Source: Octopus vulgaris (lineage: Eukaryota). Taken from it: a stretch of 64,000 nucleotides of DNA. The translations under genes and the position numbers were made by a program. The stretch covers positions 26,536,001-26,600,000 of the forward strand of contig OX597824.1 in NCBI GenBank assembly GCA_951406725.2, written 5' to 3'. A model generated the notes under the pieces. It worked only from the letters and a program-made list of their open reading frames with translations. It did no database searches and was not told the origin of the DNA. Positions 1 to 64,000 of the stretch are shown here, piece after piece; position 1 is the first letter of the stretch; every line of letters begins with the position of its first letter.

Positions 1-72
1 GCTACGCAGTGGGACAGAACCCGGAACCATGTGGTTGGGAAGAAAGCTTCTTACTACATAGCCACGCCTGCA
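1..72 (-). mobile_element. tRNA-derived SINE family A head (partial)
   Basis: Reverse complement of the head GGCGCAGGAGTGGCTGTGTGGTAAG...GGTTCCGGGTTCAGTCCCACTGCG seen full-length at 4468. Confidence 0.8.
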
Positions 73-92
73 TCTATAAAAAATGTAAATCG

Positions 93-145
<53 letters not shown>

Positions 146-221
146 TACACACATATATATATATATGTATGTATATACATATATATATATATATACATAC
201 ATACATATATATATATATATA

Positions 222-340
222 TGATCACCGTGACCTACAAGGCTATCAGATGTTGCTGCACATCGCTGGTCACAATGCACTTCACACAGTTTTAGCCTCC
301 AAATGACGCCAGCCCGCTGGCTAAGCGAGCAGACCAACAG
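222..340 (-). repeat. ~120-bp structured interspersed repeat (also 16605-16722 and 49203-49325)
   Basis: Three homologous copies, each abutting (TA)n. Confidence 0.75.
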
Positions 341-354
341 AAGAAAGCCTCTGT

Positions 355-459
355 AGGTATTTCCGCTCAATAAACACTCACAACGCCCGGTCTGGGAATT
401 GAAACCGCGATCTTACGACCACGAGTCCGCTGCCCTAACCGCTTGGCCATTGTGCCTCC
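355..459 (-). mobile_element. tRNA-derived SINE family B head (partial)
   Basis: Matches the 5' end of 53683-54061, with A/B-box-like TGGCCAAGCGG and GTTTCAATTCCC. Confidence 0.8.
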
Positions 460-469
460 AATATGTATG

Positions 470-752
<283 letters not shown>

Positions 753-771
753 CATAATGAGAAATTATAAA

Positions 772-945
772 AAATCAGAAGACGGAGACGGGTGTGTTAA
801 CGAGAAACAGATGTATTAGTTTAACGTTCCGGAAGTGAAAAAGTCTTTTGCGTTTCGAGCCTACGCTTTTCGACAGAAAGGAACACGGAAATAAACAGGG
901 AGAGAAGATAGAAAAAGGCTTCGTGGCTAGCGATCTATCATGGCG
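772..945 (-). mobile_element. HHR-bearing repeat, CUGUNGA family (degenerate copy)
   Basis: Homologous to 16765-16955, 27785-27930 and 63115-63590. The reverse strand reads CTTT CTGTCGA AAAGCGTAGGCTC GAAAC GCA AAAG. Confidence 0.7.
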
Positions 946-1071
946 AATGCCGGACAGAAGGGTCACATAGGAGAGCTGGGAAGAAGGGGAGATAATAAAG
1001 TAGTGATATACATACATATATGCACACACACACATATATGTATATATGTATACGTGTATATGTGTATGTAT

Positions 1072-1590
1072 AAATAAATATAAGAGAGTGGTCACTATAT
1101 TGATCACTCTAGCACCAGTTAATCCAAAGGTTTCAACCACGAAAATACATGTTTCCCATGAAAGCCAGTACGACTGTTAGCTCACACGGACAGGGCAAAT
1201 AAAAAATAACAAAAATACAGATTATTTTGGGACAATTGTTTCGCTATTAATGAATTAAATGTAATATAAATGTAAATTCATTAATAGCGAAACAATTGTC
1301 CCAAAATAATCTGTATTTTTGTTATTTTTTATTTGCCCTGTCCGTGTGAGCTAACAGTCGTACTGGCTTTCATGGGAAACATGTATTTTCGTGGTTGAAA
1401 ACCTTTTGATTAACTGGTGCTAGAGTGATCAATATAGTGACCACTCTCTTATATTTATTTTGTGAAAATATTATAATATGTTATAAAATATTATAATAAT
1501 CCAGGTTTCTCGTAGCACTAGGCCACTTGGTGTGGAATAAATATACTATTAAATTAGTATCTAATTCTCTCACCCTTATTAATTAATTAT
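1072..1590 (+). mobile_element. Fold-back element: 185-bp inverted arms (1072-1256 / 1275-1460) plus 3' extension; PLE pseudo-LTR-like
   Basis: Near-perfect inverted repeat. The right arm starts with an HHR 3' half, GC GAAAC AATT GTC, and ends ...CACCCTTATT. Confidence 0.8.
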
Positions 1591-2246
1591 GTGTATGTAT
1601 ATATATATCTATATCTATCTATGTATCTCTCTCTCTCTCTGTATATATATTGTTTTTTTTATTATTGTTTCATGTTTCAGCCCAAAGGCTGTGGCGATGC
1701 TGGAGCACCACCAGTGTTAAAAAAAATGCATCCTGGCAATTTCAAAGATTTCTTTTTTTACATTTGCTTTGCTCCAGCATGGCCACAGCCTTTGGGATGA
1801 AACACACAAAAGAATGAAAAGAATATAAATATATTTATATACATACGTGTGTTTGTGTGCATGTGCATACGTAAATAAGCATATATACTCGCACATGCAT
1901 AATGCAATACCGAAAAATGACCTATAACGTAAAAATATAAACGGATATGTAGCTGGCACGATTTTGAGTTGGGATTTCAACGAGCACGTGTTTGGTTACT
2001 CGGGTTTACGGGTTTACTTCTATCTGAAATAAAATAAATTGCCCATAGAACGATAACAATATAACAAATCGATCGAATGAACTATTTTTGATAGGTAAAT
2101 AGATTGACGAAACTGAAATGATAAAGGCATCGTCAACTGCATAAGACAGACGTTTAACAAATTGATTATGTATGTATATTTGTAATTCAGTTCAGAAAAT
2201 CTTACTTGCCTTAAAACTGGGTACTCTTGATTTAGTTTTACAAAAA

Positions 2247-2270
2247 TTATTATCATCATTGTTATCATCA

Positions 2271-2358
<88 letters not shown>

Positions 2359-2372
2359 CATCATCATCATCA

Positions 2373-2455
<83 letters not shown>

Positions 2456-2487
2456 ATTATCAGTATTATTATTATTACTATTATTAT
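2247..2487. repeat. (TTA)n/(TCA)n microsatellite
   Basis: Direct reading. Confidence 0.97.
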
Positions 2488-2557
2488 ACTGGTATTTTGA
2501 TGAAGCGACTGTTTACCGTGCATGTGCACTTGTCATGAAGATTTGCTCCAAAACAAA

Positions 2558-2600
<43 letters not shown>

Positions 2601-2953
2601 TGTATGTATATATATACACATATATATACACACCTAGTTACATATATATATACACACCTAGTTACACGCATGTATATATAAACATACATATATGCGTAAT
2701 ACACATACACACATATACATAAATATGTATATATACAGAAGTATACAGGCTAATACGCCTATGTTATATTACACCCACGTACAAAGCTGCGCTTAGACAC
2801 ATATAAGTATATTGTGTAAGTATTTTCATAAATCTGACATATAAAAAATATTTCTCCCTATCCCCGAGTGAAGAATTTTTTGGATTTGACAGCTTTAGAA
2901 TCTCACTTGAATTTTAATAACACGAATACGATATTGTGTACACTTTATGTACA

Positions 2954-3031
<78 letters not shown>

Positions 3032-3636
3032 TATACATATATATATATATACTTCCATATAACTATACATATATGAATACATGTATGAATTTATATGTAT
3101 AGGTGTGTATGTATCACGGCGTGCGTGCACACGAACATACACATACATGCATGCATATAAAGACACACGCACATATGCTTATACGTATATACATACATCT
3201 GTAAACATATTTATATAATTTTGTATATATGTATACACGTGTATATATACTTGGAAATATATGCATATATTTACGTACACACACAGAAACACGCACACAT
3301 ATATACATATTTACACACACATATATAAATTAATATGCAGGCGTATGTATATTTGTGTTTATGTATAATACGGGCTTTTGTTTTGCTCTGTATGTATATT
3401 CGTGAGCGTATGACTGCGTCTGCATGTGTGTGTGTGTATATAAGTGTTTCTTTGCAGGTGTGCGCATATGTGTGCTTATGTGTGCACGCACGTAAACCGA
3501 TCTCACCTCTCTGTAAAAATGTTTGCGAAGCATCTTCTGTATTTCAGTCATTTTGTTTAAAACTTCAACATGTCTTTAAAACAATATACTATATAAATAT
3601 ATATACTATATATAATATACAATATAGTATACAATA

Positions 3637-3684
<48 letters not shown>

Positions 3685-3874
3685 TTAAGTAGATACGAGT
3701 TGACCTAAAGGAGTCGAATCATTATTACATTTACTCACGTGTATTTACTTTTGATATGTTTGTGTGTTTGGGAGTGTATGCATATGTATGTTTAAGTATG
3801 TATGATGGGTGTATGTTTACATAAAGGGAATATGTATCAATATCTATCTAAATATATTAATGAGTTTGTCGGTG

Positions 3875-3980
<106 letters not shown>

Positions 3981-4104
3981 TATACTCTTTTACTCTTTAC
4001 TTGTTTCAGTCATTTGACTGTGGCCATGGTGGAGCATCGCTTTTAGTCGAGTAAATCCACTCCAGGACTTGTTCTTTGTAAGCCTAGTACTTATTCTATC
4101 TATT

Positions 4105-4365
4105 ACTTACCTCTCCGCAAAAAAATCCCTGATATTATTTAATTTGCTTTGCGGGAAGGACTGTTTCAACGAAGTCATGTCAGTTGCCATTACCTACGAA
4201 ATACAGAGTAGTCGAAACAGGGGCAACTGAAGAAGAGGAGTTTTCCTTGTGTTGTATGTCTTGTACTCTGTTCTTTCGTTGTTTGAAAAACGTCCCTTTC
4301 CATGTTTTTGTTTTTATGTTTTCGTTTCTCATTGTCTTCTACGTTTTTTGGTGTCCTGTACCCAT
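4105..4365 (+). repeat. Interspersed structured repeat (also 23085-23350 and partial 61440-61500 on minus)
   Basis: Shared GCGGGAAGGA...AACGAAGTC...GAAACAGGG.CAACTGAAGAAG...TTTTCGTTTCTCATTGT...TGTCCTGTA.CCATAT. Confidence 0.7.
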
Positions 4366-4467
4366 ATATACATGAATATATACATATAGATGTAGGTATG
4401 TACATATATGTATGTATATATGCATATGTTTAATTTATTATTTTGTTATTATATATATATATATATA

Positions 4468-4870
4468 GGCGCAGGAGTGGCTGTGTGGTAAGTAGCTTGC
4501 TAACCAACCACATGGTTCCGTGTTCAGTCTCACTGCGTGGCACCTTGGGCAAGTGACTTCTGCTATAGCCCCGGGCCGACCAATGCCTTGTGAGTGGATT
4601 TGGTAGACGGAAACTGAAAGAAGCCTGTCGTATATATGTATATATATATATATAAGTGTGTGTGTATATGTTTGTGTGTCTGTGTTTGTCCCCCTAGCAT
4701 TGCTTGACAACCGATGCTGGTGTGTTTATGTCCCCGTCACTTAGCGGTTTGGTAAAAGAGACCGATAGAATAAGTATTGGGCTTACAAAGAATAAGTCCC
4801 GGGTTGATTTGCTCGACTAAAGGTGGTGCTCCAGCATGGCCGCAGTCAAATGACTGAAACAAGTAAAAGA

Positions 4871-4872
<2 letters not shown>
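4468..4872 (+). mobile_element. Full-length tRNA-derived SINE family A (octopus OR/OK-type) with internal microsatellite
   Basis: tRNA-like head, CCTTGGGCAAG central block, (TA/TG)n, and tail ending GACTGAAACAAGTAAAAGAGT; about 20 full or partial copies in the window. Confidence 0.9.
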
Positions 4873-4901
<29 letters not shown>

Positions 4902-4902
4902 T

Positions 4903-5124
4903 ACTCTTTTTACCCTTTTACTTGTTTCAGTCATTTGATTATGGCCATGCTGGAGCACCGCCTTTAGTCGAGCAAATCCACCCCAGGACTTATTCTTTGT
5001 AAGCCAACTACTTATTCTATCGGCCTCTTTTGCCGAACCGTTAAGGTACGGGAACGTAAACACACCAGCATCGGTTGTCAAGCGATATTGGAGGGACAGA
5101 CATATACACACAAACATGCACACA

Positions 5125-5192
<68 letters not shown>

Positions 5193-5249
5193 CATATATA
5201 TACGACAGGCTTCTTTCAGTTTCCGTGTAACAAATCCACTCACAAGGCT
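4903..5249 (-). mobile_element. SINE family A, 5'-truncated
   Basis: Reverse complement of 4585-4872. Confidence 0.85.
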
Positions 5250-5886
5250 TTATGTAGTAATGTAGATAAACACAAGTTATGCTCCTCTAGCTCTCACCAA
5301 CAAGCTAGTACGTACACACGTACACACACTACACGTATATACGACACTAAAGTGACAGAGGTTAATAAGTAGTGCCAGCCTTGTTAGAAATAAGACTCAA
5401 AACAACCCAATAACCAAAGAAACGTATGATTGATAAGGAGAGACAAGTTCCCTATTGGACATAGCTAGATCGCCAGTCATCTTGAATGTTGATGAAGAGC
5501 ATCTTAGCTCTCCTCAGATTAACCCTCCAAACACTCTGAAATGTTCGTATTGGTGCATCCGTCGCGAATGCCAAGCAGTAGAGCATCTCGTTTCCAAATT
5601 TCTGGCAGATGCTGTTCTCCTCACAGACGGTGCCAAAGTAACACTACTATACTGTGCAGTCGACAAAATCAAAGACAAAGTACGTGCGCGAAATTAAAAA
5701 CATAAACTGGTAACACTTTATCCATCGCAACTTCTGAGTGTGTTTGTGTGTATATGTATGTATGCATATATGTATGTTTGTATGTATGTATGTATGTATG
5801 TATGTATGTATGTATGTATGTATGTATGTATGTATGTACGTACGTACGTATCTCTCTCTCTCTATATATATATATGTGTTTACTCC

Positions 5887-5940
<54 letters not shown>

Positions 5941-5942
<2 letters not shown>

Positions 5943-6171
5943 GGAGTAAACACATAAATGTGAAACAAGGTGGAAAAAAGAGTACTCAATACCAGTGGTA
6001 GAGTAATATGCTTTATTTAAAGCAGCAGAAAATTCAACAAAACCTGTTACTCTGAGTTTCCCGTTGCAGTTCATCGGACAGTTTTTGCTAGAACGTTCTA
6101 GCAAAAACTGTCCGATGAACTGCAACGGGAAACTCAGAGTAACAGGTTTTGTTGAATTTTCTGCTGCTTTA

Positions 6172-6176
<5 letters not shown>
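5941..6176 (-). mobile_element. Palindromic HHR element (perfect 82-bp arms 6013-6094 / 6095-6176) in (TA)n
   Basis: Spacer-less palindrome centred on GAAC|GTTC, with an HHR in each arm. Confidence 0.85.
6104..6150 (+). ncRNA. Type I hammerhead ribozyme-like motif (mirror copy on minus strand 6039-6085)
   Basis: AAAACUGU CCGAUGA ACUGCAACGG GAAAC UCAGA GUA ACAGGUUUU. Stem I CUGU/ACAG, stem III ACUC/GAGU, GUA site; U4C core deviation. Confidence 0.7.
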
Positions 6177-6249
<73 letters not shown>

Positions 6250-6604
6250 TAAGGGGAAAAATTTGAATATTAATTTGATTAATATCAATTTAAAACCAAT
6301 GGTCTAGCATATAGAAAAATCTGAAGAATCAGAAAAATTATTTTACATAAATATAAGTGGGATGACCACTAAGTGGATATCCATTATGCTAGAAGTCGAC
6401 CCTCTATTGTCTTATCACTAAGAAAGGAATGTTCTCAAGAAAATTTAGCAAATGCCAGAACGCAAGCGAGCAAGACAAATGAAAAGATACAAAATATACA
6501 GATTAATCACTAATCAGTTTTTCATGAAAACATTCCTTTCTAAGTGGTAAGACCATAGAGGGTCGACTTCTAGCATAATGGATGTCCACTCAGTGGTCAT
6601 CCCC

Positions 6605-6610
<6 letters not shown>
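6250..6610 (-). mobile_element. Fold-back element (arms ~6352-6442 / 6519-6610) between (TA)n tracts
   Basis: Imperfect ~90-bp inverted repeat. Shares CTAGACCA.TGGT and a CCCTTA 3' end with the 1072 and 20851 elements. Confidence 0.75.
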
Positions 6611-6635
<25 letters not shown>

Positions 6636-6737
6636 GCTGTTGTATATTCCTTCACGAGTAATACCTGGCTCATAAGGGCCGGTATACCGGTTTCATTAGC
6701 GTATAGTTTCCCCACCTGGACGGGATATATATGCATA

Positions 6738-7040
6738 GAGTGGCGGACTGGGTCTAAAAATATTGGTTGCCAGGAGACAAAGGGGGCCCACCTGCAACTA
6801 CAATGCTATCATTTAATTTTTTTAATATTTTTGTTAAAAGTATTCTTTTCAACTGTAAACAAACACAGGCAGGCTGAAATAATTAGTGCATTCTTTCAGG
6901 AGTGAATAAGAAATACTGAAACTTTAGGGGATAAGCTCCTTAGATACTAACATGCCCCTCCCCCCCACACATATGGATTCTAATGGCGCAGGGGCCCACT
7001 TGCCATCGGGCAAGCTGGCAACTTGGTCAGTCTGCCACTG
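6738..7040. mobile_element. Non-autonomous DNA transposon (hAT-like MITE)
   Basis: Terminal inverted repeats GAGTGGCGGACTG / CAGTCTGCCACTG and internal GGGGCCC motifs; no clear TSD. Confidence 0.55.
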
Positions 7041-7084
7041 TACATCCATATATGTATTATATCTATCTATCTATCTTTTTTTTA

Positions 7085-7232
7085 TTTTATCCCCCACCCC
7101 TTTTTTGTCCTCTTTCTTTCCAATTACGGTCCCTTTTGATCGAAAACCAACCCCCTTCTTTTACCCCCAAAAGAAAAGCTCTACCTCGTAATTTTGTCCT
7201 GTCTGTGCAGCCCTGTGTGGCTAATAAAGAAA
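7085..7232 (+). mobile_element. Tx1/L1-like LINE 3' UTR fragment
   Basis: Same 3' end (GCAGCCCTGTGTGGCTAATAAAGAAAC then (CTAT)n) as 54297-54757 and 57039-57744. Confidence 0.75.
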
Positions 7233-7234
7233 CA

Positions 7235-7325
<91 letters not shown>

Positions 7326-7656
7326 ATACAAGCTACTGAATTTCTTGTGTATATAAAAAGATTCACTACTTGTTACTCTGGGATCGGTCAAATGATGTAA
7401 ACACCTTTGAGAACCAATAAGGTTCGAAAACCAATTAAGGTTACTCATCACTATCAATCTACGGAAACAGTTAAATTTACCAGTTTGTGTGTCTACGGTG
7501 GGAAAGCATGTATATAAACACGTACAGACACACACACACACTGACACACACACACACTGACACACACACACACTGACACACTGACACACACACAAATGCA
7601 CACACACACACACATTCACACAAATACTATGTATGTATACAAATATGTATGTATTC

Positions 7657-8177
7657 TTTTACATGTCTCAGTCATTTGACTGCGGCCATGCTAGAGCACT
7701 GTCTTAGAGGGTTTCAGTCAAACAAATGAAGGCCAGGACTTATTCTTTGTAAGTCTTGTACCCATTCTATCGGCGTCTTTAGCCGAACCGCTAAGTTACG
7801 GCGACGTAAACACACCAACATCGGTTGTCAAGTGATGGTGAAGGAACGAACACAGACACAAAGACAAACAAATAAATAAAAAAGATACATACATACATAC
7901 ATACATACATGCATACATACATACATACATACATACATACATACATACATACATACAAAATACATACACACACACACACACACACTTATATATAGATATA
8001 TATAGGACGGGGTTCTTCCAGTTTCCGTCTACCGAATCAGCTCACAAGGCTTTGGTTAGTCCGTGTCTATAGTGGCTATAGTGGAAGACACTCGTTCAAG
8101 GTGCCATGCAGTTTGACTGAACCCAAAACCACGTCGTTGCGAAACAACTTTCTTACCACACAGCCATGCCTGCGCCT
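7657..8177 (-). mobile_element. Full-length SINE family A (diverged)
   Basis: Reverse-complement homology to 4468-4872. Confidence 0.85.
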
Positions 8178-8313
8178 ATATGTGTGTGTGTATATATATA
8201 TATAATTGTAGTTGTCATTTTAGTAAATAAATAAGTTGACATAATATAATGTCTAAAAGTTGATGAACCACCTATTGATCCCTCCATTTTCTTATTGCTC
8301 TCTCTCTCTCTCT

Positions 8314-8365
<52 letters not shown>

Positions 8366-8503
8366 TAATATAGGATGAAGTTTTTTACAGAAAAAATTTC
8401 ATCAAATAGTGGCAGCATATTAAAATACCTTTAAAGGTTAAAATTATAAACAATTTATATACAAGGGCAAAAGAAGGGCATGGAAATAATTTTCTTTTGC
8501 CCC

Positions 8504-8551
<48 letters not shown>

Positions 8552-8556
8552 CGCGT

Positions 8557-8930
8557 TTAGAATGACGATTTAGAAATACTAATGAAACACGCTGATTTTA
8601 CTCTTGTCACCTCATCTACTACACCATCAAGTCCATTGTTCCATAGCAGTGACCTCCGACTTATTAGCTCCTTTTGAATAAGAACAATACTCCTTATCTT
8701 TTCACCCTTTCCTCTTTCGTTCAAAAAGGTCAATAATTCTGCACATCCTTTGATATCATTTCCCTTGCTCGCCCATATCCACTTCCTTAACACACCTAAG
8801 TACTATATACCATATTGACCTGAAATAAATAGTCAATTGATATTCTTACCCAAATCCACTTCAGCTATACACACCCATACTAGACTTAGGATTTGATAAT
8901 TTCGTTTGATGTGATGATTTTCAAACTCCA
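8557..8930 (-). pseudogene. Decayed LINE reverse transcriptase C-terminal fragment
   Basis: Minus strand shows a Y-x-YLGV thumb-like motif (GGATATAGTACTTAGGTGTG) followed by protein-like ORF 8557-8793; clade not determined. Confidence 0.35.
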
Positions 8931-9529
8931 AAGAACACGACCAATTTTATAAGTGCACTCATTTGAACACATGGAGACTAGGATATAATATTTTCAAACG
9001 TCACGCTACTCCCTGTGTGAGTATGAGTGGTTTTGGCACAGCTGTTTCGGCCGCACCTGTTTGGCGTTACTGATTGAACGCCGACTTATTTGACATCAGA
9101 CGTTCTAATGCTTCTCTCGTCTACCTCTCTCCTTCTCTTCCTGCTTTTTTTTTGTGTGCATGAGCCTGTTTCCCTTTATAAGTTTGTAGAGAAAGAAAGT
9201 GTTTATGTCAATCCTGCTCACTCAATAAATTGTAATGTCCCTCTCTCTCCCTCCCTTTCTCTCCCTCTCTCTCTGTATGTGTATATTTCTGCATGCACAT
9301 ACGCGTCCGTGTGAGCGTGCGTGTGTGTTTCCCTCCGGTGCTAAAAAGTGCTGTTGCCAAAACGGATTCAATGTCCAGTCAGCCGTTACAAATCACTAGC
9401 GTCTCAACAGCCGCGTATAGTTGGCTCATTCTGTACTTGAATAGATGTTGTAACAAGCGCACTTATGGCTGAATGATTAAGAAGGGCGCATCACAGTTAT
9501 GTCATTCATGAGATAATTCCAACGTCTTT

Positions 9530-9540
9530 CCTTCTTTCAT

Positions 9541-9616
<76 letters not shown>

Positions 9617-9618
9617 TT

Positions 9619-9658
<40 letters not shown>

Positions 9659-9762
9659 TCCTTCTTTCCCTTTTCTTTCTTTCTTTCTTTCTTTCTATCT
9701 TTCTTTTTCTTTCTTTGTTTTTTATATGTTTGTTTGTTTGCTTGATTGAATCTGTCTTTCTG

Positions 9763-9830
<68 letters not shown>

Positions 9831-10029
9831 ACTTTCTCTCTTCCTTCATTTCTTTCTTTCATTCTTTCTTCCTTTCTTTCTTTTTTCTTTGTTCCTTTGT
9901 TCTTTTGTTTGTTTGTTTGTTTGTTTCCTTCCTTTTTTCTTTCTTTGTTTTTTTATATATGCTTGTTTGCTTGATTAAATCTTTCTTTCTGTCTTTCTTT
10001 CGTTCTCTCTTTCTTTCTTTCTTTCGTTA

Positions 10030-10071
<42 letters not shown>

Positions 10072-10430
10072 ACTTTCTCTCTTCCTTCATTTCTTTCTTG
10101 CATTCTTTCTTCCTTTCTTTCTTTTTTCTTTGTTCCTTTGTTCTTTTGTTTGTTTGTTTGGTTGTTTCCCTCCTTTTTTCTTTCTTTGTTTTTTTTATAT
10201 GCTTGTTTGCTTGATTAAATCTTTCTTTCTTCTGTCTTTCTTTCTTTCTTCCTAGCTTTCGTTCGATCGTTTCTTCGTTCCTTCTTTTGTCCGGTCGTGC
10301 GTTCGTTCGTTCGCGCCTTCCTTCCTTCCTTCCTTCCTTCCTTCCTTCCTTCCTTCCTTCCAACCTTGCTTTCTTCTTTCCTTCGTTCCTTCCTCCCTCC
10401 CTTTCTCTTTTCTTTCCTTCAATCTTCTTT
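9530..10430. repeat. (CTTT)n/(CCTT)n polypyrimidine tract with an internal ~240-bp tandem duplication
   Basis: GTTTGCTTGATT.AATC recurs at ~9735, ~9965 and ~10205. Confidence 0.9.
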
Positions 10431-11080
10431 CCCTCACTCCTCGCTCCTAATAGATATCGGACTCTTTGTAAATAAAGATCATACGCACTGTTCTTCGGCC
10501 AATAACTTAGTAATGTACTCTTACAGTTTTACACCGCACCAACGTCAGCACGATATAATAATGATCAAGAAAACTAAAGAGTAAACTTACCAAGCATTTT
10601 AGAGTGCGAAGAGGAGTTCAATGCTCATAATATATTCAAATACTTAATGCTGCTTAATGTTAAAAACACATTCATAAACGGATCACAGGCAATCTCTATC
10701 TCACATAAATTATCACGCATAACATTTTCTACACTTCTAACATAACAGTGGCGTTGTGCACCTCTTCGTCTTTTTAATGCAACATAACAAAAGTAATGGA
10801 TGTTTGTGTGTATATATATATATATATATAAGTATATATAAGTATATATATATATATATATAAGTATATATGTATATATATATATAAGTATATATATATG
10901 TATATATGTGTGTGTGTATGTGTATGTGTGTGTATGGATATTTGTGTGTGTGCGTACATATATATATATATAGATATAAATATACATATATATACATACA
11001 CACACACATGTAAATAATTGTATATATGAATATGTGTATATATACATAAATCATGCATACATGCATGCATATATACATAT

Positions 11081-11137
<57 letters not shown>

Positions 11138-11283
11138 ATATAAGTTTATAGATGGATAGATTGACGTGCTTATTTCCATCTATAAGGTTCTATATAACAT
11201 TCTACATCAAAACAGCGCAACTTAAGTTTACATACACACACAAGCATATATGTATACACAACCAAAATATATACATGATACAT

Positions 11284-11332
<49 letters not shown>

Positions 11333-11551
11333 TGAAGGAAAAGAGCGGGATAGGGAGAAACAGGAAATGATGAAGACTAAGACTGAATGTAGAGTACATA
11401 TGTAATATAGACTTTCATAAAAAATACAATGGTAAACCAATAAACGTATAAGAAATGCGCAATAGGGATTATATGGAAATGTCGAAGATAATCCGGAATT
11501 ACTTGCAGGTAATATCTAATGCACTGTACAATACCAAAATACAAGATGAAT

Positions 11552-11623
<72 letters not shown>

Positions 11624-11886
11624 ATATAAGCTTCTAGCCATACATTATCCAGTGTCACAGACAGCCACTAATGGTTGATATCAGCGTAATTTTGTTGATA
11701 TTTTAATAAACAGCCTAGCACACTAAATCTTAGCATCATTTGAATGCTCAGAGAGCTCTGCATAGCTGTATGAAGCAAAAACGATCAGTTCAATACTGAG
11801 CACAAGCAGCAGAAAAAGCTCTCGCGGTAATTTGATCTAGATTCAAGGGAAGACTACGACACAAAACCGTTCGATTCACTTCAACA

Positions 11887-11942
<56 letters not shown>

Positions 11943-12019
11943 GTATGTATGTATATATGTATGTGCATATGTGTGTGTGTGTGTGTGTGTATGTGGATAT
12001 GTGTTTAGATTCTTATCTA

Positions 12020-13170
12020 TACATAGATAGAGGCGTTGCTGCTTGATTAAGCCCGGTTTGATTAAGAATGCATCGCTTAGATTTCTTTACGATGTTCTAG
12101 CTCATGCTCTCTCGTATTCTGCTAACTTTCCGATTCAAGATATGACTAGATAGCTAGCTTTGTATTTTTCTTTTTGCTTTCTTGTTAGTAGGAAAAATTG
12201 GTTCCTGGCGTATATTTGAAGCCACTTTCGTACAGCTCAATATATTTCTTCTTTCGGCTTCCCAGACGATTGTGCAATCATGCATATCTGGTATAGTGAG
12301 CATCTATGAAGGTACCCGAAGTTGCAGTCTGGAGTTCGTCAGGTTATGATAAAAGATATTTCCCATATTAGGACCGCGACAGTAGGAAGCTTCCATGGAA
12401 GAATTACTTATTTCTATGGCTATCGAGGAAATGTTTATCTATAAGGGTTTAAAAAAATTGTACTTACGTTAGGTCCCACATTCAGGACGAAAGGGGAAGC
12501 CAGCCATATTACTTCCCTAAGTCTAATTTAAGCTTGATTCTTGTTTGCGACGGAGCGTACGAAATTTCTTTCAGGCCTATGTGGTCCAGGACGCTATTAC
12601 AATAGAAGGCTGCCGTAACAAAAATTTCTTTCCAGAAAGGTAAGTTACTGATGCATATTTAATATAAGTTTTATAAAAACGATAAGGGTGGGATGTTTGT
12701 TTGTGTATATACCTAACTTTTTTTTATTTGGTTTATGGTAAAGCTTGCAGATGCTTAAATGTAGGTCTGGGGAAGCATCTAAAAATTCGACGTCGATTGT
12801 AGCTACTCTGATTTTAAGACCCATAGTGCTCAAGATGGGTTTGGTTTTTTTCCTGCAGGTGTCTAACGTATGATTGGCATAGCCATGGGATATGTCTAAG
12901 CCACCATCTCAGTGTAAGCCACAATCATGGGTGGGTAACTTAGTTTCAGGGTCTGTCGTATAAAAAGTACTAGATTACATATATCTAGTACATATATCTT
13001 ACATTGCAAATGATAGTGGCCTATTCTCATTTCTTGATCCAAACTGAACCATTATCTAAGAGGAGGGTTTTACGTGTATGCATGATTAACTTAAATTTCA
13101 GTTTAGTCAATGGAGATATATGTTTTAGCGAACTCGATTGCATTATCTAAGAAGGTCCTCGATATTGCGT
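12020..13170 (-). pseudogene. Decayed Penelope-like element (RT + C-terminal GIY-YIG)
   Basis: Minus-strand remnants: GLH*DGGL (GLYRDDGL-like), GLKI..VEFLD..DL..KLYHKPN..NKHP, ASYCRGPNMGNI, IVWEA..KYIELYESGFK (YIG-like). Confidence 0.7.
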
Positions 13171-13184
13171 GACAAAAGTCCACG

Positions 13185-13573
13185 GTTGTGTGGTAAGTAG
13201 CTTTCTTACCAACCACATCGTTCTGGGTTCAGTCCCACTGCGTGGCACCTTGGGCAAGTGTCTTCTACTATAGCCTCGGACCTACTAAAGCCTTGTGAGT
13301 GGATTTGGTAGACGGAAACTGAAAGAAGCTCGTCGTGTATATGTATATGTTTGTGTGTCTGTGTTTGTCTCCCCCCCCACAACATCGCTTGACAACCGAT
13401 GCTGGTGTGTTTACGTCCCCGTAACTTAGCGGTTCAGCAAAAGAGACCTATAGAATAAGTACTAGGCTTACAAAGAATAAGTCCTGGGGGGCGATTTGCT
13501 CGACTAAAGGCGGTGCTCCAGCATGGCCGCAGTCAAATGACTGAAACAAATAAAAGAGTAAAAGAGTAAAAGA
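13185..13573 (+). mobile_element. Near full-length SINE family A
   Basis: Homology to 4468-4872. Confidence 0.9.
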
Positions 13574-14183
13574 GAGGGCATGAAACTGTGCCATTCAGGT
13601 CTAAATTTATCCTTTATGTTTCAAAGCGACCTCCTAGATATAGCAGCCAACATTAAATTCTATAGCTATTCCGACCCTTTCCAGGTAAAACTTAAAAGTA
13701 ATACAAGAACAATTAAAAACTCCAAAAATAAGTTCGTTTCTCCGATAAGGCTAATAACTGCTTCACGATTGTATCTTTCGTAAACATACAAAGCAGAACA
13801 CTAATAAAAGCAGAACACTAATAAAAGCATATATATGGTGAGGCCAAACACCTCGCAAAAAATAACCGAATGTAAAATAGTACATAAAAGTGTCTGAAAA
13901 TATATGTGTCTGTCGAATTATGGATATGTTTATATATTTACATATATGAATACAATACATGTGTACATAAAAATTGATTGGTCAGACGTGTGTGTGAGTG
14001 TGCATGTGGATGTGTGTGCGAGGGTGTGCAGGCGCATGAGAGTACGTGTTAAATGTGCTAAGGATATACAATTGGCCAGATATACAATAAAAAAGTTTCT
14101 TTTAAAAAGTGTGACACACACATTATATATATTTATATATAAGCATTTATATATGCATATATATATATGTATATATATATATT

Positions 14184-14242
<59 letters not shown>

Positions 14243-14253
14243 GTATGTATGTA

Positions 14254-14285
<32 letters not shown>

Positions 14286-14411
14286 CATATAATATATATG
14301 TATATGTATGTGTATATATATAAATATATACATATATACTTATATATGTATATATACAATATATATTTATGCAAAATATGAAGTAGAAAGGTTATGTGCT
14401 ATCGTAAAATG

Positions 14412-14450
<39 letters not shown>

Positions 14451-14599
14451 GCATACACATATACGAACTCATATATATATATGAAATGCTTGCATACATT
14501 TGTCTATATGCCTGTACACGTACATATATGTATACATATACTTATATTCTATACATTCATATTTAACCCACTATATATACATACGTATATATATATATG

Positions 14600-14630
<31 letters not shown>

Positions 14631-14663
14631 ATATGCGTATGTATATATGTATGTATATATATG

Positions 14664-14696
<33 letters not shown>

Positions 14697-15605
14697 CCTT
14701 ATGTAAATATATATAAATATATATATATATAAATACTCTTTTCTATGACACTCCCGCTCGACATACTCTCTCAATTTGTGTGTATGTGGACACACACACA
14801 CATGCATACATACATATACATCCATCCATCTATACATCCATTCATACATATATGTATATAGCCGAGAGGAAATTAGAAAATACAATCTGGGAATTATTTG
14901 ATAATTATCAAATAATTGATAAGGGGAAGAAAACGTTGCGAAGCAATTCCAAAGATCACCAAAATAATAAAAAAAAATCGAGGTCAGTTGTGGACCAAAT
15001 GTCTATATGTGAGTGTATGTGTGTGTATGTATGTGGCTGCGTATACCTGTGTGTTCGCGCATATACGATGGATCATGTCACACAGATTATTAGTATGTGG
15101 TATAAGACTAAATTGAGACACAATATCTACCTAGGAAAGTCTCGAATAAGAACACAGAAAACGACAACAACAACAGCAAAAACAACAACAACTGGAACAG
15201 CAACAACAAGAGCTGTAGCAAAAATAAAGAAGACAAACTACGACAATATCAAGAATATTCACACGATATCAATAATATCAATGACAAGAGCGACGAAATT
15301 CTTAATGTTATCTTCATTGGCATTGACCACTAATAAGACTTGTAATGATACTTGGGGCTATAGACACACATAAACGCACACGTACACGCACATACATACA
15401 AGCATGCATGCTTACATATATAGATATCTACATACCTACCTACATACATACACACATACCTACATGCATATATACACACTTTTGCACAAAATCAAATGGC
15501 GAACTATATATATACCGATATATATTTATACATATATATGCATATGCATACGTACATATATATATATATATATATATATTTATACATATATATGCATATG
15601 CATAC

Positions 15606-15652
<47 letters not shown>

Positions 15653-15883
15653 TAGGTGTTTTTATGCATCTATACGTATATGTATGTAAGTATATATATA
15701 TACACGTTTACTTATACATATATATATATACATACAAATATACATATACATTTACTAAAAGGGCGCTGTAAGTCAACAAGAAGAAAAAAGCTGGTGTGTG
15801 TTTATGTGTCTGTATGTATGTATATGTGTGTATATATGTATGTAAAACACACACATATATATATATGTAGATACACACACACA

Positions 15884-15951
<68 letters not shown>

Positions 15952-16100
15952 AATATACATATACTGAAAGGGCGCTCTTAGTAAACGAGGAAAAAAGAGT
16001 TGGTGTATGTGGAAAAAGAGGGAAAGAAAAATTCTTCAACTTTTCCACGTTTGCGAACGGGGAATAGTGAAATTAGAAAACCAATGAAATTGTATGCCAA

Positions 16101-16165
<65 letters not shown>

Positions 16166-16201
16166 GTGAGTATAACGGCATGTGTGGGAGTGCAAAGTCC
16201 A

Positions 16202-16282
<81 letters not shown>

Positions 16283-16531
16283 ACACATACATACACACAT
16301 ATTCTGCAGAAAGTAAAGGAATTCTCCAACGCAGATAGACTGTGAAGACAGCCTAGAAAATCGGCTAAATGTGTATTTGTATGTATATACGTCTGTATAA
16401 TTATGTATGTAGACACATACGTAGATATATATATATACATATGTATGTATGTATATTTGCAATTCTGTTTGTGTGTCCACCGTATACGAATATACAATGA
16501 TACGTAGATAAATACATACATATCTATCTAC

Positions 16532-16608
<77 letters not shown>

Positions 16609-16716
16609 CCTGCTCGCTTAGCCAGCGGGGTGGCGTCGTTCGAAGGCTAAAACAATGCAAACGCATTGTGACCAGCGATGTGTAGCAACATCTTATGGTC
16701 TGGTCGGTTACGTGAT

Positions 16717-16763
<47 letters not shown>

Positions 16764-16827
16764 TGCCAGTCGCCACTACACACATTTTTTTCTCTCCTTG
16801 TTTCTCTCTTTGTTTCTTTCTGTGTTC

Positions 16828-16863
16828 CTTTCTGTAGAAGAGCGTAGGCTTGAAATGTAAAAC
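16828..16863 (+). ncRNA. Minimal HHR-like motif, CUGUNGA family
   Basis: CUUU CUGUAGA A GAGCGUAGGCUU GAAAU GUA AAAC. Confidence 0.55.
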
Positions 16864-17062
16864 ACTTTCTCAATTCCTGAGAGTTATACTAATACATCTG
16901 TTTGTTTTGTACACCACCTGTCTTCGTCTTTGGGTTTTTTTGTGAACTCTCTCCCTCACTTATATATATATATATTGAATCTATATTATATATATATATT
17001 ATAATATTATATTATATATATCTTATATATATATATAAATCTTGCACAACAAATATTTAAAC

Positions 17063-17227
<165 letters not shown>

Positions 17228-17538
17228 GCCGCCTCTTGAAATTTATAGAAAATCAAAAGACGAAGACAGGTGTTTGAACAACAAGCAAGTGTAATAGTTT
17301 GAGCTCGGGAAAATGAAAACGTACTTTACGTTTCGAGACTATGTCTATCAGGATTACAGCACATCCTTTGTCTGCTTCTTTAATTGTCAGTTCTTTGTCG
17401 TTTTGTAGTTCAATTAAATTTTTAGATTTTTTCCATTCTAGACTGTTATGGTTTGAATTAAGTTTTCGCTTATGGGAAAATTTGGATATGGTTGCAGAAG
17501 TCTTCTAATCTCTTCATTCAACTACTCATTTATGTGGA

Positions 17539-17586
<48 letters not shown>

Positions 17587-18405
17587 TCGTACATACATAC
17601 ATACATACATACATACATAGTACATACATACATACATACATACATACATACATACATACATACATACATCCGATATTTCATTTTAGTTAGATCTTCGTGG
17701 GGTTGGGGTAAATTTCAGTTCTTTAGCTAGTATACTGACTTTTGTTTCGAAACTATGTCTATCAGGACTACAGCACATCCTTTGTCTGCTTTATTAATTG
17801 TCAGTTTCCCTTTGTCGTTTTATAGTTCAATTAAATTTTTAGATTTTTTCCAATCTAGTCTAAAAAATGTTTACTGTAATTTGGCCGGTAGAAATTATCA
17901 ATGTTATTAATTATATTAGGATTTCTGGAAGGCTGGTTTTGCTGTCTGGGTAAAATAGTTGGAAGTACGTGGTTTGGGTTTGTTTGTTAGTATAACTTGT
18001 CAAGGTTCTTAATTATTTTTGAGATGATGAGAGTTTGGTTTTGCTGTCTGGGTAAATAGGTTGGAATTCCGTAGGTCGAATTTCTTCAATGAGGGGTAGA
18101 AGTCCCTTGGATGTTTCTAGTTGCTGGGTGAGAAATAATTACTCCTAACCCTAGGTTGGTTTCTTCTAGAATCCCTTATAAGTGAGTTGCTCTTATTCCT
18201 AGGTTGAGGGCGGTTTACTTCCAAGTGAGAAGTTAGTTTTGTGTGTTTGTGTTCTTTTAGATGTTTATGTATAAACGTTTTGCATTCATAAACTACATAA
18301 GGTTCCTTTTAAAAGTAGCTTCATAAGCTAGTAATTGTACAAATAAACGGCTATCTATATTGATTAATGCTGCTTTAAAAGTTGTTACAATATATTAAAA
18401 AAAAA

Positions 18406-18615
18406 GAGATGCAGCACGGATTTTTGTCAGTGAACAGGTCGCGGATTTTAGCGACGAAAATATTTTGACAAATTAAACTTAAATGTTGAAGTGAATCGAA
18501 CGGCTTTTGTGTGTTTCTTAAATGGCTAACAAACACCTTCCACGCTGCAATTGTTTTCGTTTCAGCACACGATCTCAGCTCAAATTACTTGCTATGCGAG
18601 TACATCTCCGTAATA
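18406..18615 (+). mobile_element. ~205-bp HHR element with TSD ATTAAAAAAAAA
   Basis: Same ends as the 19445 and 22075 copies; TSD at 18394-18405 / 18616-18627. Confidence 0.85.
18423..18472 (+). ncRNA. Type I HHR with G3-C8 core variant
   Basis: UUUGUCA GUGAACA G GUCGC ggauuuua GCGAC GAAAA UA UUU UGACAAA: 7-bp stem I, 5-bp stem II, palindromic stem III. Confidence 0.75.
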
Positions 18616-19444
18616 ATTAAAAAAAAATTGTGACCAAAAAAAAACAAAACAGTTCAGGAATTAATTATATTTTGAAGTTTTAGCTCAACTAAGGAATTTG
18701 TGGATAGATTGATCAAATGTAAGAAGTTAAGAGTACGTATGTGTATGATTTTTCGACATTATATACAAACTTAAACCTTAAATGTGTGGAAGATGGTATT
18801 TTTAGAATATTAGATATTTTAAATAAAGGATATAAATGTATATCTTTAAAGGATGGTAAAGGTTTCTTGTCTAATTGTAGATATAAGGGATATACTAATA
18901 TAGTAATAGAAAAATGAAAGAAATGGTTAGTTTTATTATTAATAATTCATTTGTAATGTTAGCAGGTAGGGTGTTTGAGCAGGTTAAGGGAATTCCCAAG
19001 GGTGGCAATTTTAGCTCCCTATTGGGGGACCTTTATTGTTCTTCATGGGAGTTGCTTTTTCTTAAAGACATATGTGCTAGGAAAAAGATGATTTGCTTAA
19101 ACAACTTGATGGATGCTGCAGAAACATAGATGATATATCTACACCTAATTATGGTTTCTTTGAATTTTTAATCAGAAAATTATACCCTAGAGAGCTGAGA
19201 GCCACCAGAAATGGTAACAATATAAGAAATATTAATTATTTAGATGTCAATCTAGGAATTAAGGATAATAATGAAATATGTACTGACATATATAATAAAA
19301 CAGAAGACATGGCGTCGATGCCATGGTTCAGTAGTAAAATTCCTTCTTTTATTGGTTATGGTGTTTTTGCGGGGCAAATTGTTAGATATAGTAAGTACTA
19401 TTATTAATAATGCTAATAAAATTTGGGAAAAGAATAAATAAACT

Positions 19445-19647
19445 TACGGAGATGTACTTGCATAGCAAGTGACCTGATCCGAGATCGTGTGCTTGAACGA
19501 AAACAATTGCAACGTGGAAGGTGTTTATATTCCATTTAAGAAACACACAAAAATCGTTAGATTCACTTCAACATTTAAATTTAATTTGTCAAAATATTTT
19601 CGTCGCTTTGAGACCGCGACCTGTTCACTGACAAAACTTCGTGCTGC
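19445..19647 (-). mobile_element. ~205-bp G3-C8 HHR element (HHR 19585-19635), TSD ATAAATAAACT
   Basis: TSD at 19434-19444 / 19648-19658; loop II differs while the stems are kept. Confidence 0.85.
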
Positions 19648-20850
19648 ATAAATAAACTGCTAAGACATTTAGTAAAACAAGGGTATAAATATGGTAAGCT
19701 GGTTAAAAATTTTAATCGCTGTTTACGTGGGAGATTGGACATTTTAAATAAATACGGGGTAATATCTAATCTTCAGCTTAGCAAATATTGGTAAGGATTT
19801 GCAACGTTTACGATTCAAGTTATTTTCTTACTACCTCACCAATATTGAGACACTTCAGGAAGTAGTGATTCCACACCACGTCATCAATATTTAGTTGGCC
19901 CTTTAAATTCTTGGTGATGGACCAGCGTGCCTGATTAAACATATAAGTGTTAATACCTGTAGTTTTATTGTCTTTTAAACAATTTAATTAGCTTTAAACA
20001 TAGCAAGATTTATAATAATAGATAATTACATGTACTTTTATTAGTTTCTATTTAATCAAATTTAATGTTTATGTTAGTTATTGGTAATTTAATATTATAG
20101 TTTGTAGTGGTGATATATTAATGAGTATGTAGTGTTTTATTTTTAACTTTTGAATGATGAAAGAATGTATTTCACTCATAAAAATATTAGTTAAATTAAT
20201 TTCAATCGTATTTGTTTTGTTTTGGAGAGATTTATATAAAGCTTTAACTTTCATTATAGTAGTATCTATGGAAGACTGGTGAGATTATTATTTGTATGGT
20301 CGCAATTTAGTATAAAATTTAGTTATTGCAGTTTATTGATTGAAATCATGTGGTTATTAAGCTTTTACTTTTATATTACACTACGGAAGACGGTAGGGAT
20401 TATAATTTTTGTATGACTTAATAGAGTTGTCGCTGTTTAGTTACATATTTAGGAATGGTTGTAATTTACTTATTGAAGTTATTTACCGATACGGTTGTAC
20501 ATAAGGGAAATGTTCTCGGAAGTTGTGGTTTCTGTGGTTTGTTTGTTCCCAACCAACAGTTATTTTTGTGCTGTTGACACCGCCGGATTGAATGGTACTG
20601 TGCAGGTCAAAATCATAATGATATTCGTGGGGCATCTGATGATGGAGGTATGTTGGATTGTTGGTATGGCTGTGGAATAGTATTATAACACATCCTTTTT
20701 GATATACATATATATATATATATATATATATTTACATATATACATATACAAACATACATACATACATACATACATACATACATACATGCATACATGCATG
20801 CATGCATGCATACATATATATATATATATTTATATATATATATATATATA

Positions 20851-21174
20851 AATTAATCAATTTAGGGTAGCAAAAAATTCAATAGAAATTTATCGCTACC
20901 AGTGGTCTAGTGGGAAAGAGAAAATAGTCAAAGACTATATATATAAATTCAACAACAATTAAGGAATGGCCTTAATAGGCCATTCAGCCCACTAGAAGAA
21001 GCAGCCAGGACTCAAACCGCTAAGTAGTAGTAATTCAGAAATTAAATGAAAATTTAAAAACATAAAGATGAATTAGGGTAAATGTTTTTAAAATTTCATT
21101 TAATTTCTGAATTACTACTACTTAGCGGTTTGAGTCCTGGCTGCTTCTTCTAGTGGGCCGAATAATTGTTGTTG

Positions 21175-21175
<1 letters not shown>
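20851..21175 (-). mobile_element. Fold-back element (arms 20982-21064 / 21083-21163) between (TA)n tracts
   Basis: Inverted repeat; ACCAGTGGTCTAG motif and TAGGG end shared with the 6250 and 1072 elements. Confidence 0.75.
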
Positions 21176-21226
<51 letters not shown>

Positions 21227-21227
21227 A

Positions 21228-21567
<340 letters not shown>

Positions 21568-22074
21568 GGTGCAGGAGTGGGCTGTGTAGTAAGAAGCTTG
21601 CTTCTCAACCACATGGTTTCGGGTTCATTCCCACTACGTGATACCTTGGGCAAATTTCTTTTACTTTAAGTAACAAGTAGCCATTTAGAATTAAATCCAT
21701 TGGGAGTTGTCAGCTATGTTCCAGTTGATTGTGATAAATTAATGTCAGACAACCTCCCAGACTCTTAATTTAATGGGGCCATATATCTAGCTTTATCTGC
21801 ATAAAAAATATGTCTCAGAGCTACTAGTGAGAGAATGACTGATGGGGAAAGGGTGATAACTAGAAGGAAGGAAAGATATGGGAGGCTACTACTTATCTAA
21901 ATTATCAAATAAAGGGGGAATATAGCGAAAACAAAAGAGGTAAAAATAAGCTCTAAGGATGGGAATTAGAATTGGGGGACACGAGATGTAGTAATTCGTA
22001 ACTTGGCAAATATATTATATTAAATTTAGAAAAGAATTATAGTTCAATATATTTAGGAAAAGAATAGAAACTAA

Positions 22075-22279
22075 TTACGGAGATGTACTCGCATAGCAAG
22101 TAATTTGATCTGAGATCGTGTGCTGAAACGAAAACAATTGCAGCGTGGAAGGTGTTTATAAGCCATTTAAGAAACACACAAAAGCCGTTCGATTCACTTC
22201 AACATTTAAGTTTAATTTGTCAAAATATTTTCGTCGCTAAAATCCGCGACCTGTTCACTGACAAAGTCCGTGCTGCATC
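22075..22279 (-). mobile_element. ~205-bp G3-C8 HHR element (HHR 22216-22265), TSD TAGAAACTAA
   Basis: TSD at 22065-22074 / 22280-22289. Confidence 0.85.
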
Positions 22280-23380
22280 TAGAAACTAAACTTAAAATCT
22301 AATAATGGGGTACTTTAATATTATGAGAAATTTCGTAAAGTCTTCCTTAAGCATTCTGTTAAGGTGGTTATGATAAAGCCATTCCACAATGAATTTATAA
22401 ATGAATTAAATTATCATCTGAGTAGGAGTACATAGTACATAATAAATCAAAACAAGGATTATTATTCTCATTACAGGTGGATAAATATAAGACATCGAAA
22501 ATAAGGAATCGAGTGTTCTCACTGTCATGTTCTTGTTACCACTTTCATACCACATATGTACATACCACATATATATGTAGGTATGTACATATATGTATGT
22601 ATATATGCATATATTTATATATTATTTATATTATTATATGATCGAACGCTACGCATCCTTTTCCAAGTAAGTTTTATCTTAATAATTACGATGCGTACTC
22701 TTCTATCTTTACTATCTCTTCCCTGTCTATCTCGCTCCCTCTCTTGTTCGTCATCCTTTCTGATTTTCTCTCCCACCCTTCCCTATTCTTCTCCTCTCCT
22801 CTTCACCGTTCCTTTTCTCTCGCTCCTCCTCCTCGACTCTCTCGTCGCTGACACGTAACGAAAGAATCTACCTTCCTAGCCACAACCTTCGTAAAGACTA
22901 AACGTGCTTATACTGTCTCCTTCATAAGCTCATCTTCATAAGCGTTCATAATAATTCTTCTGTCCTCTTGGCTTAACAGCCCTCACCGTTTGTTTTTACT
23001 GTTTTGTTTTCTGTTTTTTACTGGTTTTACTTTTTCCTTGTTTTTACTATTTTGTTCTCATTGTCCTGTGTTTGTTACCATTTTCACCCCCCCCGCAAAA
23101 AATCCCGAATTCCTTTCAATTTACTTTGCGGGAAGGATTGTTCAAACGAAGTCGCGTCTTGTCCTTGCCTTCGGAAACGTGGAGTAGATGAAACAGGGAC
23201 AACTGAAGAAGGGAAATATTCTTTATGTTGTATATCTCGCTTCTCTGTTTGTTTGTTTTTCGTTGTTCGAAAAAAAGTTCGTTTCTATGTTTTTGTTTTT
23301 AAGTTTTCGTTTCTCATTGTGTTCAACGTTTTTTTGATGTCCTGTAGCCATATGTATGTATACATATATATGTATGTATG

Positions 23381-23501
<121 letters not shown>

Positions 23502-23693
23502 GTATCTGAAAAATGTTGCAAATATACACACAAGTAGGAAAACGTATAACGTATACTGGCAGACGGAAGATAGACACAGAAGTTCTTCAGTCAGTGCATT
23601 CAATATACGATTTTTTCTTGTTTGTGTATTTACAATACATTTTTTCAATTATTAAATAACGGGACGTAACGCGGCCTGGCTTTTGTTAAGTGT

Positions 23694-23752
<59 letters not shown>

Positions 23753-23755
23753 ACG

Positions 23756-23996
23756 AGTTATGATAAACCTACGAGTTTCGGATGCCGAGGTGGAAATCCA
23801 CGCCGCCATCTCTTCAATTATCCGGCCATCGGATAACTGAAGATATGGTGGCGTGGATTTCCACCTCGGCATCCGAAACTCGGAGGTTTATCGTGGCTAC
23901 CGAATAATTGTCACGTATTACATTTACTAATAAATTCCTCTATTTACATAATATCGAGGTCCCTTTCATTCTTTTGTTGTCTTACCATTTTTATCA

Positions 23997-23997
<1 letters not shown>
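23756..23997 (+). mobile_element. Palindromic HHR-like element (arms ~23756-23824 / 23830-23898)
   Basis: GAUAA CUGAAGA ...stem II... GAAAC UCGGAG GU UUAUC; the cleavage-site nucleotide appears lost (degenerate). Confidence 0.7.
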
Positions 23998-24032
<35 letters not shown>

Positions 24033-24046
24033 TTGTGTGCGTGTGT

Positions 24047-24078
<32 letters not shown>

Positions 24079-24448
24079 CTGAGTCTGTGTGCTTGCGTCT
24101 GTGCAGTATTAGTCTCCCGTCACTGATTGACAACTGATGTAGATGTGTTTACGTCCCGTAACCAAGCGGTTCGGCAAAATCACTCGATAGAATAAGTACC
24201 AGGCTTTAAAACAAGGAGATAGAGTTGATTCATTCAGCTAAAAAGTCTTCAAGCCGGTGCTGCAGCATGGCCGCAGTCTAATGGTTGAAACAAAAAATAA
24301 TATATGATTTATATACAAACATACATCGATATGCCTGTACACACACATTCACACACACACACACACACAGGCATACACACACACACACACTCACACACAC
24401 ACACACACAAACCAAATACATAATACACAGCTCACCATCTTGATGATG

Positions 24449-24584
<136 letters not shown>

Positions 24585-25016
24585 AATGATGATGATGATG
24601 AATATAAAATCGTATTTATTATAAAAAATTCTTATTACTGTTTTGTTTTTGCTTGATTCAAAGTATTTCTGTTTTATTAAATAGTTGATCTCTGTAATTA
24701 TAATAGAATTTCGACCAAATTGGCAAAATGAAGGCCGGAAAATTCATTTAATTTGTGTTGGCCTCTAATTAGAATATTTGCTGTAATTGCTAATTACGAT
24801 TTTATCCAGTTGATACACTTAATTGTAATTATCATTTGTAGGATTATTTTCTCTTTGTCTCTGTATCAACACAAACATTTGGTTCACACACACACACACA
24901 CACACACACACGCGCGTATAAACATGCAGTGAGTGAGGGAGAGAGAGAGAGAGAGAGAGATTCATATACATGAAAATACCCGCCCCCAAAATCATCCGCA
25001 TTCATCTCTCTCTCTA

Positions 25017-25082
<66 letters not shown>

Positions 25083-25925
25083 ATTTTGTCTAGTTGTGCA
25101 TCAATAGGACGAATTTTGAAAGGGTTGTCTTTCGTAGATTTGAACCATGTTTCTTTTCTTTGATTAATTTTTTTTATTTGTTTCAGTCATTCGGCAGCGG
25201 CCATGATGGGGCAGTATCTCAAACGGCTTAGTCGACCAATGCCTTGTGAATGAATTCGGTAAACGTAAACTACGTGGAAGATACAGACAATATATACTTC
25301 CACATCCACACAAGCACAATACTTGAACACAGACAATACACACATACACACAACACACACAACACGCACACACAACACACATAGACAAAGATAACTTCCT
25401 CCCACATGCATACACTCTACACATGCACACTATTTGCTCGCAGTGACATACACACACACATTCACACGCATGCACATGTACACACACGATGCGTAATAGC
25501 ACACATCAACTGCTACACACAACACACACGCACGTTACACACGCACACATACACGTTAAAATCACTGGCCCCCATTCACAAATACACACACACACACTCA
25601 CAAACACTTCTCTCATACAAACAAACGCTTGAGCACCTCGTCTTGTTGAGATTACCATGAATCATCTTTCCTTCATTCAACATCTCTTTATTATTATCTC
25701 CCTTTCATTCAACCTCTTTTTCTTCGAATCATTCACCATGTTGGACCACTGAACTCAACACATTTTTTTCTTTCTCTTTCTATTTATTTCTTCTTATTTC
25801 TTTCTGTCGAAGAGTGTAGGCTTGAAACGTAAAAAAACCCAAACATTTCCATTTTTCCCTAACGCCGAACCAAAACACTTGGATGTTGTCCCTAAACCTA
25901 TCTTCGTTTTTTCCCTATAAATTTG

Positions 25926-25953
<28 letters not shown>

Positions 25954-25960
<7 letters not shown>

Positions 25961-26209
25961 TTAGAGACAAAACCACTCTTATGCAAATCAAACAAAGAAA
26001 GACTTAAGTCAATACATAAAAAATTTTATATTTAATTTATATAAATTTTTTTATGTATTGGCTTAAGTCTTTCTTTGTTTGATTTGCATAATAGTGGTTT
26101 TGTCTCTAATTAATATAATATAATATTTTACTATAAAATGGGATTCAATCCTAAATCTGATTTTTCCCTGTAAATTTGGATTTATTCCCTAATATTTATT
26201 ATTATTATT

Positions 26210-26215
<6 letters not shown>
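25954..26215 (+). mobile_element. Fold-back element (arms ~25954-26020 / 26048-26116) between (TA)n tracts
   Basis: ATTAATTAGAGACAAAACCACT... inverted; 3' end TTCCCTAATATT. Confidence 0.7.
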
Positions 26216-26245
<30 letters not shown>

Positions 26246-26339
26246 TCACACTAGGAGGGACAAAGTCATTACTACCAAAATTATACTAATCATACCCAAA
26301 TGCAGTTTTTCAAAGCAAGACATTTAAAAAATGAATTTA

Positions 26340-26395
26340 GTTCTGTATCACCGTGATTTCACATACAACTTACGTCTAATGATCGTCAGCAGAAC
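26340..26395 (-). ncRNA. Type I HHR (second copy 26820-26875)
   Basis: Reverse complement of the 27353-27408 motif. Confidence 0.85.
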
Positions 26396-27352
26396 TGATT
26401 CTGAACACATCATAAATAAACTACCAACCTTACGTAGCGAAGACGAACAGACAACTGCTCACTCCGGCCAAGCACATGGAATGTTTATAAATCATATATC
26501 CGGTAAATGGCGGGCTTTTTACGAACTGCATGTCGGGTAATGGAAAGTATTTCGGAATAAGTTTAACAATTAAGGATAATCTCTTAATAAGGGATCTTAA
26601 CAAGAAATTATCGGGTAGCTAGCGTGAAAACCTCATAAAAGAAAAGAATCCGAAAATAATTTTTTTTCTTTTGAACAAATTAATTATATCTATATTGTAT
26701 AGAGGGCATTATTACACATAAATGCCTCACACTAGGAGGGACAAAGTCATTACTACCAAAATTATACTAATCATACCCAAATGCAGTTTTTCAAAGCAAG
26801 ACATTTAAAAATGAATTTAGTTCTGTATCACCGTGATTTCACATACAACTTACGTCTAATGATCGTCAGCAGAACTGATTCTGAACACATCATAAATAAA
26901 CTACCAACCTTACGTAGCGAAGACGAACAGACAACTGCTCACTCCGGCCAAGCACATGGAATGTATATAAATCATATATCCGGTAAATGGCGGGCTTTTT
27001 TACGAACTGCATGTCGGGTAATGAAAAGTATTTCGGAATAAGTTTAACAATTAAGGATAATCTCTTAATAAGGGATCTTAACAAGAAATTATCGGGTAGC
27101 TAGCGTGAAAACCTCATAAAAGAAAAGAATCCGAAAATAATTTTTTTCTTTTGAACAAATTAATTATATCTATATTGTATAGAGGGCATTATTACACATA
27201 AATGCCTCACACTAGGAGGGACAAAGTCATTACTACCAAAATTACCGGATATATGATTTATAAACATTCCATGTGCTTGGCCGGAGTGAGCAGTTGTCTG
27301 TTCGTCTTCGCTACGTAAGGTTGGTAGTTTATTTATGATGTGTTCAGAATCA

Positions 27353-27408
27353 GTTCTGCTGACGATCATTAGACGTAAGTTGTATGTGAAATCACGGTGA
27401 TACAGAAC
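27353..27408 (+). ncRNA. Type I hammerhead ribozyme
   Basis: GUUCUG CUGACGA UCAUUAGAC guaa GUUGUAUGU GAAAU CAC G GUG AUA CAGAAC; predicted cleavage after A27402. Confidence 0.85.
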
Positions 27409-27666
27409 TAAATTCATTTTTAAATGTCTTGCTTTGAAAAACTGCATTTGGGTATGATTAGTATAATTTTGGTAGTAATGACTTTGTCCCTCCTAGTGTG
27501 AGGCATTTATGTGTAATAATGCCCTCTATACAATATAGATATAATTAATTTGTTCAAAAGAAAAAAAATTATTTTCGGATTCTTTTCTTTTATGAGGTTT
27601 TCACGCTAGCTACCCGATAATTTCTTGTTAAGATCCCTTATTAAGAGATTATCCTTAATTGTTAAA

Positions 27667-27732
<66 letters not shown>

Positions 27733-27954
27733 TGTATATATACATGTATATGTGTGCGTGTGTGTGTGTGTATAGTTGTAATTTACAGAAAAACAAAAGA
27801 CCAAACAGGTGTATGAACAATAGGCAGATGTATTAGTGTGTCGCTTGAAAGAGTGAGAAAGTCTTTTAAGTTTCGAGCCTACGCTCTTCAACAGAAAGGA
27901 ATAAGAGAAAATAAACAGAGAGAGAATAAAAAAGTTGTATATTTAATGATCAAA

Positions 27955-28340
27955 CATGGCGGCGGTGATGGTGAGGCTGGTGGTATGGGTGGTGGTTGGT
28001 AATGGTGGTGGTGATGGCAGTAGAGGAGGTAGTGGTGGTGGTGGTGGTGATGGTTATGTCGATGGCAGTAGTGAAGGTGGTGGTGGTGGTAGTTGTGGTA
28101 GGAGTGGTGGCAGCGGTTGCGGTAGGGTGGTGAAAGCGGTAGTGGAGGTGGTAGTGGTGGCGGTCGTGGTGATGCTGGTAGTGGAGGAGGTGGTTGCGGT
28201 CGTGGGGGTGACAGTAGTCGCAATGGTAGTAGTGGAGGTGGTAGTGGCCGCGGTGGTAGTGGTGGTGGTGGTGGTGATGATAGTAGTGCAGGTGGCAGTG
28301 GAAATGATGAATTTAGTGGTAACGATGTCAGTGTAGTGAT
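27955..28340. repeat. Degenerate (GGT/AGT)n low-complexity tract
   Basis: Direct reading. Confidence 0.9.
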
Positions 28341-28699
28341 AATATGGCTGCTAATTGTAATAATGGTTATGGCACTAGTACACGAGAAAAGAAATTCGTT
28401 GAAAAATGTCTATTTAGGGGTAGCATTTAAAGAGAGAAGAAATATCGTTAGCAGTTATAATTAAAGAGAATTAAACAGTAATTGCCAAATTATATTTCAA
28501 TAAAATAATACAAAAAAAAAGAGAAGCACAGTACCGCTACCAATAATAACAATAATATGAATAAAATTAAAACATGAAAACCTAATTATAGTACCATTTA
28601 GGAACATCAAAATGGATAATGTGTATGCACACTCACACACGCACGCACACACATACACACACACACACATGTATGTATATATGTGTGGTGGGTAGGGTC

Positions 28700-28909
28700 T
28701 ATAGAGCGTCCGTCAAAAAACTTTATACACACTTCAGGAAAGGAAAAATCTGTATAAATATCTAACATGTATAAGTACCCCTATAAATATGGAGACCTTT
28801 TTCGATATTTTATCAAATTATGATAACACTGAATAAATTTCATTAATACTGAATAAAAATATACAAATTTTTCCTGTCTTGATGTGTGTACGCAATCTTT
28901 TAGCGGACA

Positions 28910-28913
<4 letters not shown>
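28700..28913. mobile_element. Tc1/mariner-type MITE
   Basis: ~55-bp imperfect TIRs (GTCCG..AAAA..TACACAC.TCA.GA.AGGAAAAAT.TGTAT) ending in TA. Confidence 0.65.
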
Positions 28914-28944
<31 letters not shown>

Positions 28945-28945
<1 letters not shown>

Positions 28946-29130
28946 GTTGAAAACACAACAATGCGAGGACGTGGAACAAGTATAGTGTTATTGGACGCTC
29001 AGGAAAGGAAAGAAAGAAGGAGGATTTAAGGTTTCGAGCGGAGCTCTTCGTGAGAAACATATGAAAAGGAAAGGTCCAAGGAAGGGAAGACGGAGAACGA
29101 AAATCGCAAACGATACATACGCGGTCACAC
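28945..29130 (-). mobile_element. Minimal-HHR repeat family (GAGCUCCGCUC stem II), degenerate copy; also 36330-36490 (+) and 61120-61315 (-)
   Basis: Shared GAGGACGTGGAACAA...GTTTCGAGCGGAGCTCTTCG. Confidence 0.75.
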
Positions 29131-29281
29131 ACACACACATAATCAAATAAAAACGGAGAAAATAAACCACAGGATAAAAGCAACAACGCAATGACTTGCT
29201 ACATGCAAAGTGACAACGAGACGCTCATGTGTTTATACATGGCAAATACATATACATTTGTATATATTGTATGCACGTATG

Positions 29282-29322
<41 letters not shown>

Positions 29323-29594
29323 TATATGCATATATACATATATATATAATAATCGAAATGAATGTGTTCCTCCATTTCCTTATTTGTATAATACATAATA
29401 TATATATTATATGTGCGCATCTATCTATATATATATAATACATAATATATAATATATTTATGTATATGATATTAATAGAATATACGCTGACATAAATGAA
29501 TAACCGTCTTAATTAAAATAGAAGCAATTGTAACCGCAGTAACAAGATTAGAAATAATATTGAGAAGTACATAACGTATTTACGTATACATGTG

Positions 29595-29664
<70 letters not shown>

Positions 29665-29769
29665 ATGAGTGTGTGTGTGTATACTTATGTATAAATATTA
29701 ACATATATATTTATGCATTATATATACACATAAATATATATAGATAGATGGATGTATATAAGCACACAT

Positions 29770-29876
<107 letters not shown>

Positions 29877-30371
29877 CATACACATGAAGACAAAGAAAAT
29901 CACACACATGATGGATATTAAAAAAAAATGAAGCCACCTTAAAAACAATCTAGCAAAGAAATTAACAGAAGTAGGAAAACAATAATATTAACTGCAAGAA
30001 CAAGACTCACCATTATAACTTCCTCGACTCCCACCACCATTACCGTCGCTACCACCACCGCCAACAACATCAACTAAAAAAAAAAAACGAAAAAGCTTTC
30101 AAGCCCGACAAAAAAAAACACAAAAAAAACGAAAGATAAAAACAAAACTAAGAAACAAAAGAAAATAAGCAAAACCAAATATAGAAATGAAATTGATAAA
30201 TATATAAAATAGTGGAAATTATATTTTCATAATAAATGAGGAAAAGTAGAAATGAAAAATGATGTTGCAAAAAAAAAATCTTAATAAACAATGGTAGTAA
30301 AATATAAAGAAACTAATGATGATGATAATGATGATGAAAATGATGATGACATTGATGATAGTGTGATGAAG

Positions 30372-30431
<60 letters not shown>

Positions 30432-30437
30432 CTAATG

Positions 30438-30511
<74 letters not shown>

Positions 30512-30569
30512 TATAATAATAATAATAATAATAATAATGATGATGATGATAATGATGATAATAATAATA

Positions 30570-30685
<116 letters not shown>

Positions 30686-31061
30686 ATGGCTCAGTCGTGA
30701 GTCGTATTTGAACTGACAAGGAAAAAATGAAATGAAATGTAAAAAAAAAGCACCAGTCATCTTCTGTCCATCCTTAGCACTTTAAGTCATAAATTATAAG
30801 CAATAATACATTTTTTTCTTCATCTTCTTCACTGCATATTAATTATTCTACTTAACTATCAGTTGTGAAAATGTGGGTACGAAGGCGCATATGTTTTTGT
30901 GTATGTATGTATGTATGTATGCGTATGTATGTATGTATGTGTATGTATGTATGTATGTATGTATATATGTATGCATGTATGTACTTACGTATGTAGGTAT
31001 GGTTATATCTGTGTGAGCGTGTGTGTGTGTCTATATGTATGTATACATATATATATATATG

Positions 31062-31095
<34 letters not shown>

Positions 31096-31098
31096 CAT

Positions 31099-31132
<34 letters not shown>

Positions 31133-31178
31133 TACGCATGCATATTTATATATGTGAATATATATATATATATATGTA

Positions 31179-31242
<64 letters not shown>

Positions 31243-31353
31243 CACCTATGCATGCATATATTCCTATATCTATAGAATAAAATATATGATATATATATAC
31301 ATATATATACAAACACACACGGTTAGATATATATGAATATGATTATAGACATA

Positions 31354-31416
<63 letters not shown>

Positions 31417-31596
31417 CCTACCTACCTATCTACTTAACTATCTCTTTAGATGCATACAGATATGTGTGTGTATATATATACATACATATATATATGTGTG
31501 TGTGTGTATGTATGTGTATATATGCATATACAACTATGTATAAATACATATATATATATATACATATTTATGTACATAAATGTATATACACGTATG

Positions 31597-31673
<77 letters not shown>

Positions 31674-31979
31674 ATGAAAATACACCCATGTGTGTTAGTG
31701 TATGTGTGTATGTATGATTACATGTATTTTGGGTGATGCTGATTGCAGAAGTGGTCGTGGAAGGGAGGATAGTCTATTCATTTTTTAAAAATTATATATT
31801 TATTGTTCTTCTAGACATAGTTGTAATTACAGCAAATCTTTTGATATGAGGAAGAAAATTATTGGAAAGGTGTGGAAGACGGGAAAATGAAAGAAAAAAA
31901 AATAAAATAGGGAGTGATGTCAAAGACAAGATTGATATATGAAATAATAGTGATGATGATGATGATGACGACGATGGTG

Positions 31980-32043
<64 letters not shown>

Positions 32044-32069
32044 TAATAATAATAAAAATAATAATAATC

Positions 32070-32235
32070 CTTTCTAAGCTAGGCACAAGTCCTACAGTTT
32101 TGGGGGAGGGAAAGCATCGATTACATTGAACTGAGTGCTCAACTGTTACTCGTTTTATTGAACCCGAAACTATGAAAGGCAAAGTCGACCTCGGCGGTAT
32201 TTGATCTCTGAACATTAAGACAGACGAAATATCGC
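32070..32235 (-). mobile_element. SINE family C (Deu/Nin-domain-like), partial
   Basis: GCCGAGGTCGACTTTGCCTTTCAT core on the minus strand. Confidence 0.75.
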
Positions 32236-32329
32236 TATAATAGTGATCATAAAAGCCAAATGAAGTTAAAAATCAGAAAAAAAGAGAAGAAAATTTATCT
32301 GACTGGTAAGAATAGGCCTTGCATCTTAG

Positions 32330-33045
32330 ATTCCCAAAAATAGTTGGAGAAAATAGCAACAGAGAGACATGGTTATGGTTGCAGAAAGGAAGGCTGTAAG
32401 GGGAGACAGAAAGTTTGTTAGTAGCAGCACAAGGTCAAGCATTGAGGACTAAATGGATAAAAGCGAAGGTCGACAAAATACAGTTAGGTTCCCAATGTAA
32501 GTTATGCAGATCGAGGGATGAAAATGTTACTCATATAGGAAGGGAATGTAACATGCTGGCACAGAAAGAATACAAAGGATATACATGAGAATCTAAGGAG
32601 AATAATCCACTTGGAATTATGTAAAAAGTTAGGATTGACCATACTGGTATGAACATAAACCTATACACTAGACAATATAACATGTTGTGGGATTTTAACA
32701 TTAAGACTGACAGAGTAATAAAAGCTAGAAGGCCTGATTTGGTAGTAGTAGATAAAGAGAATAGAAAGTGGTAGATAATTGACTTTACAGTCCTAAATAA
32801 TAAAAAAAAATAATCAATATGTGAGATGCAAATAAAATAACAAAGCACCAGGACCAAGGCATTGTGTTACAGAAGCTAAGGAAATTGCAGGTAAAAGGTA
32901 TCCCTGTAGTTATAGATGCATTAGGAACTATTCCTAAAGATTTGAACAAATGGATAGAGGAAATAGGCACAAAACCTAGTTTAATGCAGCACCAGAAAAA
33001 GATTAACAGTAGGATACTTAGGAGGGTGCTTGGCATCTAAGATTA
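32330..33045 (+). pseudogene. R4/Dong-clade LINE C-terminus (CCHC knuckle + restriction-like endonuclease), followed by (TAA)n
   Basis: WLQKG..ETESLLVAAQGQALRT..CKLC..ENVTHI..C..LAQKEYK; LWDFNIKTDRVIKARRPDLVVVDK; PVVIDALGTIPK; ILRRVL. Confidence 0.85.
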
Positions 33046-33104
33046 CTTGTAACCGGATGGTAGGAGTGTTTTTCAAACATTCTAATCTGTTAGATGGAAT
33101 AATA

Positions 33105-33147
33105 ATAAATAATAATAATAATAATAGTGATGATGATGATGATGATG

Positions 33148-33190
<43 letters not shown>

Positions 33191-33231
33191 TAATAATAAT
33201 AATAATAACAACAGCAATAATAATGACGACG

Positions 33232-33325
<94 letters not shown>

Positions 33326-33490
33326 CGACGACGACGACGACGACGATGACGATGACGATGACGACGACGACGACGATGACGATGACGATGACGATGACGA
33401 CGACGACGATGACGATGACGACGACGACGACGACGACGATGATGATGATGATGATGATGATGATGATAATAATAATAATAATAATAATAA
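33105..33490. repeat. Compound (TAA)/(GAT)/(GAC)n microsatellite
   Basis: Direct reading. Confidence 0.97.
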
Positions 33491-33599
33491 GTGCATTCAG
33501 AGAGCAACACCAACGTCCTCTCAACGATTAGCCAGAGATAATTCTGAAAAAGAGAAAATCTGAAATAAACTCGACTGCCCTCACAAACGAGTATACTAA

Positions 33600-33826
33600 A
33601 AATCAATCCGTCCGATCTCAAAAATTCAGTGAAAAAAATTGGATAAATAATCTAGAATCCTTGTCCGGTACTAGATCAATCTCATTCGTGCCAATCACAA
33701 AGCTAAACATCCCTGAAAGTTTCATCCGAATCCATCCAGCGGTTCTTGAGATATCTTGTCCACGAACAAACAAACAAACGAACATAACTGTAAACAATAA
33801 CTCTGCCTTCGCTAAGGTGGAAGTAA
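33600..33826 (-). mobile_element. Helentron/HINE-like non-autonomous element end
   Basis: ATTACTTCCACCTTAGCGAAGGCAGAGT terminal hairpin, then (GTTT)n, then GATATCTCAAGAACCGCTGGATGGATT..GATGAAACTT. Confidence 0.55.
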
Positions 33827-33899
33827 TTATGATAACGAGTTTCAATTTTGACACATGGACAGTAATTTCGGTGGTGGTTGTGGTGGTGGCGGGGGGGGG

Positions 33900-34262
33900 G
33901 GGGGTAAGTCGATTATATCGATCTCAATGTTCCACTGCTACTTCTTTTATCACCCCCCACGAAAGTATCAAAGGCAAAGTCGCCGTCATCGACGGAATTT
34001 GAACTCAGAATGTATAGACGGACGAAATACCTATTTCTGTACTACCCACAAGGGGCTAAACGCAGAGAGGACAAACAAGGACAGACAAACGGATTAAGTC
34101 GATTATATCGACCCCAGTGCGTAACTGGTACTTATTTAAACGACCCTGAAAGGATTAAAGGCAAAGTCGACCTCGGCGGAATTTGAACTCAGAATGCGAA
34201 GACGGACGAAATACTGCTAGGCATCTTGCCTGGCGTGCTAGCGATTCTGCCAGCTCACCGCC
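33900..34262 (-). mobile_element. SINE family C (Deu/Nin-domain-like), dimeric
   Basis: Reverse complement of 34711-35105. Confidence 0.8.
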
Positions 34263-34710
34263 TCAAAGTAATATAAAATGTCAAATGCTTGGGTGCGTGA
34301 TTGTACCCCAGGCTGTAGTTGCAGTGGTGCTTTTGACAGTGTTACACGTGGCGTACTGTATGATGTATGTGTAGTATGGCTTGTGGCAACGGTACTGCTG
34401 GTTGTTTTACCGGACGTTTAGTTCTTGCTGTTGATGTCGTAGCCATCACGGCTGTTACTATTCTAGTTGTCTACCCGTAGATTAATCCTCATCAAAGTAT
34501 TCCTTATTATCAAATGTGTTCCATCCATGCCCAGTCCACTCCATATTTTTTAGATGCGCTGTATTTTATGTGCCAGTCCTTATTTAAGACGACATGGTGT
34601 TTGATTAGAAGGAGATTTGGTTGCTATTTCTTGCAGACTGCTTATTTACACAATTCTTTCGTTTGTTTCTGGCGGGTAGTGGTAACTATGGTATCAATAT
34701 ATCTATATGA

Positions 34711-35105
34711 AAGGCGGCGAGCTGGCTGAAACGTTAGCACGCCGGGCGAAATGTTTAGCGGTATTTCGTGTCTCTACGTTCTGAGTTCAAATTCCGCCGA
34801 GGTCGACTTTGCCTTTTATCCTTTCGGAGTCCATTAAATAAGTACCAGTTACGCACTGAGGTCAATATAATCGACTTAATCCGTTTGTCTGTTCTTGTCC
34901 TCTCTGTGTTTAGCCCCTCGTGGGTAGTAAAGAAATAGGTATTTCATCTGCCGCTACGTTCTGAGTCCAAATTCCGCCGAGGTCGAATTTGCCTTTCATC
35001 CTTTCGGGGTCGATAACTTAAGTACCAGTTACGTACTGGAGTTGATCTAATCGACTGTCCACCTCCACCCAAAATTCGGGCCTTGTGCCTAGAGTAGAAA
35101 AGAAC
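34711..35105 (+). mobile_element. SINE family C (Deu/Nin-domain-like), dimeric
   Basis: AAGGCGGCGAGCTGGC head, GAGTTCAAATTCC B-box, GGTCGACTTTGCCTTT.ATCCTTTCGG..TAAGTACCAG block present twice. Further copies at 37480-38310, 50138-50280 and 61715-61845. Confidence 0.8.
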
Positions 35106-36005
35106 ATATCTATATGAGCCTGTATCTTCATATGTGTGTATGTGCGTGAGTGTGTATGTATGAATTTGTGCATGTATGCAATATGACGATAGCTTGCACC
35201 CACTATATGTGTATGTATTCATGTGCGTGTATGTGGGTGTGTGCGCGCATGTGTGTATATATATGTATAAGATAGACATATACACGTACATACATAAATG
35301 TATGCGGGAATTTTCGTGTGTGTGTGTGTGTGTGTGTGTAATTACTGTTTATCTATCTATCTATATATCTATCTTTGTACCCCTCTTTCTGCTTGTCTGT
35401 CTATCTATCTATCTATCTATCTTTGTACCTGTCTATCTGTTTGTCTGTCTGTCTATCTATCTATCTATCTATCTCTCTATCTACCCATCTGTGTATATAT
35501 CTTATCGTTTAGGGAGGGGCAGTATGACACTAATAAACAAATGCACACACATATATGTATACGCACATGTATATATTTAATACACACATATACATATATA
35601 GACTTGAGTGTGTATGTGTACTTACGTGTGTGTGTGTGTGTGTGTGAGTGCGTGTGTATTTCATATTCTCTACACCATGTGAAGAGCTGTCTCTACATCC
35701 AAGCATGTCATTAGTAGCTTAAAGACGAAAATATAATTGTTATAAATTATGAGAAAATTAGAACTGCAAATAATAACAAGGATGTTGGAGAGGCACATTC
35801 ACTCATAGTTGTCGTCGTGGTGGGTTTGAAATGAGGTGTGGGCAATGAAAAAAATTAAAGGTTTGGTTATGCGGTTATTGGTGTTCGGAACTTAATTACA
35901 TAGAGTATCAATAAATATAATTTTCTTTCTTGTGGTAAATGCAAATACAAGGTACCGAAAAAGGTTTTGTGAATGAAAACACTTTCGTGCATGATCATGG
36001 GATCG

Positions 36006-36049
<44 letters not shown>

Positions 36050-36099
36050 TGTGTGTGTGTGTGTATGTATGTGTGTATGCATGTATGTATGTGTATGTA

Positions 36100-36135
<36 letters not shown>

Positions 36136-36619
36136 TGTATGTATGTATGTATGTATGTATGTATGTGTATGTGTATACATATATATATGTATATATAGTG
36201 TGGTAAGAAGATTGCTTCCCAACCACGTGATTCCGGGTTCAGTCCCATTGTGTGGCAGCTTGGGAACGCTTCTTCTACTGTAACCCTGGACCGACCAAAG
36301 CCCTAACAATGGATTTGATGGACGAAACTGTCTTCCCTTCTCTGGATCTTTCCTTCTCCTACGTTTCCAACGAAGAGCTCCGCTCGAAACGTTAAACCCT
36401 CCTTCTTTCCTGAGCGTCCAATAATTCTTTATTTGTTCCACGTCCTCGCGTTGTTGTGTTTTTTCGTGCTTTCTTGTTTGGATTAACTTTATATATATAT
36501 ATATAAGTTCACCACCTAGTCGATGAATTGAAATCACTATCGAAAGACCATGAGTGCAACACCCTAACCACTAGGCTGTGCAACAACACGCATACAGACA
36601 CACGCACACGTATATCTTT

Positions 36620-37007
36620 TAACTTTTACTTGTTTCAGTCATTTGACTACGGCCATGCTGGGGCATAGCCTTTAGTCGAGCAGATCGACCCCAGGACTTA
36701 TTCTTTGGAAGCCTAGTACTTATTCTATCGGTCCGTTTTGCCGAACCGCTAAGTTACGGGGACGTAAATACACCAGCATCGGTTGTCAAGCGATGCTGGG
36801 GAGACAAACACAGACATACACACACATACACACACACAGATATATATACATATACATATATACGACGGGCTTCTTTCAGTTTCCGTCTACCAAAATCCAC
36901 TCACAAGGCTTTGGTCGGCCCGAGGCTATAGTAGAAGACACTTGCCAAATGTGCCACGCAGTGGGACTGAACCCGGAACCATGTGATTGGTAAGCAAGCT
37001 ACTTACA
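36620..37007 (-). mobile_element. Near full-length SINE family A
   Basis: Homology to 4468-4872. Confidence 0.9.
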
Positions 37008-37039
37008 ATATATATACGATGGGCTTTTATATTTCACAA

Positions 37040-37420
37040 GTGATTAGCCCTTGTCCACTTTTGTGCCTAGTTAGACAGCCTGTTAATATCGCTCTTCGGG
37101 TGGAATACTCTGTGCATTGCGAATAGTTTTCTCTATCTTCGGTACAACCCCTTTAACCCCTGTTTCCTCCAGTTAATAAAACCCGTACAATACTTCGATA
37201 ATGCAATCGCCTACGTATTGATTATTTGAAACTTTTTTCTAATATCCCCAGTTATTTACACCCAGTATCATCAATCATTTGTGTGGTTTCCTCTGGTGGT
37301 AATTTTGCAATTTCAATTCGATTGCCTTCCCTCTCGTCTGGAATATTACACCACTTATTTTTAGACCAATTTTTGAATATCCTTCCTAAACCAATGAAAT
37401 ATGTTTGCCAAAGAACTCTG
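37040..37420 (-). pseudogene. R4/Dong-clade RT fragment
   Basis: Minus-strand K*LGILE (YKYLG-like) and HRVFHPKSDINRL..RHKSGQGLI (HPKSDxxRLYxxRxxGGRGL-like). Confidence 0.65.
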
Positions 37421-37714
37421 TTTGCTGGGTGTGTACCAAGATTTGAAACACTTATTATCGTTATTATTCTTCCCAAAACAAAGGCTGACAGTTGGCTGAA
37501 TCATAACGGCGCCGGACAAAATGCTTAGTGACATTTCGTCCGTCTTTACTTTCTGACTTCAAATTCTACCGAGGTCGACTTTCAGCATTCCGGGGTCGAC
37601 TGTCATCATTCCGGGGTCCGGGGTCGATGAAATAAGTACCAGCTGTACATTGGGTGAGTGGGCAATGTAATCAACCTTCAATTACATTGCTGGTTTTGTG
37701 TCAAAATTGGAAGC

Positions 37715-37785
<71 letters not shown>

Positions 37786-38000
37786 TTAAGTCGGCGAGCT
37801 GACAGAATCGTTAGCATGCCGGGCAAAATGCTTAGCAGTATTTCGCCCATCGCTACGTTCTGAGTTCAAATTCTACCGCGGTCGACTTTACCTCTCATCA
37901 TTCCGAGGTCGATGAAATAATTTCCTGTTGAACATTGAGGGTCAATGTAATCAACATATACTCTCCATGACATAGCTGGCCTTCTGTCAAAATTTGAAGC

Positions 38001-38093
<93 letters not shown>

Positions 38094-38810
38094 GTCGGCG
38101 AGTTGGCGGAATCGTTAGCACGATGGGCAAAATGCTTTGCAGTATTTCGCCCATTGCTACGTTCCGAGTTCAAATTCCACTGAGATCGACTTTGCTTTTC
38201 ATCTTTCCTGGATCGACAAATTAAGTACCAGTGAAACATTGTTGTCGATGAAATCGAGTAGTTCCTTTCCCACAAATTTCACACCTGGTACCTATAGTAG
38301 AAAGGATTACTTACCGTTATTATTATTCTAAGTACGTTCTCGTTAGTAATTTCTACATTAATTTACACTAATTGAAAAACAACTATTAGCTCAATATTCG
38401 TTATAGAAAGTGATACGAACACCGAATGAATAAAGAATAGAATAATCGGAATAACGCTCGACTCTTCTCATTGCTTAGATGTCGACAAGAATTGTGCTCT
38501 GCTATTGTTAAGGTATCATTTCCTTATCTTTTGCTCCCTGATAACAATTGATAGGGAATTATTTCGCAGGGAAATTCAATTTGGTTTTTCGTCGATAATG
38601 ATTAACAAAATAAGAAAAACTCAATCAACGTCGTTTACTCACCTCTCCCACCAGACCTCTTTATCCTTTCACCTCTGCTTCTTTCGCTACACACAAACAC
38701 ACACACACACACACATGTCTGTAAAATATATCTGTGTATGTACGTATATATCTATCAATCAATCTGTCTATTTATCTATCACTCTGTTAATCTAGCCGCC
38801 AGTCTGTCTG

Positions 38811-38881
<71 letters not shown>

Positions 38882-39018
38882 GTCCGTCTGTTTGCTTGCC
38901 TCTCTGTCTGTATGTCTGTCTGTTTATCAGTTTGTCTGTATGTATATCTATCTTTCTGTCGTATGTATAACTATCTATATGCCTGTGTGTCTGTATGTCT
39001 GTCTGTTTATCTGTCAGC

Positions 39019-39093
<75 letters not shown>

Positions 39094-39105
39094 CATGTAT
39101 GTATT

Positions 39106-39139
<34 letters not shown>

Positions 39140-39524
39140 TGTATGTATGTATGTATGTATGTATGTATGAATGTATGTATGTACATAAGCACATATATGC
39201 ACCCTCACGAATAAACATGAATAAACTCATGTACTATTCACTTGATATGATTATTGTGTTTGCGTGTGTATGCGTGTTTGTGAAAATGTGTCTTTATGTA
39301 CATATTCGAATGCATTTATACTCATGTATATATTTGCATACACACACACCCGCGCACAAAATTAATGCGAGTAAAGGCAAAATTTAGTCGTCCCTAATTG
39401 TGACTGTATGCGCTGCAAGCACATATATTGCTAGAAATAGCAGTTATATCACTTATAGATGTGTAAAAACACATTTATATATGCTAACATAGTAGATAAC
39501 TGCTCCATGACCGAAGCGAAGCTG

Positions 39525-39557
<33 letters not shown>

Positions 39558-39817
39558 GTGTGTTTAGAATGTATAACCAAGCGGCATATAAAGGATTGCC
39601 TCGTGTATATATACTCAATCAAAGGTGTACTTCCTGTAGAAGGCTTCGCTTAACAAAGTATTTTATTTGCTAAAAAAAGTCTAAAACCATTGGTCCAGGA
39701 GTTAGATGGTAAATGTTTTTATTTTTCATTTCATTCGAAATTTTATCCCTAATTGTGGTTTGGAATTTAACTGTCCTCTCTAGCGTGCAGGTAGTCCTAT
39801 GTGTTTAAATGTGGATG

Positions 39818-40203
39818 GATGGAAGCACTCCGTCGGTTACGACAATGAGGGTTCCGGTTGATCCGAATCAACGGAACAGCCTGCTCGTGAAATTAACGTG
39901 TAAGTGGCTGAGCACTCCACAGACACGTGCACCCTTAACGTAGTTCTCGGGGATATTCAGCGTGACACAGAGAGTGACAAGGCCGGCCCCTTGAAATACA
40001 GGTACAATAGAAACAGGAAGTAAGAGTGAGAGACAGTTGTGGTGAAAGAGTACAGCAGGGATCACCACCATCCCCTGCCGGAGCCTCGTGGAGCTTTGTA
40101 GGTGTTTTCGCTCAATAAACACTCACAACGCCCGGTCTGGGAATCGAAACCGCGATCCTATGACCGCGAGTCCGCTGCCCTAACCACTGGGCCATTGCGC
40201 CTC
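39818..40203 (-). mobile_element. Full-length tRNA-derived SINE family B
   Basis: Reverse complement of 53683-54061. Confidence 0.9.
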
Positions 40204-40384
40204 TACGTTTAAATGTACACTGTACTTATATGAATAATCTATAGTCTACTGAATAATTTTTTTACACGCTAGGCTACTGGTAATGGAAATTTCTAATATT
40301 TCAGATTAACATTTGAAATTATTAATTATATATATGTACATACATACATACATACATACATACATACATACATACATACATACA

Positions 40385-40416
<32 letters not shown>

Positions 40417-40535
40417 CATATAATTCATATGCATGAATATCATATATATATATACATATATATAAATACATATGTATGTATATAAATACATGTAAATACA
40501 TATACATACATATATACATATATACATACACACAC

Positions 40536-40594
<59 letters not shown>

Positions 40595-40606
40595 CAGATA
40601 CACAAA

Positions 40607-40787
40607 TGTGCGGTAAGAAGCTTGATTCCCAACCACATGGTTCCAGGTTCATTGCCACTGCGTGACAACTTTGGCAAGTGTCTTCTACTATAGCCTCGGG
40701 CCGATCAAAGCCTTGTGAGTGGATTTGGTAGACGGAAGCTGAAAGAAGCCCGTCATATATATTTATATATTTATATATATATGTATG

Positions 40788-40864
<77 letters not shown>

Positions 40865-41087
40865 GTATGTACGTTTGTATATGTTTGCGTGTCTGTGTTT
40901 GTCCCCCCAACATCGCCTGACAACCGGTGCTGGTGTGTTTATATCCACGTAACAAAGTGGTTCGACAAAAGGGACCGATAGAATAAGTACTAGGCTTACA
41001 AAGAATAAGTCCTAGGCGTGATTCGCTCGACTAAAAGCAGTGCTGCAGCATGGCCACAGTCAAATAACTGAAACAAGTTAAAGAGTA
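40607..41087 (+). mobile_element. SINE family A
   Basis: Homology to 4468-4872. Confidence 0.85.
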
Positions 41088-41571
41088 ATATATATATATA
41101 CACACATCCCTTAGATTTGTATTAGCATCATCTGGATTGATCTGTTAATCGATCTTGTGTTCTAGAGGTTACGAATCCAAACTGATCCAGGTTTGAAAGA
41201 GTATGAAAGAAAAATAAAAAGGGCGGGAAAACAGCACTAATTCTATCGAAACGTAACATGTGTATTGACGTGAAAATGAGATTGAGAGCCGTGCCAAAAA
41301 CTACATCGACGTCTAGAAGACTCGTAAAACCTAATGATATTATGGTTGATATAGAACTTGAGATAAGAAAATTAAAGCAATGACTGGCTAACATATAATA
41401 ATATTTTAATGAACTAGATGTAAGATAGGACTTGGTATCAAATAAGGAAAAAGTTTAGAAACAGAAATTGTAGAGGCATTAGTGTGGAAACAGCAACATA
41501 TCAAGATGAAAAAAAATATTGGGAAATGGACGTCAATATCATAACTATGACTTATGCTGACATTATGGTAT

Positions 41572-41637
<66 letters not shown>

Positions 41638-41650
41638 ACATGAGTGTTTG

Positions 41651-41690
<40 letters not shown>

Positions 41691-41706
41691 TATATATTTC
41701 TACATA

Positions 41707-41780
<74 letters not shown>

Positions 41781-41896
41781 GCTACATATATATACATATA
41801 TATATATTATATATATATATATATATAAATATATATATACATATATGTAATATATATATATGTGTGAGTGTTTGTATAAATATATATACGTATATG

Positions 41897-42010
<114 letters not shown>

Positions 42011-42059
42011 AGGTCTGATAAATAAGTATCTGGATTGTTGCTATAGTGACAAGCAAAAA

Positions 42060-42913
42060 CACGCACAGAGAAGTTGTTCATTTTTCGTTATGTTATCGCG
42101 TGAATACACCGGAAGTAGTCCTTGCTTAAATATTTCGATGTATTTTTCAGAGTTTATCGTTCCAACACATTCGTTCAACTCAGAACGGCCATTGCTGATG
42201 ACAGCTCCCCATACCATTATAGATATACCGCTATGTTTCATAGTTGGTTGGAGTCGTTTCAAATCAAATTCTTCACTGGGAAGCCTCCAAGACCCAAGCA
42301 CGTCCACTGTCTGAAAATAATGCAAATCTGGATTCATCTGAGAAAATCACTCTATCCCAAAATGAACTGAATTTTTCTGACATTTCCTTAGCCCATTTCT
42401 TTCTTTTCATGATATAAATTTGTTGAAGGAGAGGTCTTCTTGTAGCTGCTCGTCCAAGCTTATGCAGACATGTAACACACATTCTTGGACTAACTTCTTA
42501 CTGTTTTGCAATGCCTTCGAACGGGGTTAATTTTCCACAATTCTCTTCAAACAGCGAAGCATCATTTCCGAGAGCCCAGGTCATCCGGGACTAGAATCTG
42601 TTGATACTTTTCCTTGGCTTTTGAATTGCACTATAATTCTATTAGCAGTAGCTACAGAAATTTGAAGATTTTCGGCAGTTTTTCGCTGGCTAAGACCAGC
42701 CTCAAATTGTCCAACAATACGAACTCTTTGAAAATTTGACAGTTCTGCTGAATTTTTTGTGCGTGGCATGGCTTCTCTTCGCAAATGTTTAATATAATAA
42801 CACCTGGAATGAAAAAGAATAATTACATTGTAAATTCTACACCACTGAAAACAGATTAAGATGCTTAGATCAGAAATTTTGAAAATTAAAGGTGTCTATT
42901 TCCTTCCTGCATG

Positions 42914-42920
<7 letters not shown>
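42060..42920 (-). pseudogene. Decayed Tc1-type transposase
   Basis: MPR..ELSNFQRVRIVG..GLSQRK HTH; WDRVIFSDESRF; PTMKHSG.SIMVWG; TINSEKY; frameshifted and truncated. Confidence 0.9.
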
Positions 42921-42957
<37 letters not shown>

Positions 42958-43009
42958 AAATACTAAATTTCTAAATCTCTCGTAGAGACATGTACGGTGG
43001 TGGGGCGAT

Positions 43010-43182
43010 AGAATGGTTGTATACTGTCAATCTAACACGAACGTGACAGTAGGGGGGGGGTACATAAGGACACAGGGAAAATGTGTCAAAGCCATCAGGA
43101 GGCGTCGATGCTTCCTAGGGCTATACAGCGGTGGTGTACCCCCTACTGTCACGTTCGTGTTAGATTGACAGTATACAACCAT

Positions 43183-43184
<2 letters not shown>
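43010..43184. repeat. Fold-back element (~52-bp arms) with structured spacer, within a (TA)n-bounded insert
   Basis: GAATGGTTGTATACTGTCAATCTAACACGAACGTGACAGTAGGGG and its reverse complement. Confidence 0.85.
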
Positions 43185-43222
<38 letters not shown>

Positions 43223-43385
43223 CGTATATACGACAGGCTTCTTTCAGTTTCTGTCTACAAAATCCATTCACAAGGCTTTGGTCGACTCGAGGCTATAGTA
43301 GAAGACACTCTCCCAATGTGTCATGCAGTGGGACTGAACCCGGATTTATGTGGTTGAGAACCAAGGTTCCTATCACACAGCCACA

Positions 43386-43448
<63 letters not shown>

Positions 43449-43452
<4 letters not shown>

Positions 43453-44292
43453 GAAATATTAAAATTACTAAGTCTCTCTAAAAGAGAACAGCGGCAGCGT
43501 TCCCGGAAAATAATAGTTATCGCCATACTAATATGGCATTCTTATAAAAATAAGAATAAAAGCTGTCCGCTTATTAGCTCCATGAGGCCATCGCCTTAAG
43601 TTAGCTATTTGATACACAAACTGTATCCATATAACCTTCGAACAAGGGAGGTCAGTCGCTCCACACTACTTGACCGGCAGCTACAGACGCGTTTCGGGGT
43701 ATTGCCCCTTTTCAATGCAGCGTAGCCAGCCAGTAGGTGTCGCTTCTGACAATCTCTGTTCGATGGTTTTATTTACCTAGTTTCGGTGGAATACATCCAC
43801 TTGTTTTCAATTATATGGATACAGTTTGTGTATCAAATAGCTAACTTAAGGCGATGGCCTCATGGAGCTAATAAGCGGACAGCTTTTATTCTTATTTTTA
43901 TAAGAATGCCATATTAGTATGGCGATAACTATTATTTTCCGGGAACGCTGCCGCTGTTCTCTTTTAGAGAGACTTAGTAATTTTAATATTTCTATTATTG
44001 AAAACAAGTGGATGTATTCCACCGAAACTAGGTAAATAAAACCATCGAACAGAGATTGTCAGAAGCGACACCTACTGGCTGGCTACGCTGCATTGAAAAG
44101 GGGCAATACCCCGAAACGCGTATGTAGCTGCCGGTCAAGTAGTGTGGAGCGACTGACCTCCCTTGTTCGAAGGTTATATGAATACAGTTTGTGTATCAAA
44201 TAGCTAACTTAAGGCGATGGCCTCATGGAGCTAATAAGCGGACAGCTTTTATTCTTATTTTTATAAGAATGCCATATTAGTATGGCGATAAC

Positions 44293-44297
<5 letters not shown>
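43449..44297. mobile_element. 363-nt HHR unit: one exact monomer on minus (43449-43811) plus 1.3 tandem units on plus (43811-44297); retrozyme-like
   Basis: Period 363 (43821 vs 44184). The two ends of the left copy are found joined (TTTCTATT|ATTGAAAAC) in the right copy. Bounded by (TA)n. Confidence 0.9.
44087..44128 (+). ncRNA. Minimal type I HHR with U3-A8 core variant (mirror copy 43680-43721 on minus, GUC site)
   Basis: GCUGCA UUGAAAA GGGG caaua CCCC GAAAC GC GUA UGUAGC; palindromic stem III ACGCGU. Confidence 0.85.
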
Positions 44298-44337
<40 letters not shown>

Positions 44338-45049
44338 CATACATACATACATACATACATACATACATACATACATACATACATACATACATACATACAG
44401 TAAGCTTCTACATAATTTCCATCTCCAAAACTACCTGACTTGGTTTCGGTCGGCCTGTTGCTATTGGAGAGAAGACGCTGGCCCAAGATGCCGCTAAACA
44501 ACAACAACAGCAACAGCAAAATGCAACCACCTAAATAATGTGAGTTACCTTTTAACAGTCAGGTTTCTCGTCCAGCAGCTATTTTATGATCCCGGCCACT
44601 TATACGCCATGGAAACCGAGTAACCAGCCCTCTGGGTACCTAGCCTTGAGGCAATAATGTCAGCGGGTAGATGATGATGATGATGATGATGACGACGATG
44701 TTGGTGATGATGATGATGATGGTTAATATGATGATAAAATATTTGAACCTGTCTCTGTAATCCGTTAAATGATTTTTGTATTAGCGAATGGAGAGCGCGT
44801 GTACAGTATCGAAACCGTGACACCAGAAATACCAGCCTTTCTTTGGGACAGGCGCGGCATCATTGATTAGAGTTCCTGTCCGTTAATTAAAGCTCTCAAC
44901 TGCGGAAATCTTCAATGAGGCCAATTAAGTTACCAAAAAGTAAATAAATAACATGTTAAAAATAGAAAAAACAATATACAAAAATATGCAAATCACCGAT
45001 AGAGAAATACAAACAATAGACGAACCACAACAACAACAGCGATAAAGAC

Positions 45050-45650
<601 letters not shown>

Positions 45651-45885
45651 ATAGTCGCCATAGCATTCTTCCGGTCTGGTATTGTTTTTAGTATTACTTT
45701 GGTTCATCATGGTTGTAGATGTTGTTGTTGTTGCTCTTGTTTCGTTATCCTGTCGGCGTCTTTTCATGTCGCGGCACGTGCCTGCTGACAATCAAGTGTC
45801 ATCGATATGGTGAATGAGGAGAGGGGATTGGTACGAGGCATGGTGAGCGGTGGAGGTGTGGAGGACAAGCGACACCACACAACCA

Positions 45886-45964
<79 letters not shown>

Positions 45965-46023
45965 GTCTATCTGTCTGTCTGTCTGTCTATCTCTCTCTCT
46001 CTATCTATCTATATATCTACCAG

Positions 46024-46435
<412 letters not shown>

Positions 46436-46966
46436 GTGTCTATGTTTGTTCCCTCTTCATCACTTGACAACTGATGTTAGTGTTTACATCCCCGTAAATT
46501 AGCGGTTCGGCAAAGACACCGATAGAATACGAACTAGGCTTACAAAGAATAAGAGCTGACGCCGAATTGTTCGACTAAAGGCGGTGCTCCAGCATGGCCG
46601 TAATCAAATGACTGAAACAAGAAAAAGTATACATATGTGTGTGCGTGTGTGTGTGTGTGTGTGTTTGTTGGTTTGTGGGTGTGTGTATATACACATATAT
46701 ATACTTCGTATTTATATCTTATTTTCAAAATTCCTGATGTGAGTTCATGTGTTGAAACAAATTTTATTGTGTCGAGGGAGACTCATTATGCCTTAATATA
46801 ATTCACTCAATTTACACTTATTTATTTATTCTAAAATCGGTCGCAAATGCAGCGAAGGAATAAATAAATGAATAAATGATTGGAAATTGAACCAGGGATT
46901 TATATGAATTCACTATAAATCTCCTCAAACACAACAATATATATATACATACATGTGTATGTTTGT

Positions 46967-47380
46967 ATGTCCGACACTCGCATCCCAAAACAGCTCTTCT
47001 ACGGTGAACTCAGCCAGGGCAAACGCAAAGTCGGAGGGCAGAAGAAGCGCTTCAAGGACAGTCTCAAAATCTCTCTCAAAGACTTCTCCATCGGCACAGA
47101 GACTTGGGAGACACTTGCTGCCGACCGCTCATCCTGGCGCAGCGTAATCACCACAGGAGCAAAGACAGCCGAGGAGAGACGGATTCAGTCAGCAGAACAG
47201 AAACGCCAGATGCGGAAAGCCAGAGCCAGCTGCACCAATAGCACAGCCCCTACCCACTTCTGCCCCACCTGTGGGAGGGGCTTTCTTGCCCGGATTGGCC
47301 TCACCAGCCACCTCCGGTCTCACAGCAGCAATTCCACCAAATGATGTCAATGGTCATCTTCGAACCCGAAGGACGAACAT
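46967..47380 (+). mobile_element. 5'-truncated RTE-clade (BovB-like) LINE 3' end with C2H2 finger
   Basis: RIPKQLFYGEL..GKRKVGGQKKRFKD.LK..W...A.DRSSWR..CPTCGRGFLARIGLTSHLRSH*, then TGGTCATCTTCGA..CGAAGGAC 3' hairpin. Confidence 0.92.
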
Positions 47381-47489
47381 TCATATGTGTGTGTGTATAT
47401 GAGTGCATGTGTATGTATCTGTTTGTGTATTTGTCCCCACTACTGCATGACAACTGGTTTTGTTGTGTATAAATACACGTGGTTGATTT

Positions 47490-47850
47490 TATCTTTAATA
47501 AAATTAACCATATGTATTGAACCTGATGGATTGGCATCCGATTGCTCATAGCCATCATGGTAATATGTACGTGAAACGAGGTGTCGTTACGCTTATCAAT
47601 CCCCAGATCACGCACTGTAGTTGAATGTGGGATTGCCGCTCATTTTCTTCCAAGGCATATGAGCACTGGCTAGTTCGTAGCGGAGTGCTTGGAAATTGTG
47701 TCTTGCTTTCTTCAACACATATATGGCGTCTAGATTAGCATCCGATAGTTCCTTGATTGCTTGTACTACATTTGTGTCATCGGCACAGCTAGTAAGTGCA
47801 GCTATCTGTGCCATTGATGGCATATCCGAGAGAACCACCACAAACAGCAG
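47490..47850 (-). pseudogene. CR1/L2-like RT fragment
   Basis: LTSCADDT and RDLGI motifs, decayed. Confidence 0.6.
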
Positions 47851-47908
47851 TGGCTTCAAGACGGTTCACTAAGGAAACTCCACTCTTTTATATATGTGTG
47901 TGTGTGTG

Positions 47909-48356
<448 letters not shown>

Positions 48357-48938
48357 ACAGTAAAACAGTATATCCACGCACACACACGCACACACACACA
48401 CGCACACAGACACACGCACACACACAAACAAACAAATATACACATGCACACATAAAATTTCAGGATGCAAGCCAATCAAGTTCTTAAAGAATAAAACACC
48501 AAGTTCGGGTCAATGTACAAAACGCTATCATGTAGAAAACAACAAAACAACATTAGAGGATCATGTATGTACATACCGAAGTAAAGAGATTAATATTCCA
48601 TTTACATGTAGGATTACAAGCGTCAGACTAAATATACCACAAGTTTCAAGACTGTATCTAGAAACAAATACTGCAGTAAGTGTACTTTACTCAATTGACT
48701 CCAGATCCACGCCAATTGCAGGTTCCAAGTAATGTGACTAATAAACTAATAGCAACAGATGAACAACACTTCACGCACTACAGCTGTTGCAGACTTGCTT
48801 TTTTTTTTTACTGATGAATAAATTTATTACATCATGTATGAAACTTCGGCAAGAGAAGTTCAGCAGGGAATCATGAAATGGCACATACTTCGATTTGGTT
48901 GGAATCTTTTTTGCTTGTAAATGGTTAAGACGTGCATA

Positions 48939-49029
48939 TATTCAGCTGATGAAAACGGTGTTTTACTTCACATGATGTAATAACATTATTCATCAATGAA
49001 AAACGCGCCTGAAACAGCTGTAGTGAGTA
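48939..49029 (+). ncRNA. Type I HHR-like motif with long stem II
   Basis: UAUUCAG CUGAUGA AAACGGUGUUUU...AAAAACGCGCCU GAAAC AGCU GUA GUGAGUA; palindromic stem III; G.G mismatch at the base of stem I. Confidence 0.65.
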
Positions 49030-49067
49030 AACTACTTTCCATTTTTTGTTTATATGTCTTGGTATAT

Positions 49068-49178
<111 letters not shown>

Positions 49179-49321
49179 GTGTGTGTGTGTGTGTGTGTGT
49201 GTATTGGCCTGCTCGCTTAGCCAGCGGGTTGGCGTCATTTGAAGGCTAAAACAGTGCGAAGCGCATTGTGACCAGCAATGTGTAGCAACATTTGATAGCC
49301 TGGTGGGTCACGGTGATCACG

Positions 49322-49366
<45 letters not shown>

Positions 49367-49404
49367 ATGTGTGTGTGCGTGTATATTATATATATATATA
49401 ATAT

Positions 49405-49446
<42 letters not shown>

Positions 49447-49722
49447 CATACATACAAATATATAGTGGCCGTGCCCCAGCAGGGTCGTACCCCCTGGTTG
49501 AAAGTAATTGAGTAGATAAACAATTTGTGTGAGTACGTGTGCGCCCACGCATGTATGTATATGTGATATGTACGTGAGTGTGTATATGTGTGTGTGCCTG
49601 CGTGTGTGTATGTGTATGTGTGAGAGTGAGTATACCTAAAAGTACGCATATATACATGTCTCAGTGAATTTGTGAGTAGTTGCGGTTTAACATACATACA
49701 TTCGTAAGTGTATGTGCGTGTA

Positions 49723-49764
<42 letters not shown>

Positions 49765-50096
49765 TATATATTTGTGCCTGTGTGGGTGTGTTTATATTAT
49801 CATTCAATGTTGTTAATTAGCAGTGGAAACTACGGCGGCAAACATCAAAGTGTTTAAAGATTTGGTGAAACCAATTCTCAAGAGACAACCTGCTTAGCAG
49901 TACGTGACTCACTAGTATTGCCTCCATTGTTTCCATATTCGTGTTGTTCTTGTTACTGCCGCTTTTGTTGTAGCTGCTGCTGCTGATGATGATGATCGTG
50001 ATCATAATGAGAAATATTGCCATGAGCTGTTTGTTCTTGTAGTGTTCCCCTCATTAATACTCCCGTGGCAAATAAAAGAAAACATCTTAATCGTCG

Positions 50097-50140
<44 letters not shown>

Positions 50141-50399
50141 GTGGTGAGCTGGCAAGAATCGTTACCACGCCGGGCGAAATTAGCGGTATTTCTTCTGCCG
50201 CTATGCCCTGAGTTCAAATTTCCCCGATATCGACTTTGAGTTTCATCCTCTCGGTCCTTGTGCCTAGAGTAGAAAAGATCATTACTATTATTGTTATTAT
50301 TATTACTCAGTAGTTTTATTTTTATCACGTGCTTTTCAAAAATTAGCGTCGATCTTTTCAAAAACTTGCGTCGAATTTTTGGACACAAAAGTCAAGTTT

Positions 50400-51250
50400 T
50401 CTGGATGCAGAATAGTGACTGAGTTATTTTGTAAAAACTATGTCATTTCATATTTATCTCCACCGCCGCTCTGATCATCCACATCATACAACCAGATCAA
50501 ATCCGAAGTCCCAGGATTTGCACAGATATTGGAGATTATTGGAAACATTCAAATACTTTTGTGCCCCATTATGTAAAGCGCAGTTATAATGAATTAAGAT
50601 TAAAGGAAATCGCGAATGACATAACTGAAATTAATAGAGATAATCAAACTTTCACATCTAATTCTAGCAGTCAGAAAAGAGCTTATGGCCAAATTCCTTT
50701 AGTGATTAACTGGCACCGAAGTTTCTCTGGTATTTCAAAAGTGTTGCATCACAGTTACCAACATATTTCAGAAAAATATCCTCATTTCCGACAAATATTT
50801 TCTCTTCCGCCTATTGTAGCCTTTAGACGTAACAGAAATATTAGAAAAATACTGACCGGTATCTTTAATAAAAAATTCCATTGGAGTTTCGGACGGCTGC
50901 TTCCCGCCAAAACACCCATAAGAGAGGTAAGTCCTGTTCGTTGTGCAATAACATGAGTAAGACCAATTTTATCAAGAATTATAGCAGAAATGTTATTATT
51001 TACACAGAAGGAGGGACCTGTAAGGATTCCCATTTGGTGTATGCAGCGGAATGTACTATACACAAAATGATTTATGTTGGTTGCACAACAGAGCGATTAC
51101 AAAAACATTTAACGGACATAGGCACGACGTCAAGAACAATAACAGTGGTTCCACGGAACTTGCAGAACATTTCACATCAAATGGGCGTAAATTTGAGGTC
51201 GACTTAAAGGTGCACATTCACTGCCCTTTCAGTCCTCAAAATCCATGAGG
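50400..51250 (+). pseudogene. Penelope-like element C-terminus (thumb/linker + GIY-YIG), Neptune/Poseidon-like
   Basis: LHRRSDHP; IPLVINWH; PPIVAFRRNRNIRKIL; CSLC; LVYAAECTIHKMIYVGCT; FNGHR; ELAEHF. Confidence 0.88.
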
Positions 51251-51414
51251 ATAGATATATTTGTGAGCTGTTTTGTTTTTGTTTATTATTTGTTTTTGTT
51301 TATTTGCCATAAACTGGTAATATAAACAAAATAAAAACATAATAAAATATACAGATAAATAAACAAATGGAAGTAAATAACTATATACATTAAAAATAAT
51401 AATAAAAATAACAA

Positions 51415-51461
<47 letters not shown>

Positions 51462-51949
51462 GTAGGTGTAAACACAGGAACGAAATAAAAATAAACATAA
51501 ACAAAAACAAATCACACAACGTATATAAAGAGGAGATACAAATATTACAAGCACTTACCCCCCCTCCACACACACACTAACTAAACATAGACACACATAG
51601 AGGTCTACGCATGCGCAAATGAAGACACATACAATAGGAATACAAAATACAAAATGGCTGACCGTTAGTAAGGAGCGACACACAAATAAGAAATAAGAAA
51701 GCAAAGGACCACTGATGAGGTCACAGAACGGTGACGAAAGAACTCTGGCCGAAATAAGATTAAGATTAATGTACAAAATAAATAACACTGAAGCAAAGTA
51801 ACACCAAATATATAGTGCGTGTGTTTTTATTGGCTAAACTGGCAAAATGAGTGTTTTCCGTACACCTAGGACAGAGAAGCTCATTGTATGCATTCCAAGA
51901 TTGCACACACAAATTCACAGGTAAAATATGTATTTAAACAATTAATAAA

Positions 51950-52468
51950 TAAATAAATTCATGAATGGATGTTATTTTCACAGCGATAATGCTCTTCTCA
52001 GTACATGAGCCGTTCCAGTTAACACTATTTTTTGCACTTCCTGCAGGGATGGTAAGCGACATTATTTCAATTTCTGTTAGCAAGTCTTTATATTTACTGA
52101 TCTTGTCAAAATCTTTCGCCGCTATATTGTGATCGCAAGGAATACTCATGTCAATTAATAGACACACCCTTTTTGTTTGACCTTTTATAATAATATCCGG
52201 TTTATTAGCTTTTATAGTTTTGTCGGTATGTACGGGGAAGTCCCATAGAATCGATACATCTACTCTCCTCATTGACCACAAACTTCTTATTTCCCACTTC
52301 AAACCGTAATAATTGTTTATTTTTTCCTTCTTTCTCTTTGATCCTATTGTCACCGGGACATGCTATGTCGATTATCATGCATGCTCTTTCTTTTTTACTC
52401 ACCATAACAATGTCCGGCTTCCGATGTCTGGTCAGGAGACCGCACTGAATCATTGTATTCCACAGGAT
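51950..52468 (-). pseudogene. Two fused R4/Dong endonuclease fragments next to (TAA)n
   Basis: ILWDFPVHTDKTIKANKPDIII..LIDMSIP..KISKYKDL and ILWNTMIQC..HRKPDIV..IIDIACPGD. Confidence 0.85.
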
Positions 52469-52479
52469 TATTATTATTA

Positions 52480-52562
<83 letters not shown>

Positions 52563-52896
52563 GAGTGATAGAGCAGAGCATGCCATCAAAGTGACACTGG
52601 GGTAAAATATACAAAGCCCAGTATACCCATCATGACTACCCGTCTGATAAGGGTACACTAGACACATGCATCACAACTATATGTACGCGACATGGTGATC
52701 TCATATCAAGATAAATAGCGCGTGACCTTACAATTAGGGGGGCTCAGTTAGAATTTTCTTCTGGTCGAGTAACCCATCCCGCTCAAAAGTTCCCTAAATA
52801 AGGGTTGTTTAAGGATTTGAACGAACCACCCATGTTTTCAGAGGTGAATTTTTAAAACCCCAAAGAATTTCTTTCAGCACATGGCTATTATTATTA

Positions 52897-52998
<102 letters not shown>

Positions 52999-53682
52999 TA
53001 TTATTATTATTATTACTATTATGCTGCCTATTCTGTTCTCTGATATAAATACCCAAAATTATAGGAAAATCTCCTTTATATAATCTAACTTTAAAATTCT
53101 AAAATTATTGACCTCATTTACAAATGAAACCATATAAATCAAAGGTAATCTTTGTGTATGTGTTTGTGTACTGTATGTGTATGTATGTAGTGTCTGTGTG
53201 CAGTTTTTCGCGATGTATATGCGCATGCGTACAAAATCCTCACCTTTGGCCTACGACGGCTATCAGTAGGAACATTTACAATGAAGATGACACTTTGTCT
53301 TTCAACTGATCTGTCTTTCTCAAAAATGGTTATCGATACTTCCTGCCCTCACTACGCTATATAAAACCAATCATTAAACAAAAATATCGATCTCATATCA
53401 TATCAAGTAGGCTGTGTAGTACAGAAGTGATTGACAGAGATGCATGACAGGTGATAGATGTTCGCTAGAGGTATTAAGCACGCATTTATAAAACATTATG
53501 CGGACATAATTACACAAATACATAAACGTACACGCAAACATAAGCACGTTAACATCGAAAAGATAAAGCGACAAGTGAGATAATTAGCAAATCAAACAGC
53601 CTACGTTCCTAACTGGCAATGTGTGTATGAACGTAGGCTTGAATGTAATTGTCTCTCTCTCATCATGTGTATATATGTGTGT

Positions 53683-54061
53683 GGAGGCGCAATGGCCCAG
53701 TGGTTAAGGCAGCGGACTCGCGGTCATAGGATGGCGGATTCGATTCCCAGACCGGGCGTTGTGAGTGTTTATTGAGCGAAAACACCTAAAGCTCCACGAG
53801 GCTCCGGCAAGGGATGGTGGTGATCCCTGCTGTACTCTTTCACCACAACTTTCTCTCACTCTTTCTTCCTGTTTCTGTTGTACCTGTATTTCAAAGGGCC
53901 AGCCTTGTCACACTCTGTGTCACGCTGAATCTCCTCGAGAACTACGTTAAGGGTACACGTGTCTGTGGAATGCTCAGCCACTTGCACGTTAATTCCACGA
54001 GCAAGCTGTTCCGTTGATCGTATCAGCTGGGACCCTCATCGTCGTAACCGACGGAGTGCTC
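53683..54061 (+). mobile_element. Full-length tRNA-derived SINE family B
   Basis: GGAGGCGCAATGGCCCAGTGGTTAAGGCAGCGGACTCG...GATTCGATTCCCAGACCGGGCG tRNA-like head; second copy at 39818. Confidence 0.9.
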
Positions 54062-54110
54062 TTATGTGTGTATGTGTTTGTCGTTCTCTTTCTCACTGTA
54101 TGTATACATA

Positions 54111-55330
<1,220 letters not shown>

Positions 55331-55764
55331 TATGCGCGTGCGTCTATGTACGTGTGTATGCGTGCATGCGTATGTGATTGTGTTTGTGTGTGTCTCTGAC
55401 TTCGTGTGTGTGTGTGTGTGTTCGAATGTGAATGTGTTTGTCTCTCTCTCTCTCTCTCACCATTCTGTTTATATATGCGTATATATGTGTATATGTGATT
55501 GCATGTGCGTATGAACTTGTCTCTCTCACTCTGTGTGTGTGTGTGTATGTATGTGTGCGAGTATGTTTGAATTTGTCTCTCACTATATGTGTGTATGTAT
55601 GGCTTTGCCATTCTCAGTATATTCCCAGTATATGTGTGTATATTGTCTGTGTGAGTGTGTATGTGCGTGTGAATGTGTGTGTGTGCGTTCTTGTTTGTTG
55701 AACTGTGTGTGTGTGTGTATGCGCGTGTATAGCTTCATAATAAATAAACGAATAGACAGAGAGA

Positions 55765-56453
55765 TACGAGAGGAAGTCAAAAATTATCCGCACTTTCACC
55801 ATAACAAATCTTTATTGTCATACTGCCTTCTGGGTATGTGTGCTTATAGTTGGTATTGTTGTGATCACGGAATCGAAGTTTGAGCCTGATCGCGCCATTT
55901 TTCTTTCTGGCTCCACTAGCAATGTGCATGAAAAAAAGAACAAAAAGCAATGATCCCATTTCTCTGTAGAGTATGATCAATATTGCAAGATACAGTGCTT
56001 TGCTGGCCAACAAACTGAAGCCAGCAATTCGCACTAAATGTCGAAGCCTATTGTCGAAGAAAGTTTTGTTGTTGCATGACAATGCACGTCCACTCACGAC
56101 CGCGCAGACCGTTGAAACCATTAACCAATTGTTTTTTGGGGGTACTGGAACACCCTCCCTACAGCCGAGAGCTCGCTCCTTCTGTCTATCATATCTTTGG
56201 ATCGCTGAAAGATGGTTTACGAAGTCGTCGATTTCCTACGGATAGAGATGTGAAAGAAGCGGTGCATAAATGGTTGCATGACCAACGGAAAATCCTCTTC
56301 TTGGAGGGAATATGCAGGCTTGTGTACCGCTGGACCAAGCACATCGAAAAGGAAAGAGACTATATAGAAAAATGACGTACTTGTTTATCCCCTGCTTTAG
56401 TGTAAATACATTGAAGAAACAAGAGTGCGCCCAATTTTTGACTTTCCCTCGTA
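55765..56453 (+). mobile_element. Internally deleted mariner element (duplicate at 58471-59158)
   Basis: TIRs TACGAGAGGAAGTCAAAAATT / AATTTTTGACTTTCCCTCGTA; LLHDNARP, HPPYSRELAPSVYHIF, RW.K.IE...DYIEK. Confidence 0.92.
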
Positions 56454-56610
56454 TACAATAAATAAAATAAATGCGCCCTTTTAAAGCCTACCCAGGTTCA
56501 TGGGCCCGTTTTTCCGGTTTCAATGTCGTTTCCCGGTTTCATTAGTGACTGGAAAAAGGATATATGTATTTGCAAAGTGGACCCCTTCGCATCTAAGACC
56601 AGTGATTGTC

Positions 56611-56654
56611 GTGCGCTGATGACGGGTAAAATATTCAGAAACCCGGGTCCGTGC
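56611..56654 (+). ncRNA. Minimal type I HHR (duplicate 59316-59359)
   Basis: GUGCG CUGAUGA CGGGUA aaa UAUUCA GAAAC CCGG GUC CGUGC; canonical core, palindromic stem III ACCCGGGU. Confidence 0.75.
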
Positions 56655-56870
56655 GTATCACGTTGGGTCGACGACGGGAATGATGGTTATCCTTTGCAAA
56701 TACTGTTAGGGCACAGAAAGTGTGTCAATAGTCAGCTGAAGAAGATGTATCCTGAGGTTACAAGCTACAGTAACATCCACCCTTAGTGGTTAGCCACATT
56801 TAAATGGCAAATATACTTCACATTGTAGTACATTACTGTTCATACTTCGTTCAGAGATTTATTATATATA

Positions 56871-56922
<52 letters not shown>

Positions 56923-56938
56923 CATACATATATGCATA

Positions 56939-57038
56939 NNNNNNNNNNNNNNNNNNNNNNNNNNNNNNNNNNNNNNNNNNNNNNNNNNNNNNNNNNNNNN
57001 NNNNNNNNNNNNNNNNNNNNNNNNNNNNNNNNNNNNNN
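56939..57038. other. Assembly gap (100 N)
   Basis: Direct reading. Confidence 1.
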
Positions 57039-57744
57039 GTCACGTGTGGGACGAGTCGGTTTATCAGCTGAGTCTATCGTCAATATTGTCACGCCTCCTT
57101 CCTTCAAACGGGAAGGAAGAGCTATTTTCATCATCCTTGTGGCTATGGCGAAAGAATGTATCTGGTGGACGCGTCTGAAAGGATTGGAGACAAACACTTT
57201 CCTCTCTGGTCAATCTCTCATCAACTTCTTCAAGTACCACTTGAAAAGGAAAGTGAGAGTAGAGAGGCAAGTTTTGTCTAGCGAATGTTTTAAAAAAAGA
57301 TGGGTGAATGTAGCAAGAATGGCACGTATGAATGACGAAGCCACCTTGAGCATAGTCCTATGAACCCAGAAATCGAAAACAGAGAGTTGCTTATTTGCAA
57401 AAAAAAAAAAAAGAAATATAAAATGTGACATCATTGACCGAGGTTACCGTGGTCTTTTCCGTAGGCTTTTCTTTGCACGGGTAAACCTCACCTGTCCTCC
57501 CCTTTACACTTCATATTGACATTTCTGTGATAACGATCCCTATTGATCAATTTTTTTTCCTCCCCCCTTTTTTTTAACCCCCCCTTTTTTTGTCCTCTTT
57601 CTCTCCTTTTACGATCCCTTTTGATCGAAACTCCCCCTTCCTTTATTTTTTATTTTTTATTTTTTTCTTAAACCTTCAAAAGAAAAGCTCTACCTTGTAA
57701 TTTGTTCTATCTGTGTGCAGCCCTGTGTGGCTAATAAAGAAACA
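57039..57744 (+). mobile_element. Tx1/L1-like LINE ORF2 C-terminus and 3' UTR
   Basis: Open frame ...LVAMAKECIWWTRLK...CFKKRW...* (AKxxIWxxR motif), T-rich UTR, AATAAA, (CTAT)n. Confidence 0.75.
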
Positions 57745-57750
57745 TATATA

Positions 57751-57820
<70 letters not shown>

Positions 57821-59564
57821 TGGGTGTGTATATGTTTGTGTGTCTGTGTTTGTCCCCCCAACATCGTTTGACAACAGATGCTGGTGTGTTTATGTCCCCG
57901 TAACTTAACGGTTCGGCAAAAGAGACCGATAGAATAGGTACTAGGTTAACAAAGATTAAATCCTGGGGTCGATTTGCTCGACTAAAGGCGGTGCTGCAGC
58001 ATGGCCACAGTCAAATGACTGAAACAAGTAGAAGAGTATGCGCGTGCGTCTATGTACGTGTGTATGCGTGCATGCGTATGTGATTGTGTTTGTGTGTGTC
58101 TCTGACTTCGTGTGTGTGTGTGTGTGTTCGAATGTGAATGTGTTTGTCTCTCTCTCTCTCTCTCACCATTCTGTTTATATATGCGTATATATGTGTATAT
58201 GTGATTGCATGTGCGTATGAACTTGTCTCTCTCACTCTGTGTGTGTGTGTGTATGTATGTGTGCGAGTATGTTTGAATTTGTCTCTCACTATATGTGTGT
58301 ATGTATGGCTTTGCCATTCTCAGTATATTCCCAGTATATGTGTGTATATTGTCTGTGTGAGTGTGTATGTGCGTGTGAATGTGTGTGTGTGCGTTCTTGT
58401 TTGTTGAACTGTGTGTGTGTGTGTATGCGCGTGTATAGCTTCATAATAAATAAACGAATAGACAGAGAGATACGAGAGGAAGTCAAAAATTATCCGCACT
58501 TTCACCATAACAAATCTTTATTGTCATACTGCCTTCTGGGTATGTGTGCTTATAGTTGGTATTGTTGTGATCACGGAATCGAAGTTTGAGCCTGATCGCG
58601 CCATTTTTCTTTCTGGCTCCACTAGCAATGTGCATGAAAAAAGAACAAAAAGCAATGATCCCATTTCTCTGTAGAGTATGATCAATATTGCAAGATACAG
58701 TGCTTTGCTGGCCAACAAACTGAAGCCAGCAATTCGCACTAAATGTCGAAGCCTATTGTCGAAGAAAGTTTTGTTGTTGCATGACAATGCACGTCCACTC
58801 ACGACCGCGCAGACCGTTGAAACCATTAACCAATTGTTTTTTGGGGGTACTGGAACACCCTCCCTACAGCCGAGAGCTCGCTCCTTCTGTCTATCATATC
58901 TTTGGATCGCTGAAAGATGGTTTACGAAGTCGTCGATTTCCTACGGATAGAGATGTGAAAGAAGCGGTGCATAAATGGTTGCATGACCAACGGAAAATCC
59001 TCTTCTTGGAGGGAATATGCAGGCTTGTGTACCGCTGGACCAAGCACATCGAAAAGGAAAGAGACTATATAGAAAAATGACGTACTTGTTTATCCCCTGC
59101 TTTAGTGTAAATACATTGAAGAAACAAGAGTGCGCCCAATTTTTGACTTTCCCTCGTATACAATAAATAAAATAAATGCGCCCTTTTAAAGCCTACCCAG
59201 GTTCATGGGCCCGTTTTTCCGGTTTCAATGTCGTTTCCCGGTTTCATTAGTGACTGGAAAAAGGATATATGTATTTGCAAAGTGGACCCCTTCGCATCTA
59301 AGACCAGTGATTGTCGTGCGCTGATGACGGGTAAAATATTCAGAAACCCGGGTCCGTGCGTATCACGTTGGGTCGACGACGGGAATGATGGTTATCCTTT
59401 GCAAATACTGTTAGGGCACAGAAAGTGTGTCAATAGTCAGCTGAAGAAGATGTATCCTGAGGTTACAAGCTACAGTAACATCCACCCTTAGTGGTTAGCC
59501 ACATTTAAATGGCAAATATACTTCACATTGTAGTACATTACTGTTCATACTTCGTTCAGAGATT

Positions 59565-59611
<47 letters not shown>

Positions 59612-60939
59612 CATACATATATGCATACTTATAAGACACACACACACACACATATATATATATGCGCACACACAAATAAGTTCATATATCACTCCTTTCG
59701 CATCACATATATAAAAGATAAATACAGACATACTTATACAGATAGAGAGAGAGAGAGAGAGAAAGAGAGAGGGTGAGGGAGATGGAGAGAGACAAAGAGA
59801 GAAAGAGAAGGAGAGGGAGAGAGAGAATCAGTAAGTGGAGAGACGGACGCAGGACCACACACATTCATACATTTGCACGTACACGCATACACCTACACGC
59901 ATAAATATCCACACATACACACATAAACATACGTAGCAACACGAAAGGGTCTGAAGGATTGTCAGAATGCAAAGAAGATGTAAATAAACCGATAAAAACG
60001 GAGCCAACCTCATCAAAATGACAAACTGATTATCTAATCAAAAGAGTGTTAAAGAGGGACAAGTGACTCTAGATACAGTGAGTTAATTAACAAAATTCAT
60101 CGAAGCAATGCTGAAGAGATATTGATATATCACGTGATTTTGTCTTGTCTGTGTTTTCATTGGTCACCTCACCTTTTCATCCTTTTAACCAATCATCTTT
60201 TATATTCAACGCTTGGCTGATTTTCTCTTCCATCTATCTTTGAACAGTTGATTGCTTCTTCAGCAGACGTCTTCCGTCTCATTAAACATTCAACGTTGGT
60301 CACTATTTAATTGATATACATACGTACATATAATCAGGTGGTGCGTTTATGTGTGTGTCTATACATGCATTTATGTGTATGTTTAATTGAGGGTTTGTGC
60401 GTGTTTACGCATATATGTATGTGTCTGTATGTACGTATGTATTTATGTATGTATATGTATATATACACTCACACACAAACACATACGGACGTGCATTTAC
60501 TCATACAGTCATGCACTTATACATAAATACGTGGGGACTTACTGATATTTATAGACACTATGTGTGTATATGTATATAAACATACGCATACACCGTCTGT
60601 ATGTTTATTAGACTGTCTCTGCAATTATATACATACGTACTTTAGTAAGTGTCATTGTGCACGTGAAAAGCGTACGTTATTATACATACATGCATGCAAA
60701 TATACACATACATACACATACATACATATACATACATATACATATAATATATATGTATGTATACGTAAATATATGTGTATGTAAATAATATATGAATATA
60801 TGCATATATATAGAGAGAGATAGACACAGAAACTTACTTGGAAGAGGATGCGTGGTGTTCAATCATATAATGATATAAATAATGGATACATATATATATA
60901 TATATATGTATGTATATATATATATTTATATGTATATAT

Positions 60940-60978
<39 letters not shown>

Positions 60979-61074
60979 CATACATACATACATGTGTATA
61001 TATATATACACACATACATACATACATACATACATACATACATACATACATACATACATACATACATACATACA

Positions 61075-61106
<32 letters not shown>

Positions 61107-61208
61107 CATATATATATATAGTTAATCCAAACATGAAAACACAACAACACGAGGACGTGGAACAAATATAGTATTATTGGATGCTCAGGAAGGAAGGGAA
61201 GATGGAGG

Positions 61209-61243
61209 GTTTTACGTTTCGAGCGGAGCTCTTCGTCAGAAAC
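61209..61243 (-). ncRNA. Minimal type I HHR, canonical core
   Basis: GUUU CUGACGA A GAGC ucc GCUC GAAAC GUA AAAC; loopless ACGU stem III implies dimeric folding. Confidence 0.75.
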
Positions 61244-61332
61244 ATAGGAAAAGGAAAGATCCAGAGGAGTGAAGACGGAGGAAAAAAATTACCAACGGTA
61301 CACACGCGGTCACACATACATACATACATACA

Positions 61333-61364
<32 letters not shown>

Positions 61365-61374
61365 CACACACATA

Positions 61375-61442
<68 letters not shown>

Positions 61443-62097
61443 GAAAGACACAAATGGAAAACAAAACAGACAACATAAAGAATGTCTCTTCATCAGTTGA
61501 ATCCTCCTTCTTTCTTTCCTTTCCTGATCGTCCAATAACACTATACTTGTTCCACGTCCTCGGGTTGTTGTGTTTTCTCTTTGTGTTTTCATGTTTGGAT
61601 TAACTTTAGATACATATATGCAAACATACATATATGTGTGTATTTATAGATATATATATTAATATGCATGCGGGTATGTGCATGTATGCATGTATATACT
61701 TATATGTGTGTATGAAGGCGGAAGCGGTATTTCGTTTGTCTTTATGTCCTGAGTACAAGTTCCGTCGAGGTCGACTTTGCCTTTCATTCTTTTAGGATCG
61801 ATCTAATCGAAGTTTCGGGCATTGTACCCAGAGTAGAAAGGAATTTCACATGGTCTGGAATAAAGAACAAGTGAGACCATGGCATTAACTTAGTTACTTT
61901 ATTGCTTGTTTTATCTCAAAACTAATATATATGTCTATGTCTAATCGTGTAGAAATATTCCACATTTACTTACTCATTGTTTCGCCACTGCTTTGGCTAG
62001 AAGAATGAAGTTTACTTTCGCTGATGAGTTTTCCAATAAGAGCGAAATATAACCGCAGTTTTCTTCCGTACTTGCGGTATACTAAAAATATTATACA

Positions 62098-62497
62098 GGC
62101 GTATGAGTGGCTGTGTGGTAAGTAGCTTGCTTACGAACCACATGGATCCGGGTTCAGTCCCACTGCGTGGCACATTGGGCAAGTGTCTTCTACTATAGCC
62201 TCGGGCCGACCAAAACCTTGTGAGTGGATTTGGTCGACGGAAACTGAAAGAAGCCCGTCGTATATATGTATATATACATGTGTGTGTTTGAGTGTCTGTG
62301 CATGTCCCCCTAACATCGCTTGACAACCGATGCTGGTGTGTTTACGCCCCGTAACTTAGCGGGTCGGCAAAAGAGACCGATAGAATAAGTACAAGGCTTA
62401 CAACGAATAAGTCCTGGGGTCGATTTGCTCGACTAAATGCGGTGCTCCAGCATGGCCACAGTAAAATTACTGAAACAAGTAAGAGAGTAAAAGAGTA
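62098..62497 (+). mobile_element. Full-length SINE family A
   Basis: Homology to 4468-4872. Confidence 0.9.
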
Positions 62498-62581
62498 AAG
62501 AGAGAGTGCCACGTATACATACATGTACACATAAACACACACATACATACACACAAACACATGCATACATATATACATACA

Positions 62582-62615
<34 letters not shown>

Positions 62616-63114
62616 AGGACATCTATGGACCATTGATAAAGAGTTTACAAATCCAGGACCCTAGCTACCCTTCGTACCTATTTTTATTGGAGCAACAGGA
62701 TACAGACCAACATATTTGGGGCAAAGATTTGCTGAGATTGGGATCTTAGAGAAAAAAAATACAAATTATTAATTCCTATGCTACAAATGATCACGATATC
62801 AGGGACTATAAAAAATTTCAAGACCTTCAAGGTTTACACAATTGTTTAAAACAAAATACTTTCACAAATTTGTTTCCAAGGATTAGGCCGGTCAGGATTT
62901 ACTCTAAAATTAAAAAGGGAACGAGAACAGACACATTCTTACATTCATCCATCCATCCATCCATCCATCCATCCATCCATCCATCCATACATACATACAT
63001 ACATACATACATTCATACATACATACATACATACATACATACATACATACATACATACATACATACATACATAAATACATACATGAGACATACATACATA
63101 CATAAATACATACA

Positions 63115-63590
63115 TGAGACATAAATACATACCATGATAGATGGTTAGCCACTACACACATTTTTTCCCTCGTTGTTTTTTTGTGTCCCTTTCTGTTGAA
63201 GAGCGCAGGCTCGAAACGTAAATGACTTTTTCTATTTCTGAGCGCTATACTAATACATCTGTTTGTTTTGTACACCACCTGTCTGCGCCTTTTGTTTTTT
63301 TCTTCGTAAACTCTCCCCATACATACATACATACATACATACATACATACATACATACATACATACATCCATCCATCCATACATACATGAGACGCCATGA
63401 TAGATTGTTAGCCACTACACACATTTTTTCTCTCCTTGTTTCTCTCCTTGTTTTTTTGTGTCCCTTTCTGTAGAAGAGCGCAGGCTCGAAACGTAAAAGA
63501 CTTTTTCTATTTCTGAGCGTTATACTAATACATCTGTTTGTTTTGTACTCCACCTGTCTTCGCCTTTTGTTTTTTTTCGTAAACCCTCCC
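63115..63590 (+). mobile_element. Two tandem copies of the CUGUNGA-HHR repeat (HHRs 63189-63224 and 63464-63499, 275 nt apart)
   Basis: CUUU CUGU(U/A)GA A GAGC gcag GCUC GAAAC GUA AAAG; units separated by (CATA)n. Confidence 0.8.
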
Positions 63591-63616
63591 CATACATACA
63601 TACATACATACATACA

Positions 63617-63649
<33 letters not shown>

Positions 63650-63797
63650 GCGCACGCAGACACACACATCCACGTATATATAATTTTTGAAGTAGTATTG
63701 GTGACTGTTTGAGTTACAGATGTTTGTGCGATTACATCATGTTATGGACCGAAAACAGTCTTCACAGAATAAATTTATTAAAGTATTTTACGAAACA

Positions 63798-63960
63798 GGC
63801 GTAAGAGTGGCTGTGTCCTAAGTAGCTTGCTTATGAACCACATGATTCCGGGTTCAGTCCCACTGCGTTGCACTTTGGGCAAGTGTCTTCTACTATAATC
63901 TCAGGCCAACCAAAGCCTTGTGAGTGGATTTGGTAGACGGTAACTGAAAGAAGCCTGTGG
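63798..63960 (+). mobile_element. SINE family A head, continuing beyond the window
   Basis: Homology to 4468-4630. Confidence 0.85.
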
Positions 63961-63966
63961 TATATA

Positions 63967-64000
<34 letters not shown>

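Follow-up and report, generated by a model that had tools for sequence, protein, structure and literature searches.

Organization of the locus

The window analysed here, a stretch of 64,000 nucleotides from Octopus vulgaris, carries between positions 26213 and 27751 an array of repeat units inserted in a (TA)n target whose left half occupies 26213-26242 and whose right half occupies 27669-27751, neither half being assigned a strand. The long arm of the array (26243-27244, minus strand) is formed by 2.09 head-to-tail units, namely two copies that are 99% alike (26243-26723 and 26724-27203) and a 41-nt unit-start fragment devoid of hammerhead (27204-27244). The short arm (27242-27671, plus strand) is an inverted copy of 430 nt, or 0.9 unit, and is 99.8-100% complementary to 26557-26986. 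The term sense designates the hammerhead strand, minus for the long arm and plus for the short one; unit coordinates are counted on this strand, with the hammerhead core at 334 and the cut after 377. The arms meet head-to-head at an inner junction where they overlap by 3 nt (27242-27244), joining unit positions 439 and 217, and the sense 3' ends of both face outward into TA. This anatomy confirms an earlier note on the same DNA, which had described tandem 480/481-nt units with a short start and an inverted copy within (TA)n. The two-armed design is common to 47 other loci.

Among the contigs of four sequencing runs none spans the inner junction. A single 510-nt contig, from one run whose type is unrecorded, covers one unit, a length that a cycle and a tandem would both give. 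No tRNA gene is found close to the array. An imperfect palindrome of about 160 nt (25955-26115) adjoins a TA tract, and a high-copy repeat flanks the array on both sides (25803-25830, plus strand; 27869-27895, minus strand). This repeat, which is very deep in the contigs of several runs, has a hammerhead-like short stem followed by GAAAC, with the first core segment altered.

Elsewhere in the window, an Rfam match to MIR395 on both strands of 6044-6145 corresponds to a perfect palindrome and is probably a foldback insertion rather than a microRNA. Two near-identical blocks (55276-56790 and 57982-59495) lie on either side of an N gap at about 56950-57050 and may have been duplicated by the assembly.

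A type I hammerhead in each unit

The earlier note had assigned a complete hammerhead to each unit, and three type I cores are indeed present. Copy 1 lies at 26339-26396 on the minus strand (core 26389-26357, predicted cut between 26346 and 26345), copy 2 at 26819-26876 on the same strand (core 26869-26837, predicted cut between 26826 and 26825) and copy 3 at 27352-27409 on the plus strand, with core motifs at 27359-27391. They feature CUGANGA, GAAA and NUH core elements and three stems, stem I being open. In copy 3, stem I pairs 27352-27358 with 27403-27409, the first core segment (27359-27365) is followed by stem II (27366-27387) and GAAA (27388-27391), and stem III spans 27391-27401. Its predicted cut is after 27402, the position that had been proposed previously. 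Two details of that proposal need correction: stem I has 7 bp and a 4-bp extension instead of 6 bp, and stem III, given as AUCAC-G-GUGAU, is in the monomer a 4-bp helix with a 3-nt loop.

The two predicted cut sites of the long arm are 480 nt apart, and a minus-strand transcript could release there the predicted 480-nt cut-to-cut monomer (26346-26825, minus strand). The 81-nt hammerhead region alone folds no better than its shuffles (z 0.33), and the active fold is 1.4 kcal/mol above the minimum both alone and in the circle.

No Rfam hammerhead match is obtained in the array at the gathering score or at E values up to 10. This silence was discarded as a test of the hammerhead because covariation supports the motif. 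The stem III pattern has 2,406 matches in the genome vs 17 for the reversed control. A set of 70 distinct copies, composed of the window and loci L031-L100 and L141-L193 chosen by core and stem III only, was used to examine the other two stems; these copies are related and do not represent independent events. Stem I pairs 1-5 are paired in 91-94% of them and stem II pairs 2-4 in 89-100%, with both-side swaps, as exemplified by a first pair that is G-C in 34 copies and A-U in 31. All four bases occur at N7; at the first position of stem II pairing falls to 56% of the copies. Stems I and II covary across sister families, and the comparative evidence for the putative ribozyme is strong.

Stem II begins with a U.U mismatch in the family of the window unit (family A), like in the axolotl hammerhead HHR_Amex2, whose monomer cleaves weakly while the dimer cleaves well (PMC7229834; this and the other publications are cited here from the accessible parts of their texts). 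Eight of nine Xenopus retrozyme dimers failed to cleave in vitro (bioRxiv 10.64898/2026.07.22.740005). Since the U.U mismatch would weaken the family A monomer as in axolotl, and most of the Xenopus dimers stay uncut, an uncut linear multimer is possible as template for insertion.

A near-perfect palindrome between TA tracts at window positions 21230-21360 carries two back-to-back type I hammerheads of another family, with cores at 21288 on the minus strand and 21297 on the plus strand.

A young, dispersed and non-coding family

A search of the 2.8-Gb genome gave 1,426 candidates for the window unit, and the 40 that were scored contain 231 matches, mostly 97-100% identical and spread over many contigs. 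A sister family with a unit of about 500 nt has 2,099 candidates, and the pattern search retrieved further sister families 65-77% identical to the window unit. The locus is one copy of a young dispersed family that has several sisters.

The GC content of the unit is below 50%. It is considered non-coding because its only frames, of 101-110 aa, lie on the antisense strand, the 101-aa one has no Pfam match above cut-off and indels are spread throughout the family alignment. The RT and GIY-YIG frame of an autonomous Penelope-like element (PLE) is absent from the unit. Folded as a circle, the unit reaches -120.9 kcal/mol vs -93.4 +/- 5.9 for 60 shuffles (z -4.7). The consensus fold of 12 units is a long rod. 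One of its poles is formed by the hammerhead and the opposite one by a hairpin cluster that contains the two end sites described below; 30 pairs are changed on both sides, a count that has no shuffle control. The designation "retrozyme-like" of the earlier note is therefore appropriate for a protein-free, dispersed young family with a type I hammerhead per unit and a strongly self-paired predicted circle. A unit length of 480 nt is not exceptional, published families ranging from 51 to 972 bp.

A LINE of 5.3 kb that has two frames, 495 and 1,133 aa long (L042:3957-9242, with L060; L244:5033-7760; L245:2619-7918), was found within family A units at one hairpin (unit 274-290), two of the three insertions having target duplications, of 6 and 17 nt. 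Its presence in this same hairpin in 3 of the 30 closest copies suggests a target preference for the retrozyme; many other copies of the LINE are inserted into the LINE's own 5' region. Three family B loci that have common upstream DNA were dismissed as one duplicated locus adjoining a LINE.

Two fixed outer ends, one per arm

The outer ends were compared among 40 family A insertions, from the window and 40 fetched stretches, a sample biased to window-like copies. Twenty-four are two-armed, 15 single-armed and one truncated. The sense 3' ends face outward in all 24 two-armed insertions, and the 21/21 with two canonical ends use each site once, namely site 1 (unit 32-38) in one arm and site 2 (unit about 165) in the other. 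The window, L035 and L067 have one canonical end only. Single-armed insertions end at site 2 in ten cases and at site 1 in five.

A check sample took in, in order of position, all places represented in the first 100 pattern matches of contig C1. It gave 53 stretches which, after removal of one without unit and one chance match and the joining of two, represent 51 insertions. Twenty-seven are single-armed (14 ending at site 1, 13 at site 2) and 24 two-armed, again with outward sense 3' ends in 24/24. One of each site is found in the 18/18 clear two-armed cases; two others are ambiguous but compatible and four have one non-canonical end. Both samples together show outward ends in 48/48 and one site per arm in 39/39 (p about 2e-12 at even odds), the ends having been assigned by visual inspection of BLAST limits that fall within TA microhomology, and the 2 ambiguous loci excluded.

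Sites 1 and 2 are about 130 nt apart and nearly all canonical outer ends abut (TA)n. The arm that ends at site 2 is the longer one in 16/21 (p 0.02). Among the 48 two-armed insertions there are seven non-canonical ends, including the left end of the window, where the long arm stops at 26243, about 30 nt short of site 1. The short arm of the window ends at site 2 (unit about 163-165) and has internally a conserved hairpin and then site 1 at about 27537 (27500-27543, plus strand). These insertions bear the marks of PLE-type insertion, namely a head-to-head inverted 5'-truncated arm, fixed 3' ends and a tail on one end, here of about 130 nt.

These ends bear on the view that the array arose as a satellite or foldback through DNA-level events or through misassembly, with an incidental hammerhead, or that the inversion is kept for dsRNA. 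Some long arrays have probably gained units by local copying, and the window arms are perfectly complementary over 430 nt. Against it stand ends that are fixed and strand-specific, outward in every two-armed insertion and found on many contigs, the covarying hammerhead, and the free variation of the inner junctions and of arm length (from 43 nt to 15 kb). This explanation is largely refuted and retains very little probability. The inversion is geometrically able to provide the dsRNA of ~430 bp that the earlier note had envisaged; it bears no sign of selection as a dsRNA source because inversion is routine in these insertions (24/40 and 24/51) and the inner junctions are variable. The inverted arm is the usual scar of PLE insertion and not a dsRNA device. 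The connection with PLEs and the pair of fixed outer ends had escaped the earlier note.

Template and inner junctions

Diagnostic bases are common to all units and both arms of one insertion, while the two insertions that lie 600 nt apart in L033 carry different haplotypes. In 7 of the 24 two-armed loci a private base, absent from all other sampled loci, is present in all covering units of both arms. Both arms run across the cut site in 16/21. A gathering of inner ends at the hammerhead cut was looked for and no excess appeared, 2 of 63 inner 5' ends being 5 nt or less from the cut vs 1.4 expected; their distribution along the unit is uniform (KS p 0.30). The single haplotype per insertion, the arms that cross cut sites and the inner ends that do not gather at the cut suggest that one circular RNA is copied from both target ends. 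From a linear monomer that had been cut, no more than about 270 or 135 nt could be obtained.

The longest arm was found in a sister-family insertion (L185-L186, G000:C1:64639653-64655253), where a 15-kb arm of 31 units is combined with an inverted arm of 1.1 unit, the two ending at sites 2 and 1. In this 31-unit arm 22 of 30 units are free of substitutions and six have one common variant. Another long arm has 12 units. Variants restricted to some units, found in L037, L038, L051 and these six units of the 31-mer, require later local copying or assembly error.

A rival explanation keeps the same two-ended PLE insertion and takes as template a long linear uncut transcript of a tandem array, cutting being rare or a matter of trimming and a circle being unnecessary. 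The weak base of stem II in family A is in its favour, as is the dispensability of hammerhead cleavage for insertion in vitro (PMC11167929), and copying of a linear transcript from homogeneous arrays would also give a single haplotype. Given arms that reach 12 and 31 units, it would need up to 31 ribozymes to stay uncut; it could maintain or shorten arrays but not lengthen them, and it leaves aside the conservation, across families 65-77% identical, of the hammerhead and of the rod that closes the cut-to-cut monomer. We regard the linear multimer as unlikely, although a serious alternative; the circle explains simply both the multi-unit arms and the uniform inner ends.

The inner junctions of the two-armed family A insertions have an overlap of 1-14 nt in 16/24 and a filler of 1-241 nt in 8/24. 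Foreign DNA of 241 and 48 nt is captured at the inner junction in L046 (8273-8513) and L035 (4675-4722), respectively. Another conceivable origin of the inverted arm, suggested for rotifer PLEs (PMC3846280), is self-priming or fold-back on an antisense template. Five of the 48 inner junctions do fold back at nearly the same unit position (p 0.005), but the other 43 join unrelated positions, and both outer ends, not one, are joined to TA at fixed sense sites, always one of each. Such an origin is most improbable.

Search for a partner PLE

The window has two decayed remnants. A PLE remnant at 50435-51207 covers the GIY-YIG region, with a weak Pfam match and many genomic relatives, and an RT-thumb-like piece at 19081-19407, which we take to be PLE, has no Pfam match. 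The GIY-YIG remnant, its RT and the second PLE-like remnant were rejected as partners, for they represent only decayed families without similarity to the unit.

The genome also has a young PLE family (RT and GIY-YIG, CX4CX2C linker) with an unbroken 781-aa frame in more than 25 of the 104 copies listed, which is read as putatively Neptune-type from the linker and PMC8557442. All seven printed 3' ends run into (TA)n, with a 35-nt tail in three and none in four; this 35-nt tail is to be compared with the 130 nt of the retrozyme. Copies at L181:4517-7935 and L194-L213 are young TA-targeting elements that feature a long repetitive 3' UTR and a degenerate minimal hammerhead, and the L181 element has the 35-nt tail on one arm only. 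This young family was rejected as the partner since it has no sequence in common with the unit. Blastn of units A and B against 40 older-PLE loci and 20 young-family loci gave only AT-rich chance matches, and no autonomous PLE with a matching terminus (pLTR) is found among the three PLE groups sampled (60 loci). The young family shows that suitable PLE machinery is present in the genome.

Relation to known elements

Animal non-LTR retrozymes consist of type I hammerhead repeats in tandem and are expressed as circles; PLEs were proposed as their mobilisers (Cervera and de la Pena 2020, PMC7229834). The octopus family is like them in its tandem non-coding units of a few hundred bases with one type I hammerhead each, its low GC and its predicted self-paired circle. 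It differs by its unit of 480 nt vs 150-450 in that study and by a two-armed form, with two fixed ends in (TA)n, in half of its insertions; cleavage and circles, demonstrated in the published systems, are predicted here. The words "inverted", "microsatellite", "octopus" and "cephalopod" do not occur in the main text of that paper, as distinct from its supplement. The plant LTR retrozyme differs by a type III hammerhead in two LTRs, whereas the present element has type I topology and multimeric units.

Retrozymes were subsequently linked to PLE pLTRs (Li, Clavereau, Pollet 2026, bioRxiv 10.64898/2026.07.22.740005). In Xenopus, 24 of 57 families are tied by pLTR homology to annotated elements, nearly all of them PLEs. 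The window array corresponds to the retrozyme definition of these authors, two consecutive units with complete hammerheads, and its 480 nt fall inside their 51-972 bp range; it differs by the lack of a matching autonomous terminus in the PLE sample described above. An analysis of ends or inverted arms does not appear in the accessible text of the preprint.

Insertions of PLEs are biased to TA, frequently include a 5'-truncated copy in inverted orientation and carry on one side a tail of 30-40 nt (PMC8557442; PMC3846280). The anole PLE protein, a predicted dimer, cuts and extends both strands and has two internal start sites that define the tail (PMC11167929). Insertion does not need hammerhead cleavage in this system and start-site use is equal between strands, two properties that were counted against the explanation by a circle and paired sites. 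The octopus family has in common with EN+ PLEs (PMC8557442, PMC3846280, PMC11167929) partial tandems, a head-to-head inverted 5'-truncated copy, a tail at one end, a TA bias and two internal RT start sites. It differs by having no RT or GIY-YIG frame, by sites about 130 nt apart compared to a 30-40 nt tail, and by the possibility of several full units in both arms.

The element class, like the inversion and the one-sided tail, has been published for animal retrozymes and PLEs. The main texts covered contain neither the 130-nt spacing nor a counted rule of one site per arm nor arms of several units on both sides, and no cephalopod retrozyme or strict start-site pairing between arms was found in the literature accessible outside subscription papers and supplements. 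The window element is a new member of the animal non-LTR retrozymes with a PLE insertion footprint.

A model for insertion

The locus is very probably a PLE-mobilised retrozyme. In its fuller form the preferred reading, which we hold as reasonably probable, is the insertion of a protein-free animal non-LTR retrozyme whose predicted circle would be copied into (TA)n by a PLE enzyme from both ends. The tandem and inverted anatomy, the TA target, the conserved hammerhead, the fixed ends with one per arm and the single haplotype are directly established. The events leading to them are proposed as follows. A multimer transcript would be cut to monomers by the hammerhead and then closed into a circle. 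A PLE protein, probably a dimer, would cut both strands of the TA tract. Both DNA ends would then serve as primers for reverse transcription of a single RNA, with the start at site 1 for one end and at site 2 for the other. The two polymerases may go round the circle a variable number of times before the two cDNA ends are joined via a few matching bases or filler. The window copy would be such a product, its site-1 end lacking about 30 nt. A more specific version, in which the PLE dimer binds a single circular ribozyme RNA through two structured sites separated by 130 nt and carries out rolling-circle reverse transcription of up to 31 turns simultaneously from the two ends of a cut TA repeat, is put forward as a tentative possibility.

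Significance

The single window locus shows no special function, and its value lies in a testable mechanism. Retrozyme circles as templates of reverse transcription were a hypothesis only (PMC7229834), and the formation of tandem or inverted PLE insertions with a one-sided tail is stated as open in the accessible text of PMC8557442. This young family, of which there are hundreds of copies, uses two start sites that lie well apart, strictly one per arm, and offers a direct in vitro substrate for both questions. If a PLE dimer does act on the circle, the octopus genome would be the first large in vivo record of retrozyme circles as transposition template, and the PLE "tail" would mark which subunit primes which DNA end.
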